A stretch of DNA of 64,000 bases, taken from NCBI GenBank assembly GCA_963717145.1, contig OY970325.1, positions 4,192,001 through 4,256,000 on the forward strand, read 5' to 3'. The DNA comes from an uncultured Armatimonadetes bacterium. Its GTDB lineage: Bacteria > Armatimonadota > UBA5829 > DTJY01. The notes beneath the pieces were generated by a model. The model did no database searches. It was not told where the DNA came from and worked only from the letters and a program-made list of their open reading frames with translations. Below are positions 1 to 64,000 of this stretch, piece after piece. The position numbers and the translations under genes were made by a program. Each line of letters opens with the position of its first letter. Positions within the stretch are counted from its first letter, which is position 1.

Positions 1-20
1 TGCACGCGTCGATGTCAAAG

Positions 21-2075
21 TCAGCCGTCCGCTTCATCGGATTCGCCGGGGTGAGGGCGCTTGGCCACCCAGTAGTAGAGTGCCGATCCCAGGCTGGACA
101 GAACGAGGCCATGGATAAAGAGCATGTCCTTCAATCCTGCCAGCGAAGCCACAAGCTGGACCAATCCCAGCACGGCGGCCATGATCAGCAGGGCGATCGG
201 CGTCCGCACGAGCACCTGGCGCATGGGTGGCTTCTTCCGCACATGGAGCGTCCCTCCCCCGCCGGTTATGAGATCCTTGATATAGCGCTCGAAGTCGTTC
301 CGACTGCGCGGGAGCCCCCTTTCCGGCTTCCCGAAGACCCTGACGACAACCCACTGGCGGACCGATTCCACCTCATACCATATCACGACCATCCGCGCTC
401 CTTCGCCGGATGAGTAGTCGTTGTTCCAGCGCCTGACCTCCAGTTTTCCGTCAAGGGGAATGGCGACCTCTCTCGATTCCGCGAGCAGGACGAGCTTGCC
501 GTCCCGGATCCCGAGCAGCGCTCCCTGCCAGACATCATCATCACCGGTGAGTCTTGCATCCACCAGCACCATCGAGCCGATCGTTTCTTTCCCATACTTT
601 TCGGCGAGTTTGGCCGTTACCCTCGACTGCACACGGGCGGTTTTGCGCCTGTTATAGGCCTCGATAGGTGCCACAATGACCAGCGCGGTGGCCAGGACTC
701 CGGCGGCGATTATGGCAGCCATCCTCCATCCGGACTGCTCGTACAGGACCGCAAGGAAGAACGATCCGAACATGAAGCTGCATGCCAGGACTATCGCTAC
801 AATCCATATGGCTATCTCGACCGGGCGGCTGCCTCGCTTCTCGACCTCCGACCGGGGTTCCTCATGGAAGGCGATCGCGTACCGGTCGCTCGGGCCGAAC
901 TGCACCTCCATCTCGGCACGGCGCTTGGCCTCGCCTACCTGATCGACGCTGAGCCCCGATCTGCGGGCGATGGTCTCGATGTCCTCTGCGGCCGTCGGAT
1001 GGGTGCCCAGGATCCTCGACCACCAGGGGCGGTCGATCGGTAGTTCGTTGAGCATATAGAGCTTGTAGAAGCCGGAGATCGCCGCCCCGGGATTCTCCAG
1101 GACCGCGACGTTGGCGTCGGCCTTCCGCTCAGAGTACCTGGAGTACCAGCGGATGACCAGGCCGGGCAGAATGAACATTGCCATCCAATTCAGGTACTGG
1201 AGGGATCGAAGGTCGGGCGAAGACCTGATGGTCCGCTCGATATAACTGACCGCCCCGTACCAGGCCAGGGCGACGATGATGCAGGCCGGATAGCTGTACT
1301 GCCAGAGAACGACGTCTCCAAGGTGACCCACCTCGTGGGCGATGACGGCATCGACCTCATCCTTGTCGAGTTTCGTTATTAGCTCCTCGCCGAGCCCAAT
1401 GCAACTTCCGGAATGTGCGATCGCACCAACGTAGCCCTCGGGGTAATGCTCGAGGATGCGCACATCGTCCACTTGGACCTTGGACTTCGATGCGATCTCG
1501 ATAACGCGCTTGTAGAGGTCACCGGGTGCAAGGGGCTTCCACCGGCCGATCCCCGCTGCCAGCCGCCCGAGTGCCCATTCGCCGATCCTGCCTGCAACAA
1601 CGATGCTGACGAACAGGCTCAGTGTCGGCATGCCGCCGGTCGCTATCACGTAGAGCTGCGCCAGGAATCCCGTGTATATGAACCCCTGTAGAAACAGCAG
1701 GAACGTGAGCGAGAGCAGGCGGCCATTCCCGGCGATGAACAGCCTGGCCGCTGTCAGTCGGTCGATGCTCGCCTCCCGCCGGCGTCGGGAAAGCCTGGAG
1801 GGGAGGTAGCTTGCGAAGATGTAGGTCAGCAGGGGTCCCGCGCTGAAGGCCGCTGCTTCATAGCGAGTGAGTTTCAGACGTGCGAGCGAAATGATTGCGA
1901 TCACTACCAGTCCGGGCGTGATCCAGTCGAGCACGGTGTTGATGTCTCGGAAATCGGCCCAGGAGTCGCCCGTGTCACGTCTGAGCGCCCGAGTGCCGAG
2001 GGCGAGAATCATGATTGTGGGTCCGAAGCCCAGCAGAGCCCACATCAGCCACGATGGTGAACCGAATGCACCCAT
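21..2075 (-). CDS. M48 family (HtpX/Ste24-like) membrane zinc metalloprotease with long C-terminal extension
   Basis: HEXXH motif AHEVGHL, downstream ERKADA and THP motifs, several TM segments. Start placed at ATG 2075 because the longer ORF begins inside an octamer repeat. Confidence 0.8.
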   Translation of the reverse strand: MGAFGSPSWLMWALLGFGPTIMILALGTRALRRDTGDSWADFRDINTVLDWITPGLVVIAIISLARLKLTRYEAAAFSAGPLLTYIFASYLPSRLSRRRREASIDRLTAARLFIAGNGRLLSLTFLLFLQGFIYTGFLAQLYVIATGGMPTLSLFVSIVVAGRIGEWALGRLAAGIGRWKPLAPGDLYKRVIEIASKSKVQVDDVRILEHYPEGYVGAIAHSGSCIGLGEELITKLDKDEVDAVIAHEVGHLGDVVLWQYSYPACIIVALAWYGAVSYIERTIRSSPDLRSLQYLNWMAMFILPGLVIRWYSRYSERKADANVAVLENPGAAISGFYKLYMLNELPIDRPWWSRILGTHPTAAEDIETIARRSGLSVDQVGEAKRRAEMEVQFGPSDRYAIAFHEEPRSEVEKRGSRPVEIAIWIVAIVLACSFMFGSFFLAVLYEQSGWRMAAIIAAGVLATALVIVAPIEAYNRRKTARVQSRVTAKLAEKYGKETIGSMVLVDARLTGDDDVWQGALLGIRDGKLVLLAESREVAIPLDGKLEVRRWNNDYSSGEGARMVVIWYEVESVRQWVVVRVFGKPERGLPRSRNDFERYIKDLITGGGGTLHVRKKPPMRQVLVRTPIALLIMAAVLGLVQLVASLAGLKDMLFIHGLVLSSLGSALYYWVAKRPHPGESDEADG

Positions 2076-2130
2076 GGGCACAGTATAGTTCAACAGGCGG
2101 CACTGCGCAAGGCGTAGTGTGCGAGTGCAT

Positions 2131-2168
2131 CTACTCCCATACTCCCACACCCCCATACTCCCACACTC
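2131..2168. repeat. Octamer tandem repeat (CCATACTC/CCACACYC)
   Basis: ctcccatactcccacacccccatactcccacactc; same unit as 23839-23918. Confidence 0.85.
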
Positions 2169-2223
2169 AACCTTGCGCCCCGATGCCGCAAAGCGTTAGA
2201 ATCATTCCCGGAGGCACAGACCT

Positions 2224-3252
2224 ATGATCATCGCAATGAGAGCCGACGCCCGACCTGAAGACATCGACCGCGTACTGCAACGGATCACCGACCATGGCAT
2301 GACCGCGCTCAACCTGCCCGGCGGCGACCGGACCGTCATCGGGGTCGCAAGCTCGATCCCGGCGGACGTGCGCGAGCCGCTCACCGAGACGCTCCAGGCG
2401 CTCCCCGGTGTCGATCACATCACTCAGGTCAGCCGCATCTACAAGCTCGCATCCAGGGAGTTCCATGCGGCGGATACAGTCGTGAACGTGAAGGGAGTCG
2501 AGATCGGCGGCAATCGCGTGGTGGTCCTGGCCGGCCCGTGCGCCATCGAGAGCCGGGAACAGCTCCTATCCGCGGCCGAGGCGGTCAAGGGCGCGGGTGG
2601 TCGCGTCCTGCGGGGTGGGGCATACAAGCCTCGGACGTCGCCCTATGCGTTCCAGGGACTCGGCGAGGAGGGCCTGAAGCTCCTCAGAGAGATCGGCGAG
2701 GCGACCGGCATGCCCACGATCACCGAGGTGCTCGACCAGCACGATGTCGATGTGGTCGCCGAGCACGCGGACATCCTCCAGATCGGCGCGCGGAACATGC
2801 AGAATTTCCCGCTCCTGGTGGCGGTCGGGCGGACGAAGCATCCCGTGGTCCTCAAGCGGGGATCGAGCGCGACGATCGATGAGCTGATGCACTCCGCTGA
2901 GTACATCCTCAACCAGGGCAACCAGAATGTCATCCTCTGCGAGCGGGGCGTCCATCCGCTCGATCGGACCTACATGCGCAACACGCTCGACCTCTCCGCC
3001 GTGCCGCTGATCCAGGAGATCTCGCATCTCCCGGTGATCGTCGATCCGAGCCACTCGACCGGCGACTGGCGGTTCGTGGCCTCGATGAGCCGGGCGGCGC
3101 TCGCGGCCGGGGCGGACGGTCTGCTGATCGAGGTGCACCCCGATCCGAAGGCAGCGCTCTGCGACGGCCAACAGTCGCTCAAACCCGAGCGCTTCGCGGC
3201 GCTGATGGAGAGCCTCGGGGCGATCGCACAGGCAGTCGGGCGAAAGCTCTAG
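2224..3252 (+). CDS. aroF: 3-deoxy-7-phosphoheptulonate (DAHP) synthase, class I-beta with N-terminal regulatory domain
   Basis: AGPCAIES, GGAYKPRTSPYAFQG, IGARNMQN, VDPSH motifs. Confidence 0.95.
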   Translation: MIIAMRADARPEDIDRVLQRITDHGMTALNLPGGDRTVIGVASSIPADVREPLTETLQALPGVDHITQVSRIYKLASREFHAADTVVNVKGVEIGGNRVVVLAGPCAIESREQLLSAAEAVKGAGGRVLRGGAYKPRTSPYAFQGLGEEGLKLLREIGEATGMPTITEVLDQHDVDVVAEHADILQIGARNMQNFPLLVAVGRTKHPVVLKRGSSATIDELMHSAEYILNQGNQNVILCERGVHPLDRTYMRNTLDLSAVPLIQEISHLPVIVDPSHSTGDWRFVASMSRAALAAGADGLLIEVHPDPKAALCDGQQSLKPERFAALMESLGAIAQAVGRKL

Positions 3253-3260
3253 AACGCGGA

Positions 3261-3448
3261 AACACAGAAGCAGACGGAAACACGGAGATCTCTATCAGGA
3301 AACCAGGAATCTAGGAAGCCAGGAAGGGAATGGGAAAGTGGTAGACCGGATGATCCCGAATCCCCCATTCTCCCATTCTCCCGTTCGTGGCTTCCTGCCT
3401 TCCTCATAGAGAACTCCGTGTTTCCGTGTTCCTCTGTGCTTCTGTGTT
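3261..3448. repeat. Long nested imperfect palindrome built from 9-mer and 8-mer tandem units
   Basis: aacacagaagc..acggaaacacggag..tctctat..aggaagcca..gggaatggg mirrored by cccattctccc..tggcttcct..atagaga..ctccgtgtttccgt..gcttctgtgtt. Confidence 0.8.
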
Positions 3449-3454
3449 CGCAGT

Positions 3455-3522
3455 CTGAAAGGGAACGGGCCGCCCCGATTGCTCGGAACGGCCCGCGACG
3501 GAGGTAAGTAAGGGACACGCCT
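3455..3522 (-). ncRNA. Candidate small RNA with anti-SD-like tract and terminator-like hairpin
   Basis: Minus strand: CATAAT, then CCCUUACUUACCUCC, then a 12-bp stem with GCAA loop whose two G-U pairs form only on this strand, then UUCCCUUU. Confidence 0.4.
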
Positions 3523-3707
3523 ACTAACATTATGGCTGACCTGTAAGACTTACTTAACCGCACAATTACCAGGTTTTCCCAGTTTTTCGGCTTTCCGTCT
3601 CCCCAACACCTATCATCCGCTCTGTAGAGGACTTTCCCCCGGGACGGAGAAAGCGTTATCAGGAGCACACCGACAGTCTGTGTGCGCGGAATCACGTGGA
3701 GGCAACC

Positions 3708-5126
3708 ATGACAGGTCTAAGTCGCAGGGAATTCCTCGGTATGGCGGCGGCAACTACCGCATCGTTCGCCATCAGCAGCAGGTTCAGTCCGGTGTTGGGC
3801 GCAAACGACACGATCCGCGTGGCGGTCGTCGGCATCAACGGCAGGGGCGACTCTCACATCGGCAGCCTCTTGGGGCTCGAGGGCGTGGAGATCGCCTATC
3901 TGGTCGATCCCGATACCCGGCTGTTCGAGCGCAGGAGCAAGAAGATCACGGATGCGGGCAAGCGGGCGCCGACGTGCGTGCAGGACCTCCGCACGGCGCT
4001 CGATGACAAGGACCTGGATGCGGTCTCGATCGCCTCCTGCAACCATCAGCACTGCATCCAGACCATCTGGGCCTGTCAGGCGGGCAAGGATGTCTACGTC
4101 GAGAAACCCCTGAGCCAGACCGTGCACGAAGGGCGGATCGCAGTCGAGATGGCCCGAAAGTACGGCCGGGTCGTCCAGTACGGCACGGACAAGGGTACAA
4201 AGGGCGATTTGATCGCCGCACTTGCGCGAAAGGGCACTTACGGGAAGTTGCTGGTGTCGCGCGGACTCTGCTACAAGCGCCGCACCAGCATCGGCTTCAA
4301 GCAGGTCAAGAGTCCACCGAGCGAGTTGGATTTTGATCTCTGGTGCGGCCCGGCGGCGAAGAAGGACTATCACGAGAACCTGGTCCATTACAACTGGCAT
4401 TGGTCCTGGGAATACGGAAACGGCGATATCGGCAATCAGGGCGCACACGAGATGCACGCCGCACTACATGCCATCCCCGACGCCACTCTACCGCGCAGCG
4501 TCGTGAGCATCGGCGGACGATTCGGCTACATTGATCAGGGCCAGACAGCCAATACGCAGGTGGCGATGTTCGACTATGGTGATACGCAACTGATCTTCGA
4601 GGTCCGCGGACTGGAAACCGATGACTACTACGGGCAGAAGATCGGTAACATCTTCCACTTCGAGGACGGAGTGGTCGCGGGCGACAAGTTCTACCCCAAC
4701 GGCGGCAAGGAGCCCGAGCCGGTCGTCAAGGTCGAGCCGGACAAGACCAGCAGGAGCGCGAGTTTCCCGGAGTTCATCAAGGTGATGCGCAGCCGCGACA
4801 AAGAGCTGTTCGACTGGAATATCGAGACGGCGCACTACTCATCCGCCCTCTGCCACCTGGCGAACATCTCCCAGCGTCTCGGCACGAGGGTCACATTCGC
4901 GGGGATATCGGATCCCTTCCAGGCGAACGAGTTCGGAAACGAGACTTTCGGGCGCATGGCCGAGCACCTGAAGGCCAACGGCATCGAGGTCGAGCGCGCG
5001 TCATACCGCCTCGGCCGGGAACTGGCATTCGATCCTGCGACCGAGAGGTTCATCGGCGACGAGCAGGCGAACTACATGCTGAAGCGTACGCCCAGGCCGC
5101 CCTTCGTGATCCCGGACAAGGTCTGA
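3708..5126 (+). CDS. Tat-exported Gfo/Idh/MocA family oxidoreductase
   Basis: SRREFL Tat motif, VGINGRG, GKDVYVEKP, GDIGNQGAH. Confidence 0.9.
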   Translation: MTGLSRREFLGMAAATTASFAISSRFSPVLGANDTIRVAVVGINGRGDSHIGSLLGLEGVEIAYLVDPDTRLFERRSKKITDAGKRAPTCVQDLRTALDDKDLDAVSIASCNHQHCIQTIWACQAGKDVYVEKPLSQTVHEGRIAVEMARKYGRVVQYGTDKGTKGDLIAALARKGTYGKLLVSRGLCYKRRTSIGFKQVKSPPSELDFDLWCGPAAKKDYHENLVHYNWHWSWEYGNGDIGNQGAHEMHAALHAIPDATLPRSVVSIGGRFGYIDQGQTANTQVAMFDYGDTQLIFEVRGLETDDYYGQKIGNIFHFEDGVVAGDKFYPNGGKEPEPVVKVEPDKTSRSASFPEFIKVMRSRDKELFDWNIETAHYSSALCHLANISQRLGTRVTFAGISDPFQANEFGNETFGRMAEHLKANGIEVERASYRLGRELAFDPATERFIGDEQANYMLKRTPRPPFVIPDKV

Positions 5127-5182
5127 AGGGACAGGTTAAAGGTGCTGGGTGTCGGCGGGAACCGCCAGGCCTGAGTGTGCCG

Positions 5183-6280
5183 TTACACTTTGAACCTGAC
5201 GACCATGATGTCGCCGTCCTTTATGACGTAATCCTTGGTCTCCAGCTTCATCAGGCTCGCCGCCTTCGCTGCTTCCCAGGAACCGGCCTTCGCGAAGTCG
5301 TCGTAGGAGACGATCTCCGCGCGGATGAACCCTCGCTCGAGGTCCGAATGGATCTTCCCGGCGGCTTCGACAGCCTTGTCGCCTTTGTTGATCGTCCACG
5401 CCTTGACCTCGTCCTCGCCGGCGGTGAAGAATGAGAGCAGCCCTAACGCGCGGTATGCGCTCTGCACGACCTTATTCCGCGCCGGTTCGGTGATGCCGAG
5501 CGCCTCCAGGTACTCCTTCTCTTCGTCCTCGGGGAGCTGGGCGACCTCCGCCTCGATGTTGGCGGCGAGTTCGATCAGCTCCATGCCCTCGCTCTCGCAG
5601 TAGGCGCGCAGGCCTTCGACGAGCGGGTTGGTCTTGCCGATATCATCCTCGCCCACATTCGCCACGATGATCATCGGTTTCAGCGTCAGGAAGTCGAAGC
5701 TCCGGATCGTCTTGGCCTCATCGTTCGACAGATCAAGCTCCTTGAGCGGTTTCTCGTCTTCGAGCTGCTTCCCGATCTTTTGCATTAGCTCCAGCTCCAT
5801 CGTCTGCGGGCTGCCTGGGACGATCTTCCTGTTATGCATGCTCTTCTCGATGCGCTCGAGCCGCGTCTCGACCAGCGTGAGGTCGGCGAGCATCAACTCA
5901 TCGTTTACCTTGCGGACATCACGGAGCGGATCGAGCCCGTTCTCGGGGGCGGGGTGAGCCGGGCTCTCGAACGCGCGGACGACGTGGATCAGCGCCTCGA
6001 CCGCTCGGATCCCGGTGAAGAAGTCCGTCCCGAAACCGCGTTGGGTCTCGACCCCGATCGGGGCCGCGCCGTCGATGACTTCTATGTGCGCCGGGCTGAT
6101 CTTCTTCGGCTTGCAGACCTCGACGATGTGGTCGAACCGCGCATCCGGCACGGCGATCGTCCCGATGTTGGCCTCCGCTCGCTTTGCTCCGAATTCCGCG
6201 ACGGGCGCCTCGCCGTGGGTCAATGCGTTGAACAAGGTTGTCTTGCCGATAGCCGGCAAACCGATGATTCCGACCTTCAT
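5183..6280 (-). CDS. ychF: Redox-regulated ATPase YchF
   Basis: VGIIGLPAIGKTT, HVVRAF, AGKIHSDLERGFIRAE, C-terminal TGS domain. Confidence 0.95.
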   Translation of the reverse strand: MKVGIIGLPAIGKTTLFNALTHGEAPVAEFGAKRAEANIGTIAVPDARFDHIVEVCKPKKISPAHIEVIDGAAPIGVETQRGFGTDFFTGIRAVEALIHVVRAFESPAHPAPENGLDPLRDVRKVNDELMLADLTLVETRLERIEKSMHNRKIVPGSPQTMELELMQKIGKQLEDEKPLKELDLSNDEAKTIRSFDFLTLKPMIIVANVGEDDIGKTNPLVEGLRAYCESEGMELIELAANIEAEVAQLPEDEEKEYLEALGITEPARNKVVQSAYRALGLLSFFTAGEDEVKAWTINKGDKAVEAAGKIHSDLERGFIRAEIVSYDDFAKAGSWEAAKAASLMKLETKDYVIKDGDIMVVRFKV

Positions 6281-6310
6281 GTCGGCCTCCTGAGCATTCC
6301 TACTGAGCGC

Positions 6311-6377
6311 CGTAGTGGCCGTGCCTCTGTGCCGGCCTCCGATGTGGCCTGGCCGGCACGGAGGCACGGCCACTACG
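6311..6377. repeat. GTAG-type REP-like inverted pair
   Basis: cgtagtggccgtgcctctgtgccggcc ... ggccggcacggaggcacggccactacg. Confidence 0.85.
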
Positions 6378-6390
6378 GCGATGATGCCAT

Positions 6391-6424
6391 GAAAATGCGG
6401 GCAGCGTCTCGGTTCGCTGCCCGC
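6391..6424 (-). terminator. Probable intrinsic terminator downstream of the sigma/ATPase pair
   Basis: gcgggcagcg-N8-cgctgcccgc followed by ATTTTC on the minus strand. Confidence 0.55.
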
Positions 6425-6479
6425 GTACTTGCTGGTGATCAGTGCTGATTATACCAGATTCCGGCGGATCCTGCAGTTT

Positions 6480-7805
6480 CTACCGCCACTCCAATATCCG
6501 ATGCGCCTCCTCGGCAGTCGTGATGCCCTCCAACACCCTCTGTCGGGCGTCGTCCACCATCGTCTTGAAGCCGTCCGCAACCGCCTGTGCCAACAGGACG
6601 TCCGGATCGACCTGGCCGCTCGCGATCATCCTGCTCAGGTCACGGTCAATGATCAGCACCTCGTGTAGCTGACTTCGCCCGCGGAAGCCGGACCCCTTGC
6701 ACGTCTCGCATCCCTTGCCGCGCTGGAACTTGGCATTCCCCTCGAGTCCGTGCAGACCCAGGAAGCGGAGGGCCTCCTCTGATGGCGTGTACTCCTCCCG
6801 GCAGTCTGGGCACACCATCCGGGCGAGCCGCGCGGCGACTACGCCGATCAGGTTCTGCCCGATGATCCATGGATCCACCCCGAACGCCGCCATGTGCTGC
6901 GGTATTGAGGTGGCATTGCCCACAGAGGTCTGAGTGAGCACCAGATGTCCCGTGTGTGCTGCCTCCGATGCGAGCACCATCGATTCGTAGTCACGCACCT
7001 CGCCGATCATGAGCACATCGGGGTCCTGGCGCAGGTAGGCGCGTACCGCCGACGCGAAGGTGAGGCCGGCTCGGGGGTTCACCTGCGTCTGCTGTATGCC
7101 TCTGAGTTGGTACTCGACAGGATCCTCCACAGACACGATGCTGATGTCGGACCTGGGTAGCTCCAGTATCATGGAGTACATCAGCGTCGTCTTGCCGGAA
7201 CCGGCCGGGCCCGTGCAGACTATGATCCCATTCGGCCGCCGTACAAGTTCCCTCACGGTCTCCAGTTGTTCGTCGGAAAAGCACATCTTGTCCAGGCCGA
7301 GGAGCGGTGTCCCTCTGTCGAAGATGCGCAGTACCATCTTCAAGCCGTATATCGACGGTACGATCGATACGCGCAGATCATACTCCTTGCCGTCTCTCCT
7401 CACGGGAAGCCGCCCATCCTGGGCGATTCGGTTCTCAGTGAGCGATACCTCGGCCATCATCCTGACGCGCGCCGTCACAGCGTCCTGCTCCTTTTTCGAG
7501 AGCGTTCTGTCGGGCCGCAGAACGCCGTCGATCCTATACCTGATGTCCATTCCGTCAGCCGTAGGGTCGAAGTGGATATCTGAGGCGCCGCTCTCGATGC
7601 CTTTCATAATGATCTCGTTGGCCATCTTGATGACCCACACTTCGTCCGCGGCCTGCGTGTCGGCCAGTACGCGCCTGGCCGTCTCGAGTTCGCGCTGGCA
7701 GCCGTGGCACCGCGCCAGGTGCTCGTCGACCTCCTTGCCAAACTCCGCGCTCAACTCGCCCTTCAGATAGGCGATCAACTCATCACGAATCTCTTCGCAT
7801 TTCAT
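6480..7805 (-). CDS. zf-HC2 (ZAS) anti-sigma domain fused to GspE/PilB-family ATPase
   Basis: N-terminal C-EEIRDELIAYL..GEL..HLARCHGC; then ASDIHFDP, Walker A GPAGSGKT, Asp box EDPVE, Walker B DPDVLMIGEVRD, CPDC..CETC Zn motif. Confidence 0.85.
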   Translation of the reverse strand: MKCEEIRDELIAYLKGELSAEFGKEVDEHLARCHGCQRELETARRVLADTQAADEVWVIKMANEIIMKGIESGASDIHFDPTADGMDIRYRIDGVLRPDRTLSKKEQDAVTARVRMMAEVSLTENRIAQDGRLPVRRDGKEYDLRVSIVPSIYGLKMVLRIFDRGTPLLGLDKMCFSDEQLETVRELVRRPNGIIVCTGPAGSGKTTLMYSMILELPRSDISIVSVEDPVEYQLRGIQQTQVNPRAGLTFASAVRAYLRQDPDVLMIGEVRDYESMVLASEAAHTGHLVLTQTSVGNATSIPQHMAAFGVDPWIIGQNLIGVVAARLARMVCPDCREEYTPSEEALRFLGLHGLEGNAKFQRGKGCETCKGSGFRGRSQLHEVLIIDRDLSRMIASGQVDPDVLLAQAVADGFKTMVDDARQRVLEGITTAEEAHRILEWR

Positions 7806-7859
7806 CTGATATCCTCCATTGTAGGAAAAGCATGGTTAATGGGCAGACGGCGTGAACCA

Positions 7860-8426
7860 TCAACCATCAGCCATCAACCATTTCCTCAGTATTCTTACTG
7901 CCGCCGACATCCTGGATTTCACGGTTCCAATCGGTATCTCCAGAATCTCGGCGATCTCTGCATACTTCATCTCCTGGAACTGGCTCAACACAAAGACCAG
8001 CCGATAGTGATCCGGCAACTCCGCGATCGCCTGCCTGATCCTTCGATCCTCATACCGCCGAATGAGAAGCTTCTCGAGGCCGGATTCGTCCTCGATAGGC
8101 TGCCATGTCTCCTCAAGGAACATCGCTTCCGGACGGCATTTGCGCCTCCTTAGCGCCGACAGCCAGTGGTTGCGAGCGATCTTGAAGATGTACGACCGGA
8201 ACGCTCCCGTCGGCTCGTATCTGACTCTCGCGAGCCAGAGGCAGACGAACACCTCCTGCGCGTAGTCCTGGGCCGCATCCGCGTTCCAGCACAGGGAGTA
8301 GAAGAAGCCCGAGAGCTGCCGCCGGTACCTGCGGATCAGCTCATCGAACGCTTCCTCGTCGCCCATTTTCACTTGGAGCATCAATTGTGTTTCCGGATCG
8401 CAGCACAGTTGCGCGCATTCCATCAT
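7860..8426 (-). CDS. ECF sigma-70 family factor
   Basis: Region 2 (DYAQEVF, FKIARN) and region 4 (YAEIAEILEIPIGTVKSRM). Confidence 0.92.
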   Translation of the reverse strand: MMECAQLCCDPETQLMLQVKMGDEEAFDELIRRYRRQLSGFFYSLCWNADAAQDYAQEVFVCLWLARVRYEPTGAFRSYIFKIARNHWLSALRRRKCRPEAMFLEETWQPIEDESGLEKLLIRRYEDRRIRQAIAELPDHYRLVFVLSQFQEMKYAEIAEILEIPIGTVKSRMSAAVRILRKWLMADG

Positions 8427-8490
8427 CGCCGCCTCACTTATACAGAATGCTTTTCGCGCCAAAAGGTTCGCGCAACGCATGAAGGTTTCC

Positions 8491-8519
8491 TTGACAAGCA
8501 ATGTGGGCCACACTACAAT
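8491..8519 (+). promoter_or_regulatory. Sigma-70 promoter of trxA
   Basis: TTGACA-N17-TACAAT. Confidence 0.7.
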
Positions 8520-8557
8520 GGGCGTCGAACGACATAATGGGATCGAGGAGGAACGAA

Positions 8558-8881
8558 ATGAGCAATGCACTGGCGGTTACCGCCGAGGATTTCGATAAGG
8601 AAGTACTTCAGTCCGAAATACCCGTGCTCGCCGATTTCTGGGCGGACTGGTGTGGGCCGTGCAAGGCCCTGGGCCCGACGATCGATGCGATCGCAGATGA
8701 GACCGCCGGAAAACTCAAGGTAGTGAAGGTCGATACGGACAAGGCGCCTTCCGTCGCCGCGAAGTATGGCATCATGAGCATCCCGACGCTGATCCTGTTC
8801 AAGAAGGGCGATGTCATCGAGCAGATGGTCGGCATGATGCCCAAGCAGTCGATCATGGCGAAGGTAACGCCTCACCTGTAG
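8558..8881 (+). CDS. trxA: Thioredoxin
   Basis: WCGPC active site, MSIPT; RBS GAGGAGG. Confidence 0.97.
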   Translation: MSNALAVTAEDFDKEVLQSEIPVLADFWADWCGPCKALGPTIDAIADETAGKLKVVKVDTDKAPSVAAKYGIMSIPTLILFKKGDVIEQMVGMMPKQSIMAKVTPHL

Positions 8882-8890
8882 AAACCTATG

Positions 8891-8975
8891 TCCTACTCGT
8901 ACTCCTAATCGTAATCGTACTCGTGAGCGCTTCGTCCCGATCCGAGTACGATTACGATTAGGAGTACGAGTAGGA
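8891..8975. repeat. 33-bp inverted repeat made of hexamer units (CGAGTA/CGATTA)
   Basis: tcctactcgtactcctaatcgtaatcgtactcg / cgagtacgattacgattaggagtacgagtagga. Confidence 0.9.
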
Positions 8976-9042
8976 ACGCCAAGAAAACGGCTGTGAATTC
9001 TACCACGAACCGGTATCTCAACAATTCTGCGCAAGAACTTGG

Positions 9043-9072
9043 TTGACAGCACGGATTGTACCCGGCTATAAT
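9043..9072 (+). promoter_or_regulatory. Sigma-70 promoter of ugpC/msmX
   Basis: TTGACA-N18-TATAAT. Confidence 0.7.
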
Positions 9073-9076
9073 CGTG

Positions 9077-9160
9077 AAGGTGGGCGCAATCTCGGCTCTT
9101 GTCTCCGAAAGCGTCATCTCGCATCCGGAACACGCCGGCCCAACGCAATGCGCCTGCCTT
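9077..9160 (+). ncRNA. Candidate structured 5' leader RNA (multi-stem junction)
   Basis: 12-bp closing stem aaggtgggcgca/tgcgcctgcctt with G-U pairs on the sense strand, enclosing three short hairpins. Confidence 0.45.
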
Positions 9161-9219
9161 AGCGTTCAGGGCACGAAACGGCGGACGAGTCGGCATCTGC
9201 ATGAGGAGGAACCAGAAAT

Positions 9220-10329
<1,110 letters not shown>

Positions 10330-10362
10330 GTGCGGAATGTGGAGTGTAGAGTGTAGAGTAAG

Positions 10363-10388
10363 TGGCCGGCCTCAGCGCCGGCCATTTT
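10363..10388 (+). terminator. Intrinsic terminator, preceded by heptamer repeats (GAGTGTA) at 10328-10359
   Basis: tggccggc-N6-gccggcca-tttt. Confidence 0.7.
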
Positions 10389-10418
10389 CATGTCAAACTG
10401 CACACTATGTGACCAATA

Positions 10419-11213
10419 GTGAAGAGACAAAGAGTTAAGACACCGACCCCCTATCAAGATATCAACGATCTGCTCGCCGAATGGATGGAGGGAGCGAAGA
10501 ACATTCTCGGCGTGAATGTGGTCGGTTTGTACTTGTCCGGCTCTCTAACCTACGGCGATTTTATGCCTGGACGAAGCGATATAGATTTGCAGGCCGTGGT
10601 GCATCGCCCGTTGAGCCAAGACGATCTAGAGTCAGTTGAGCATTTGCATAAAGAGTTGAATGAGCGCTATCCGGCGTGGAAAAGCCGTTTGGAATGCTCC
10701 TATGTCCCGCTTGAACTCATGCAGGAAACATTGCCCCCGAAGAATCCCCGGCCGTGGTGGGGTTTTGATACGCTCTACGCGGAAGCTCCGGCAGGCAATG
10801 AGTGGATTATCAATCATTACTTTCTTGCAAAACACGGCGTTGCACTTTTCGGCCCTGATTTCGACACGCTCATTCCTCCCCTCGACATGCGAGAAGTGAA
10901 GAAAGCAAGCGCGCGCGATCTGTTCAAGGAATGGGAGCCGAAAATCAATGATTACGAGTGGCTTTCAGACAGCCATTGTCAAGCGTATATTGTCTTGAAC
11001 ATTTGCCGCATTTTGCATGCGGTCGTTGGCGATGGCCCTGGTTCCAAGAAGGTTGCGGCGAAATGGGTGAAATCAGTCTATCCGCAGTGGATAGACCTGA
11101 TACAGGAAGCTGAGCAGTGGGTATACGGCAAGGAAATGAATCGACAGGCGGAAGCTATAGCCTTCATCAGATTTGCGATTGAGAAAGTGAACCAGACAGA
11201 TCTTCTGAAATGA
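10419..11213 (+). CDS. AadA-like nucleotidyltransferase (aminoglycoside adenylyltransferase C-terminal/DUF4111 type)
   Basis: GLYLSGSL..GDF..RSDIDL NTase motif, VLNICR, SKKVAAKW. Confidence 0.8.
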   Translation: MKRQRVKTPTPYQDINDLLAEWMEGAKNILGVNVVGLYLSGSLTYGDFMPGRSDIDLQAVVHRPLSQDDLESVEHLHKELNERYPAWKSRLECSYVPLELMQETLPPKNPRPWWGFDTLYAEAPAGNEWIINHYFLAKHGVALFGPDFDTLIPPLDMREVKKASARDLFKEWEPKINDYEWLSDSHCQAYIVLNICRILHAVVGDGPGSKKVAAKWVKSVYPQWIDLIQEAEQWVYGKEMNRQAEAIAFIRFAIEKVNQTDLLK

Positions 11214-11223
11214 GTACTCAGCT

Positions 11224-12006
11224 ATGACATATGATTTCAATGGCAGGGATTACCGAAAAGCATCCGACCACCAGAAGGAATGGGGTCAACGCATCATTGC
11301 AGAACTGGGCTTGAACGGGCAGGATCGAATCCTCGACCTCGGATGCGGTGACGGCACGCTCACTTCGAACCTGGCCGATCTCGTGCCTCAGGGTAGCGTA
11401 CTGGGCATAGATGCCTCAGAGGGCATGCTCACTGCTGCTCGGCAGCATGTAAAGCCCAACTTGAGCTTCCGCCTGCAGGACATCAATGAGATCGCCTACT
11501 CCTGCGAGTTCGATATCGTCTTCTCGAATGCGACACTCCACTGGGTCAAGGATCATCGCCGGCTGCTGCGAAACGTAATGCATGCTCTGGCTCGTGGAGG
11601 GATCGTCCGATTCAACTTCGCCGGTGACGGGAACTGCTCGAACTTTTTTGCCGTTGTCCGTGAGGTCATGGCGGATGATCGATTCAGCCCTCATTTCGCT
11701 GATATGGAATGGCCGTGGTATATGCCCGCTTTGGCGGAATATGAAGCGCTGGTGCAGGAATTCCCATTTACCGATGTCCAGGTTTGGGAGGAAAACGCAG
11801 ACCGCTTCTTCCCGGACGCGGAGACGATGACCCGATGGATCGACCAGCCGAGCCTGGTGCCGTTTCTACCGCATCTGCCGTCCGAATCCCAGGGGGAGTT
11901 CCGAGACCTGGTCGTTGATCGAATGATTCGGCTTACGGAGCAGCCGGACGGCAGGTGCTTCGAGACGTTTCGCCGAATCAATCTTCTCGCGCGAAAACAG
12001 CCATGA
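11224..12006 (+). CDS. Class I SAM-dependent methyltransferase (Tam-like)
   Basis: ILDLGCGDG, FDIVFSNATLHWV. Confidence 0.88.
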   Translation: MTYDFNGRDYRKASDHQKEWGQRIIAELGLNGQDRILDLGCGDGTLTSNLADLVPQGSVLGIDASEGMLTAARQHVKPNLSFRLQDINEIAYSCEFDIVFSNATLHWVKDHRRLLRNVMHALARGGIVRFNFAGDGNCSNFFAVVREVMADDRFSPHFADMEWPWYMPALAEYEALVQEFPFTDVQVWEENADRFFPDAETMTRWIDQPSLVPFLPHLPSESQGEFRDLVVDRMIRLTEQPDGRCFETFRRINLLARKQP

Positions 12007-12881
12007 AGAAGATCATGATCACCGGTGGAAGCGGAATGCTCGGGAGCTACGCGGCGACTCGGGCCGCCGCTCAGGGATGGGATGTCACCGCGACGTACTT
12101 CGGCAATCCCGTCGAACTCCCGGGCGTCCGGATGGTGCGCCTCGACCTCGCCGATCCGTGGGACGTGGTAGGGAGCATCTGCCCGGATGTCATCATCCAC
12201 ACGGCCGCGCGGGTCAAGCCGGACGTCTGTGAGGAAGAGAAGCGGCGCGCATTCGACGCCAACGTCATCGGCACGGACAACCTCCTCCGGTCCGCCGAGT
12301 GCGTCCATGCGCATTTCGTCCACGTCTCGACCGACCTCGTCTTCAGCGGCGAGCACAATCCCTACTCCGAAGGCGATCTGCTCAGCCCGCCGAACTATTA
12401 CGGCCTGACCAAGGCCGCCGCCGAAGCAGCCGTTCTCGCCGCCGGGACCGAGACCGCCATCGTCCGCACCTCGATCATCTACGGCCCGAGGATGTCTGCG
12501 CACCTGAACTCGTTCTCGGACAAGATCATCGAGTCGCTCCGGGCCGGAAAGCCGATGACCGCGTTCACCGATCAGCGCCGGTCCCCGATCCCGGCGCGGA
12601 ACCTGGCGGACGTGCTCCTCGAGATCGCGGATCGTCGGCTCACCGGCATCTTCCACGCGGTCTGTCCAGAGTCGAGCGCGCGGTACGACTTCGCGGTCAA
12701 GGTCGCCGAGACCTTCGGCCTCGACGCGTCGCTCATCCGTCCCGCCACGATGGACCAGTTCCCCTCCGCCGCCTTCCGCCCGCACACCATCATCCTCGAC
12801 ACGTCCGCCACCCAGGCGCGTCTGTCCACCCGCCTCCTCGGCTTCGAAGAAGGTATCATGGCACTACTTCAGCGAACGTAA
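12003..12881 (+). CDS. dTDP-4-dehydrorhamnose reductase-like SDR (RmlD family)
   Basis: ITGGSGMLG, VSTDLVFSG, YGLTK. Confidence 0.85.
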   Translation: MKKIMITGGSGMLGSYAATRAAAQGWDVTATYFGNPVELPGVRMVRLDLADPWDVVGSICPDVIIHTAARVKPDVCEEEKRRAFDANVIGTDNLLRSAECVHAHFVHVSTDLVFSGEHNPYSEGDLLSPPNYYGLTKAAAEAAVLAAGTETAIVRTSIIYGPRMSAHLNSFSDKIIESLRAGKPMTAFTDQRRSPIPARNLADVLLEIADRRLTGIFHAVCPESSARYDFAVKVAETFGLDASLIRPATMDQFPSAAFRPHTIILDTSATQARLSTRLLGFEEGIMALLQRT

Positions 12882-12884
12882 TGC

Positions 12885-13022
12885 GTAGGGGCGAAACATT
12901 GGCCGATCATGCTCCACCGAGTGATCGCAGCACATGCCAATGGTTCGCCCCAGACCAGGCGAACCATTGGCGATTGCCAAGGCAGGTCACCGGTATCAGA
13001 TGGGCCAACGTTTCGCCCCTAC
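12885..13022. repeat. Cluster of four REP units upstream of RAYT
   Basis: GTAGGGGCGAAACATTGGCC, GCCAATGGTTCGCCCC, GGCGAACCATTGGC, GGCCAACGTTTCGCCCCTAC. Confidence 0.9.
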
Positions 13023-13041
13023 AGGTAGGTGGGAGGACAAC

Positions 13042-13650
13042 ATGCCGTTTGATCCGGAACATCATCACCGCCGTTCGATCAGGGTGTCAGGCCACGACTA
13101 CACCGTCGGCATGTACTTCGTTACGATGTGTACGCAGGGTCGCCAATGCCTTTTCGGCGAGATCATTGGTGGAACAATGGACTTGAGCCCCGCAGGCAGG
13201 ATTGTGCATGCGTACTGGGAGAGCATACCCAGGCGTTTCCCCCACGTGGTCCCAGATGCCTTTGTGATCATGCCGAATCATCTACACGGGATCCTCTGGT
13301 TCCGAGAACGGGGCGAACCATTGGCGGCTAGATCTGATCAGTTGGTCGACGTTCGAAGGGCCAATGTTTCGCCCCTACACCATGGCGTTGACCGGCGGGC
13401 CAATGTTTCGCCCCTACACGCTACGCCCGACGGAGCCCCTGCCGGTTCGCTCGGAGCTATGATTCAGGGCTTCAAGTCCTCCACGACGATCAGGATCAAC
13501 AGGGTAAACCGCACTCCGGGTCGAACAATATGGCAGCGCAACTACTACGAACACATCGTCCGCAGCGAGAAATCGCTTGATGCCATCCGGCAATACATCG
13601 AGGCCAATCCGACCGGCTGGCTGCACGACCCGGAGTATGTCAACCAGTGA
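13042..13650 (+). mobile_element. rayT: REP-associated tyrosine transposase (RAYT, Y1 HUH)
   Basis: RRSIR..HDY, YFVTMCT, HUH motif MPNHLHGI, WQRNYYEHIVR, YIEANP; flanking and internal REPs. Confidence 0.93.
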
Positions 13651-13663
13651 CATGGAGGAACGT

Positions 13664-14998
13664 ATGCGCACTATCATTACACTGATCGTCTTGATCGTCA
13701 TCACGGTATCGGCCCAGGGGGCGTACCAACCCACGTGGGAATCGATCGATTCGCGGCCCCTGCCGGCGTGGTACGACGACGCCAAGTTCGGCATCTTCAT
13801 CCACTGGGGCGTCTACTCCGTCCCCTCATGGGGGCCGAAGGGCAAGTACTCCGAGTGGTACTGGAACGACATGCAGAACAAGAACGGGGAGACGTGGAAG
13901 TATCATGTCGAGAAGTATGGCGAGAAGTTCCAGTACCAGGATTTCGCTCCGATGTTCAAGGCCGAGCTGTTCAACCCCGACCGGTGGGCCGACATCTTCG
14001 CCCGCTCAGGCGCGAAGTACATCGTCCTGACCTCGAAGCATCACGAGGGATTCTGTCTATGGCCGAGCGCTGAGTCCTGGAACTGGAACAGCGTCGATAT
14101 CGGCCCGCACCGCGACCTCTGCGGTGATCTCTCAGCATCCGTGAAGGCAAAGGGCCTGAGGATGGGTTTCTACTACTCGATGTACGAGTGGTTCAACCCG
14201 ATCTACCGCTCCGATCCCAAGCGCTATGTCGAGCAGCACATGCTTCCCCAGATGAAAGACCTGGTGACGCGGTACCAGCCGTCGCTCGTCTGGACCGACG
14301 GCGAATGGGATCACCCGAGCGACACGTGGCGCAGCACGGAATTCCTCGCATGGCTCTACAACGAGTCGGCGGTCAAGGATGAGGTCGTCGTCGATGATCG
14401 GTGGGGCAAGGGCACTCGCGGCAAACACGGCGGGTTCTACACGACCGAGTATGGCGGCGGTGTTGATAACCCCGCACTCGCAACGCACAAGTGGGAAGAG
14501 TGCCGGGGCATGGGCGCGTCGTTCGGCTACAACCGCAATGAGGACCTGGGCGATTACAGGTCCGCGACCGAGATGATCCACCTGCTCGCAGACCTCGTCA
14601 GCAGGGGCGGAAACCTGCTCCTCGACATCGGCCCGACCGCCGATGGGCGCATTCCAGTCATCATGGAGCAGCGGCTGATCGAGATCGGCGACTGGCTGAA
14701 GGTCAACGGCGAGGCGATCTACGGCACTAGGCCCTGGAGGATCACGTCCGAGAACGACGTCTGGTATACATCCAAGGGCGACACGGTCTACGCGATCGTA
14801 AAGCGTTGGCCGGGCAAGGAACTAGTCCTTAGCGAACCGAGAGCCTCCGCAGGCGCGGCCGTCACGATGCTCGGGGTGGCTCAGCCGCTGAAGTGGAAAA
14901 GTAAGGACGCCATGATGTACATCGAGGTTCCGCAGCTCTCCGTAGATGAAATCCCCTGCCGCCATGCGTATGCCTTCAAGCTCACTGGCGTGGAGTAG
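13664..14998 (+). CDS. Secreted alpha-L-fucosidase (GH29)
   Basis: Signal peptide, AKFGIFIHWGVYSVP, TSKHHEGF, WTDGEW, GGNLLLDIGP. Confidence 0.93.
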   Translation: MRTIITLIVLIVITVSAQGAYQPTWESIDSRPLPAWYDDAKFGIFIHWGVYSVPSWGPKGKYSEWYWNDMQNKNGETWKYHVEKYGEKFQYQDFAPMFKAELFNPDRWADIFARSGAKYIVLTSKHHEGFCLWPSAESWNWNSVDIGPHRDLCGDLSASVKAKGLRMGFYYSMYEWFNPIYRSDPKRYVEQHMLPQMKDLVTRYQPSLVWTDGEWDHPSDTWRSTEFLAWLYNESAVKDEVVVDDRWGKGTRGKHGGFYTTEYGGGVDNPALATHKWEECRGMGASFGYNRNEDLGDYRSATEMIHLLADLVSRGGNLLLDIGPTADGRIPVIMEQRLIEIGDWLKVNGEAIYGTRPWRITSENDVWYTSKGDTVYAIVKRWPGKELVLSEPRASAGAAVTMLGVAQPLKWKSKDAMMYIEVPQLSVDEIPCRHAYAFKLTGVE

Positions 14999-15050
14999 GA
15001 TGTGGAGTGCGGAAGCGAAGTCTCTGGACGGAGCTTCCGCTTTTCCCGAA

Positions 15051-17687
15051 TCACGGCGCTGTAAAGGTGAACGTGTATGCCGAAGCGGTCGTTGCCCACG
15101 CCGGAACCCCATATGGATCATGCCAGTCAACGACACCCTCGTCCAAGGCGACCGTATACTGCAGGCCAGACACAAGTGGAGTCGAGGGCAACATCGCCAT
15201 GTGATAGGTGTGGCTGCCAGGATCATACGAGAAGTTGTCTTTGTCCGCCCAGGCCTCCGCGCTCAAGCGGACCCCTGATCGGTAGATCACAGAGTCCCAA
15301 CCGTTGATTGGACGGTCCCACGTGACGTCAATTGAGTCGCCATCGCATGTGGCCGACAGCACTTGAGGATGCCCGAAATAAGGCGATACAGGGTCGGGCG
15401 ACACTCGATGGAGTGTCACCGGTATCGCGCCGCCGGTGAATGTGTACGTTCCGGCAAGTGTGTCACCGTCAAGGGTCAACGAAAGACTGATCGCACCGAT
15501 CTGGTCGCTAATCACAAAGTGGCCTGTGAGGACGTTCCCATTCATCGCTCCGTCTGCTATAGCAGCACCACGCACGCTGCCTTGGACTGCTGTGCCTTGC
15601 TGAGTGAGAAGCATCCCTACGACGCCTCCCTCCCCAGATGTACCGGTTATCTCCCACCTACCAGTGACGCCATCCGTCGGATTGGAAGCAATCACTCCGA
15701 TGCTTGTGACTCTCAGTAGCCTCGCATGTTCATCGCCCATCTTCTTGATCGAGATGATTCCTGTCACGGCCGCATACTGCCAGGCGGGATTGGCCAGTAT
15801 TGTCGTTGGTGTCACGCAAGTGACCAAGGCGTCTGAGCCGTCGTCGATGGTGAATGTGTGGGCGTCCACGTATGTAAGAGAGCCTGTTATCTTCGCCAGC
15901 AGGCCGATGTTGTTCAAGCCGACTCCGCCCGTGACGCCGATCTGCCCCGCTCCTGTAGGCGAGTCATAGTGCCAGTTGCTGCCGCCGAGAGCTTTGTTAG
16001 TCAGACCGAGAGGCTTGGCATCCACTGTCCATCCCGACGTGTGTGGATCGACCGCCGTGGCCTCGACGTAGCGCTCGCCGGTCGTATCGGTCTTCATGGC
16101 GCCGGTCACCACATACCTCTTCCCGACGCTCACTTCACCGGTCGAGTCGACTCGAATGCCGCACGCCCGCTCGGGACTCGAGATGCCGTCCTGCTGGAGG
16201 TAGAACGAGCCGTCGAACACTGCGCTCACCACTCCACCGCCGATGATCACGGAGAGATCGTTCCCCTTCTTCTTCGCCTGGGAGACGGTGATCGCGGACC
16301 GATCGGCTACCAACGCTTGTGTCGTAGAGAAGAAGTCCGGAACTCCGGCGGGGAGGTGGATCATGGATACAAAGCGGCCGTCTGCGCTCATGAATCCGCC
16401 GGCGTCCCAGCCCGGCAGAGGAGCGCCCTCGCTATCGACACCCAATCTCTCCAGGCCTGTTCCATCCTTGTTTACGATGTATACATCCAGGACTCCGTCG
16501 CCTCCCGGCAGCAGGTCGCCGGCCCAGTTATGGAACGCGATCTTGTTTCCGTCGGCGGAACATGAGGGATCGTTGCTTGTCGCATTGCTCTGGCCGCCCA
16601 GCCAGTTGAGCGAGACCCTCCGGGTAGTGTGAGCGTTCCGATCCCTGACGAACACATCGTTCTGGCCGTTGGTATCGGGCGTGATCGAATCGAGGTTGGT
16701 CGCAAACGAGGAGAATACGACGACCGAACCGTCGTTGCTGATGATCTGGTTGTTGCCCCAGCAGAACCCGTTGCCCTGCTGCCCACTCGTGGAGACTGAC
16801 GCCCTCTCAGTAACCCCTGAGCCATGGTTGGTTGCGTTCACATCTCGCACGAACATGTCGTAGGTGTCGTTGGTGTCGCCGGGAACCAGGTTAGTTGCAC
16901 TGGAGGCGAATGCGACGTGCAGGCCGTCGCCCGATATCCGGGCGGTGATGTCGCTGTCAGGAATGCCGCCTGTGTGGTATATCTCCTGACCGGTGGCCTG
17001 CGCGCCGGACGAAGACAGACTGGCTCTGTAGGTGTTGCCGGCGGGAAGGTCTCTGAGGAACACGTCGGCCGCGCCGTTCGTGTCCCCACTGACCAGATTC
17101 GTGGCCACGGATGCGAACGCGACGTGAGCGCCGTCACTGCTGATGCTGGGATAGCAGCTTACCCCGTTACTCTGCACCTCCGATGACGAGACGGAAACCC
17201 GCTCCGTCGTGTGGTTGACCGTGTCTCTGACGAATATATCTCGGAGTCCATTCACATCACCGCTCACCAGATTGCTCGCCGACGAGGAGAACACCACATA
17301 CCTGCCGTTGCCGCTGATACATGGTTGATCCCATACCTCGTCATCCAGCAGACTGAACTCGCAGGAGGGTCCGTTCGCCTGTCCGCCGGGGTCTCCCGAG
17401 GCGACCGAGACGCGCTCCGTGACGCCGGTTTGGCGGTCGAAGACGAAGACATCCCTCACGCCGTTTGTGTCTCCCGGAACTACGCCGTCTACGTCTGAAA
17501 CGAACACGACGTATCGCCCATCGGCGCTCATGTTGCCGGGGCCGCCGTTGACGGGAACGCCGGTCGAACTCATCGAGACTTGCTCTGTGATAATGGCCGA
17601 CGCACTGCCGGCCAGGATGCACGCCAGCAGCACTGAGACCAGGATCGACAGGCGCAGGCGATCCATTATGCGTACAGGGTGAAACAT
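15051..17687 (-). CDS. Secreted protein: TolB/PD40-like beta-propeller repeats plus C-terminal beta-rich domains
   Basis: Signal peptide; repeated S.DG..V.F.S.A.NLV.GDTN...D.FVRD units; distinct C-terminal half. Confidence 0.8.
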   Translation of the reverse strand: MFHPVRIMDRLRLSILVSVLLACILAGSASAIITEQVSMSSTGVPVNGGPGNMSADGRYVVFVSDVDGVVPGDTNGVRDVFVFDRQTGVTERVSVASGDPGGQANGPSCEFSLLDDEVWDQPCISGNGRYVVFSSSASNLVSGDVNGLRDIFVRDTVNHTTERVSVSSSEVQSNGVSCYPSISSDGAHVAFASVATNLVSGDTNGAADVFLRDLPAGNTYRASLSSSGAQATGQEIYHTGGIPDSDITARISGDGLHVAFASSATNLVPGDTNDTYDMFVRDVNATNHGSGVTERASVSTSGQQGNGFCWGNNQIISNDGSVVVFSSFATNLDSITPDTNGQNDVFVRDRNAHTTRRVSLNWLGGQSNATSNDPSCSADGNKIAFHNWAGDLLPGGDGVLDVYIVNKDGTGLERLGVDSEGAPLPGWDAGGFMSADGRFVSMIHLPAGVPDFFSTTQALVADRSAITVSQAKKKGNDLSVIIGGGVVSAVFDGSFYLQQDGISSPERACGIRVDSTGEVSVGKRYVVTGAMKTDTTGERYVEATAVDPHTSGWTVDAKPLGLTNKALGGSNWHYDSPTGAGQIGVTGGVGLNNIGLLAKITGSLTYVDAHTFTIDDGSDALVTCVTPTTILANPAWQYAAVTGIISIKKMGDEHARLLRVTSIGVIASNPTDGVTGRWEITGTSGEGGVVGMLLTQQGTAVQGSVRGAAIADGAMNGNVLTGHFVISDQIGAISLSLTLDGDTLAGTYTFTGGAIPVTLHRVSPDPVSPYFGHPQVLSATCDGDSIDVTWDRPINGWDSVIYRSGVRLSAEAWADKDNFSYDPGSHTYHMAMLPSTPLVSGLQYTVALDEGVVDWHDPYGVPAWATTASAYTFTFTAP

Positions 17688-17810
17688 TGTGTCCTCCGGG
17701 TGAACCGTTCTGTGAAGATGAGACGCGGATAGTTCAAGTCGCGCCTGATAAGTATAGCAGGCATCTCAGGGGCTAACAACTGGTAATATTACCAGCATTC
17801 AGGCAAGCAA

Positions 17811-17842
17811 TTGGGGCGGGACCTGTACAGGTCCCGCCCCAA
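17811..17842. repeat. Perfect 32-bp palindrome related to the GTTG-type REP family
   Basis: ttggggcgggacctgtacaggtcccgccccaa. Confidence 0.85.
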
Positions 17843-17869
17843 GTTAGAAGGAGGACTCGGAGAGTGTTG

Positions 17870-20343
17870 TTACTTGGTGGGCTTCCCGCCGCCGTATTCG
17901 GGAACGCGGACCTGCTGGACGAAGTCGAGCTTCGAGACCTCCTCCAGCTTCTCGATCGGCACCCAGGCGAGGATCGCCTTCGATGCGGCAGACGACGTCT
18001 TGATCTCGCAGCCGAGGTCCTTGAGCTTCTTGATGTTCGCGGTCGTGACAGACGACGCCCAGATCATCACCTGCGTCTTGCCCGACTCTATCTTCGCCTT
18101 GCAGTCCTTCGGGGCCTTGCCGTCCGTCTTCCAGGCTTCCATCAGCTTCGCGAGTTCGGGATCGAGCTTGACTGATAGCGACCCGATCTCGTCGCCGCCT
18201 GCGTAGAGGTAGCTGGTCCCGGCCGACATCGGGGGGCCGCCGAAGCCGTTGGGGCGGACATGCTGTAGTTCAGGTTTGCAGATGTCGAGGGCGACGGAGC
18301 TGCCAAGCGCGCGCCCTTGGCGATTCCACCGTACGCGCCTATTATCTTGTCATCCCTCTCCCCGAAGATGCCCTCGTAGCTGACTCCCTGAGGCATCTCG
18401 ACCGGCACAGTGATCTTGACCGGCTTGCCACCCTGGGTGACGATCTTCTCCTCGACCGCGACGAACGACGTGTACTGGCTCATCAGGCGGAAGTCGAGCG
18501 CGGCCTTGATGATCGAAGCTTTGATCTGAACATCCGGTTGCCCCTTCTGGATGCCTGCGAGGTCCTGATCCGTCAGGTCACCGATATATGCTCGAGCCCA
18601 CAGGGCAGGCAGTGCCGCATGGCGCACGTCGACAGCGGGCAGGTTGACGTCGATTGTCTGGCTCCACGGTTCGTCACCGCAGCGGCCTCGGACGGTGATC
18701 TTCCCGGCGACCGGCTTCGAATAGCGTCCCTTGATGATGAGGGGCTTCGCGCTGAAGAGGTCGGACGGCGTCTCGGGGTAGATCTGGCGCACATCCAGGC
18801 CGCCCCAATCGACGGTGATGTCGGTGAGCAGCGGGTTGCCGATCCGGTCGCCGAACCGCTTGGCCGATTCACTGCCCGGAGCGCCGAGCGTCACGTATTC
18901 GACCGCGCCCTTGCCGATCTTCGCCATGCCGTCCAGGAGATACCGGTTGACGCTCGATCCGACTCCGAATGAGAAGATCCTGGCCTGGCCGAGGTCCTTC
19001 TTGATCACATCGAGGATCTCCATATCGTTGCCGACATAGCCGTCGGTCATGAAGCAGACGATCCGCACGCGGCTCGGGTCAGCGGGGATGGCGAGCACCT
19101 CTTTGACCGGCTTCAACATCTCCGTCCCGCCGCTGCCCATCCGGTCGCGCAGGAACGTGAGTCCCATGAGCTGATTGTCCGGCGTGTTCGGCTGCGGCGT
19201 ATCGAAGAGCTTCGCCGTATCGTTGGCGAAGCAGATAAGCTGGAAGGTGTCGTCCGGATTCATCTGCCGGATGCAGAGGTCCATCGTCTCCTTCGCCTTC
19301 TCGATCGGCTCGCCCATCATCGAGCCCGAGCAGTCGATGACGAAGATCATCTCCTTGGGGATGATCTGCGAGATCTGCGGCTTGGCAGGCGGCTGGACGA
19401 TCAATGTGAAGAAGCCGTCGCCATCCGCGCGGGTATGTGTCAGCACGCCGGTCTCGATTCCCTTCCCACCGGCGCTGTATCGCAGGATCAAATCCTTGTT
19501 CGGGATGGTATCGTTCTGCCGGAGAGTAACGTCCGCGGCTGACTTACCGTGCCGTTTGACGTCGATCTGGTGCTGCTTCGCGGTGATGTCGGTGATCGGC
19601 GTCCCGGAGTCGATGTGGACTTCGACCGAGATGTCGTGCCCGGCCCGAGTGCCTTTCGCTGTGATCGGCGGGCTGATCTTCGAAGCGTCCGGCACTTCGG
19701 TGGTATCGGGATACATGCCGGTTCCTGACTGGCCGACTGCATTTCCAGGCATGTATCGCGGGCCGACGACCATCGGGAATACGAATTCGTAGTAGCCGTC
19801 CTCGTAGTTGAGCACTTCGAGGTAGCTGATGGTCACGATCACCGTCTCGCCGGGCATGATGTTCGCGACCGACTGAGTGAAGATGTTCGGGCGCTCCTGA
19901 TCGAGGAGGGCGGCGACGTGGCCTTCGTTCTTGGCCTGCTCGTAGATCTTCCTGGCCTCCTCGCGCTCCTTGATGTCGCCCTTGATGGTCCGCTCGCCGA
20001 CCTTCATCTCCATCCAGTCGACGGCGGCCTCATCCGGCAGCGGGAAGACGTAGACGGCCTCGATCTTCTCCTGGGTCGGGTTCACGAACTCCTGGGTGAC
20101 CTTGACCCGCGCGCAGCATCCCGGGATGTCCGCGACGACCGAGGTATGCTTGAGCGGACAAGTGCTCGTCACCTGCCCCTTCGGGCCGACGATCTGCAGT
20201 TCGCCGGACGTGCCGACTCCCGGCGTGATCGGGTCGTCACCCTGTGCGCTCGCGGTTCGGCTGTACTGAACTATCGCGAGGCTGGTGAAGATGAGGATGC
20301 CCAGCAGGATTGTTGCTCTTCTGCGGAAGCTCTTTCTGTTCAT
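17870..20343 (-). CDS. Secreted VIT + vWA domain protein (apparent frameshift at ~18233)
   Basis: VIT (EAVYVFPLP, LLDQERPNIF), MIDAS DCSGS/TDG; adding one base to the G6 run at 18231-18236 joins ORF 17870-18229. Confidence 0.85.
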
Positions 20344-20380
20344 GATGTCGTAGACCTCCTTGAGGACGATGTTCTGTGAG

Positions 20381-20410
20381 TTATGACCCGGTATGGGACG
20401 GAAACCTTCA
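20381..20410 (-). promoter_or_regulatory. Candidate ECF promoter upstream of the VIT/vWA gene
   Basis: TGAAGGTT-N15-GTCATAA, matching the site upstream of the ECF gene at 23923. Confidence 0.5.
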
Positions 20411-20421
20411 AATGTGGCTAC

Positions 20422-20573
20422 CCTTGAAAACGCTGGTTCGGGCGGATTTGCAATCCAGCCCGCATTGGCAATCCGGGGATCTGTGATCCCGCGACGCCCC
20501 GGATGGCATCAGAGATGCCGGCTTGCCACCGGGTGCTGGACTGCAAATCCGCACCAACCGGCGTTTTCATAGG
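20422..20573. repeat. MITE/REP-like element with terminal inverted repeats and internal hairpins
   Basis: tgaaaacgctggtt ... aaccggcgttttca; gcggatttgcaatccagc / gctggactgcaaatccgc. Confidence 0.75.
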
Positions 20574-20624
20574 AATGCCGTGGTACAACGATGAGACGTT
20601 GTGGAGAGCAGGGAAGTTACACTC

Positions 20625-20718
20625 GGGAGGGCGAGGCTCCGTCCGAGCCGCGGGGTGGCGGAGGCATATGGTGGTCTCAGCCACCCCGCGGCTCGGACGG
20701 AGCCTCGCCCTCCCCTAC
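20625..20718. repeat. REP-like 35-bp inverted pair; its GTAG supplies the stop codon of the adjacent gene
   Basis: gggagggcgaggctccgtccgagccgcggggtggc / gccaccccgcggctcggacggagcctcgccctccc. Confidence 0.9.
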
Positions 20719-21626
20719 AACTCGCGCACCGTCGGCTTCCAGTCGAGCTGCCTGAGGAGGTCGAGGTAGTCGTCGGGCGTCATCTCCTCGGGACGCCTGC
20801 CCGAAAGCGCGATCAGTATGCCCTCGATCACGTTCGTCCCCGGCGTGCGACCATCAAACTCCCACGTGCCGGTGACCAGAGTCTTCACTCCTCTATCCCT
20901 CAGGTTGCCGACTTCGGCCTGCGTGAGGGTGTTTGTGATCACCATCTTTCCCTTGAGCGCGCCCGATTCGGTGGTGGGCATGAACCGGCCGATGATCTTG
21001 TTGTCCCCCGCGATCACATCGGCCCAGCGGAAGTAGTTCTCGTGCTTCGGAGTGATCTGTTCCTGCTTCTCGCCGGTGGGATAAATCCATTTGAACGGAA
21101 GACGGCTGACGATCGGCAGGAGTGTGCGGGCGACGAACATCAGCGCGCCGTAGGATTTGATCGGGATCGGGATGCCGCAGTTGAACATCAGGTCGCCGAA
21201 GACGACCGATTGGGCGAGTCGGGTCGCGGACTCGGCCATCCCGAAGCGGTCCACTCCGCAGACGACCAGGATGTTCTTATCTGAAAAGTCGATGATCCCC
21301 TGGCGCTGGATCCACTCGAAGGTCTCGCGCTCGAGAGTGTTCTTCAGGCCGCTGCCGTCTACAACCGGAGTGATCTTGGCATTGGCGGCGAGTTTGGCGG
21401 CATCGCGGATGGTGTAGCGGTGCTTCCCGGCATAGAGGTATAGGTCGATGCCGCCGAGACCGATCGCGTCGACTTTGCCGTCGAGTTCGCGCATCAGCTC
21501 GGCATATCTCTTGAGGTCGCCGTTAGTACCGATGCGGGACACCTCGATCTCCTGACCGAGGATCGTCTTTGTGGCGCAGAAATCGCCCTTCGGAGAGCCC
21601 AGGCTGACGCTGACGACTTTCTTCAT
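20715..21626 (-). CDS. Conserved protein of the family often annotated 'quinate 5-dehydrogenase' (function unverified)
   Basis: VVSVSLGS, RIGTNGD, LDGKVDAIGLGGIDLY, VDGSGLKNTLE, GTNVIE. Confidence 0.7.
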   Translation of the reverse strand: MKKVVSVSLGSPKGDFCATKTILGQEIEVSRIGTNGDLKRYAELMRELDGKVDAIGLGGIDLYLYAGKHRYTIRDAAKLAANAKITPVVDGSGLKNTLERETFEWIQRQGIIDFSDKNILVVCGVDRFGMAESATRLAQSVVFGDLMFNCGIPIPIKSYGALMFVARTLLPIVSRLPFKWIYPTGEKQEQITPKHENYFRWADVIAGDNKIIGRFMPTTESGALKGKMVITNTLTQAEVGNLRDRGVKTLVTGTWEFDGRTPGTNVIEGILIALSGRRPEEMTPDDYLDLLRQLDWKPTVREL

Positions 21627-21786
21627 ACGCTGGTATCTTTCGGGGGCTGAGGCCGAATTCCTTTTTCAAGGAAATGGGAACCCACCCGGGCGCTGTTCGT
21701 ATTAAGGTGTAAGCACGGTTTTGCAGGAGTCGGCCACCACTCCTGCGAAACCGTGTCACAGTTTGATTCCTCAAAGGAGAACCACG

Positions 21787-22584
21787 TTGAAAAGGAAAGT
21801 AACAATCGGAGTGGTGACGCTTATGCTGGTTGGAGCGGTCATCCTGGCGGCGAGCGCATTCCACCTCGTAGGTGCGGAGGCTCAAGGGATGGGATGTTGC
21901 GCGACCCAGCAGGGCGTCGCGGATCAGTCATGTCCCATGGTGTCGGTCGCGGGCGATGGTGCGCAGGCGCTCAGCCCGAAAGACGGCGCCATGTGCGACC
22001 TGAAGAAGGCGTTGAACCTGACGCCCGAACAGGACCAGAAGATATCAACGGCAATCAAGAGTTTTATGGCCGATGAAGCGACCGTAATGGGCGACCTGAA
22101 GGCCAGGCGCGCGGAGTTCCACAAGATGATCATCACCGGCAGACCCACCAAGGCGCAGGTGGCGTCCAAAGTGGATGAGATCACTACTCTGCAGAGCAGG
22201 TTGATGCTCGATGCGGCGGACCGGTTCACCGAGGTGAAATCGGTCCTGACTCCCGCTCAGTTGAAGTCCCTTGCTGAGAACCCCGATCAGTTCGGCCCGA
22301 TGTGCCTGGGAATGGGCGGACAGTGCGGCATGATGGGTGGCTGTGGCATGACGGGCGCCGGTCATAAGATGATGGGCGGCGGTCCTCCGATGGTTCCAGG
22401 GCAAACGGTCAAGCCGCCTGCGGGGAACAAGGTCGAGTCGGCCGTCTGCCCGGTGATGGGGAACCGGATACCCGACGTCAGCAAGGCGGCCGGTCACAGC
22501 GTATACAAGGGCAAGACTTACTATTTCTGCTGCGCAGGCTGCAAACCGTTGTTTGACAAGGACCCCGGGAAGTATGTGAAATAA
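21787..22584 (+). CDS. Secreted Spy/CpxP (LTxxQ) protein with C-terminal YHS domain
   Basis: LNLTPEQ and VLTPAQ motifs; CPVMG..YKGKTYYFCCAGCK..F..DP.KY; RBS AAGGAG before TTG. Confidence 0.85.
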   Translation: MKRKVTIGVVTLMLVGAVILAASAFHLVGAEAQGMGCCATQQGVADQSCPMVSVAGDGAQALSPKDGAMCDLKKALNLTPEQDQKISTAIKSFMADEATVMGDLKARRAEFHKMIITGRPTKAQVASKVDEITTLQSRLMLDAADRFTEVKSVLTPAQLKSLAENPDQFGPMCLGMGGQCGMMGGCGMTGAGHKMMGGGPPMVPGQTVKPPAGNKVESAVCPVMGNRIPDVSKAAGHSVYKGKTYYFCCAGCKPLFDKDPGKYVK

Positions 22585-22714
22585 GCGCCGTGTGGATGGT
22601 AGCGTGGATCGGAAGGGGCGGGAGATGTGTCTCTCGCCCTTTCCCCATGTGTGGCGAAGGAATCAGGGGGCGTGAGCGCCAACTGATGAGTAAAGCCACC
22701 CAGGAGTATAGGAG

Positions 22715-23830
22715 ATGAATATGACCAGGCGCAGAACGATTCTGCTTGCACTTATTGCATTGGTGCTGCTGACCTCGGCCTCATGGGCCGCGACCCCAAA
22801 GAACGTCATCCTGATGATCGGCGACGGCATGGGACTCGCCACGGTGACGCTGGCGCGACTCTCACTCGCCGCGCCGTCGACTTCCCTGAGCATGGACTCG
22901 ATGAAGTACACGGGGTTCGCCATGTCGCACTCCGCCAATGCTACTGTGACCGACTCCGCGGCCGCCGGGACCGCGCTTGCGACCGGGTACAAGACCAACA
23001 ACGGGATGATCAGCACCCTTCCCGATGGCACGGTCGTTCAGACGATTCTCGAAGCGGCGGGCAGGAAGAACAAGGCGACCGGCCTCCTGACCACAGTCAC
23101 GATCACCCACGCGACACCGGCTGTCTTCGGCTCGCACGTCAAGGCGCGAGCGGACGAGGCGGAGATTGCGCCGCAGTATCTCGACAGGAGGATCGACGTC
23201 CTCATGGGCGGCGGGCGATACTACTTCATGCCGAAGTCGCAGGAGGGAAGCAAGCGAGCCGACGAGCGTGACCTGCTTGCGGAGGCGAAGACCGCCGGGT
23301 ATTCCGTCGTCGATACTCCGGAGGCCATGACCGGTGTGACGACCGGCAAGCTGCTCGGCCTCTTCCAGATGAGTTCCCTCAGCGCGGACGGCCCAGTTCC
23401 GCCGCTCGCCGACATGACCGCCAAAGCGATTGAGTTACTCTCGCAGGACAAGGATGGATTCTTCCTGATGGTCGAGGGCGGCCAGATCGACTGGCAGGCG
23501 CACAATAACGACCAGGCCGGCACGGTCAGGCATATGATGGACTTCGACGCCGCAGTCGCCAGGGCGCTCGAGTTCGCACGGAAGAAGAAAGATACGCTGG
23601 TGATCGTTACCGCCGACCATGAGACCGGCGGCCTGACGATCATCTATCCGGACAAAGACAGCACCGATCCGTTCAAGTGTGCCTGGACAACGAAAGGCCA
23701 CTCGGGGTGCAACTTGCCGATCCTGGCGGACGGCCCCGGCGCTGAGATGTTCACCGGCGTTCTCGACAATACAGATATCCCGAAACGGATCGCCAAGCTC
23801 TGGGGCATCCCGGCCTTCGGAAGCCGCTGA
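22715..23830 (+). CDS. phoA: Alkaline phosphatase
   Basis: NVILMIGDGMG, TDSAAAGT, HATPA, EGGQIDWQAH, TADHETGG. Confidence 0.93.
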   Translation: MNMTRRRTILLALIALVLLTSASWAATPKNVILMIGDGMGLATVTLARLSLAAPSTSLSMDSMKYTGFAMSHSANATVTDSAAAGTALATGYKTNNGMISTLPDGTVVQTILEAAGRKNKATGLLTTVTITHATPAVFGSHVKARADEAEIAPQYLDRRIDVLMGGGRYYFMPKSQEGSKRADERDLLAEAKTAGYSVVDTPEAMTGVTTGKLLGLFQMSSLSADGPVPPLADMTAKAIELLSQDKDGFFLMVEGGQIDWQAHNNDQAGTVRHMMDFDAAVARALEFARKKKDTLVIVTADHETGGLTIIYPDKDSTDPFKCAWTTKGHSGCNLPILADGPGAEMFTGVLDNTDIPKRIAKLWGIPAFGSR

Positions 23831-23838
23831 CGCGGACT

Positions 23839-23918
23839 GTGGGAGTATGGGAGTGTGGGAGTGTGGACTCCCCACTCCCACACTCCCATACTCCCACACC
23901 CCCATACTCCCACACTCC
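23839..23918. repeat. Palindromic octamer tandem repeat array
   Basis: (GGGAGTAT/GGGAGTGT)n followed by the complementary (ACTCCCAY)n. Confidence 0.9.
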
Positions 23919-23922
23919 GATG

Positions 23923-23950
23923 TGAAGGTTCCCCCCGCCACAGGGTCTAA
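23923..23950 (+). promoter_or_regulatory. Candidate autoregulatory ECF promoter
   Basis: TGAAGGTT-N14-GTCTAA. Confidence 0.5.
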
Positions 23951-24061
23951 GCTATCGGAATGATTTGCAAATCCGACGTGGTCGTGCTAGCATGGAGGCC
24001 GAACGAAACGATGCTGAAGCATGTGCTTCGGCCCAATGCTCAGGACTGCGTTACGGCGCTC

Positions 24062-24712
24062 ATGAATAATCCTGCACAGGAAACCGACCTGATCCGCGGC
24101 GATCGTCCGGTCGCGGCGGAGACGGCGAATAGCATCGCCCGGGACGGCGACTCGGACCTAGAGCTGGTGATCCGCTCGCAGTCCGGGGACGTCGCGGCGT
24201 TCGGGCAACTGGTGGACCGCCACAAGCGGATGGTCTACGGCATCATTTCACGCATGGTCAATAACCGTGATGACGCCGACGACCTCGCGCAGGATGTGTT
24301 CGTCGCTGCATACAGACATATCGGGGGCTTTCGGCGGGATGCCAAGTTCACGACGTGGCTGCATACGATCACGGTGAATACTACCTTGAAGCGGTTGAAC
24401 AGGATGAAGCGTCAGACAACGGTCTCCATAGACGATCCGGACACCGGCCTCGAGCCGGTGATACATGACGAGAACGAACCGTCCCCGATGGACCTGCTTC
24501 AGGACAAGCAGCGCGCGGAAGCCGTGCGCAAAGCGGTAGATTCTCTTCCGGATAAGCATCGGATCGTCGTTGTTATGCATTATTTCGAGCAATACTCCTG
24601 CGATGAGATTGCGGCTGCGCTCAAGTGCTCGATCGGGACGGTCTGGTCCCGCCTGCACTATGCATGCAAGAAACTGCAGAAGGAGCTGTGCTGGATCGAA
24701 CAGGGGTCATGA
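24062..24712 (+). CDS. ECF sigma-70 family factor (start uncertain)
   Basis: DDLAQDVF, FTTWLHTITVN, SCDEIAAALKCSIGTVWSRLH. Confidence 0.9.
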   Translation: MNNPAQETDLIRGDRPVAAETANSIARDGDSDLELVIRSQSGDVAAFGQLVDRHKRMVYGIISRMVNNRDDADDLAQDVFVAAYRHIGGFRRDAKFTTWLHTITVNTTLKRLNRMKRQTTVSIDDPDTGLEPVIHDENEPSPMDLLQDKQRAEAVRKAVDSLPDKHRIVVVMHYFEQYSCDEIAAALKCSIGTVWSRLHYACKKLQKELCWIEQGS

Positions 24713-24713
24713 T

Positions 24714-26029
24714 ATGAAGTGTTCAAAGTTCCGAAAACTGCTGATGCCGTATGCCGAGGGCTCTCTCTCGAAAGAGATTGCCGACTCCCTCGATCAACAT
24801 CTGGCGGAGTGCGAGTCGTGCGCCCGGGAGCTTCGATCGCTCGCCTGCACGGTCGGCGTACTCAAGCAGGTCGAGTACCCGGCGATGGATCCGGCGATTG
24901 ACCTGCGTAGTCGGGTATTGGCGCAGATATCCCCGCAGCCCGCGCGCAAGTCATGGTGGCAGTCGGCGAGGCTTCAGGCGTACTCGGCGGCGGCCGCCGG
25001 ACTGCTGCTGATCGCCCTCGTTGGTGGCGGAATGTGGTCGATGCTCGAACGCGGCATGGAGGTCACTGCAACTCGGGAAGTCGGCCAGAGCGTGGACACT
25101 CCGGAGCAGCCTTCGAAGGCCCCTGCGCCTTCTGAGCCGCAAATCGTGCTCCAGGGGCCGCAGCCCGGTGTCTCACCGCGGAAGTCGGCCGTGAAGAAGA
25201 TCGAGCGCAGATCGCCGGGAGAGAAGGCCGTGTTCCCACTTATGACACGCAACTGGTCAGATGCCGACGGGGATCGTGCATATGGTATGTACCGGGATTT
25301 CGGCAATCGGTTTGACCGTAGCGCACCGGCTGTGTCATCGCCAGCGGACGAGGAGCCCGCGCCGTGCCGGAGTCATCCGCCAACCACTGGAATATGTTCG
25401 GGTACGACGCCGTCGGGGATGAACCCCAGCCGCCCGCAGGGCCTTCTCGGCCACCGTCGCAGGAACTGGCCGAGAGCACCAAGCAGTCGGATTCCGGAGG
25501 AAACCAGTTCTTTGCGTACCGTGGTGGGTCGGAAGGCGGCTATGCCGGGAGACCGATGGCCAACGCCACTGGCGAAGCGGCCTCCCCGACGCTTCCCCCA
25601 GGAAATGTTAGGGGTGCTCTCACTGCCGACCAGCCGGTGGCCGGGACGGACTTCAGCCTTAGCATGAAATCGGACGCCCGCATGGCCGCCGGAAATGCCA
25701 CCTCGTTCGCGGATGAGATGCTCGGTGTGGACATGGATGCTCTCGAGACGAAGCTCAGGGACTTCCCATCGAGCGTGACCACGATCACCGATCTGATGCT
25801 GAAGTACCGTGAAGCGGGGCGTCCGAGGGATGAGTATCAGATGGCGCAGAGGCTCACGAAGCTCGATCCCGACAACTCGGGTCACTGGCTGTCGAGGGCT
25901 CAGGCGGCGGACCGAGTCCCGATGCCGAAAACGGCGGAGATGTGCTACCGGCGAGCGATCAAGCTCGGCCTGAAGGGCGAGGAACTCGGCCGCGCTCAGG
26001 AGCGTGTGAAGGTGCTGGAGAAGAAGTAG
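24714..26029 (+). CDS. Transmembrane zf-HC2 anti-sigma factor with C-terminal TPR-like domain (apparent frameshift ~25362)
   Basis: HLAECESC, TM helix, low-complexity linker; continues in ORF 25364-26029 with helical repeats. Confidence 0.8.
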
Positions 26030-26092
26030 ATGTCCCCCTTGCGAAGGGGGACCGGCCTCTGGGCCGAGGGGGTCTCCGGGTGTGGGGATATC

Positions 26093-26978
26093 CTATGACT
26101 CCCGCTCCACCACAAACCGGGCGATCGCACGGAGCGGATCGGCGCGGTGATCGAAATCGCGCAGCGCGTCGAGAGCTTCGTTGAGCGCGGTCTGAGCCAA
26201 TTCCCTCGACTTTTCGAGTCCCAGTAGCGCGGGATACGTCGCCTTCCGCTTCCGAAGATCACTGCCCGCGCTTTTCCCCAGCCTCTCGGAATCGCCCACG
26301 AGGTCGAGGATGTCGTCGGTGATCTGGAACGCCGAGCCCGGTCCGAGCGCCATAGGTGGTAAGCGCGTCCAATTGTGCCTCCGTCGCGCCGCCGAGCATT
26401 CCCCCGCATACGACCGCGGCCTGGATCAGCATCCCGGTCTTGCGGCTGTGGATCGACCGCAGTTCGTCGATGTCGACCTGCTTCCCCTCGGACTCCATGT
26501 CCACCACCTGGCCGCCGATCATGCCCTCCCATCCAGTGGCGGCCGCCACGCGGATGAGCACCCTCAGCGCCGTGTCCGCCGGCGCGCCCGTGGTCTGCCC
26601 CGAGATCACCTCGAAGGCGAGCGCCAGGAGCGCATCGCCCGCAAGGATCGCGACCGCCTCTCCGAAGACTCTGTGGCTCGTCGGTTTGCCGCGCCGAAAG
26701 TCGTCGTTATCCAGCGCGGGGAGGTCATCGTGGATCAGGGAAAACGCGTGGATCAACTCGATGGCGCATGCGGTTGGGAGCGCCTGTGCCTGATCGCCGC
26801 CGACTGCCTCGCAGCCGGCGAGCGTCAGGATCGGGCGAAGACGCTTTCCGCCCTGCGTGACGCTGTATCGCATGGCACGACTGATCGTAATCGGAGGGCG
26901 ATCCTCCGGCGGCAAGTATCGATCGAGCGCCGTGTCTATGATGTGGCGGCTATCGGCCAGGTATGTCTGCAGATCCAA
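26093..26978 (-). CDS. ispA: Polyprenyl (farnesyl/geranylgeranyl) diphosphate synthase (apparent frameshift ~26332)
   Basis: [39 protein letters not shown] lies in the shifted frame. Confidence 0.92.
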
Positions 26979-26993
26979 CCGTTGCGCTCCTGC

Positions 26994-28493
26994 CTAGAAC
27001 GAGAAAGACGCACGAAGCTCGAACTCAGTGCCGTCCTCGACGGATGAGCCGGGCGCGGTGATCTTGAATGGGGCGATCCGGACCGCCAGGGACTTGTCCG
27101 GTGCGATGTCATAGGCCGCTGTCAGAGAGAGCAGTCGCCTGGATCCACGCTCCGGCGGTCCTGGGTCGTTCTGCCGCTGATTCAGGTATTCGCCGATGAG
27201 ATCGAACTTCTCTGAGATTGTATACTCGCCCCTGAGATAGAGTGCCTGTGAGTTCGGGCCGATCGGACTCCCGATGATATTGAAATCGTGAATGTATGCC
27301 AGTTCGGGGACCTCGGCTCTCGTTGCGCCGTATGTCAGCCGATCGATCAGTGTGTATTCAGCCACGAACAATGAGTGTCTCCTCCCGCCGAATGGTTGAG
27401 GGATGGAAGCTCCGAAGGTGAATCCCGCCTTCCGGGGCCTTGTATTGCTCTTCCCGAAGATCCTGGGCGACGTAATATCGTCAATGACCAGTTCGCCGTA
27501 CAGCTCCATCCCGCTGGGAGTCCGATACGTCAGGTCTGCGCCGGCAAGGTTGTTGATCTCCTCATCCTCCGTGAGGAACAGATGCTGGTAAAGATAGAAG
27601 GGCATCACGAGAATAAGCGGGTTCGGTGTCTCATTCATCTTGGCCGTTTCACTGATCCCCAGATGCCAGCGGTCAGAGAGGCGCTTCTCGTACCTTCGCC
27701 CGAAGAGGTAAAGCCTTTGGTGGACGTCTTCGAACGTGCTTGCGAACTCCGTGATCTTGACGCTGCCTATCAGTGTCCCGAAATCGACATCCTTGCTTCC
27801 GCGAATCTGCCAGAACGCCGGCGCGTTCTCCGACATAATGAGCGATCCGGCATAGGAAGGCCCCCAGTTGGCATATGCGCGTCCGATAAGCCACGAGACA
27901 TCGCCCACGGCTCCCCCGATGAAGGACTTGTCGAACTTGGTGGTCACTCTGGGGTCATGGTAGAATCTCTCCTCGTGTTCAGCCAGCGTGTATATCCCGA
28001 AAGTGCTGCCGGAGAAGTTCAGGAACGCGGAGGCTCTGTATGATGTGTCCGGGGCAGACTCGTCCCTCAGGTCTTTGACGGCCAAGCCCGTGAGATAGCC
28101 GAGGGGAATTGCCTCGAATTTGGTCTGTCCGCTCGACCACTGGCCGACGGTCTCGGGCGCGACTTCCGTCAACTCAGGTCGGAACTCCGAGACGAGGTGG
28201 TTGATCAGTGCGCGCTGTCTGGAGTTCGGATGCGTAGACTCCGCGGACTGAAGGATCGACGCGATGACGCCGGCCATCTCCAGCCGGTTGAACCGTCTGT
28301 CGCCCTCGAAGAGCCTGGCGGACATCCCGGGAACGAGACCATCCGCGGCTAGGCTGATCATCGCATCGTGTGTCCAGTCGCCCAGCGGAACTCGGTCGGT
28401 CGAGGCGACGCTTCGTGTCGCGGACGCCGAGGAGATGATGGAGAGCACGATGAAGCTCAGCAGGAAGACTCTGAATGCGGCATACTTGCCCAT
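26994..28493 (-). CDS. Capsule assembly Wzi-like outer-membrane protein with SLH-like N-terminus
   Basis: Signal peptide, DRVPLGDW..DA..L..DGL..NRLEMA, WGPSYAGSLIMSENAP, ELYGELVIDD, terminal Phe. Confidence 0.7.
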   Translation of the reverse strand: MGKYAAFRVFLLSFIVLSIISSASATRSVASTDRVPLGDWTHDAMISLAADGLVPGMSARLFEGDRRFNRLEMAGVIASILQSAESTHPNSRQRALINHLVSEFRPELTEVAPETVGQWSSGQTKFEAIPLGYLTGLAVKDLRDESAPDTSYRASAFLNFSGSTFGIYTLAEHEERFYHDPRVTTKFDKSFIGGAVGDVSWLIGRAYANWGPSYAGSLIMSENAPAFWQIRGSKDVDFGTLIGSVKITEFASTFEDVHQRLYLFGRRYEKRLSDRWHLGISETAKMNETPNPLILVMPFYLYQHLFLTEDEEINNLAGADLTYRTPSGMELYGELVIDDITSPRIFGKSNTRPRKAGFTFGASIPQPFGGRRHSLFVAEYTLIDRLTYGATRAEVPELAYIHDFNIIGSPIGPNSQALYLRGEYTISEKFDLIGEYLNQRQNDPGPPERGSRRLLSLTAAYDIAPDKSLAVRIAPFKITAPGSSVEDGTEFELRASFSF

Positions 28494-28539
28494 GCGGCGA
28501 CTCCTTCTTTGGGAAACGGGGTGGGGCGCAGATGATGCA

Positions 28540-29739
28540 TCAGCGGCTATCGATGCCTGTCGGGGTACGCTCCCGATCCCGGGAGAAGATCCGATCATCC
28601 ACGGAGGCCAGTATTCCGTATGGTTGGCTGGTCGAAAGCATCGGGGATGACCGGTATTCGCGATACTGGTCGGTAACGAAGCTGAGTATCTGCGATTTGA
28701 ATACGGACACATCGAACATCTCGGCATGCGAGCGGATCATATAGGGATCAAACGTCGATGGATCGAGATCCGTCACCGCATGAGCCAGAGACTCGGGCGT
28801 CTGCTCGTGGAAGAACTTGCCGGTCACTCCGTCGACCACCGTCTCCAGCGCGCCGCCGGCAGCAAATGCCACAACGGGTTTGCCGCATGCCATCGCCTCG
28901 ACAGGCGTGAGGCCGAAGTCCTCGAGCCCCGGGAAGACGAGCGCCCTGCACTCGCGAAGACATCTTTTCGTCTCCTTCTCCGGCAGATGACCCAGGAACT
29001 CGACTGTCGGCCCGGCGTTCTTCTTCAGCCGTTTGGAGTCGCGCCCGTTGCCCACGATCTTCAGCGGCAATCTCAGGCGGTTGAAAGCCTCGATGGCGAC
29101 GTCTATCCGCTTGTACGGCAGCAGTCTGGAGAGGATCAGGAAGTACCCTTCGTCCTTTTCGCTCACTGTGAACCTGGAGGTATCGACTGGTGGATGGATA
29201 ATATCCGAGTCGCGCCGATAGTATTTCCAGATTCGCCGCCTGATCTCGTTCGAGATGGCTACGAAGTAATCGACGCGGTTCGAGGTGATCTCGTCCCATC
29301 GTCGCACCCGATGGATGACATACGGAAGGCAGAATCTCACGAATCGCGACAGCGGTTCCTGCTCGATGTACGTGTGATAGTTCCACGCGAAGCGCATCGG
29401 CGTGTAGCAGTAGCTGATATGGCAGGTATCCGGCGATGTAATGACTCCTTTGGCGAACGACGATGAGCTACTCAGGACTACATCGTATCCCGATAGATCG
29501 AACTGCTCGAAGGCGTAGGGGTACAGAGGAAGATACCGCCGGGCGTGCCTGCCTATCATGGGCAGATGCTGCATGAAGGAGGTTCGGATGTCGGCCGTCC
29601 GGAACGATGGACACACGGCGGAGGGAACGTAGACCGATGTGTAGATAGGAGCCTCGGGAAAAACCTCCCGAAATACCTTGACTACCTGCTCAGCGCCGCC
29701 CATCTGATTCAGGAAATCGTGGACAATTGCTACCTTCAT
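28540..29739 (-). CDS. Glycosyltransferase family 4
   Basis: VHDFLNQMGGAEQV, EDFGLTPVEAMACG. Confidence 0.93.
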   Translation of the reverse strand: MKVAIVHDFLNQMGGAEQVVKVFREVFPEAPIYTSVYVPSAVCPSFRTADIRTSFMQHLPMIGRHARRYLPLYPYAFEQFDLSGYDVVLSSSSSFAKGVITSPDTCHISYCYTPMRFAWNYHTYIEQEPLSRFVRFCLPYVIHRVRRWDEITSNRVDYFVAISNEIRRRIWKYYRRDSDIIHPPVDTSRFTVSEKDEGYFLILSRLLPYKRIDVAIEAFNRLRLPLKIVGNGRDSKRLKKNAGPTVEFLGHLPEKETKRCLRECRALVFPGLEDFGLTPVEAMACGKPVVAFAAGGALETVVDGVTGKFFHEQTPESLAHAVTDLDPSTFDPYMIRSHAEMFDVSVFKSQILSFVTDQYREYRSSPMLSTSQPYGILASVDDRIFSRDRERTPTGIDSR

Positions 29740-29760
29740 AGCCTGCTATCCCCTCGTCTT

Positions 29761-30849
29761 CTATGTGCCTTGGTAGATATTCAACGTCTGCCTGGCTGTT
29801 TCCTCCCACGTGAAGCTATGTACCCGGTTCAAGCCCTTAATACTCATGTCCCGCCTAAGATCAGGCGCCTGCAGGACTTTCAACATGGCAACGGCCAACT
29901 CCTCGACACATCGAGGCTCTACCATGATACCGGCGTCCCCGACCACCTCCGGGAGCGACGAGGCGTTCGATGTGATGACCGGAGTGCCGCATGCCATCGC
30001 CTCCAGCGGAGGAAGACCGAAGCCCTCGTACAGGGATGGGAAAACGAACAACTCCGCCGAGTTGTAGAGCAGAGGAAGCTCGGAGTCGGGGAACCCCCTG
30101 AGGAATACCGCCCGATCCGACATGCCGGCTGCCTCGATCCTTGCCCCGGTCCGTTGGCAGTCTTGGCTCCCGTCATCGAGCAGGACGAGCGGGTGGGGCA
30201 CATCGCCTCGGATCCGTGCCAGCGCATCGACAATCGAAGGGACGTTCTTATGCGGCTTGTGGTTGCCCACGTACAGGAGAAAACGGTCGGGGAGACTATG
30301 CCTGGACCTGAACTCCGCCTTCTCGGAGTCGCTATATGGCTGGAAGCGATCTTCGACTCCGAGGGGAATAACACGGATTTTGGACTCCGGAGCGCCGAAG
30401 AACTTGACTATATCTGCTCGGGCGGATTCCGAATGCGTGATCACGACACGGGCATTTCGGATCGACAGACGGATGGCGATCTCATAGACGGCTCTCTTGG
30501 CGACGGAGAGGCTCCGGGGATAATACGAATAGATGGTGTCGAAGATGCTCACGACATAGGGCATCGGGAGGCGATATGGATGCAGGAAATAGGGGAAGTG
30601 CGCGAGGTCGCTTCCCTGCAGCAGCGTGGGCAGCCCGGTGAACACTCGGGGCGAGAACTGGGGGATGTCGGTTTCCACTCGATGGAAGCGCCCATGGTCG
30701 GCCAACTCATCGAGTGCTCCGGGCCGACAAAGGATGGAGTACTCGTCCTCGGTATCCAGCTTGGTGAGGGCTCTCAGCGTGCTCTGAACCACCCTGCCGA
30801 TGCCGGTCGGCGATGAGAGTACCAGTCTCCCGTCGACTGCGATCCTCAA
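29761..30849 (-). CDS. Glycosyltransferase family 4 (mannosyltransferase-like)
   Basis: PSLYEGFGLPPLEAMACG, SSLPEVVGDA. Confidence 0.93.
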   Translation of the reverse strand: MRIAVDGRLVLSSPTGIGRVVQSTLRALTKLDTEDEYSILCRPGALDELADHGRFHRVETDIPQFSPRVFTGLPTLLQGSDLAHFPYFLHPYRLPMPYVVSIFDTIYSYYPRSLSVAKRAVYEIAIRLSIRNARVVITHSESARADIVKFFGAPESKIRVIPLGVEDRFQPYSDSEKAEFRSRHSLPDRFLLYVGNHKPHKNVPSIVDALARIRGDVPHPLVLLDDGSQDCQRTGARIEAAGMSDRAVFLRGFPDSELPLLYNSAELFVFPSLYEGFGLPPLEAMACGTPVITSNASSLPEVVGDAGIMVEPRCVEELAVAMLKVLQAPDLRRDMSIKGLNRVHSFTWEETARQTLNIYQGT

Positions 30850-31700
30850 TGCGCCTTTCCTTCTTCTTCCATCAGTAGCCGGACCTTGGCATCGGTCACG
30901 ACTTCATAGAAAGCGGAGAGCACACTGAGCTGGAGTCCCGCTTTCCCGTCCAGGAACCCGAGTTTGAAGAAATACATCCACAGAAACCTCAGGATCGGCT
31001 GGAATGGCAGGAAATGCTTCAGGTAGGAGGCCTTCGATGATCTGGGAATCCTCTTGTCCGCAAGAACCTGCCGGAAGCCGAGCTTTCCCTTTCTGGCGGT
31101 GATTCTGTCTCTCGCCTCCAGCGTGGTGTAGTTGTTCAGCCTCGCGACATACTGCTCCATGCTCGAGTAGCAGTAGTGAAGAATGTCCGCCTTGATGACT
31201 CCGGCTTTCCCTTCGTAGAGGAGCTTCGTGTGAATGCCCTTCCGGTCGTCGAACCTGGCCGTTCCTCGCCGGAAAAGCTGCGGATGCACCAGATCAGGAT
31301 ACCACCCGCAGTGCTTGATCCACCTTCCCAGGAATATGTTCCTTCTGGGGATGAAGTAGGCGTCGTACTCGTTCCGGTCCTCTGCCAGAATCTCCCTGAT
31401 TGCCGCGATCAGCTCGGGGGTGAGTCTGTAATCGGCATCCTGTTTGAAGATCCAGTCACCCGTGGCGGCGTCTACTCCGACGTTCCATTGTGTCGCCATG
31501 TTGATCTTGTGGTTCTGGATCAACTTGACCCCGGCCGCTCGGCAAATCTCCGCAGTACCATCCTCGCTGAACTCGTCCACCACGACGATCTCATCGGCGA
31601 ATGAGTTTCCCTCGAGAAACTCCGCCATATTGGCTTCTTCGTTCTTTGTGATGACGACTATGGAAAGCGTTTGCACTGATTCTTTCTCACTCCGTTCCAC
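30846..31700 (-). CDS. Glycosyltransferase family 2 (WaaE-like)
   Basis: ITKNEE, DEFSEDGT, DAD, LGFLDG. Confidence 0.9.
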   Translation of the reverse strand: MERSEKESVQTLSIVVITKNEEANMAEFLEGNSFADEIVVVDEFSEDGTAEICRAAGVKLIQNHKINMATQWNVGVDAATGDWIFKQDADYRLTPELIAAIREILAEDRNEYDAYFIPRRNIFLGRWIKHCGWYPDLVHPQLFRRGTARFDDRKGIHTKLLYEGKAGVIKADILHYCYSSMEQYVARLNNYTTLEARDRITARKGKLGFRQVLADKRIPRSSKASYLKHFLPFQPILRFLWMYFFKLGFLDGKAGLQLSVLSAFYEVVTDAKVRLLMEEEGKAH

Positions 31701-31748
31701 TGCTTAGGTATACGACGCTTGGACAGCAATACCCTGGTCGCGGGCGCG

Positions 31749-32481
31749 CTACTTCCACCGTTTCAGTGCTCGGCGAACGACCTTAGCCGTCAAGAGTTGC
31801 AGCAACTTGCGGGCGGGTATGCTCTCTCCGCGCATGAATCCGGGGTGGACGACGTCGATCATCCTGTCATCTCTATTCTGCGAGCAGGTCAGCAAATCGG
31901 GGTAGGCCGCGAGCTTCTCCGCACAGACGTAGAAGAAGAGCATTCTGGCAGTACCACGGCTGTATCCCGGGGATCTGCCATATCCTCGGACGCAACGCAT
32001 CCACCGCGACGAATCCGAATTGCGAGAAGAGCCGCACCCAATAGCTCGGCCACTGCTCGTTGATGTGGTGCTGGCCTCCCTGTCCCGGCACGGCAGCCGA
32101 CAAGAGGACTACGGGGGCGAGCGAGGTCAGGAACCGCACGAAATCCTCCGCCGCATCAGGGCTTAGATGCTCAGCGCATTCGAGCGACATGGCAAGATCG
32201 AAGGTCCTCCCCACGGGCACGGGATGCTCCAGGTCCATCGGCACAAAACGATCGGCATCGATCCGGAGTCGTGACCTGTCGACGTATTCTCCATCGATGC
32301 CCATCGTGTCAGGCACCCCGGTCTCCTGGAATGCTTTCAGCCAGGAGCCGGATCCGCAGCCTACGTCGACGACACTCTTCGGACTGATGATCTCGGCGAC
32401 GATCGGCGCCACCAGGCGTGCGGATGCGTAGGAGCTTTCGCTCTGTCGATCATAGAACCAGGTATCATATCTGCCCGCCAT
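31749..32481 (-). CDS. SAM-dependent methyltransferase (apparent frameshift ~31943)
   Basis: VDVGCGSG, LECAEHL, PGQGGQHHINEQW; continues as MLFFYV..DVVHP in ORF 31749-32000. Confidence 0.8.
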
Positions 32482-32555
32482 AGTCTACTCCGTCGGTCCG
32501 GCCTTCACGACCTCGAGATGTATTCGACATGCTGAGCCGGTTAGGATCTTCGCGG

Positions 32556-33605
32556 TTATCTCCCGCGAAACCGCTCAGGAGATCTCTGTCCGCACATGAT
32601 TCCAAACACGAGGCGTGCGCTGCTCCACTGCCGCCTGAGTATCCTCCTGAAAAGGCTTACCAGCAGGCCCAGGTAGACCGTGGGCAGCGCATACGGAAAG
32701 AATTTGCGTGTGAACACCAGTCTGTTTCTGATGAAATAGTAGTCCGATAGCAGACTCTTGGACTTGCCGGAGCACCCGTTGATGCTGGCCCCCTCTTTGT
32801 GGTACACGATGCTGTGTGGGGCATACGCCAGCGTATACCTGGGGCGGAGTCGCATTGCCCAGTCGAGTTCCTCGAAGTACAAGAAGTAGTCCTCACTGAT
32901 CAGGCCGATGTCCTGCAGGAATGGCCTTGATGCGAGAAGGCAAGCCCCATACACGAAGGCCATCCTCTCCTCTTCAGCGTGCACATCGATGCACTCCAGA
33001 TCGCGGTCTTTCAGGCTGAACTGCCGAGATCTCCGACCACCGATCCACTTGTTGTAGAGACCGCCGCCCAACATACGTATCCTATCAGGATCATGATAGC
33101 TGACTACCGTAGCTCCGCACATCCCGGCATCCGGCTTCTCGGCCATGCGTGAGATCATACGCGAGAGGGCGTCAGGTCTCACTACCGTATCGTTGTTCAG
33201 TAGCCAAACGTACTCGAAGTCGCCTCTTGCCAGGGCATATCTCAGACCCACATTGTTGCCGCCGGCGTAACCCAGGTTCTCTCCAGTCCGTATCAGGATC
33301 AGTCGTGCCCCTCTACCCTCGGCAGGGTACCCTTGCTCTGCCTGTTCCCTGTCGATCTCGAGATAGTGAATCGGCTTGGGAATATGCGGATAGGATAGAT
33401 TCCTCAGCGGGTTCATCTCTGGCACATCGGCATTCAGTCGCCCATCCGCCCAGTCCTTGATGCGTTCAATCGAGCTGTCCTCGGATGAGTTATCGCATAC
33501 GATGACTCGATAATCTTGATAGTCGGAATGAAAAACGCTCTCCAGGCATTCTATGGTATCCTGCCAGCCATTCCAGTTCAGGATGATGACGTAGACGCGG
33601 TTCAT
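32556..33605 (-). CDS. Glycosyltransferase family 2 (rhamnosyltransferase-like)
   Basis: IILNWNG, NLGYAGGNN, LLNNDT, YFLYFEELDW. Confidence 0.9.
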   Translation of the reverse strand: MNRVYVIILNWNGWQDTIECLESVFHSDYQDYRVIVCDNSSEDSSIERIKDWADGRLNADVPEMNPLRNLSYPHIPKPIHYLEIDREQAEQGYPAEGRGARLILIRTGENLGYAGGNNVGLRYALARGDFEYVWLLNNDTVVRPDALSRMISRMAEKPDAGMCGATVVSYHDPDRIRMLGGGLYNKWIGGRRSRQFSLKDRDLECIDVHAEEERMAFVYGACLLASRPFLQDIGLISEDYFLYFEELDWAMRLRPRYTLAYAPHSIVYHKEGASINGCSGKSKSLLSDYYFIRNRLVFTRKFFPYALPTVYLGLLVSLFRRILRRQWSSARLVFGIMCGQRSPERFRGR

Positions 33606-34696
33606 CCGTTTCCCCCGCATATGCACGCCTCAAAGGCATCCACGGCCCGGCTCCAGGTGAACTGCTGAACGCACCGCTGACCGTCTCGGGCAAGACCGAT
33701 GCGGAGATGATCGTCTCGCATCAGCCTCAGGATGTTTCTCGCGAGCGCCTCAGGGTCCTTTGGCGGGCTCAGAAGGGCTGTCTTCTCATGCGCCGCATAG
33801 ACTCGCACGCCGACACTGTCAGTTGTGGCCAAGGCTGCGCCACAGGCCATGGCCTCGGCTCCAGGCAGACCCCATCCCTCGTAGTGCGATGCTTGCACGA
33901 ATATGCTGGAGCTGTTATGAAGATCGGCCAGTTCTCGATCCGAGGGACGTCGATGGTACTCGACCCAGTCAGGCAGACTTTCAGAACGCGATCCGAATGC
34001 CCACACCCGCATACCCGAGCCGACCGTTGAGCGGACGATCTCCAGGGCTGCGATGGCATCTGTTGTCCCTTTGAATACTTCGTGACGCGCAGGGAACCCA
34101 ATCGAGGTTCTGATGCCATCGTCCACGGGGTTCCGCAGCACGTACACATCGAGGTCGAGCCCGTTAGGTATATACTCATCGACGGAAGCTCCGCATTGTT
34201 CGAGCATCTGCACTCCCGCCGGTGACGTGACAATATTGCGCATCCCTGCCCGGTAGGTCGCCGCCATTCTCGACCGAAGAGGTTCGTTGGCTGTCATGTA
34301 GTGCTCATAGTCATGGATCAGATACAGCTTCATTCCTTTTCGGGCGGGGAAGCATTGCACCCATTCCGCCGTGTGCCACGAAGTGGCAACCACTACCTCG
34401 GCATCTGCAATCCACCGGGGATCCGGGCTGGGCAGCCATCTGAGTCGGACTCGGGGTTCCAGCCTGAACCAGGAGTCCGGTCGGTAACCTCCATCGACGC
34501 CGATTGATCTCGCTGTATAGGCCAGCAGCCGGTGAAGTGCCGAGCGAGTCGAACGATCTCCTCGCTCCTGATAGGGCGTGTGTACGAGGGTGACCTCGTG
34601 TCCACGCCGCGTCAATTCGTTGGCATACTGGTACACGACTTTGAACCCGCCAACAGGTCTTGTGCCGTGCCCCGGTAGAACAAAGGCAATCTTCAC
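33602..34696 (-). CDS. Glycosyltransferase family 4
   Basis: GGFKVVYQYANEL, EGWGLPGAEAMACG. Confidence 0.9.
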   Translation of the reverse strand: MKIAFVLPGHGTRPVGGFKVVYQYANELTRRGHEVTLVHTPYQERGDRSTRSALHRLLAYTARSIGVDGGYRPDSWFRLEPRVRLRWLPSPDPRWIADAEVVVATSWHTAEWVQCFPARKGMKLYLIHDYEHYMTANEPLRSRMAATYRAGMRNIVTSPAGVQMLEQCGASVDEYIPNGLDLDVYVLRNPVDDGIRTSIGFPARHEVFKGTTDAIAALEIVRSTVGSGMRVWAFGSRSESLPDWVEYHRRPSDRELADLHNSSSIFVQASHYEGWGLPGAEAMACGAALATTDSVGVRVYAAHEKTALLSPPKDPEALARNILRLMRDDHLRIGLARDGQRCVQQFTWSRAVDAFEACICGGNG

Positions 34697-34773
34697 GTCA
34701 GGCCCCTGTGTATGCTGATTCCGGACAACACTCCTAGAACTCGCCCCAGATCCGATAGTGTCATATCTGTCGT

Positions 34774-36338
34774 CTACACCCCAAACGCTCTCAAGATCCG
34801 GACAACGGTCGGGTCCCTGCCCAGGATCTTTCGTTCGTCGTCATCGAGCGGCTTCCATCGGGCCAGAAGGAGCGCATATACCGCGAGATAAGCAAGGCCG
34901 CCGCCCAGGAGTTCCGGAATCGTCCCCGGTCGAAGAAGCGAGAAGGCAGCCATGCACACTCCGGACACGATCAAGGCTTTCGCTATGAAACCGAGCGGAT
35001 ATCCATTTCGCATGGCCGCCGGCGTCAGTGCAAGCTCCAGAAGGGCCGCAACGACTGCGGCCAGGCCGATCCCGATGATTGCGCCAACGGCCCCGTACCT
35101 GAGGATCAGCCAGCATGACAATCCGAGATGCAGTACCGCAGTGCCGGCTCGCATGTAGCCGACGGCCCTGTGCTTGCCCAGCGAGTAGAGCAGGTTGGTC
35201 GTCAGCCCGGAGCCGGCCAGTAGTGCAACCAGTGATAGTATAGCATATATCCTGAGCGAGACGGCAGCCGTGGCGAACTCCCGGCCGAACAGCCCGATGA
35301 CCAGAGGATTTGAATGCCAGGCGACGAAGACGAGTATCGGCGCTGCTATCGCCGCACTCAGCTTTATGTAGATGCGGTAGGGCAGCACCATGCTGGATGC
35401 TCCGGACTTCGCTCTTAGCTCGGCAAGTGACGGCAGTACGGAGACCGACCAGCCAAGGATGAGCGCCTGCAGGCGGGAAAGCGGCACGAAAGCGCAGTTG
35501 AAAAAGGCGACCTCTCGCTGACTCCCCAGCAGCCAGCAGATCAGGATCACCACAATGTTGCTGCTCATCGAAAACGCGCTCAGTCGGACGAGCCATGCCG
35601 AGGCTGCGAACCGCCAGATCGGCGCCGTCTCCGTCTGGGGAGCCGGCCTCGTGAACAGCCAGCGCCGTGATACGATGACAAACGCCACCATGCCGAGCAG
35701 GAAGGCGAGCGCCGCCGCCGCCGCAGCCGCCGCTCCGGTGGCCTTCCCCACGTACACGAGCCATATGGCCCCGTCGCCGACAGGATGTTCACCAGGCCGG
35801 TGATCACAAACACAATCCGGGCTCTCCACAGCCCGATGTTCAGGGAGGACAAGAGGGCAAATACGGTCTGGCTGAAGACCAGGACAGCAATGATCGGGTA
35901 CAAGCCACTCAGCCCCGGATGCTGAAGCGCCCGACCGATCTGCTCCCTGAAGACCCAGAGCAGAACGCAACACAGCGATGCCAAGAGCAGGGCGACGCCG
36001 ATGATACGCCGAGCCATCGCGGCGATAGCGTCATGCCTCCCCCCGCTGGCGAACTCAGAGCCGAACTTGTGCAGGGTGTCCGAGAATCCGAACATGGCGA
36101 TCATGTTGGCCACGGCAGTTACGCTGACTATGACCCCGAAGATGCCGTATTCCGTCGGGCCGAGCTTGCGGATGACGAGAACGAGGAATAAAGCGCTTGT
36201 TCCTACCTCGACGATGCGAAGGAGCTGCGTCCATACGAAAGCCCTGCCTACGCGGGCTGTGAAGTCGGGCTGAGGAGCATTCAGCGACTGCTCGGCCTCC
36301 GAATCGATCACATCTATCGGTGCATCTTGAGGCTTCAT
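34774..36338 (-). CDS. wzx: Wzx-type oligosaccharide flippase (apparent frameshift ~35770)
   Basis: RKLGPTEYG motif, many TM helices across two ORFs, terminal YGAVGA. Confidence 0.8.
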
Positions 36339-37630
36339 GCCGTGTTCCTGATCTGCTGTCGTGCGATCGAGCACGCGATAAGCGCCAGTCCGATCACCAG
36401 CCAGTAGTTCATCGATGTTGGGGGCATCAGCATGACACTGTCGATGGCGAGTTGGACAGAAGACCCGATGACCCCCGCGGCGAGTGCGCATCCCATCTGA
36501 GCCTCAAAGGAGTCGAGCGGCCGGCACCATCGCCAGGCGCAGGCGAATACTCCGAACACGACTCCGAGTAACGGCAACAGTCCGATCAAACCCATCTTCA
36601 TCCCGATAGTCAGCAGGGAGCTTTCAATGCCGTACATCGCGAACGGACCACTACTTATAGTTCCCCCCATCCCCCCTCCGACCAAGCCGGCCAGCAGCAA
36701 CCCGAGCGGATGCAGGCTGTTGTAGCTGGCAATCATCTGTTCCCAGATCGTGGTTCGGCCGGCCAAAGTCGGATCGAAGGTCAGCAGCCGTTCGCCAAGC
36801 TGCAGCAGATAAACGAACATGCCTCCGATGCCGACAAGGAGCACGCCCACGATCCGCAGGGCCAATGATCTCCTCAGCAGGACGCCCAGAAGGACCAGAG
36901 AGATCACGCCGGCCACGATGGCGCTCCTGGAGAGAGTCAGGAGCAGACAGACGAGGACCAATCCGAGAAAGACGGCGTATAGCCCCTTGCGTGATCCACG
37001 AGCGCCGTGGAAGAGCGCCGCGGGAATGGGCAGCAGAAGGGCGAGGTAGTAGCCAAACAGGTTTCCATTCTGGAACGTCGATACCACCTTGAGTCCCACC
37101 GCAGTCATGTTGTTCTTGAACTCAAAGGCATCGGGCGACTGAGCGTCCGAATATGCCATCGTGATCCCTGGGACCATAACGAGGTAATGGCCGAATATGC
37201 GCTGGCAGACCCCGTACACGCAGGTTATCGCCAGGGAGACGCCGAGCAAGCGGATAATGGTGCGGAAAGCTTCAGGCGTTGCGACATGACTTCTGATAAG
37301 AAAGAACGCGGGGACGAAGCCGAGCAGCGCAACCGCTTCGACAAGCATCTGCGTGGTAGGCGCTCCCCTCATTATGCCGACTGAGATCGAGACCAGACCG
37401 AATACCATGAAGGCGACCGCACTCCACGCGACCAAATCGTCGTAGGTATCACCGCTGGACAAACTGATTCTGACGCTGGATAGCGGCCGAAGACAGTATA
37501 GTCCGAGCAGCGCCAGGTAGAGGAGGATAGGCAGCGTGACGGGAATCTCCCCGACCTTTGTCCCGGCCCGGGGGATGGTCATGCTTGCCAGTATGGCAAC
37601 ACAGAGAAAGTAGTATCTGAAATGATGCAT
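36335..37630 (-). CDS. wzy: O-antigen polymerase/ligase family protein
   Basis: About 10 TM helices, STFQNGN, LLTLSRSA, GRTTIW. Confidence 0.75.
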   Translation of the reverse strand: MHHFRYYFLCVAILASMTIPRAGTKVGEIPVTLPILLYLALLGLYCLRPLSSVRISLSSGDTYDDLVAWSAVAFMVFGLVSISVGIMRGAPTTQMLVEAVALLGFVPAFFLIRSHVATPEAFRTIIRLLGVSLAITCVYGVCQRIFGHYLVMVPGITMAYSDAQSPDAFEFKNNMTAVGLKVVSTFQNGNLFGYYLALLLPIPAALFHGARGSRKGLYAVFLGLVLVCLLLTLSRSAIVAGVISLVLLGVLLRRSLALRIVGVLLVGIGGMFVYLLQLGERLLTFDPTLAGRTTIWEQMIASYNSLHPLGLLLAGLVGGGMGGTISSGPFAMYGIESSLLTIGMKMGLIGLLPLLGVVFGVFACAWRWCRPLDSFEAQMGCALAAGVIGSSVQLAIDSVMLMPPTSMNYWLVIGLALIACSIARQQIRNTA

Positions 37631-37668
37631 GGTAGTGGGCGGGTGATAATCTCACAAGCCTTGATTGA

Positions 37669-37742
37669 GGCTGTCATTCTGAGCGGAGTGAAGAATCTGG
37701 CCGTGCGGAGACAGATTCTTCACTCCGCTCAGAATGACAGCC
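37669..37742. repeat. 31-bp perfect inverted repeat element
   Basis: ggctgtcattctgagcggagtgaagaatctg-N12-cagattcttcactccgctcagaatgacagcc. Confidence 0.9.
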
Positions 37743-37752
37743 GTCCAGCCGT

Positions 37753-39131
37753 TCAGCTCTTTGCGGGGCGCTCGCCTATAATGATGGCGCCGAAAACGCC
37801 GAGCATGACGCCCAGCATGCCGGCCCCGAAAAGCGTGAGCATCATCCTGGGGCTCGCCGGACTCCTCGCAGCGATGGCCCGGTCGAGCACGATGAAGTTC
37901 TCTGTGTCACGACCCTCGATCACTCGTGCCTTGGCCTGCTCGGCCAGGAGCGTGGTATAAACGGCCTCAGTGGTCTTCACATCACGGATCAGCCTCGCAT
38001 ACGCCATTTCCTCCACCGGAAGTCCGGACAACTGCTTCTCGAGGGCCGTCATCGCCTTGTGCATCGCGGACTGTCGTGATTCCAGGCCGTCTCGAGTCAC
38101 CTGGAGGAGAACCAACTGCTTGAGCAATTCCTGGTGGGCAAGGCTCGCGCTTCCGTCGGTCCCGGCTATGATGCCGGATACTTCCGATCCGATCTCCTTT
38201 TTCATCTTGTCTATCTGCTGGTCCAGGCTGACTACGTCCGGATGGATCTCGGTGAAATCCTCGAGGAGTGTCGCGCGCTGAACCTCCAGATTGGCCAGTT
38301 GAATACGGAGGTCGCTGATCGCCGGGCTGTCTATCACCGCTTCGGGCGCAATGCCCTCCGGGGCGCGGGCATCCCAGGTGCTGCGGGCCTGGGCGAGTTG
38401 CCCCGGATCTCCTGCAGGGCGATATCGGTTTCGGTCTGCGCCGACGTGAGTTCCAGGGCCTTCTCGCCGTATGCCACAGCTTCTTCCGGCGGGATCAGCA
38501 TTGGATGAGTTTCCTGAAAGTCCTTGAGCCGTTTCTCGGTCAGCGCGAGTTCCGACTTCGTGCGCCCAAGCTGCTCTTCGATGTAAAGGCGGTTCTTCTT
38601 ACCCTGGAAGAGAGTGCTCGATCGGTCATAGACTCTCAACTCGTCGATATAAGTATTCGCGATATCGGCGGCAAGCTGTGCGGTGCGGTCCTTCAACTCG
38701 GCATTCGAGGTATGGCCCTTGAGCCAGGATGTCGGCGACTGGCAAGCAAGGATCAGCCCGCCTTCCTTCGGCCTGTCGATGGTGATGCTCTGCTGCAGTT
38801 CTTCAGAGTCCAGTCCGTACCTGTCCAGGTTGAGGCGCTTGCAGACGTTTTCAGCGAGAGTGCGGCTGCTCAGTATGCTGTAATACACATCCGCGCCGGA
38901 CAGGCTCGGCATTCCGCTGGGCAGAGCAAAACCGGCGAGTTGGGCGAGCTGGGAACTGACGCCCATATTCGGTTGGTCGGGGAACAGGAGTCTGGTCTCG
39001 CCCTCATAGGTCCTGGGCATCAAAGCCAGTGCTATGCCGGCGAGCAGCAAAGTGACCACCGTCGTCAAGACGATGGTCCACTTGCGCCGCTTCAGTATTC
39101 TCAGATAGTCGAGAAGGCTGATCTCATCCAT
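37753..39131 (-). CDS. Polysaccharide co-polymerase (Wzz/GumC family; apparent frameshift ~38402)
   Basis: EISLLDYLRILKRRKW, coiled coil, HPDV, VLDRA..P.SP + TM; no kinase domain. Confidence 0.85.
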
Positions 39132-39140
39132 TGTGCATCA

Positions 39141-40767
39141 CTACTGTCTCTGCAACAGGGAGTTCAAACTCAGGGCGGTAAACAGGAGTTGGACTCCATC
39201 CCGCCAGTTGCTCACGAATGCCTGAGGAACGAAGACGATATCCCCCGGCTCCAATTCGGGATTGCCCTTGGTCGAATCGCCGCGAATTGCGCCCTTGATA
39301 TCGAACCTCATGATCTGGGGAGCTTCGACCGGGCCTCTGACGATGCTGACATCGGTCATTCTAGCTCGCTCGCTCGGTCCTCCTGCATCGCCCAGGTAGT
39401 CCACCGAGCCTCCGCCTCGGACTGTAGACGTATGCGCCGGGCCTCCGCACTTCGCCAAACACGTGGATCTTATCTGCGATAGCGGGCAAAATGAGTGAGT
39501 CGCCGTTGACCAGCGTCACATCCGCGGCCCCGTCGTTCGCCACGAGCAATCGCTCGAGATCGAGGGGAATCCTGCGGGCCTTCCCGTCCTCCACACGCTC
39601 GATCCGCGCCCGCTTGAGATCGGCCTGAGGAGTCACGCCGCCGGTGGCGGAGATGACATCGAGCACGGTCTGCCCGCGCTTGAGGAAGTATATCCCGGTC
39701 CTGTTCTCCACGTCGACCTCGGTAGTGCCCGGAGTCCGCTGATACACCCCATCGCCTTTGAACTCGCCGATCAGGCGGAGCATCGGCTGGAACGCCTCGA
39801 TCGACGGAATGACGAGAACGTCGCCGGGCTGCAGGGAAGTCGCTTCGGACCCGTCTCGAAAATCGGCTGCGATCACCGACTTCTGCCCGTCTGCGTCGAT
39901 CCGCTCGATGGACGCTCTGTTCAGGGCGGCCGCGGGCGTCGCCCCGAGTGAGAGCTTGATCAGATCCGGAACGCCGAACCGGCTGCCATTGAAGGGGGTC
40001 ATCTCATAGCGCCCGGGACGTGTGACCTCTCCCTTGACCTCGACGTAATCCGTGACCGGCGGCACGTGGATCGAGTCGCCCGGTTCGAGCGGGATGTCGG
40101 CGTCGATGAGGCCGGTGATGGTCATCTTGTACAGATCGACGGTTCGCTGCTTCCCATCACGGGTCAGGGTGATGCGACGGGTCGATCCGGTCGGTTTGAT
40201 CCCTGCCTGGAGAGCGGCGAGGCTAACGGTCGAGACGGCTGGAAGAACCTGCGGGCCGGGGTTTTTGACCTCGCCGCTGATCCAGACGTTGACCGTTCGG
40301 ACCTGGGCGACCGACACGGTGACGTCGAACTGCCTGATGTACTTGCTCAGCTCGGCCCTGATCGCTTCCTCGAGTTCCGCGACGGTCCTGCCCGCCGCGG
40401 TGATCTTCCCAGCCAGCGGAAGGTTGACCTCGCCGCTGAGGGAAACGGTCACTTCATTCGCGTTCTCACCGGGCCCGGCGTTGGGACGAGCCACGTACTT
40501 GAGGGATGCCTTCCCCTGTACGTATATGCCGAGGGTGTCGCCGGCGCCGATGCGATAACCGTCCCTGGAGAGGACCGCCGGTATCCATTGTTCGAGATTC
40601 GTAATGGTGGAAAGCACTCTGTCGCCCGGCTTCTCGAGCATGGGCACAGGTACAGGGGCCGGCACGGCTGGAGCGACGGACATCTGTGCTTCGGCGGTAA
40701 GACAGACGCCGATCAGAAGCAGAGATACCAAGACTAGTGTGAGACTTACAGAGAACAGCCTAAGCAT
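39141..40767 (-). CDS. Polysaccharide export protein with SLBB repeats (Wza/KpsD-like; apparent frameshift ~39404)
   Basis: YRIGAGDTL, GEVKNPG, GEVTRPG, LEPGD repeats. Confidence 0.85.
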
Positions 40768-40808
40768 AGTTAGTAACACGAGCGAACGATGGCTGATGGA
40801 ACGCGACC

Positions 40809-40837
40809 AATATAGCACGCGCTCGTGGGGGTGTCAA
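40809..40837 (-). promoter_or_regulatory. Sigma-70 promoter of the polysaccharide locus
   Basis: TTGACA-N17-TATATT with extended TG. Confidence 0.6.
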
Positions 40838-41064
40838 CCGCTGTCCGGAGCCGAAAGCCATTCCGCACGGCTCACATCTGCCTGCCGAAGGATGCGGCTG
40901 AGCAGATCAGGGCTGATGGAACCGCGGTGGGGGTTTGGAATCGTCAGAACGAGATCACCCTTGGTCATGTACAGGTGCTTTCCCCCGGCATATGGCCCAT
41001 CGAAACCCAGTCTCCTCAGCCGGAGGACCAACTCCCGCCATGACACGGGAATGAGCCTAGGCAA
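40834..41064 (-). CDS. hicA: HicA family toxin
   Basis: 76 aa, LRRLGF..GGKH..TIPNPH..ILRQA. Confidence 0.88.
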   Translation of the reverse strand: MPRLIPVSWRELVLRLRRLGFDGPYAGGKHLYMTKGDLVLTIPNPHRGSISPDLLSRILRQADVSRAEWLSAPDSG

Positions 41065-41308
41065 CTTTGAACTCCTCGGGTGCTTTCAGTTCAACACCAT
41101 CGATCGGCGGGATGGCTAGACCGCGAGACAGTCGAAAGAGTATCCATCCATCGAGTACCTCTGCCAGCTTCTCCCTGCACTCCTCAGAGGTTTTTCCGGT
41201 TGCCCAGACTCCCTTCAGTCCATCGATCTCTCCATAGAACGGCTCGTCATCGTGTATGGTCTCATATCTCGCCGTCCTCATGGCCGCTCGGACGTATTCA
41301 ATGATCAT
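41057..41308 (-). CDS. hicB: HicB family antitoxin (short, no DNA-binding tail)
   Basis: FYGEI..LKGVWATGKT.EEC..L.EVL..W..IP. Confidence 0.88.
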   Translation of the reverse strand: MIIEYVRAAMRTARYETIHDDEPFYGEIDGLKGVWATGKTSEECREKLAEVLDGWILFRLSRGLAIPPIDGVELKAPEEFKVA

Positions 41309-41339
41309 GTAATTCCTCCAGACGCGGAAGGTCTCCGGA

Positions 41340-42200
41340 TCAACGCTCGCCGGACCTCTTTGCGGCCTTCAGCGTATTCCTGAGAAGCATCGCGATCGTC
41401 ATCGGGCCGACGCCGCCGGGGACCGGAGTGATCGCCGACGCCTTCCGCTCCGCTGCTTCGAATTCGACGTCGCCGACATCCTTGTCACGGCCTTCGACTT
41501 TGTTGTAGCCCGCGTCGATCACGATCGCGCCTTCCTTGATCATGTCGCCCGTGACCATCTCGGGCTTGCCGACTGCCGCTATGATGATGTCCGCCTGGCG
41601 GGTCATCTCCCCCAGGTCGCGCGTCCGGGTGTGGCATATGGTGACGGTCGCGTGGCGATTGAGCAGGAGGAGCGCGACGGGTTTGCCAAGGATGATACTC
41701 CGCCCGACGACAACCGCATGCTGTCCCTTGATCGGAAGGTCATAGCGGTCGAGCAGTTCGATGATCCCTGCGGGCGTCGCCGAAACGAACATCGGGTCGC
41801 CCGTCATCAGGCTTCCGAGACTGTGGCGGCTGATCCCGTCAACGTCTTTGTCGGGCGATACCGTGTCGAGTATGGCCTGCTCGTCGAGGTGCTTCGGGAC
41901 GGGATGCTGGACCATGACGCCGTGAATGCTCGGGTCGGCGCTGAGTGCTCGGACGATCTCGACCACCTGCTCCTGCGAGGAGTCTGCGGGAAGCTCGTGC
42001 ACGGTCGAGAGCATTCCTGCGGCGACGGCCGCTTTCTTCTTCATGCTGACGTAGACCTGGGATGCGGGGTCCTCGCCTACGATCACGACCGCCAGGTGCG
42101 GGGTGATGCCTTTGGTCGCGACGATCTCGGCCACTCCGGCCTTGATCTCCTCCCGAATCGCTTTCGAGGTTGCCAGGCCATCTAGGATGATTGCTGCCAT
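41340..42200 (-). CDS. folD: Methylenetetrahydrofolate dehydrogenase/cyclohydrolase
   Basis: YVSMK, KDVDG, GRSIILGKP, TPVPGGVGPMT. Confidence 0.97.
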   Translation of the reverse strand: MAAIILDGLATSKAIREEIKAGVAEIVATKGITPHLAVVIVGEDPASQVYVSMKKKAAVAAGMLSTVHELPADSSQEQVVEIVRALSADPSIHGVMVQHPVPKHLDEQAILDTVSPDKDVDGISRHSLGSLMTGDPMFVSATPAGIIELLDRYDLPIKGQHAVVVGRSIILGKPVALLLLNRHATVTICHTRTRDLGEMTRQADIIIAAVGKPEMVTGDMIKEGAIVIDAGYNKVEGRDKDVGDVEFEAAERKASAITPVPGGVGPMTIAMLLRNTLKAAKRSGER

Positions 42201-42201
42201 T

Positions 42202-42630
42202 TCACTGTGCCTCCGGTTCAATATTCATCTCGCGCGCGAGTGCCCCCAGGACGCCATTGACGAACCTGCCGGACTCGGCCGTACTGTACTTCTTTGCCAG
42301 ATCCACCGCTTCGTTTATCGATACACTCGCGGGGATGCCTTCCAGATAGACGATCTCGAAGATGGCCATGCGGAGAATGTTGCGGTCGACGGCCGGCTGA
42401 CGTTGAAGCTCCCAGCCGACCGAGAGCCGCCTGAGCACCTCATCGATCTTCGCCAACTGCTCCATGACGCCCTCCACCAGTACGCGCGCGAAATCCGCAG
42501 AAACTCCATCTATCTCGATGTTCTCGATGGCGGTCTCGAGCGCTTCCTGGGGAGGAATGTGCGCTACGTCAATTTGGTAAAGAACGTTGATGGCCAGTTC
42601 CCTGGCCGCTCTTCTGCTCTTGTTGCCCAC
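42202..42630 (-). CDS. nusB: Transcription antitermination factor NusB
   Basis: RRAARE, DRNILR, INEAVDLAKKY, FVNGVL. Confidence 0.97.
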   Translation of the reverse strand: MGNKSRRAARELAINVLYQIDVAHIPPQEALETAIENIEIDGVSADFARVLVEGVMEQLAKIDEVLRRLSVGWELQRQPAVDRNILRMAIFEIVYLEGIPASVSINEAVDLAKKYSTAESGRFVNGVLGALAREMNIEPEAQ

Positions 42631-42662
42631 GTACTAGCTCCGATGCCGGATGTGGGGTTCTC

Positions 42663-42705
42663 TCACTCCCCACTCCGCATTCCCAATTCCGCATTCCGCA
42701 TTCCG
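42663..42705. repeat. Heptamer tandem repeat (CCGCATT)
   Basis: ccccact ccgcatt cccaatt ccgcatt ccgcatt. Confidence 0.85.
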
Positions 42706-42707
42706 AA

Positions 42708-44060
42708 CTACCCCGCGTCGTCCATGCACCGCTTGATGAAGCTGGTGGAGAGTTCGCCGCGCCGGTAGAATGCGTTCGCCATGATCTTCAGATGGAACGG
42801 TATGTTCGTCTTCAGTCCGGATATGTGAAACTCCTCCAGACAGCGGGTCATTCTGCTGATGGCCTCGTCACGGTCGCGGCCCCACACGATCAGTTTTGCG
42901 AGCAGCGAGTCGTAGTACGGCGGAACGGTGTACCCGGGGTAGATATGTGTATCGAGGCGCACACCGAGTCCGCCTGGGAAGAAGATCTCCTCGATCTTGC
43001 CCGATGAGGGGGCGAAATCCTTATCAGGGTCTTCAGCCGTAATGCGGCACTCGATTGCATGGCCGCTGATGCGCACGTTCTTCTGGCTGAGCGTGAGCTT
43101 CTCGCCCGCGGCGATCCTGATCTGCTCCTTCAAGAGATCGAGCCCCGTGACGAACTCGGTGACCGGGTGCTCGACCTGGATGCGTGTGTTCATCTCCATG
43201 AAATAGAAGTTGTTCTTCGAGTCGAGCAGGAATTCGACGGTCCCTGCGTTGGAGTATCCACAGGTTCTGGCCGCCTTGACCGCCGCCTCGCCCATCTTGG
43301 AGCGCAGGCTCGGGCTCACGGCGATCGACGGAGACTCCTCTAGCATCTTCTGGTGCCGCTGGTTCTGGACCGAGCACTCGCGCTCGCCGAGGTGAATCAC
43401 ATGGCCATGCTCATCGGCCAGGATCTGTACCTCGATATGACGCGGCTCCTCCAGGAACTTCTCCATGTACACGTCTGGGTTGCCGAACGCGGCCTCGGCC
43501 TCGGTCTGGGCGATCTTGAGGACGCGGGAAAGCTCCTCCTCGTTCTGAACGAGTCGGATGCCTTTGCCACCACCGCCCGACGAGGCCTTAATCATCACAG
43601 GATAGCCCATTCTGGACGCAAGCTTGAAGGCCTCCTGTTCGCCCTGGAGGATGCCCTTCGTGCCGGGGATTACCGGGACTCCGGACGATATCATCATCTC
43701 GCGGGCCCTGGCCTTGTCGCCCATTTTTTCGATGCACGACGGCTTCGGGCCGATGAACTTGATCTTGCAGGCCTCGCACGCCTCAGCGAAGCTCGGGACC
43801 TCGGAAAAGTAGCCGTACCCGGGATGGATGGCGTCGGCGCCCGTGATCACTGCCGCACTGATGATGTTGGGCGCGTTCAGATAGCTGTCCTTGCTGGACG
43901 GCGGACCGACGCAAATGGCTTCATCTGCGAGTCGCACGTGCAGGGAATCCGCGTCGGCCTGGGAGTAGACCGCGACGGTGGCGATCTTCATCTCATGGCA
44001 GGCGCGGATCACTCGGACGGCGATCTCTCCGCGATTTGCGATCAGAATCTTCTTGAACAT
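42708..44060 (-). CDS. accC: Acetyl-CoA carboxylase biotin carboxylase
   Basis: [27 protein letters not shown]. Confidence 0.97.
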
Positions 44061-44076
44061 CAGTGCTCCGAATGAT

Positions 44077-44159
44077 CTATGGTCTATGGTCTATGGTCTA
44101 TGGTTGATGGCGGAGGGATGCGCGGCTTCATCCGCCATCAACCATCAACCATCAACCAT
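44077..44159. repeat. Palindromic heptamer array (TATGGTC/GATGGTT and ACCATCA)
   Basis: ctatggt x4, tgatggcgga ... tccgccatca, accatca repeats. Confidence 0.88.
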
Positions 44160-44164
44160 GCTAT

Positions 44165-44542
44165 TCAGTACCCCTCATGCCCGGGAGTGCTGCATGACAC
44201 TCGTCCGGTGGACGCATCGTAGGTATACTCCTTGCCTGAGATCGGGCACTTGGTGACCGCCGACATGCTCGGCCCCAGGTCCGCGAGCGAGGCCGGCACG
44301 CGGCCCTCCTCGCCGGACGACTTCTCCATCTCGATGGCGTTACGGATCTGGTTCAGGTTGTTCCGGCAGTCAACGCTTTCCGCCTGGCCGATCGGGGTAT
44401 GTACCCGGTCCGGTCCGTTCTTGCCCTTGCCTCCACCGATGTAGCCAGGAAGGAGGAAGTATGCCGCAATGACGATGATCGCCACAACGACAACGATCTC
44501 GATGATCGCCCACTGACCGCGATTGTCTCTTAGCGCTCTCAT
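44165..44542 (-). CDS. Small pilin-like protein
   Basis: Basic leader RDNRG, hydrophobic helix containing E, C..NL.QI..A, P.SL.DL, CP..G..Y.Y. Confidence 0.65.
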   Translation of the reverse strand: MRALRDNRGQWAIIEIVVVVAIIVIAAYFLLPGYIGGGKGKNGPDRVHTPIGQAESVDCRNNLNQIRNAIEMEKSSGEEGRVPASLADLGPSMSAVTKCPISGKEYTYDASTGRVSCSTPGHEGY

Positions 44543-44565
44543 CACGAGAGACCTCCCTCGGCGAA

Positions 44566-45000
44566 CTATGCCGCATCGAAGCGGAAGAGCGACTGCCCAT
44601 ACTCCACGGGCAGGCCGTCCTCCACCAGGACTTCGGCGATGACTCCTTCACGCTCGGAGATGACGTCGTTCATCAGCTTCATGGATTCTATCGCGCCGAC
44701 CGACTGACCTGCTTTGACGGCGACACCTTTTACCATCGAGTTGCCGGCGCTGTGGTAGATGCCGACCATCGGCGCCCTGACAAATGGGTCTGCGTCCACT
44801 GTCTCAGCGGGCTTTCCGGCTTCAGGCCGCGGCGGTTGGGCCTTCTCTGCCTGAGTTGGCGCAGATGCCACCGCGACCGGCTGCACTCTTGGCAGAGGCT
44901 TTCGCAGTCTGACCGTCGAGCCGTCCGCGGTCACCGCCAACTCGGATATCCCGGCCTCACGCACGATGCCGACCAGTTGCTCGATCTCTTCGATTTCCAT
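44566..45000 (-). CDS. accB: Biotin carboxyl carrier protein
   Basis: APMVG, ESMKLMN biotinylation motif, VEYGQ. Confidence 0.93.
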   Translation of the reverse strand: MEIEEIEQLVGIVREAGISELAVTADGSTVRLRKPLPRVQPVAVASAPTQAEKAQPPRPEAGKPAETVDADPFVRAPMVGIYHSAGNSMVKGVAVKAGQSVGAIESMKLMNDVISEREGVIAEVLVEDGLPVEYGQSLFRFDAA

Positions 45001-45013
45001 TGACTTCTGACTC

Positions 45014-46132
45014 CTACATCTGCAATTCGAATACCGCGTACTCGATGGCTCTCAGGACATAGCTGACCAGGATGAGCCCGATGCAGATAATGAACAACCA
45101 CTCAACCGCATTGGATATCGCAGTCGGGTTCAGCCAGGGACTGCTTGCGACCTGTTCGGGCGACGGACCGAACGAGACGGTTCCAGCGAATTGGTCGGTG
45201 AGCGTCAGTGCCTTTGCAAGCAGAGCCTTCACCGGCCTGAGATATATCCACAGCAGGAGCACGACCCCCGGGAATGCCAGGGGACTGAGCATCCTGTATT
45301 TCTGCTTCTGGTGCTCGGTGTACAGGAAGCACTGCCTGCACCGGGCTCTCTTCTGCGCGGGCGTCAGGTTCTTCGTGAGACCGACGCTCGCGCTGCTGTA
45401 TCTCTGGTCGAAACCAGGTATTTTGCTGGTGTTGCTCCTCTGCAGTACCCGCAGGATCATGTTTTCGTCGCAGTAACAGCCGCTCTTGATCCTCCAGCAG
45501 GGCTTCCTTTGCTCGTAGGCCGTGCAGACCTTCCGGAGGTATTCGCGGCAGTACGGCATCTGCCAGCAGTACAGATAGAGTCGGCTCTTGGGAATCTCTT
45601 CCTTGGTCGCGGTTGCCCGGACCCTCTCGGCTTTCGGTGACCGGCTGACACCTCTGAGCTTCGCCCCGAAGTCCATCAGGATGAACGGCACGGCGATGAT
45701 CAAGGCAACTACGCCCACCAGTTGGATCTGCCTGATCGCAAAGACGGCCAGTTCGCCGGCCTTCAAGGTCATCGTCTGGACCATAGGCCCGATCATGGCG
45801 GCAACTCCCCAGTAGAGCACCGCGCCGGCGATCAGCAGTAGATAGCCGAGGACCTCCTCGTAGTAGAACCTTGCGGATGCGCCGATGATACAGGAGATCC
45901 CGCCGTAACCGAGGACTTTGCACGCGAAGATGACGTTCTTGGCGATCTGGAAGCGCTCCGCCGGCGAGAGGTTCATCGCCTCGTCTATCCGCCCTGTGAA
46001 CACTCCCCAGGCAACGTAGGCAATCCCGATGAAGAACGCGCCAGCGCCCCACGTAAACATCCGCTCGATGAGCGTGTAGACCGATTCCGGCATCCTGATG
46101 GGACGAGTCTTCTGTGGTCCTCTTGTCCCCAT
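45014..46132 (-). CDS. Membrane protein with Cys-rich (two-CW-like) soluble domain
   Basis: 4+2 TM helices; CWQMPYC..C.AY..CWRIKSGCYC..C..C. Confidence 0.7.
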   Translation of the reverse strand: MGTRGPQKTRPIRMPESVYTLIERMFTWGAGAFFIGIAYVAWGVFTGRIDEAMNLSPAERFQIAKNVIFACKVLGYGGISCIIGASARFYYEEVLGYLLLIAGAVLYWGVAAMIGPMVQTMTLKAGELAVFAIRQIQLVGVVALIIAVPFILMDFGAKLRGVSRSPKAERVRATATKEEIPKSRLYLYCWQMPYCREYLRKVCTAYEQRKPCWRIKSGCYCDENMILRVLQRSNTSKIPGFDQRYSSASVGLTKNLTPAQKRARCRQCFLYTEHQKQKYRMLSPLAFPGVVLLLWIYLRPVKALLAKALTLTDQFAGTVSFGPSPEQVASSPWLNPTAISNAVEWLFIICIGLILVSYVLRAIEYAVFELQM

Positions 46133-46154
46133 ACCGAATCCTCCGGCTTCCAAC

Positions 46155-46230
46155 CGTAGGGGAGGGCTTCAACGCCCTCCCGGCGGCGCTGGGGTTCTCC
46201 CTCGGGAGGGCGTTGAAGCCCTCCCCTACG
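46155..46230. repeat. GTAG-type REP inverted pair
   Basis: cgtaggggagggcttcaacgccctcccg / cgggagggcgttgaagccctcccctacg. Confidence 0.9.
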
Positions 46231-46241
46231 GTTGGAAGACC

Positions 46242-46799
46242 CTACTTGGCGCGTTCCAGGTAGGCATCGGTGCGCGTGTCTACCTTCAGCCTGTCGCCGA
46301 CATTGATGAAAAACGGCACCTGGATGACGGCCCCGGTCTCCAGAGTCGCCGGCTTCGAGCCACCGGATGCGGTGTCGCCTCGGACGCCCGGGTCGGTCTC
46401 GGTGACCTCGAGTTCGACGGTGATCGGGAGTTCCGCGCCGATCACACGCTCCTGATGGCTCAGCACGCTGACTTCCTGGCCCTCCTTCAGGTACTTCGCC
46501 GCATCCCCGAAAGATGACTTCTCGACCGCGATCTGGTCGAAGGTCTCGTTGTCCATCAGGTGATACTCGCCGTCCTGGCTGTAGAGGAACTGCATCGGCC
46601 TGCGTTCGAGGATCGCCTGATCCATCTTCTCGCCGGCTCGCCAGGTCTTGTCGACGACCGCCCCGGTTCGGAGGTTTTTGAGCTTGCTCCGGACGAACGC
46701 GCCGCCCTTACCCGGCTTCACGTGCTGGAAGTCCACTATCGTAAAGATGTCTCCATCGAGAATAATCGACAGACCGTTCCGAAAATCACTGGTATCCAT
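46242..46799 (-). CDS. efp: Elongation factor P
   Basis: HVKPGKGGAF, PGVRGDT, KPATLETG. Confidence 0.97.
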   Translation of the reverse strand: MDTSDFRNGLSIILDGDIFTIVDFQHVKPGKGGAFVRSKLKNLRTGAVVDKTWRAGEKMDQAILERRPMQFLYSQDGEYHLMDNETFDQIAVEKSSFGDAAKYLKEGQEVSVLSHQERVIGAELPITVELEVTETDPGVRGDTASGGSKPATLETGAVIQVPFFINVGDRLKVDTRTDAYLERAK

Positions 46800-46885
46800 C
46801 AGGCAAAGAATCCTCCCATCGGGTCGCTGACGAACGGTGCATATCCGCTCGGGATGCAGCAAATTATAGCATATCGGACGGGCAT

Positions 46886-46952
46886 TGACAACTTCGGCGG
46901 GTCGGGCTATAATCGGAGTGGTGTATGATTTGTATGAAAGTTCATACAAATC
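46886..46952 (+). promoter_or_regulatory. Consensus sigma-70 promoter plus operator-like palindrome
   Basis: TTGACA-N17-TATAAT (46886-46914); GATTTGTATGAA-ag-TTCATACAAATC (46927-46952). Confidence 0.8.
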
Positions 46953-46969
46953 CGAAAGAGGTGATTGTT

Positions 46970-47233
46970 TTGGCGGAACCCAAAGTCTGCAAGACAGGCA
47001 TGGACGAATGCTTCTTCGGGACGGTGAACGTCGGCGAGCGCGGTCAGGTCGTCATCCCGGCGGAGGCTCGGAAGAGGCTGGATATCCATACCGGCGACAA
47101 GCTGGTTATCATGAGCCACCCCAGCGGTCACGGGTTCATGCTGTTCAAGGTTGGGGCGATGCGGGAGTTCCTCGACTATCTGGCAGCCGGATTGAGCATG
47201 GCAGAGGCCGGCGGTAACGACCCGGAAACCTAG
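46970..47233 (+). CDS. AbrB/MazE/SpoVT family regulator
   Basis: GTVNVGERGQVVIPAEARKRLDI..GDKL. Confidence 0.9.
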   Translation: MAEPKVCKTGMDECFFGTVNVGERGQVVIPAEARKRLDIHTGDKLVIMSHPSGHGFMLFKVGAMREFLDYLAAGLSMAEAGGNDPET

Positions 47234-47248
47234 AATGAAGGACGAACC

Positions 47249-48601
47249 ATGAAGAGAATGACGTTTTCTGACGGGATGCTGATTCGCGAGGCATGTGCCT
47301 GCTTGATTGTCGCCCTGCTCGCGATAGGCGCGCCGGTCTGCGCAGAGGTGATGACTCTGGAGCAGAGCGTGCAGTACGCGCTGGAGCACAACCCGGTCGT
47401 CGGTATTGCCGGCGAGAATATCAAGAGGTCGAAGGCACTGGTCGACCAGGCCTTGTCCGCGGGGATGCCCAAGGTTGATCTCACGGGCACTTACACCCGG
47501 TTGGACCAGGTTTCCTCGGTGTCGTTCGGCGGCAATTCGGTGAAGCTGAACTCGCTGGACAGTCAGTCCGCCGACTTGTCCGTGAAGCAGCCGATCGATG
47601 TGTTCGGTATCGTCAAGACAGGACTCCACGCCGCGAAGTTGAACAAGTCTTCAGTCCAGTATGAATACGATCAGGTGCGGAACGACACCACGCTCAGCGT
47701 CAAGGAGGCATACTACTCCGTCCTCAGGGCACAGCAGTTCCAGGGAGTCCGGGCCAGGCAGGTCGAGCAGCTCGAGGCTCACCTCAAGGATACTCAACTG
47801 AATCTCAAGGCCGGCACAGCCGCTCCATTCGACGTGCTGAGGGCCGAGACCGAGGTGGCCGACGCCAGGCAGGGCTTCATCACGGCGCAGAACGGAGTCG
47901 CACTCGCCAAAGCTGGGTTCAACAACACACTTGGTCGCAGTCTCGATGCCCCGGTCGAACTCGAGGAACCGGGACAGCCGCAGTTCATTGATCTCCAGCT
48001 CGCGCAGGTCCTCGATTCCGCCGCCGCCGCGCGTCCGGAGGTGCTCAGGATGCAGTCACAGCAGGGATTCACCAAGGATTTGGTGCAGATTGCCAGGAAG
48101 AGCGGCAAGCCTCAGATAAACCTGCTCTGGACGATGAACCAGAACCTGACGACCACCGTATTCAACCCGAGGCCGAATAGCTGGAGAGCGCTTGCGACGA
48201 TCTCGATGCCCCTCTACGACGGCGGGAAGACCAGAGCCGCGGTCGACCAGGCGAAATCCGAAGAGGCAAGCACCACGTTCGGGTACGAGCAAACGCTGTT
48301 GGGAGTGAAGCTCGATGCCCAGCAGGCATACCTCAGCACCAACGAGGGGCGGGAGAAGATCGCCGTCGCAGAGAAGGCGCTCGAGCAGGCCCGGGAGAGC
48401 ATGCGCCTTGCGGAAGTCCGTTACAGGGCGGGGGTCTCCACGCAGCTCGAGCTGTTTGACGCACAGACGGCCCTGACCCAGGCGGAGACGAACCATGTGA
48501 ACGCGGTGTATGATTACTACACGGCGATGGCGCAGCTCGAGAAGGCGGTCGGCGGACCGGATCAGATGGCGAAGTTGATCGGGTCGGCGGCGGGCACGTA
48601 G
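47249..48601 (+). CDS. TolC family outer membrane protein
   Basis: LEQSVQYALEHNP, V.EAYY, RYRAG.ST.LEL..AQ. Confidence 0.92.
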   Translation: MKRMTFSDGMLIREACACLIVALLAIGAPVCAEVMTLEQSVQYALEHNPVVGIAGENIKRSKALVDQALSAGMPKVDLTGTYTRLDQVSSVSFGGNSVKLNSLDSQSADLSVKQPIDVFGIVKTGLHAAKLNKSSVQYEYDQVRNDTTLSVKEAYYSVLRAQQFQGVRARQVEQLEAHLKDTQLNLKAGTAAPFDVLRAETEVADARQGFITAQNGVALAKAGFNNTLGRSLDAPVELEEPGQPQFIDLQLAQVLDSAAAARPEVLRMQSQQGFTKDLVQIARKSGKPQINLLWTMNQNLTTTVFNPRPNSWRALATISMPLYDGGKTRAAVDQAKSEEASTTFGYEQTLLGVKLDAQQAYLSTNEGREKIAVAEKALEQARESMRLAEVRYRAGVSTQLELFDAQTALTQAETNHVNAVYDYYTAMAQLEKAVGGPDQMAKLIGSAAGT

Positions 48602-48671
48602 GGGCGAAGCATTGGCCCACCGGATAGATGCCAACCCCACGGCCTGGTCGCCAATGCTTCGCCCGGATACG
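48598..48671. repeat. Distant copy of the RAYT-associated REP pair
   Basis: GTAGGGGCGAAGCATTGGCC ... GCCAATGCTTCGCCC. Confidence 0.85.
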
Positions 48672-48696
48672 ACCAGGCGTAAGATGGGAACTCACG

Positions 48697-49647
48697 ATGC
48701 CTGACATAGTACTCGAAACAATGAGTCTTACCAAGGATTTCGGCGGCCGACGCGCGGTCGACGACTTGAGCCTGCAAGTGCGCGCCGGGGATATCTACGG
48801 CTTCCTCGGCCCGAATGGCGCAGGGAAGAGCACCACCATCCGCATGCTTGTCGGCCTCGTCAGGCCGACGCAGGGCTCGTCGCGGCTGTTCGACACCGAT
48901 GTTCAGGTCGAGCACAAGAAGGCGCTCGGGCGGATCGGGGCGCTGGTGGAGTCGCCGAGCTTCTACATCTACCTGTCAGCGCGGGAGAACCTGAGGATGC
49001 TGTCGCGGCTCTCCGGGACATGCACGGATCAGCGGATCGATGAGGCGCTCGATCTCGTCGGACTGCTGGATAGGGCGCGCGACAAGGTGAGGACGTTCTC
49101 TCACGGGATGCGTCAGCGGCTCGGGATCGCTCAGGCGCTCCTGCCCGACCCGGAACTGATCGTCCTGGACGAGCCGACGGTTGGCCTCGATCCCGAGGGG
49201 ATGAAGCACGTGCGCGAGTTGATCCTTCACCTGGCGAAGGATTGTGGCAAGACGGTCTTCCTTTCGAGCCATCTCCTGCACGAGGTGGAGCAGGTCTGCT
49301 CGCGGGTCGGCGTCATCAACCGGGGCGCGCTTGTCGCCGAGGGGGATGTCTCTACGCTGCTCCGAGCTGAGTCCGGGCTGATCGAAATGCGAGTCGGTGA
49401 TCCGGATCGGACGGTGCAGTTGTTGGATTCGATCCCGGATGTCAAAGTCGTGGGTCGGGAGGGGGACACACTGTCCCTTCGAATCCCGCCGGACCTCGTG
49501 CCGGGGTTGAACCGGGCGATCGTGCAGGCGGATATCGATCTGTATTCGGTGGCCGCGAAGGCGACGAGCCTCGAGGATTTCTACCTGAACCTCGTTCAGG
49601 AGGATGCTGATGCTGCTGAGAATCGAATTTCTGAAACTCTGGCTTAA
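48697..49647 (+). CDS. ABC-2 type transporter ATP-binding protein
   Basis: GPNGAGKST, FSHGMRQR, LDEPT, SSH. Confidence 0.93.
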   Translation: MPDIVLETMSLTKDFGGRRAVDDLSLQVRAGDIYGFLGPNGAGKSTTIRMLVGLVRPTQGSSRLFDTDVQVEHKKALGRIGALVESPSFYIYLSARENLRMLSRLSGTCTDQRIDEALDLVGLLDRARDKVRTFSHGMRQRLGIAQALLPDPELIVLDEPTVGLDPEGMKHVRELILHLAKDCGKTVFLSSHLLHEVEQVCSRVGVINRGALVAEGDVSTLLRAESGLIEMRVGDPDRTVQLLDSIPDVKVVGREGDTLSLRIPPDLVPGLNRAIVQADIDLYSVAAKATSLEDFYLNLVQEDADAAENRISETLA

Positions 49648-50434
49648 GCCCAGAACATATATCGGTTTCGCGGGAATGGCGGCGGTCATCGCGCTGATGT
49701 TCCTCGCGATGAAATTCGGCCATCCATTCCGGCACATGGAAGCGACTCTCGAGCAGCGAGGTTTCATCGTTGCAGGCACGTTCCTCAATGCAGAGTTTGT
49801 AGTGCATCACCTGATCCGTGGGGTAGTTCTTCTGTTCCTTCCGCTGTTCTCGGCGATGGTGTTCGGAGACCTGATCGCCTCCGAAGCAGCGGACGGAACG
49901 ATGCGTACGATGCTCTGCCGGCCGGTCAGCAGGATCGCCGTCGGAATTGCGAAGTACCTGACAGGCATCGGATATGTGCTGGCGCTCACATTTGGGACCG
50001 GGATCGCGGCGTTTCTGGCGGGCTGGCTGGTTTTCGGCAAGGGCAACCTCGTCTCCGTTGAAAGCGGGATGTGGATATTCACGGAACAGGAGGCCATTCC
50101 AAGGCTGATTGCGGCCTACGGGCTGGCTGCGGTTTCGGCGCTGGCGGTCGGAAGCATCGCGTTTGCGCTGTCGAGTTTCCTGTCGAACGCCGGCGGCGCG
50201 ATTATCGGAGCGATGGTCGTGCTGTACGGGCTGAGGATCATCAGCCTCATGGACTATTTCGAGTCGATCCAGCCGTATCTGTTCACGAGCTATCTCGACT
50301 CGTGGGAAGGCCTGTTCGTCACTCCGATCCTGTCCGCGGACATATGGCGCTCGGCAGGAGTGACGCTGACATACTCGGTCGTGTTCTGTGCGGTGGGACT
50401 GGCCATCTTCCGGCGTAAGGATGTTCTATCATGA
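49610..50434 (+). CDS. ABC-2 type transporter permease
   Basis: Six TM helices, E...GTMRTML.RPVSR, FRRKDV. Confidence 0.9.
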   Translation: MLLRIEFLKLWLKPRTYIGFAGMAAVIALMFLAMKFGHPFRHMEATLEQRGFIVAGTFLNAEFVVHHLIRGVVLLFLPLFSAMVFGDLIASEAADGTMRTMLCRPVSRIAVGIAKYLTGIGYVLALTFGTGIAAFLAGWLVFGKGNLVSVESGMWIFTEQEAIPRLIAAYGLAAVSALAVGSIAFALSSFLSNAGGAIIGAMVVLYGLRIISLMDYFESIQPYLFTSYLDSWEGLFVTPILSADIWRSAGVTLTYSVVFCAVGLAIFRRKDVLS

Positions 50435-51129
50435 AGAGAGGATTGCGGATCTGGATGCTCGCCGCCTTGGTGCTCGCATCGGGCGGAGTTTACGCGCGCA
50501 CGATGACCGCGCAGGAGATCGTCAATCGCGCCGCCGACGAATATGACCGCGTCAAGGACTACACGGTCGATGCAAAGGTGGCAGTCAGCGCGCCGGATGT
50601 CCATGTGCCGGTGACGAACGTCAAGGTCTATTTCAAGAAGCCGGACAAACTGCACGTCGAGAGCAAGAGCGGTTTCGCCGTCCTTCCCAAGCAGGGATTG
50701 GTCGCCGGGAACCCGCTCCGCAACCTCGTGAAGAACTCGGGGTTGAGTCTCGCGGGTTCGGAGCGCGCTCTCAATCGGGACTGCTATCTGATCAAGGCGG
50801 TGCTCGATCAGGGCGGCGGCCAGACTGCGCGGGCCAGGATCTACATCGACAAAGAGCGCTGGGTCGTCGTCCAGATGTTTGTGGACGCCCGCACCGGGCC
50901 GTCGCTCAGGCTCAGCATCTGGTACTCGCGGATCGGCGGCAAGTACTGGATGCCGTCGAAATCGCTGGCGGTGGTCGAGTTCCCCAGAATGCAGATGGAT
51001 CCTGACGCGAGGAACAAGGTGACGGAGGACAAGACAAAGCCCTCCAAGCCGAGCACCGTCACGGTACAGTTCTCGAACTACAAGATCAACGTTGGGTTGA
51101 GTGACAAGATATTCCGGAAGAAGACATGA
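50431..51129 (+). CDS. LolA-like periplasmic lipoprotein-sorting protein
   Basis: Signal peptide, FKKPDKLHVE, IYIDK..W, NVGLSDKIF. Confidence 0.75.
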   Translation: MKRGLRIWMLAALVLASGGVYARTMTAQEIVNRAADEYDRVKDYTVDAKVAVSAPDVHVPVTNVKVYFKKPDKLHVESKSGFAVLPKQGLVAGNPLRNLVKNSGLSLAGSERALNRDCYLIKAVLDQGGGQTARARIYIDKERWVVVQMFVDARTGPSLRLSIWYSRIGGKYWMPSKSLAVVEFPRMQMDPDARNKVTEDKTKPSKPSTVTVQFSNYKINVGLSDKIFRKKT

Positions 51130-51142
51130 CAGTTCGACCGCC

Positions 51143-51208
51143 GTTGGGGATGGAGTTGGACTCCATCCCCCTTAGTGGGCGGGGATGGAGTCCAACTCCA
51201 TCCCCAAC
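51143..51208. repeat. GTTG-type REP inverted pair
   Basis: GTTGGGGATGGAGTTGGACTCCATCCCC and its reverse complement. Confidence 0.9.
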
Positions 51209-51238
51209 GGCGGTCGAAGTCAAAGAAGGAGCAGCCAG

Positions 51239-52666
51239 GTGAGAAGAACAGCCATAATCGCAGCTATAATCCTGATGGCATTGGTTTTCGTGGTCATGGG
51301 CACGATGCGCAAGAAGCCCAAAGAGAAGCCGAAGCCCGATGCCGGCGTTTCAGTCCAGGTCGGATACGCGCGGACGGGCAACATGGCCCTGACCATCGAT
51401 GTGTCCGGGAGCATCAAGGCCCTCAAGGCGGTGGAGGTCTCCGCGAAGACCACCGGCCGAGTCGTGTCGGTCCCGTTCCGCGAGGGCGACGTCGTCCGCG
51501 CGGGACAGGTCGTTGTCCAGCAGGACACATCCGACCTGCGAGCGCAGGTCCGGCAAGCCGATGCAGGCGTGCAGGCGGCGCGCGCGAGGCTGTCACAGGC
51601 GATGACCTCGGAGAGCGTGTCGGATACGCAGACCGAGGCGCAGATCGCGTCGGCCAGAGCAGCGCTCGAGGGCGCCAAGGCGCGTCTGCAACTCATCAAG
51701 AGCGGCGCGCGCACTCAAGAGAAAGCCCAGGCCGAAAGCGCGGTCGCGTCGGCGAAGGCGGCTTTCGAGAACGCCAAGTCCAACCGCGACCGGATGCGCT
51801 CGCTGTTCCTGGAGGGAGCCCTGAGTCCGCAGCAGATGGACCAGGCGCAGACCCAGTATGAGGTCGCGTCGGCCCAGTACGAGAGCGCCAAGCAGCAGCT
51901 CAGTCTGGTGCAGGAGGGCGCTCGCCCTGAGGAGGTCCAGGCCGCGGAGAACCAGGTTCAGCAGGCCGAGGAAGCCCTCAGGATCGCCCGGACCGGCAAA
52001 GTAAACAAGGCCCTGCGGCTGGAAGACATCAAGGCGGCGAAGGCCGGACTCGCTCTGTCCGAGGCCACCCGCGCATACGCGAGACAGCAGTTGGCCAATG
52101 CGTCGATCAAGGCCCCGATCACCGGCACGGTATCGAGTCGCATGACCGAGCCCGGCCAGATGGCAAACTCGGGCAACACGTTGATCGAACTGGTGGCGCT
52201 CAACACGGTCTATTTCGATGCGACTGTCTCCGAGATGGACATGCACAGGATCAGGATCGGCCAGCCGGTCAAGGTGCTGATCGACGCGCTTCCCGGCAAG
52301 ACGTTCATGGGCAGCGTGCTCAAGATCCTGCCGACCGCCGAGCAAGGCAGCCGGCAGTTCCACGTCTGGGTCGCGGTGCCCAACAGGGGCGGAGAGCTTA
52401 GGCCGGGTATGTTCTCGCGAGGAAGCATCCAGATCGACGAGCACAAGAACACAGTGGTTGTGCCGAAGGACGCTGTCACTATCAGCGGGGACGGGTTCTC
52501 CGTGTATGTCGTATCGCAGTCGAAGGCGCGTCTGCAGCAGGTCACCCTCGGGTTCACAACTAGAGAGGAAGTGGAGATACTGTCCGGCGTCTCAGTGGGC
52601 GATGAACTCGTCGTGCTCGGCCAGGACAGACTCTCCGATGGAGTGAAAGTAAATGTGGCTGACTAA
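51239..52666 (+). CDS. RND efflux periplasmic adaptor (long coiled coil)
   Basis: TM anchor, GRVVSV..REGD.V..GQ, IKAPITGTV, LRPGMF; GTG start after AAGGAG. Confidence 0.9.
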   Translation: MRRTAIIAAIILMALVFVVMGTMRKKPKEKPKPDAGVSVQVGYARTGNMALTIDVSGSIKALKAVEVSAKTTGRVVSVPFREGDVVRAGQVVVQQDTSDLRAQVRQADAGVQAARARLSQAMTSESVSDTQTEAQIASARAALEGAKARLQLIKSGARTQEKAQAESAVASAKAAFENAKSNRDRMRSLFLEGALSPQQMDQAQTQYEVASAQYESAKQQLSLVQEGARPEEVQAAENQVQQAEEALRIARTGKVNKALRLEDIKAAKAGLALSEATRAYARQQLANASIKAPITGTVSSRMTEPGQMANSGNTLIELVALNTVYFDATVSEMDMHRIRIGQPVKVLIDALPGKTFMGSVLKILPTAEQGSRQFHVWVAVPNRGGELRPGMFSRGSIQIDEHKNTVVVPKDAVTISGDGFSVYVVSQSKARLQQVTLGFTTREEVEILSGVSVGDELVVLGQDRLSDGVKVNVAD

Positions 52667-55600
52667 CCTAGCGATCAAGCGACCTGTAGTCATATTGATG
52701 CTGTTCATGGCGCTCGCGGTTCTGGGCATCAAGTCCAGGTCCGAGATGCCGCTTGACCTGAACCCGAAGGTCGATCTGCCATATGTCGTCATCTCGACCG
52801 TTTACCCCGGCGCGGGCCCTGAAGAGATCGAGACACTCGTCTCCAAGCCGCTCGAGGATGCGATCGGATCGGTCAACGGCCTGAAGAACATCACGTCGAA
52901 TTCCCAGGAAGGCGTATCTATCGTCCAGTTGGAGTTCGAACTCGGGACGAACCTCGACGTGGCGATCTCAGACGTCCGAGGCAAAGTTGACGGCGCGCGG
53001 CGGGCTCTCCCTGATGATACCGACAGTCCTGTCATCCAGAAGATCGACGTCGGCGCGCAGCCGATCCTCTACATGGGCATATCGAGCAAGCGCCCTCCCC
53101 GCGAGCTGCGTGAACTCGTCGACGATGTCGTCAAGGACCGTCTGGGAAAGCTGAAGGGTGTGGCGTCGGTCAACGTTACCGGCGGCGAACAGCGTCAGAT
53201 CCAGGTCAACGTGGACAAGAACCGTCTGGAGGCTTACGGACTCTCGATCAGCCAGGTATCGCAGGCATTAACCGCGGGGAACCTCAACCTCCCGAGCGGA
53301 CGGATCAAGGAAGGCGGGCGGGAGTACGCCGTGCGGGCCGTCGGTGAATTCGCCAGCGTGGACGAGATCCGCAACCTCAAGATCAACGTTCCCGGAGTCG
53401 ACAAGGGGCCGAACCGCGTGCTGATGATCGGCGACATCGCCGAGGTCAAGGACAGCGTCGCCGAGCGCGAGGAGAACACGCGGCTCGAACGTCAGGACAG
53501 TGTGGGCATCACGGTCCAGAAGCAGTCGGACGCCAACACCGTCGATGTGGCCGATGCGGTCAAGAAGGAACTCGCCGGCATGGCGTCGATCCTCCCCGCC
53601 GACGTCAAGATCGCGATATCGATGGACCTGTCGAATAACGTAAGAGAGGCAATCGCTGACGTTAACACGAGTCTCTGGCTCGGGGCGCTCCTGGCGGTAC
53701 TGATCGTCTTCCTGTTCCTGCACAACCTCAGGGGTACATTCATCGTCGCGATCGCGATCCCGACATCCATCGTGGCGGCATTCATCCCGATCCGGTTCGC
53801 CGGCTTCACCATGAACACAATGGTCATGCTGGCGCTCTCACTGGCGGTCGGCATCCTTGTGGACGACTCGATCGTCGTATTGGAGAACATATACCGTCAC
53901 CTCCAGAAGGGAGAAGCGCCCGCCGAAGCAGCGCTCAACGGCCGGTCGGAGATCGGACTCGCGGCGATTACCATCACGATGGTCGATGTCGTCGTATTCC
54001 TGCCGATCGCGTTCATGGGCGGCATCGTCGGGCAGTTCTTCAAGCAGTTCGGCATCACCGTCGCGGCTGCGACCCTCTTCTCGCTCCTGGTGTCGTTCAC
54101 CCTGACGCCGATGCTCGCGTCCAGATGGTACCGCAAGCATGAGGATGTCGAGGCCAAGAAGGGCTTCTTCAAGAAGTTCGACGAGTTCTACCACATGCTC
54201 GATATCAGGTATCGCGGCGTGCTGTCCTGGGCGCTCCGTCACCGTTGGCAGGTGATCACGATGGGCTTTGTGCTGTTCATAGGAGTCATGATGACCGCGG
54301 GCCCGAAGCTCGGATTCGAGTTCTTCCCGCAGTCCGACCAGGGGCAGGTCGGCGTCACCGTCGAGATGCCCACCGGCACTTCCCTGGTGGCAACTGATGC
54401 CGTGGTCAGCCGCGTCGAGGACATCGTCGAGAAGATCCCCGAGGCGGAGCACGTCTTCACAAACGTCGGCTCGACTCACGGCGGCGGCATCATGAGCGGC
54501 GGCGCATCGGGCGCGAACTACGGCCAGATAACCGTCTCCCTCCATGAGAAGGAAAGCGTCATGGACCGTTTCCTTCGCCCGATCATGCGGGGCAAGCGCA
54601 AGAGAGTCCGTCTCGATACCGAGATCGCGGAAGAAGTCCGGGAGAAGGTGAAGAACATCGCTGGCGGACGCATCACGGTCACAGCGGTCTCCGGCATGGG
54701 AGGCGGCTGGTCACCCATCGATATCGAGCTTACCGGCGAGAACATGAATGAGATGAACGCCGTCGCGCAGAAGATCAAGGGCATCGTCGCCTCGACCGAG
54801 GGCACCTTGAACCCCGACGTGTCATGGAAGGTTGGAAAGCCTGAGATCCAGGCGACCGTCGATCGAGAACGCGCCGCCGAGCTGGGATTCACCGCGGGAC
54901 AGATCGCATCGGCTCTCCGCACGTCCATCGAAGGAAGCACCGACACTCACTACCGCGAGAACGGCAAGGAGTACGACATCCGGGTGCGCCTGAACGAGTT
55001 CGACCGCTATGACCTCTCGGATGTCGGGCGGGTGGTCGTTGGTGCGAACAACGGAATGCCGGTCTTCATGCAGGACGTTGCGAAGATCACGCCGGACACC
55101 GGCCCGACCAAGATCGAGCGTAAGAACAGGCAGAGGAAGGTGTCGGTCACGGCGGGAGTCCTGCCCGGGTATCCGCTCGGAAACGTGCAGAACGTGCTCA
55201 CGAAGAAGCTGGAGTCCGTTCCGATGGGCAACGTTCAGCTCCACTGGGGCGGGCAGGCGGAGATGATGAAGGAGAGCTTCGGGTACATGTTCGGCGCGAT
55301 GTTCCTTGCCATCCTGCTCGTCTACATGCTGATGGCGGCGCTCTTCGAGTCGCTGTTCAACCCGTTCATCATCATGTTCAGCCTACCGATGGCTCTCATC
55401 GGCGCGATCCTGGCACTCGTCATGACGGGCGAGACGATGAGCATCGTCGCGATGATCGGGTTCATCATGCTGATGGGCCTGGTCACCAAGAACGCGATCC
55501 TGCTGGTCGACTACACGAATACCCTCCGCGAGGAGGGAATGGACAGGCTGTCGGCGATCCTTCAGGCCGGACCGACGAGACTTCGTCCGATCCTGATGAC

Positions 55601-55847
55601 GACATTCGCGATGATCGGCGGCATGCTCCCTACCGCCTTGAAACTCGGACGTGGCTCGGAGACGCGCGCTCCGATGGCGATCGCGGTCATCGGCGGACTG
55701 ATCATCTCCACGATGCTGACGCTCATCGTGATTCCGACGTTGTATACCATCTTCGACGACGCGGTGACAAAGCTCCAGCGACGGAAGGACAGGCTTCTCG
55801 GCCGCTTCGCCGCTCCGTCCGAGCCGAGTGACTCACATGCGGACTAG
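52653..55847 (+). CDS. RND efflux permease (AcrB/AcrD/AcrF family)
   Basis: GILVDDSIVVLENI, KNAILLVD, RLRPILMT. Confidence 0.95.
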   Translation: MWLTNLAIKRPVVILMLFMALAVLGIKSRSEMPLDLNPKVDLPYVVISTVYPGAGPEEIETLVSKPLEDAIGSVNGLKNITSNSQEGVSIVQLEFELGTNLDVAISDVRGKVDGARRALPDDTDSPVIQKIDVGAQPILYMGISSKRPPRELRELVDDVVKDRLGKLKGVASVNVTGGEQRQIQVNVDKNRLEAYGLSISQVSQALTAGNLNLPSGRIKEGGREYAVRAVGEFASVDEIRNLKINVPGVDKGPNRVLMIGDIAEVKDSVAEREENTRLERQDSVGITVQKQSDANTVDVADAVKKELAGMASILPADVKIAISMDLSNNVREAIADVNTSLWLGALLAVLIVFLFLHNLRGTFIVAIAIPTSIVAAFIPIRFAGFTMNTMVMLALSLAVGILVDDSIVVLENIYRHLQKGEAPAEAALNGRSEIGLAAITITMVDVVVFLPIAFMGGIVGQFFKQFGITVAAATLFSLLVSFTLTPMLASRWYRKHEDVEAKKGFFKKFDEFYHMLDIRYRGVLSWALRHRWQVITMGFVLFIGVMMTAGPKLGFEFFPQSDQGQVGVTVEMPTGTSLVATDAVVSRVEDIVEKIPEAEHVFTNVGSTHGGGIMSGGASGANYGQITVSLHEKESVMDRFLRPIMRGKRKRVRLDTEIAEEVREKVKNIAGGRITVTAVSGMGGGWSPIDIELTGENMNEMNAVAQKIKGIVASTEGTLNPDVSWKVGKPEIQATVDRERAAELGFTAGQIASALRTSIEGSTDTHYRENGKEYDIRVRLNEFDRYDLSDVGRVVVGANNGMPVFMQDVAKITPDTGPTKIERKNRQRKVSVTAGVLPGYPLGNVQNVLTKKLESVPMGNVQLHWGGQAEMMKESFGYMFGAMFLAILLVYMLMAALFESLFNPFIIMFSLPMALIGAILALVMTGETMSIVAMIGFIMLMGLVTKNAILLVDYTNTLREEGMDRLSAILQAGPTRLRPILMTTFAMIGGMLPTALKLGRGSETRAPMAIAVIGGLIISTMLTLIVIPTLYTIFDDAVTKLQRRKDRLLGRFAAPSEPSDSHAD

Positions 55848-55892
55848 ATGAAAGCCGGGACGCGGAAAACGATGTTGGCGCGGGAAGACGAT

Positions 55893-55944
55893 GTTGGGGC
55901 GGGAGTGGAAGACGGTGTTGGGGCGGGAGTTGTACTCCCGCCCC
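55893..55944. repeat. GTTG-type REP (one partial and one full copy)
   Basis: GTTGGGGCGGGAGT ... GTTGGGGCGGGAGTTGTACTCCCGCCCC. Confidence 0.85.
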
Positions 55945-55973
55945 TTCTTGTTACATGCGAGTCCGAGGGTCCA

Positions 55974-57158
55974 TCACGCCGCGAGGGCGACGATCCTGCC
56001 TGCCGAGAGCCTCTCTGCGACTTCGGCGACCATGCGAGCGACGACGCTGTCGGGTTGCAGAAGCACGAAGGGTTCACCACGTTTCTGAGCCGCGAGAAGG
56101 GCGTCCTCAGGGATCGTCGGCACTACGCCTATGACATCGAGTCCGAGTTGGCGGCTGATCTCAGAGACCGCCATCCCGGAGACCTGCCCCGGCCGATTGA
56201 CGACCAGGGCACCGACGCGATCCGTCGCCACTCCCCATGAGGCGAGCAGTCCCGATGCGGCAAGTCCCGCCGCGATGCAGATCGGATCCCCGGCGGTCAC
56301 CAGGACTATGTAATCGCACCGCTTCGCAACCGCCTGATTGCATGTCGATGGATGGTTGCACATCTCCACCAACACGTGGCTTGCCATGCCCGCAATGATG
56401 CCCATCGTCGCCTCCACCTGCTCCGGCTCCAGGTCATGGTACTCATCAACCGCTTGTGGGCCGTAGACTATGCGCAGACCCGATGAGTGGTTGGTAAGCA
56501 GCGCTCCGATCTCCCTGACGCCGATCTTGTCGGCCGGGACATCGGAGAGGCGGCTCAGGTTCTGGGTCTTTGCTCCTCCGAGCTGCGCCGAGAACGTGCC
56601 GTAGTGCGAGCGCATCTCAGCCGCGATCACCGACTTCCCCTGCGAGGCCAGCGCCGCCGCCAGGTTGAGGACCGCAGTCGTGGTCCCTACTCCACCCTTT
56701 GCGCCCATGAAGCCGATCAGCCTGCCGTGTTCGGCCAGATGCACAGGTATACGAGTCTGCGCGTTCTGCCGCACGATCGAGTAGCGGATCGAACGGGAGA
56801 GAGTCGCTCCATCCACCTGACCTTTGATCAAGTAGTCCTGTGCGCCCGCTTCGACCGCTTTGACTGCAAGCGTCTCGTCATGCAGCCCAGTGAGCACCAC
56901 GATGGGTACATCCGGGGCCGACTCATGGACGGCTGAAAAGGTACTGAATCCTGCGCTGTCCGGCAGACTCAGGTCCAGCAGTATGACCTCGAACGATCCG
57001 TCCTCCAGCAGCTTCAGCGCGCCGGCGAGGCTCTCAGCGTCCGCGAACTCCAAGTCATTCGCCGGCTCATCCCTGAGCAACTCCTTGAGCAAGCGCGCGT
57101 CTGCGGGATTGTCCTCGACCAGCAGGATTCGCATCGGTGTGATATCCATTGTATTCAT
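55974..57158 (-). CDS. Response regulator receiver fused to CpaE/MinD-like ATPase
   Basis: LLVEDN, LDLSLPD, GAQDYLIK; deviant Walker A GAKGGVGTT. Confidence 0.85.
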   Translation of the reverse strand: MNTMDITPMRILLVEDNPADARLLKELLRDEPANDLEFADAESLAGALKLLEDGSFEVILLDLSLPDSAGFSTFSAVHESAPDVPIVVLTGLHDETLAVKAVEAGAQDYLIKGQVDGATLSRSIRYSIVRQNAQTRIPVHLAEHGRLIGFMGAKGGVGTTTAVLNLAAALASQGKSVIAAEMRSHYGTFSAQLGGAKTQNLSRLSDVPADKIGVREIGALLTNHSSGLRIVYGPQAVDEYHDLEPEQVEATMGIIAGMASHVLVEMCNHPSTCNQAVAKRCDYIVLVTAGDPICIAAGLAASGLLASWGVATDRVGALVVNRPGQVSGMAVSEISRQLGLDVIGVVPTIPEDALLAAQKRGEPFVLLQPDSVVARMVAEVAERLSAGRIVALAA

Positions 57159-57604
57159 CCTTCCGGCAGCCTGACGACACCCAGCCAGAAATCCGCCAGC
57201 AGCTTGGTTATCCCCGTGAACTCAATGAAGTCCAGGGGCTTGGTTATGAAACAATTCGCGCCCAGGTTATATGTCATGCGGATATCTTCCTCGGCCTGCG
57301 AACTGGTCAAAATGATGACCGGAATGCGTTTGAGGCTGGGGTCGGACTTGATCTCCGACAGCACCTGTCGTCCGTCCTTCCGTGGCAGGTTCAGGTCGAG
57401 CAGAATCAGACTCGGCCGCGGGGCGCTTTCATACTCCCCGGTCCTGTGCAGAAACATCATTGCCTCTTCGCCGTCTGTTACAACGCTGATCTCCTCCACG
57501 ATATCCGTTCCCCTGAAAGCTTCCTTCATGAGGCGCACATCAGCCCCATTGTCCTCCACCAACAGCAGTACCTTGATGCCATGATCGGTGTGCGTCCGGA
57601 GCAT
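57155..57604 (-). CDS. Single-domain response regulator (Rcp1-like)
   Basis: LLVEDN..D, ILLDLNLP, LTSS, GANCFITKP, DFW. Confidence 0.9.
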   Translation of the reverse strand: MLRTHTDHGIKVLLLVEDNGADVRLMKEAFRGTDIVEEISVVTDGEEAMMFLHRTGEYESAPRPSLILLDLNLPRKDGRQVLSEIKSDPSLKRIPVIILTSSQAEEDIRMTYNLGANCFITKPLDFIEFTGITKLLADFWLGVVRLPEG

Positions 57605-57738
57605 TGTTCACCCTCCGCGGAAATGAGCATATCATAGTCAGAGGCGAATTCATACAATCACCACATACCCAGAATTCAATGATATTATGGCTGCTTCGGT
57701 GTGGTTCTCGATTGCGGGCTGGATGGCGAGGCTTCGTC

Positions 57739-58437
57739 TCAGGACTTGACGAAGAGCTGGTTCAGAACGTCCACGACGCCGGGGGTGAAACGTGCGATCG
57801 CTTCCGCCTGCTCGACCTGGCGGAACGCTTCGACTGTTCCGGTGAGCGAGACAACGCCGTCCTTCACCTTGAGATCGATACCCTGATCCTTGATGAGCGT
57901 ATTTCGCCGGAACCGACTGGTGATATCCATAGCTATCTGAGCGTCGGTCCGCTCGATGGTAGGCTTCACGGTGATATTGTTGCGGACATCGACGACACCG
58001 GTGGTGAGTCCCGTCAGGAATCCCGCGACCTGCTTGGGGTAGCTGCTCGGGAGAGTGCCGGTCAGCGTGACCACGCGGTCGGTGACGGCCAGCTTGATCT
58101 TGTCGGCGGTATCCTTGCCCAGGTTGGTCTTCAGGTCATCGCCAACGGCCTGCAATATCTCCCTGTCCGTGCGCGCCTCGGGAGGCAGTACCTTGACCCC
58201 GTCAACGACCTCCTTCACGCCGACGGTCCGACGGGCCATGTCGGCGGCGGTGCGTTTCTGGGCGAGGGTCGGCACTGTTCCCGCCAGCTTGACGATGCCC
58301 TTCTCGACCGTCATGGTGACCGGGATACCCTTGATGCGCTTCTGTATGACATCCTTGATCTGCGCGTCGGGCGACTGCGCGCAGAGCGATCCGGCGACCA
58401 GCGCGATCAGGATGATGAGTGCGATTGAGCGGACCAT
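57739..58437 (-). CDS. Secreted triple BON-domain protein
   Basis: Signal peptide; three D..I...G.V.L.G...A...GV..V.N repeats. Confidence 0.88.
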   Translation of the reverse strand: MVRSIALIILIALVAGSLCAQSPDAQIKDVIQKRIKGIPVTMTVEKGIVKLAGTVPTLAQKRTAADMARRTVGVKEVVDGVKVLPPEARTDREILQAVGDDLKTNLGKDTADKIKLAVTDRVVTLTGTLPSSYPKQVAGFLTGLTTGVVDVRNNITVKPTIERTDAQIAMDITSRFRRNTLIKDQGIDLKVKDGVVSLTGTVEAFRQVEQAEAIARFTPGVVDVLNQLFVKS

Positions 58438-58494
58438 GAAACGCCTCCTGTCGAGTATGGTTTACCCGTCATGGAAGATAATGAAAAGTGCACC

Positions 58495-58590
58495 GTTCGG
58501 GAGGGAGTTGGACTCCCTCCCGCAAGACTACACCGGGAGTTGAACTCCCCCATCCAGGCCTGCGGGCGGGAGTCCAACTCCCTCCCGAAC
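58495..58590. repeat. GTT(C)-type REP inverted pair
   Basis: GTTCGGGAGGGAGTTGGACTCCCTCCCG ... CGGGCGGGAGTCCAACTCCCTCCCGAAC. Confidence 0.85.
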
Positions 58591-58624
58591 AGCGGTTCTC
58601 CCATTCCCCATCAACCATGAACCA

Positions 58625-59893
58625 TTAACCATCTCCCATCCCCCCCGCGATCCATCCGGTCGAGAACGCCGCCTGAAGGTTGAAGCCGCCCGTCGTGCCG
58701 TCGATGTCGATCACCTCGCCGCTGAAGAAGAGCCCCTTGACCAGCTTCGATTCCATCGTCTTGGGATCGATCTCCTTCGTGGAGACTCCGCCCGCGGTCA
58801 CGATCGCCTCCTCGGCCGGGCGCGCGCCGGTGATCGTGAACTTGTAGCCGAGCAGCATGTCGATGATCCGCTTGCGCTGGACGGCGGTGATCTTGTTGAG
58901 CGTGACATCGCCCGAGATGCGGCTGACCTCGGCGAAGACAGGGATCATCTTCCTGGGAAGCAATTCCGGCAGGTAGTTCATGTACTGGGTCGTGCGCGTA
59001 AAGTCGGCAAGGAGTCGAGCCTCGAGCTTTTCGCGGGTGAGGCCCGGCTTGAAGTCGATGCGGAGTTCGACGCTCGACTTGTCCTCGATCCTGGCGTAGA
59101 GCTTGCTGAGCGTCAGGATGATCGGCCCGGAGACGCCGGTGCTCGTGAAGAGCATCTCGCCCAACTCGCGGCCGACGCGCTTCCCGTTAGCATGGAGGGC
59201 CGCTTCCACGTTGCGAAGACTGAGCCCTTCCAGTCGCTCGACGTATCCCTCAGCGACATCGAGCGCCGAAAGCGACGGCACGGGCGGAATGATCGTGTGG
59301 CCGACCTCCGCCGCCATGCGGTATCCGTCGCCGGTCGAGCCGGTCGCGGGATAGGTGATCCCTCCCGTCGCCAGGATCACGGCATCGGCGCTCATCGTCC
59401 CGCCGAAGACATCGACGCCCTGGACGCGTGGGATTGCTGATCCGGATTCCGGATTCTGACTCCTGACTCCTGACTCCTGACTCCTTGCCAGTCCCTTCGC
59501 CGTCGTGCCCAGCCGTATATCCACCTTCAGCTCACGGAGCCAGCGTTCGAGCGCATCGGCGACATCGGACGCGCGGTCGGACTTCGGGAAGACTCGCCCT
59601 CCGCGTTCGACCTTCGTCGGGACGCCGAGTCGGTTGAGCAACTCGATCAGGTCGTTGTTGGAGAACCGGGAGAACGCGCCGTAGAGGAACTTGCCGGTCG
59701 GGCCGAATGCGGCGACGAACTCCTCGATAGCGGCGGTGTTGGTGAGGTTGCCGCGTCCCTTGCCGGTGATCCGGAGCTTCTTGCCGAGGACGCTGTTCCG
59801 CTCCAGCAGCACGACTTTCGCGCCGCACTCCGCCGCCCGCCCCGCCGCGAGCATCCCGCCCGCCCCACCACCGATGACGATTACTCTTGCCAC
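58625..59893 (-). CDS. HI0933/YhiN (BaiN-like) flavoprotein with in-frame repeat insertion
   Basis: IGGGAGG, ITGKGRGNLTN, GRVFP, GEMLFT..GVSGP, TGGFNLQAAFSTG. Confidence 0.93.
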   Translation of the reverse strand: MARVIVIGGGAGGMLAAGRAAECGAKVVLLERNSVLGKKLRITGKGRGNLTNTAAIEEFVAAFGPTGKFLYGAFSRFSNNDLIELLNRLGVPTKVERGGRVFPKSDRASDVADALERWLRELKVDIRLGTTAKGLARSQESGVRSQNPESGSAIPRVQGVDVFGGTMSADAVILATGGITYPATGSTGDGYRMAAEVGHTIIPPVPSLSALDVAEGYVERLEGLSLRNVEAALHANGKRVGRELGEMLFTSTGVSGPIILTLSKLYARIEDKSSVELRIDFKPGLTREKLEARLLADFTRTTQYMNYLPELLPRKMIPVFAEVSRISGDVTLNKITAVQRKRIIDMLLGYKFTITGARPAEEAIVTAGGVSTKEIDPKTMESKLVKGLFFSGEVIDIDGTTGGFNLQAAFSTGWIAGGMGDG

Positions 59894-59946
59894 TATTCAC
59901 CTCAAGTCAGGATAACCACAGAGACACGGAGGACACGGAGAAAGGC

Positions 59947-61188
59947 TCAGCGATTCACTCCGGCCACGATGTCGCCCTTGCTGTCAGCATGGACCCGGTG
60001 CTGATACCCAGGTCCCATTGGCTCGTTCGGAGCGGGAACCACAACGACGGTCAGATGTGACCTCGATCTCGCAGTGTTGGTGCGAGGCGCTGGCTTCGTG
60101 GATATTGGTGTGCCTCCGTCGTCCACTCCGTCAGGGCCGATGCTGTATAGCATGTACCTTTCGCCTTCGATCCGGTAACGCAAGGGAGCATCGCCGGCGA
60201 ACGGGTCGTTCGGGACGGCGCTGAGGTAGTCCGGCACCAGATAGCTCAGGTCGTCGGGATATGCGCCGTGATCGAGCCAGTACGCACGGAGGGTGAGAGC
60301 CACCGCCAGAAATGCCTTCTGCGTCGCGCCGTTGTCCACTGCAACCCTTGGCTCGGACCGCGCGTCGAAGCCCATGTAGTACGTGATCAGTTTGCCCCTG
60401 ACTTCGGGCTGCTGCTGAGCCTTCGAGAAGGGCATCCGCGCGAGCGTGACCTGTGAATCCACATAACGCTCGTGGTCCAGGAACAGTGCCTCCCTATTCC
60501 TCGGAAGAAGGCGCATCATCGCACCCATGAACGCGAGCCATCCTTGATCCGTCGTGTACACGCCCGCGACTATGTACTTCCACAGGGGATTGAGGCAGTA
60601 CTGCAGGAGTTGACGGTGCTCTACTCTTCGCTCGTCCTCAATGGTCTCGGCGAACGACCAGCTTCTACGGTACGAACTCTCCGCCCGACGTGCCAGAGTC
60701 CTGGCGCTCTCGGCATCCAGTCGGTCAATGATCTCACCAGATTGCGAGAGTCCGATGGCTTCCACCGCTCGTCCGACTAACGAGTCTATCACCAATCCTC
60801 CGCGGGGCAGGTCTGAACCGAGGTGGATGGCATCCAGCAGGCTGCTCATCGCTCCAGCCGGATCACCCTCGGCGGATCGGAGTTCGGATTCCATCCGGAG
60901 GAGTTGCGCCAACCGTCTGCATCCAAACTTGGCCGTGATCTCGGAGTCCGAAGGCATCAGATCCGGCGGGACAAGGAATCCGGATGGTACCAGGAACTCG
61001 TGCTCGAACCCGCCCCGAAGCATCCGAAGCGCCTCTGAGTTCCGTTCGACGATCGACCGCTTCTCATCTACTGTGTACTCATCGGCTTCCTCGTCATGGG
61101 GCCTGGGAAGCGGGTCATCGGTGAGCAACTCATGTGCGGCGCGGTAGAAGTCAAATGCATTCGGTGATGGAACTGGTCGGTTGTCCAT
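59947..61188 (-). CDS. Hypothetical helical protein with GspG-like C-terminal motif
   Basis: 413-aa ORF; YPDDLSYLVPDYLSAVPNDPF, YSIGPDGVDDGG. Confidence 0.65.
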   Translation of the reverse strand: MDNRPVPSPNAFDFYRAAHELLTDDPLPRPHDEEADEYTVDEKRSIVERNSEALRMLRGGFEHEFLVPSGFLVPPDLMPSDSEITAKFGCRRLAQLLRMESELRSAEGDPAGAMSSLLDAIHLGSDLPRGGLVIDSLVGRAVEAIGLSQSGEIIDRLDAESARTLARRAESSYRRSWSFAETIEDERRVEHRQLLQYCLNPLWKYIVAGVYTTDQGWLAFMGAMMRLLPRNREALFLDHERYVDSQVTLARMPFSKAQQQPEVRGKLITYYMGFDARSEPRVAVDNGATQKAFLAVALTLRAYWLDHGAYPDDLSYLVPDYLSAVPNDPFAGDAPLRYRIEGERYMLYSIGPDGVDDGGTPISTKPAPRTNTARSRSHLTVVVVPAPNEPMGPGYQHRVHADSKGDIVAGVNR

Positions 61189-61254
61189 TATGGTTGATTC
61201 CTCCGAAACCCCGAGTACGAGTACGAGTAGGATTCACGACGGCGAGTGAAAGCC

Positions 61255-64000
61255 CTACCCCTTGATGACCTCGCCGGCGCGGATCTTCTTCAGGTAGCGG
61301 CGGAGGTCGCGGGACTCCTTGATCGCGTCGGGGAGCGCGTCCATGACCTGGTTCAGCAGCCCGAAGAGATCGGGGCTTGCGCCATCCACGATCATGCGGT
61401 CCGGCATGAACACGGTCCCCGCGATCTTGCGCCTCATGAGCACGCATACGTCCGAGTCGAGCCGGATGCCGCCCGCGAATCGGACGATCACCTGACGATG
61501 CTCGGTCACGATCGAGCCCACGCCGACCTCGAAGGCCCGCAATCGCAGCCGGAGCAGATCGAGCGAGTTGCTCACAGGACTCGGCAGGTCGCCGAACCGG
61601 TCGCGCAGTTCCTCCTCGAGCTGATCCACGTCCTTCGGCTCGCGGACCGAGGTCATCTTCTTGTAGAAGGTCATGCGGACGCTCTCCGAGTCGATGTAGC
61701 TCGACGGGATGTGCGCGTCCATCGAGAGATCGGCGGGCGGAAGCTCGAACGTGTCCGGCTCCTCGCCCTTGACCTCACGGACCGCCTCCGCGAGCAGTTG
61801 ACAGTACATGTCGAATCCGACCGACGACATCTGCCCGTGCTGTTCCGCCCCGAGCAGGTTGCCCGCGCCCCGGATCTCGAGGTCGCGGATCGCGATCTTG
61901 AACCCCGAGCCGAGTTCCGAGAACTCCTTGATCGCCTGAAGTCGCTTCTCGGCGATGTCGGTCATCATACGGTTCGCCTTGAATAGCAGATACGCATACG
62001 CCTGCCGGTCCGAGCGGCCGACCCGTCCCCTGAGCTGATAGAGCTGTGCGAGCCCCATGCGGTCGGAGTCGTTGACGATGATCGTGTTGACGTTCGGGAT
62101 GTCGAGCCCGCTCTCGATGATCGTGGTGCAGACCAGGACGTCGAACTGGTGCTCGTAGAAGTCGAGCATCACCTGCTCCAGTTCGTCCTCCGACATCTGG
62201 CCGTGCCCGACCCTGATCCGCGCGTATGGCACGAGCTTCCGCAGGTGATCGGCGATGTGCTCGATGTTTTCGACACGGTTGTGGACGAAGTAGATCTGCC
62301 CGTCGCGGTCGAGTTCGCGCAGGATCGCGTCCCGGATCAGCTCGTCGTCTGACTCGCGGCAGTAAGTCTTGATCGGCATGCGTCCCTCAGGCGCGTTGTT
62401 GATCACGCTCATGTCACGGATGCCGGAGAGCGACATGTGGAGCGTGCGCGGAATCGGCGTGGCGGTCAGGGTTAGTACGTCGACCGTCCGCTTCATCTGC
62501 TTCAGCCGCTCCTTGTGGGTGACGCCGAACCGCTGCTCCTCATCGACGACCAGCAGCCCGAGGTCGCGGAACTCGATGTCCTTCGAGAGCAGCCGGTGCG
62601 TGCCGATGACGATATCCACTTCGCCGGTCTTCAGGCCATCGACCGTCTTCTTCTGCTCGGCCTTACTCCGGAACCGGCTGAGCATCGCGACGTTGACCGG
62701 ATACGCGGCAAGTCGCTCCGTAAATGTGTTGTAGTGCTGTTGCGCCAGGACCGTCGTCGGCGCGAGGATGGCCGCCTGCTTGCCGTCGTTCACGACCTTG
62801 AACACCGCGCGGATCGCCACCTCGGTCTTCCCGAAGCCGACATCGCCGCAGATCAGTCGGTCCATCGGCCTCGGCGCTTCGAGGTCCGACTTGACCTCCT
62901 CGATCGCCGTGAGCTGATCGGGCGTCTCATCGTATTGGAAGGCGGATTCCAGTTCCTGCTGCCAGGGGGTATCCGGGCTGAAACTGTATCCATCGAGCGC
63001 CTGACGAGCGGCGTAGAGCTGGATCAACTCATTTGCCATCTCCCGGACCGACGCCTTGACCCGCTTCGTCGTGCGAGCCCACTCCGTGCCGCCGAGCCGG
63101 TGGACCGTCGGCTGCTGGGCATCCGAGCCGATGTACTTCTGTATGCGGTCGATCTGGTCGGTCGGCACATAGAGCTTGTCGGTGCCGGCGTATTCGACGA
63201 GCAGGTAGTCACGCTCGCCGCCCGGTCCGGTGAGCTTCGTCATGCCCCGATAGCGTCCGATGCCGTGGTTGATGTGGACGACGTAGTCGCCCTCGTTCAG
63301 TTCGAGGAGCGACGAGATCGCGAGGCCTTTGCGGAAGGCCTTCCTCGGGCGGTGCATCCGGTTCTGGCCGAACATCTCGCCATCGCCTGCAACCATCAGG
63401 CCGGCCTCGGGGAGCTTGAACCCGGAGCGGATCGTGCCCTCGATGACGTAGATTCCGCCGGGGACAGGCGTACAACTCCTGCCCGAACCACCCGTTGTTG
63501 GGGCAGGAGTTGTACTCCTGCCCCCTTCCACTATCCCAGGAGTTGTACTCCTGCCCCCGAGGCTCTCGATCGGCGAGGTGCTCAGCCCGTGCTCGGTCAG
63601 CACCTCGACGACCCGGTGCGGCTGGCTCGATACCAGCACGACACGGCACCCGTTCGCCGTCCACGTCTTGATCTGGTCGATCAGCGCCTCGATCTGCCCG
63701 CCGAACGAGTCCATCGGCGCGGAGGGCAGCGGAATATGCCGGGCGATATCGATCCATTCGACCGACCTGTCGAGTAGCGACAGGAGGACGGTCCGCTGCC
63801 TGTGCTTCATCCTCTCGGTGAAGTGGCTGAAATCGACCGACAGCGAGACCGGCAGCGCGATCACATCACCGCGCGAGATTCGTGCGTGCAGGGCCTCGAG
63901 CAGTTCCTCATGAAGCTGATCCCAGTGCGACTTGATCTGGTGCGGCTCGTCGAGGATGACAACCGCGTCGGCGGGCAGGTAGTCGAGCAAGCAGTGCTCC
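61255..64000 (-). CDS. mfd: Transcription-repair coupling factor (5' end outside the window), with in-frame REP insertion
   Basis: VVHINHGIGRY (RID), GDVGFGKTEVA, DEEQRFG, QLRGRVGR, DLEIRGAGNLLG. Confidence 0.97.
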   Translation of the reverse strand, partial: EHCLLDYLPADAVVILDEPHQIKSHWDQLHEELLEALHARISRGDVIALPVSLSVDFSHFTERMKHRQRTVLLSLLDRSVEWIDIARHIPLPSAPMDSFGGQIEALIDQIKTWTANGCRVVLVSSQPHRVVEVLTEHGLSTSPIESLGGRSTTPGIVEGGRSTTPAPTTGGSGRSCTPVPGGIYVIEGTIRSGFKLPEAGLMVAGDGEMFGQNRMHRPRKAFRKGLAISSLLELNEGDYVVHINHGIGRYRGMTKLTGPGGERDYLLVEYAGTDKLYVPTDQIDRIQKYIGSDAQQPTVHRLGGTEWARTTKRVKASVREMANELIQLYAARQALDGYSFSPDTPWQQELESAFQYDETPDQLTAIEEVKSDLEAPRPMDRLICGDVGFGKTEVAIRAVFKVVNDGKQAAILAPTTVLAQQHYNTFTERLAAYPVNVAMLSRFRSKAEQKKTVDGLKTGEVDIVIGTHRLLSKDIEFRDLGLLVVDEEQRFGVTHKERLKQMKRTVDVLTLTATPIPRTLHMSLSGIRDMSVINNAPEGRMPIKTYCRESDDELIRDAILRELDRDGQIYFVHNRVENIEHIADHLRKLVPYARIRVGHGQMSEDELEQVMLDFYEHQFDVLVCTTIIESGLDIPNVNTIIVNDSDRMGLAQLYQLRGRVGRSDRQAYAYLLFKANRMMTDIAEKRLQAIKEFSELGSGFKIAIRDLEIRGAGNLLGAEQHGQMSSVGFDMYCQLLAEAVREVKGEEPDTFELPPADLSMDAHIPSSYIDSESVRMTFYKKMTSVREPKDVDQLEEELRDRFGDLPSPVSNSLDLLRLRLRAFEVGVGSIVTEHRQVIVRFAGGIRLDSDVCVLMRRKIAGTVFMPDRMIVDGASPDLFGLLNQVMDALPDAIKESRDLRRYLKKIRAGEVIKG

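Follow-up and report, generated by a model that had tools for sequence, protein, structure and literature searches.

ECF sigma factors are among the main signalling routes of bacteria, and an anti-sigma factor senses whatever the module next to its sigma-binding domain responds to. ChrR joins a soluble zinc-type anti-sigma (ZAS) domain to a cupin that serves as the C-terminal sensor. In the anti-sigma factors SpoIIAB and RsbW, a nucleotide-binding module governs the grip on sigma; both belong to the GHKL-type kinases and rely on partner switching with an antagonist. In the FlgM/sigma-28 and DnaK/sigma-32 systems, a machine component or an effector sequesters the sigma factor that drives its own synthesis, and this sigma factor is set free once the machine is engaged. 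Motor ATPases of the PilB/GspE extension type normally bear an N1 domain at the N-terminal position. For class I anti-sigma domains, PMC7406223 describes the binding of helices 1–3 to sigma-4 and of a flexibly linked helix 4 to sigma-2, and credits helix 4 with blocking the binding of core RNAP.

The locus described here lies in the window, i.e., the whole stretch of 64,000 nucleotides that was analysed, and consists of an ECF sigma gene and a gene that fuses a ZAS domain to a PilB/GspE-type ATPase. Somewhat better than even is the chance that the two form a self-contained, autoregulated module of an ECF sigma factor and a cytoplasmic anti-sigma factor in which a ZAS bundle sits on the ATPase. 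The features of the locus are as follows.

8444..8469, minus strand: ECF-type promoter GAACCTTTT-N11-CATTCT, autoregulatory, ending 17 nt before the sigma ATG
7860..8426, minus strand: ECF sigma gene, 188 aa plus stop codon, with Sigma70_r2 and Sigma70_r4_2 (Pfam)
7806..7859, minus strand: spacer of 54 nt between sigma and fusion, with the ribosome-binding site GGAGGA before the fusion ATG
6480..7805, minus strand: entire fusion gene, 441 aa plus stop codon
7650..7805, minus strand: zinc-type anti-sigma domain of the fusion, residues 1–52, three helices, ligands C3, H29, C33 and C36
6498..7652, minus strand: PilB/GspE-type ATPase core (N2D and CTD) of the fusion, residues 52–436, T2SSE match
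6397..6424, minus strand: intrinsic-terminator-like hairpin, 10-bp stem with 9 G-C pairs, followed by ATTTTC

On the minus strand, the sigma gene comes first and the fusion gene lies directly downstream. Open reading frames and Pfam matches agree with the first-pass annotation, which had placed an ECF sigma gene upstream of a 441-aa fusion at the usual position of the anti-sigma gene, at 6480–8426. The start of sigma was taken as the ATG at 8426 through alignment with 13 orthologues. The protein has regions 2 and 4 only and exceeds the superfamily cut-off (TIGR02937, 96.4 bits; cut-off 42.9), which identifies it as an ECF sigma factor. It resembles ECF sigma factors of the SigW/RpoE/AlgU type with solved complexes, and the closest solved structures are 6in7_B, 5wuq_A (SigW) and 1or7_A (RpoE). 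Among relatives, 9 of 16 loci show a 4-nt overlap between the stop codon of sigma and the start codon of the fusion. Sigma and fusion make up a putative co-transcribed unit with the promoter before sigma and, 56 nt past the fusion stop codon, the terminator-like hairpin. The earlier observation that pilC, gspF and pilin genes are not adjacent also holds: none was found nearby, the 10 window genes sampled were unrelated, and the PF00482 genes of the host all lie elsewhere in the genome.

Like the class I ZAS anti-sigma factors of the pairs ChrR/SigE, RsrA/SigR, RsiW/SigW and RslA/SigL, the fusion begins with an N-terminal helical bundle containing the class I motif, H-x3-C-x2-C with a cysteine upstream as the fourth ligand, and its gene immediately follows an ECF sigma gene that is autoregulated. 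A zinc anti-sigma motif had been proposed for the first ~50 aa, and it was recovered by zf-HC2 (Pfam) on residues 3–37 (32.5 bits for a cut-off of 22.2; E 9.3e-8) and by an hhalign comparison with 13 conventional membrane ZAS anti-sigma factors (probability 98.8, E 1e-16), with an alignment confined to columns 1–52. H29, C33 and C36 are present in 38/38 family members, and C3 is nearly invariant. The AlphaFold2 model predicts helices at residues 3–14, 20–32 and 34–53. Unlike in the class I ZAS factors, the anti-sigma part consists of helices 1–3 only, and a rigid ATPase domain replaces helix 4 and the flexible linker. Helix 4 was not detected in the fusion; the profile homology ends at residue 52, and past the three-helix bundle the model continues with an N2D helix at residues 56–71. 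Because the homology stops there, without helix 4, complete inhibition of sigma is not assured. The spacing across the junction is fixed, with 41 residues from C36 to D76 in all 38 members and no indels. In the AlphaFold2 model (mean pLDDT 91.8, pTM 0.84) helix 34–53 runs on into the N2D helix, and the anti-sigma bundle is thus predicted to be attached rigidly to the ATPase core. The ZAS part is conserved as well as the ATPase part (mean identity 56% vs. 47%). Also unlike the class I ZAS factors, the fusion has no membrane anchor and its C-terminal module is a secretion-type ATPase. A membrane helix has no room in the protein because the Pfam matches tile residues 3–436 and the AlphaFold2 model consists of soluble domains throughout; on these two grounds the description of the fusion as soluble and joined without a transmembrane helix is upheld.

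The motif GAAC[CA]TTTT-N11-C[GA]TTCT precedes sigma in 11 of the 13 orthologous loci tested. In the 5.37 Mb host genome, the strict motif has a single match, the promoter of the operon itself, which scored 30.0 bits in a PWM scan against 21.7 bits for the runner-up, a value at noise level. The operon promoter is also an outlier with 0–1 mismatch in 5/5 relatives. With the exact pattern, the five relatives yielded sigma's own promoter in every case and 4 extra matches, compared with 3 for a reversed-pattern control. At ≤2 mismatches, the counts were 11, 18, 26, 25 and 84, and those of the control were 14, 15, 17, 33 and 62. The genes downstream of the extra matches in the relatives share no common homology. 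A looser form of the promoter, with a pattern picked after the sequences were viewed, occurs in 8 of 13 distant loci versus 3 of 436 background windows. Motif scans of the host genome and five relatives found no second target of sigma, and the sole recognisable sigma-dependent promoter in these genomes is the operon's own. That the regulon looks empty may be due to what motif scanning can detect rather than to biology.

A thiol/zinc redox switch of the RsrA type, in which cysteine oxidation and loss of zinc free sigma and the ATPase is a cargo or effector and not the sensor, is compatible with a sigma/anti-sigma-ATPase module and is considered unlikely. It finds support in the entire C-H-C-C ligand set, which is (nearly) invariant across the 38 members, in TIGR03988, the model for RsrA, which matches weakly (26.1 bits; cut-off 62.5), and in a divergent thioredoxin gene that adjoins sigma in the window and in genome G085. 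However, a thioredoxin gene is adjacent in just 2 of 16 loci, and that of the window has its own near-consensus sigma-70-type promoter. With TIGR03988 below its cut-off and the thioredoxin promoter of the sigma-70 type, the fusion does not classify as an RsrA equivalog. Motif scans of the host and five relatives placed the ECF promoter before no thiol-stress gene, and the zinc motif may be purely structural, as PMC7406223 describes for RsiW. A redox switch also leaves the invariant, rigid link to a conserved ATPase unexplained.

The ATPase part resembles the PilB/GspE motors in its N2D and CTD fold and in the retention of Walker A, the Asp box, Walker B and the tetra-Cys zinc site, and, as in MshE, a regulatory domain occupies the N-terminus. 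T2SSE (Pfam) matched residues 52–436 with an E-value of 1.9e-101. The first-pass annotation had called the core complete, which is correct for the profile (positions 2–370 of 370) and incorrect for the second His-box histidine, which is Ser294 in the fusion of the window and is missing in 13 of the 38 family members, this one included. The Walker A lysine is kept in 36/38 members, the catalytic glutamate in 33/38, and the first His-box histidine in 38/38. In the fusion of the window, K205 belongs to Walker A and E269 to Walker B. Because the second histidine is missing, a hydrolysis-driven mechanism is doubtful in this lineage, and ATP hydrolysis by the fusion may be impaired there. Foldseek aligned the model with PilF (5oiu_B) and PilB (5tsh) at a target-normalised TM of about 0.9 and an rmsd of 2.2–2.6 A; the likeness to the extension motors PilF, PilB and EpsE (TM about 0.9) is much above that to PilT, and the identity to solved motors is 35–40%. 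Unlike the PilB/GspE motors, the fusion has no N1/MshEN domain (T2SSE_N and GSPE_N1E were not found in it by Pfam), and zf-HC2 stands in that place. It also differs from them in a partly degenerate His box, in belonging to a separate clade, and in falling below the NCBIfam equivalog cut-offs for GspE (416.5 vs. 630.25) and PilB (371.2 vs. 675.65). Platform (PilC/GspF), PilM/GspL and pilin genes were never found beside the fusion in 16 loci with wide flanks. A defence-system reading was also considered and rejected: PADLOC gave only P-loop-level matches to the fusion (E 1.5e-4 and 5e-4) and none to sigma.

These data bear on the explanation that the protein is first of all a motor, i.e., a paralogue of a pilus/T2SS extension ATPase that serves an unlinked platform and uses the ZAS tip for expression feedback or as an assembly checkpoint. 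This was judged quite unlikely. The extension-motor fold, the conserved motifs and the restriction of detectable sigma targets to its own operon are in its favour, as are platform genes of the host at about 1.90 and 3.97 Mb that are unlinked to any ATPase and a duplicate without ZAS in G085 that comes after the fusion. Against it stand the absence of an N1/MshEN domain, scores far under both equivalog cut-offs, the second His-box histidine gone in 13 of the 38 members, and flanks that never contain platform or pilin genes. The host, in addition, already has four canonical PilB/GspE genes.

The module itself recurs. The fusion is found as an uninterrupted open reading frame in 31 genomes and 38 database clusters. 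The zf-HC2 and T2SSE architecture is present in 34 among the best 120 database clusters, and a further 4 of these 120 align over the full length including the zinc motif. An ESM Atlas cluster with the same domain pair has 165 members. The occurrence of the architecture is far past chance, and the fusion is neither the singleton nor the misassembly against which the first-pass annotation had cautioned. That annotation had asked whether homologues are linked to ECF genes: an orthologous sigma gene adjoins the fusion in 31/31 genomes. It is upstream in 30 of them; in the one exception, G211, it is downstream at a distance of about 360 nt. Loci with a fusion-like N-terminal motif have an ECF sigma gene directly upstream in 21/21 cases, in a search that used a 5-row alignment subset and missed the ‘MNC’ subgroup. 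A sigma gene was found within 1.5 kb of canonical PilB in 0/16 loci, and sigma alone is a conserved neighbour of the fusion in 16 loci. A tree that included 37 canonical ATPases placed 45 fusions and a single derived copy together in one clade with SH-aLRT 100; the fusion arose once. The divergence of sigma tracks that of the ZAS part at r = 0.92, a value reached in 0 of 2000 permutations. The module is carried by some Armatimonadota. One fusion-bearing MAG (L059) is named Desulfobulbus, a label given by its depositor.

Modelling of the complex, which had been proposed earlier, was carried out with sigma and residues 1–175 of the fusion and gave a score of 0.60, compared with 0.11 for the best of 3 controls. 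Of 80 solved complexes, 58 attain the mark used, as do 2 of 110 mismatched pairs, and among the pairs reaching it, 7 of the 80 solved complexes and both mismatches score 0.60 or under. The runs share at least 73% of their contacts, and the partner has a pLDDT of at least 79. As similar complexes have already been solved, the passing of the mark may reflect likeness. The prediction lends weak support to binding of sigma by the fusion. The Arg-Asp contact between helix 1 and sigma-4 seen in RseA/RpoE is absent: where RpoE has R149 and R178, the aligned positions of this sigma family hold Ser/Ala and Val, in a comparison covering the sigma side only.

That the N-terminal domain is a zinc finger without sigma binding, and that the adjacency means merely that sigma transcribes the ATPase gene, is very unlikely. 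The shortness of a domain without helix 4, the weak complex prediction and the missing charged contact would fit such an explanation. It is opposed by the strong homology of the N-terminus to anti-sigma N-termini that always lie behind ECF genes, by the 4-nt gene overlaps together with the tight co-divergence of sigma and ZAS, and by the invariant zinc ligands. A misassembly or gene-calling artefact that fused two genes has a negligible probability and is refuted because the fusion recurs in 31 genomes, with the same unbroken frame across the 38 clusters, a junction free of indels and a host genome that is one closed contig. A look for public reads across the junction gave 5 runs with at most 8% of the sampled words and listed none of RNA, and the recurrence settles the matter in their stead.

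In the preferred reading, that of an autoregulated sigma/anti-sigma-ATPase module, the three-helix bundle would bind region 4 of the partner sigma and keep it off the promoter ahead of its operon, and the ATPase body would set when sigma is held and when it is released. The first N2D helix would occupy the place of the sigma-2-binding helix 4. Possible routes of release include nucleotide-dependent movement of N2D, formation of the hexamer, and docking to a pilus or secretion platform. The first-pass annotation had likewise proposed the ATPase as a sensory module, with sigma release perhaps coupled to nucleotide state or to co-assembly with the pilus/T2SS motor. With no recognisable target promoter besides that of the operon itself, release would chiefly yield more sigma and more ATPase, a titration feedback, and the ATPase is therefore perhaps an output as much as a sensor. 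A more specific version, in which the motor ATPase sequesters sigma via the zinc domain on N2D and the state of the motor is read out as transcription, is less likely than not. The states sensed would be nucleotide bound, hexamer formed or platform docked, with no membrane anti-sigma factor, proteolysis or partner-switching protein involved; the first N2D helix would replace helix 4, and movement in the ATPase cycle would open and close the grip on sigma region 2.

The proposed logic would be similar to that of SpoIIAB and RsbW in placing a nucleotide-binding module on an anti-sigma factor. Neither the fold nor the sigma family is related to theirs, however, and a gene for an antagonist was not seen at the fusion locus. 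A feedback like that of FlgM/sigma-28 and DnaK/sigma-32 may also operate, as the self-targeting promoter would suggest; the proteins differ from those of the two systems, and here a single polypeptide contains both the motor and the domain that sequesters sigma. The first-pass annotation knew of no described system with this architecture, and the literature searches, with passages of PMC7826278, PMC7406223 and PMC12943098, likewise found no description of an anti-sigma/PilB-ATPase fusion, although the supplementary tables of two ECF classifications (PMC7826278 and PMC7406223) might include the group without comment.

If the reading is true, a secretion or pilus ATPase as the sensing module of an anti-sigma factor represents a new class of input. 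We know of no earlier case in which a PilB-family motor has a direct physical link to transcription. Two genes, a promoter and a terminator make up this compact module. Because it is autoregulated and apparently has no other targets, it is directly testable in a heterologous reporter; a possible use is as an orthogonal sigma switch responsive to nucleotide or motor state. The fusion is also a natural case of a class I anti-sigma domain without helix 4, which, working or not, bears on the mode of sigma inhibition. Overall, the fusion may be a direct link between the state of a molecular motor and the control of genes.

The window carries a bicistronic, autoregulated ECF module, the second gene of which encodes a soluble three-helix zinc anti-sigma (ZAS) bundle rigidly joined to a PilB-type ATPase core. 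The order on the minus strand is the sigma ORF, then the fusion ORF.

Features of the sigma-fusion locus (window coordinates, except where residues are given)
7860-8570, minus strand: sigma ORF in its longest form, start placed at ATG 8426
6480-7805, minus strand: fusion ORF, 441 aa, from ORF reading
Fusion residues 3-37: zf-HC2 (Pfam, E 9.3e-8, exceeding the curated cut-off)
Fusion residues 52-436: T2SSE (Pfam, E 1.9e-101, entire profile covered)
6424-6397: strong hairpin and T-tract after the fusion stop codon
Downstream of the fusion: ychF
8444-8469, upstream of sigma: window copy of the shared ECF-type promoter motif
8491-8881, plus strand: thioredoxin gene, likely start 8558, divergent and upstream of sigma
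8491-8519, plus strand: the thioredoxin gene's own near-consensus sigma-70-type promoter, TTGACA-17-TACAAT

The sigma protein matched Sigma70_r2 and Sigma70_r4_2 in Pfam and passed the ECF superfamily model. With these matches falling at the ORFs, the first-pass annotation, which had described an ECF sigma factor paired with such a fusion, is therefore correct, coordinates included. Elsewhere in the window, a 238-aa ORF (12934-13650, plus strand) has no Pfam match at E 1e-5 and carries two tandem copies of the peptide RRANVSPLH; an ANVSPL-like string in an overlapping frame near this ORF may reflect a short DNA repeat.

The motif GAAC(C/A)TTTT-N11-C(G/A)TTCT was found before sigma in 11 of the 13 orthologous loci tested. 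Among 13 more distant, mutually related loci, 8 have a looser two-box form before sigma, versus 3 of 436 background windows; this form was picked after the sequences had been viewed. The host genome, one closed contig of 5.37 Mb, contains the strict motif once. A weight matrix gave the operon's site 30.0 bits; the runner-up, with 21.7, is at noise level. Sigma's own promoter was the outlier in all five relatives, where extra motif hits showed no excess over a reversed-pattern control and the genes downstream were unrelated. Within the reach of motif scanning, the sole target of sigma appears to be its own operon.

When profiles of the fusion N-termini and of ordinary anti-sigma factors were compared, the probability was 98.8% (E 1e-16), the alignment being limited to residues 1-52 and ending exactly where the T2SSE match starts. 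An all-species scan also returned 15 ordinary anti-sigma factors (158-307 aa) from other phyla, each behind an ECF gene; their N-terminus is similar, and they also possess a membrane helix and a helix-4 segment. PMC7406223 describes such domains, in which helices 1-3 bind sigma region 4, and a flexibly linked helix 4 binds sigma region 2 and blocks core RNA polymerase. Thus, the fusion appears to retain the sigma-4-binding bundle, with the first N2D helix of the ATPase in the place of helix 4. C36 and the N2D motif GASDIH keep the same distance, 41 residues, in all 38 members, with indels tolerated elsewhere in the protein. The AlphaFold2 model (mean pLDDT 91.8, pTM 0.84) has helices at 3-14, 20-32 and 34-53 and, two residues later, the N2D helix at 56-71; as modelled, the ZAS-ATPase junction is rigid, with no tether. 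The fusion would work in the manner of class I ZAS anti-sigma factors, except that helix 4, one of their defining features, is missing. A zf-HC2 N-terminus of the same type is joined to TPR repeats in a 443-aa protein of the host genome (L134, C1:3063087-3064415, minus strand), so this domain is used modularly. In relatives, ZAS-like N-termini head very long ORFs of 1731 aa (G246) and 1506 aa (G194), and a 512-aa ZAS protein without the ATPase lies behind a sigma in G104 (locus L132).

The reading to which we incline, by a modest measure, is that sigma-4 is gripped by the three-helix zinc bundle and that the ATPase body sets this grip. It could do so through N2D in place of helix 4, through hexamer formation or a nucleotide state that shifts N2D, or through platform docking that competes with sigma. 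Release of sigma would chiefly boost the level of the sigma-fusion pair itself. Zinc ligands H29, C33 and C36 are invariant in the family alignment and C3 nearly so. An RsrA-like thiol switch, compatible with grip control by the ATPase body, is unlikely. The thioredoxin gene adjoins sigma in only 2 of 16 loci, those of the window and of one relative (G085).

The fusion model superposes on the extension motors PilF (5oiu), PilB (5tsh) and EpsE (1p9w) with a target-normalised TM of about 0.9, rmsd of 2.2-2.6 Å and identity of 35-40%; the fit to PilT-type retraction motors is far poorer. Among 38 members, the Walker A lysine is kept in 36, the Asp-box residues in 35-38, the catalytic glutamate in 33 and the first His-box histidine in all. 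The tetra-Cys site is also retained, and the second His-box histidine is present in only 25 of 38 (Ser294 in the window's protein). The fusion looks like a PilB/GspE motor, but differs in the N1 domain, equivalog score and gene cluster. No Pfam match to N1/MshEN was found, the scores fall far under the cut-offs of the GspE and PilB equivalog models, and no platform genes of the host lie near the fusion, being located beside canonical PilB operons or alone at about 1.90 and 3.97 Mb. A working motor with mere feedback is judged quite unlikely. Besides the fusion, the host has four canonical full-length PilB/GspE genes, one split PilB-type gene and several PilT-type or other T2SSE-family genes. 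Adjacent partial T2SSE matches (profile 122-368 and 3-130) that overlap by a few bases at C1:2504598-2505745, adjoining PilT and a platform gene, may represent a frameshifted or split PilB gene.

Across 401 genomes of the phylum, searches first with the complete protein and then with a 64-residue N-terminal profile found the fusion in 30, which span 14 families, and a scan of all species genomes added one (total 31). In 30 of these 31, the fusion's immediate upstream neighbour, on the same strand, is the orthologous sigma. The exception, G211, has the orthologous sigma about 360 nt downstream of the fusion (230 bits versus 141 for that genome's next-best ECF), so the order there is flipped, probably by rearrangement, and adjacency therefore holds in 31 of 31 genomes. 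The proposal that the fusion consistently sits beside an ECF gene is thus borne out. The DNA upstream of the G211 fusion is rich in repeats and apparently non-coding over about 900 nt (L125, 640-1580). One typical pair (L059, NZ_CAXXTL010000002.1) carries the depositor label 'uncultured Desulfobulbus sp.'; all other named carriers are Armatimonadota. The canonical PilB loci retrieved by the phylum search, 16 in number, all lack a sigma within 1.5 kb. The sigma stop and fusion start overlap by 4 nt in 9 of 16 loci, and neighbourhood comparison revealed no other conserved neighbours. Pairwise identities of sigma and the ZAS part correlate (r = 0.92; 0 of 2000 permutations as high), which shows co-inheritance as a unit, shared phylogeny contributing to the correlation. 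Conservation of the ZAS part equals or exceeds that of the ATPase (mean identity 56% versus 47%).

Complex prediction with sigma and fusion residues 1-175, each as an alignment, scored 0.60 (runs 0.61, 0.57 and 0.60; best of three controls 0.11) and was returned as 'weak support'. In calibration, 58 of 80 solved complexes and 2 of 110 mismatched pairs attained the mark, but only 7 of those 80, and both mismatches, did so at 0.60 or under. At least 73% of contacts are common to the runs, and partner pLDDT is no lower than 79. The pass may reflect likeness, because ECF/anti-sigma complexes have already been solved, and the prior was already high from homology and linkage, so the prediction is read as mildly confirming sigma binding. 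RpoE R149 and R178 contact RseA D11 (PMC7406223); the aligned sigma positions are Ser/Ala and Val, which counts against the textbook interface. That the N-terminal domain binds no sigma at all is very improbable.

In a large protein collection, zf-HC2 and T2SSE occur together in 34 of the best 120 clusters, and 4 more of these combine full-length alignment with the zinc motif. Fusion-type clusters are 41-76% identical to the window's protein and 435-454 aa long, and the hits ranking after them are ordinary PilB proteins, about 575 aa in length and carrying T2SSE_N. When 1.84 billion representatives were searched exhaustively with a profile, full-length clusters of the fusion type made up 17 of the best 150. 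The ESM Atlas holds one 165-member cluster, automatically named, with T2SSE in 100% and zf-HC2 in 59%, Armatimonadota being the commonest phylum. In a tree of 83 sequences, all 45 fusions and one derived copy group as one clade (SH-aLRT 100), separate from the 37 canonical ATPases. With this recurrence and the closed host contig, an artefact is a negligible prospect. The recurrence and single clade indicate that the fusion has one origin and has been retained since. Heading the representative search are 14 proteins (P0121-P0134) about 1000 aa long, each with two T2SSE matches: tandem double PilB-type ATPases. In G085, the fusion's ATPase has a 387-aa duplicate that lacks the ZAS part (L044, 7435-8598, minus strand) and lies 239 nt downstream of the fusion, past a hairpin; it nests within the fusion clade and has a degenerate His box, QMLVEDA, versus LHTDDA kept in the G085 fusion.

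In the literature searched, no description of a ZAS-T2SSE protein was found. Overall, with a mechanism that we infer throughout, the sigma-fusion module is real, conserved, compact and testable.
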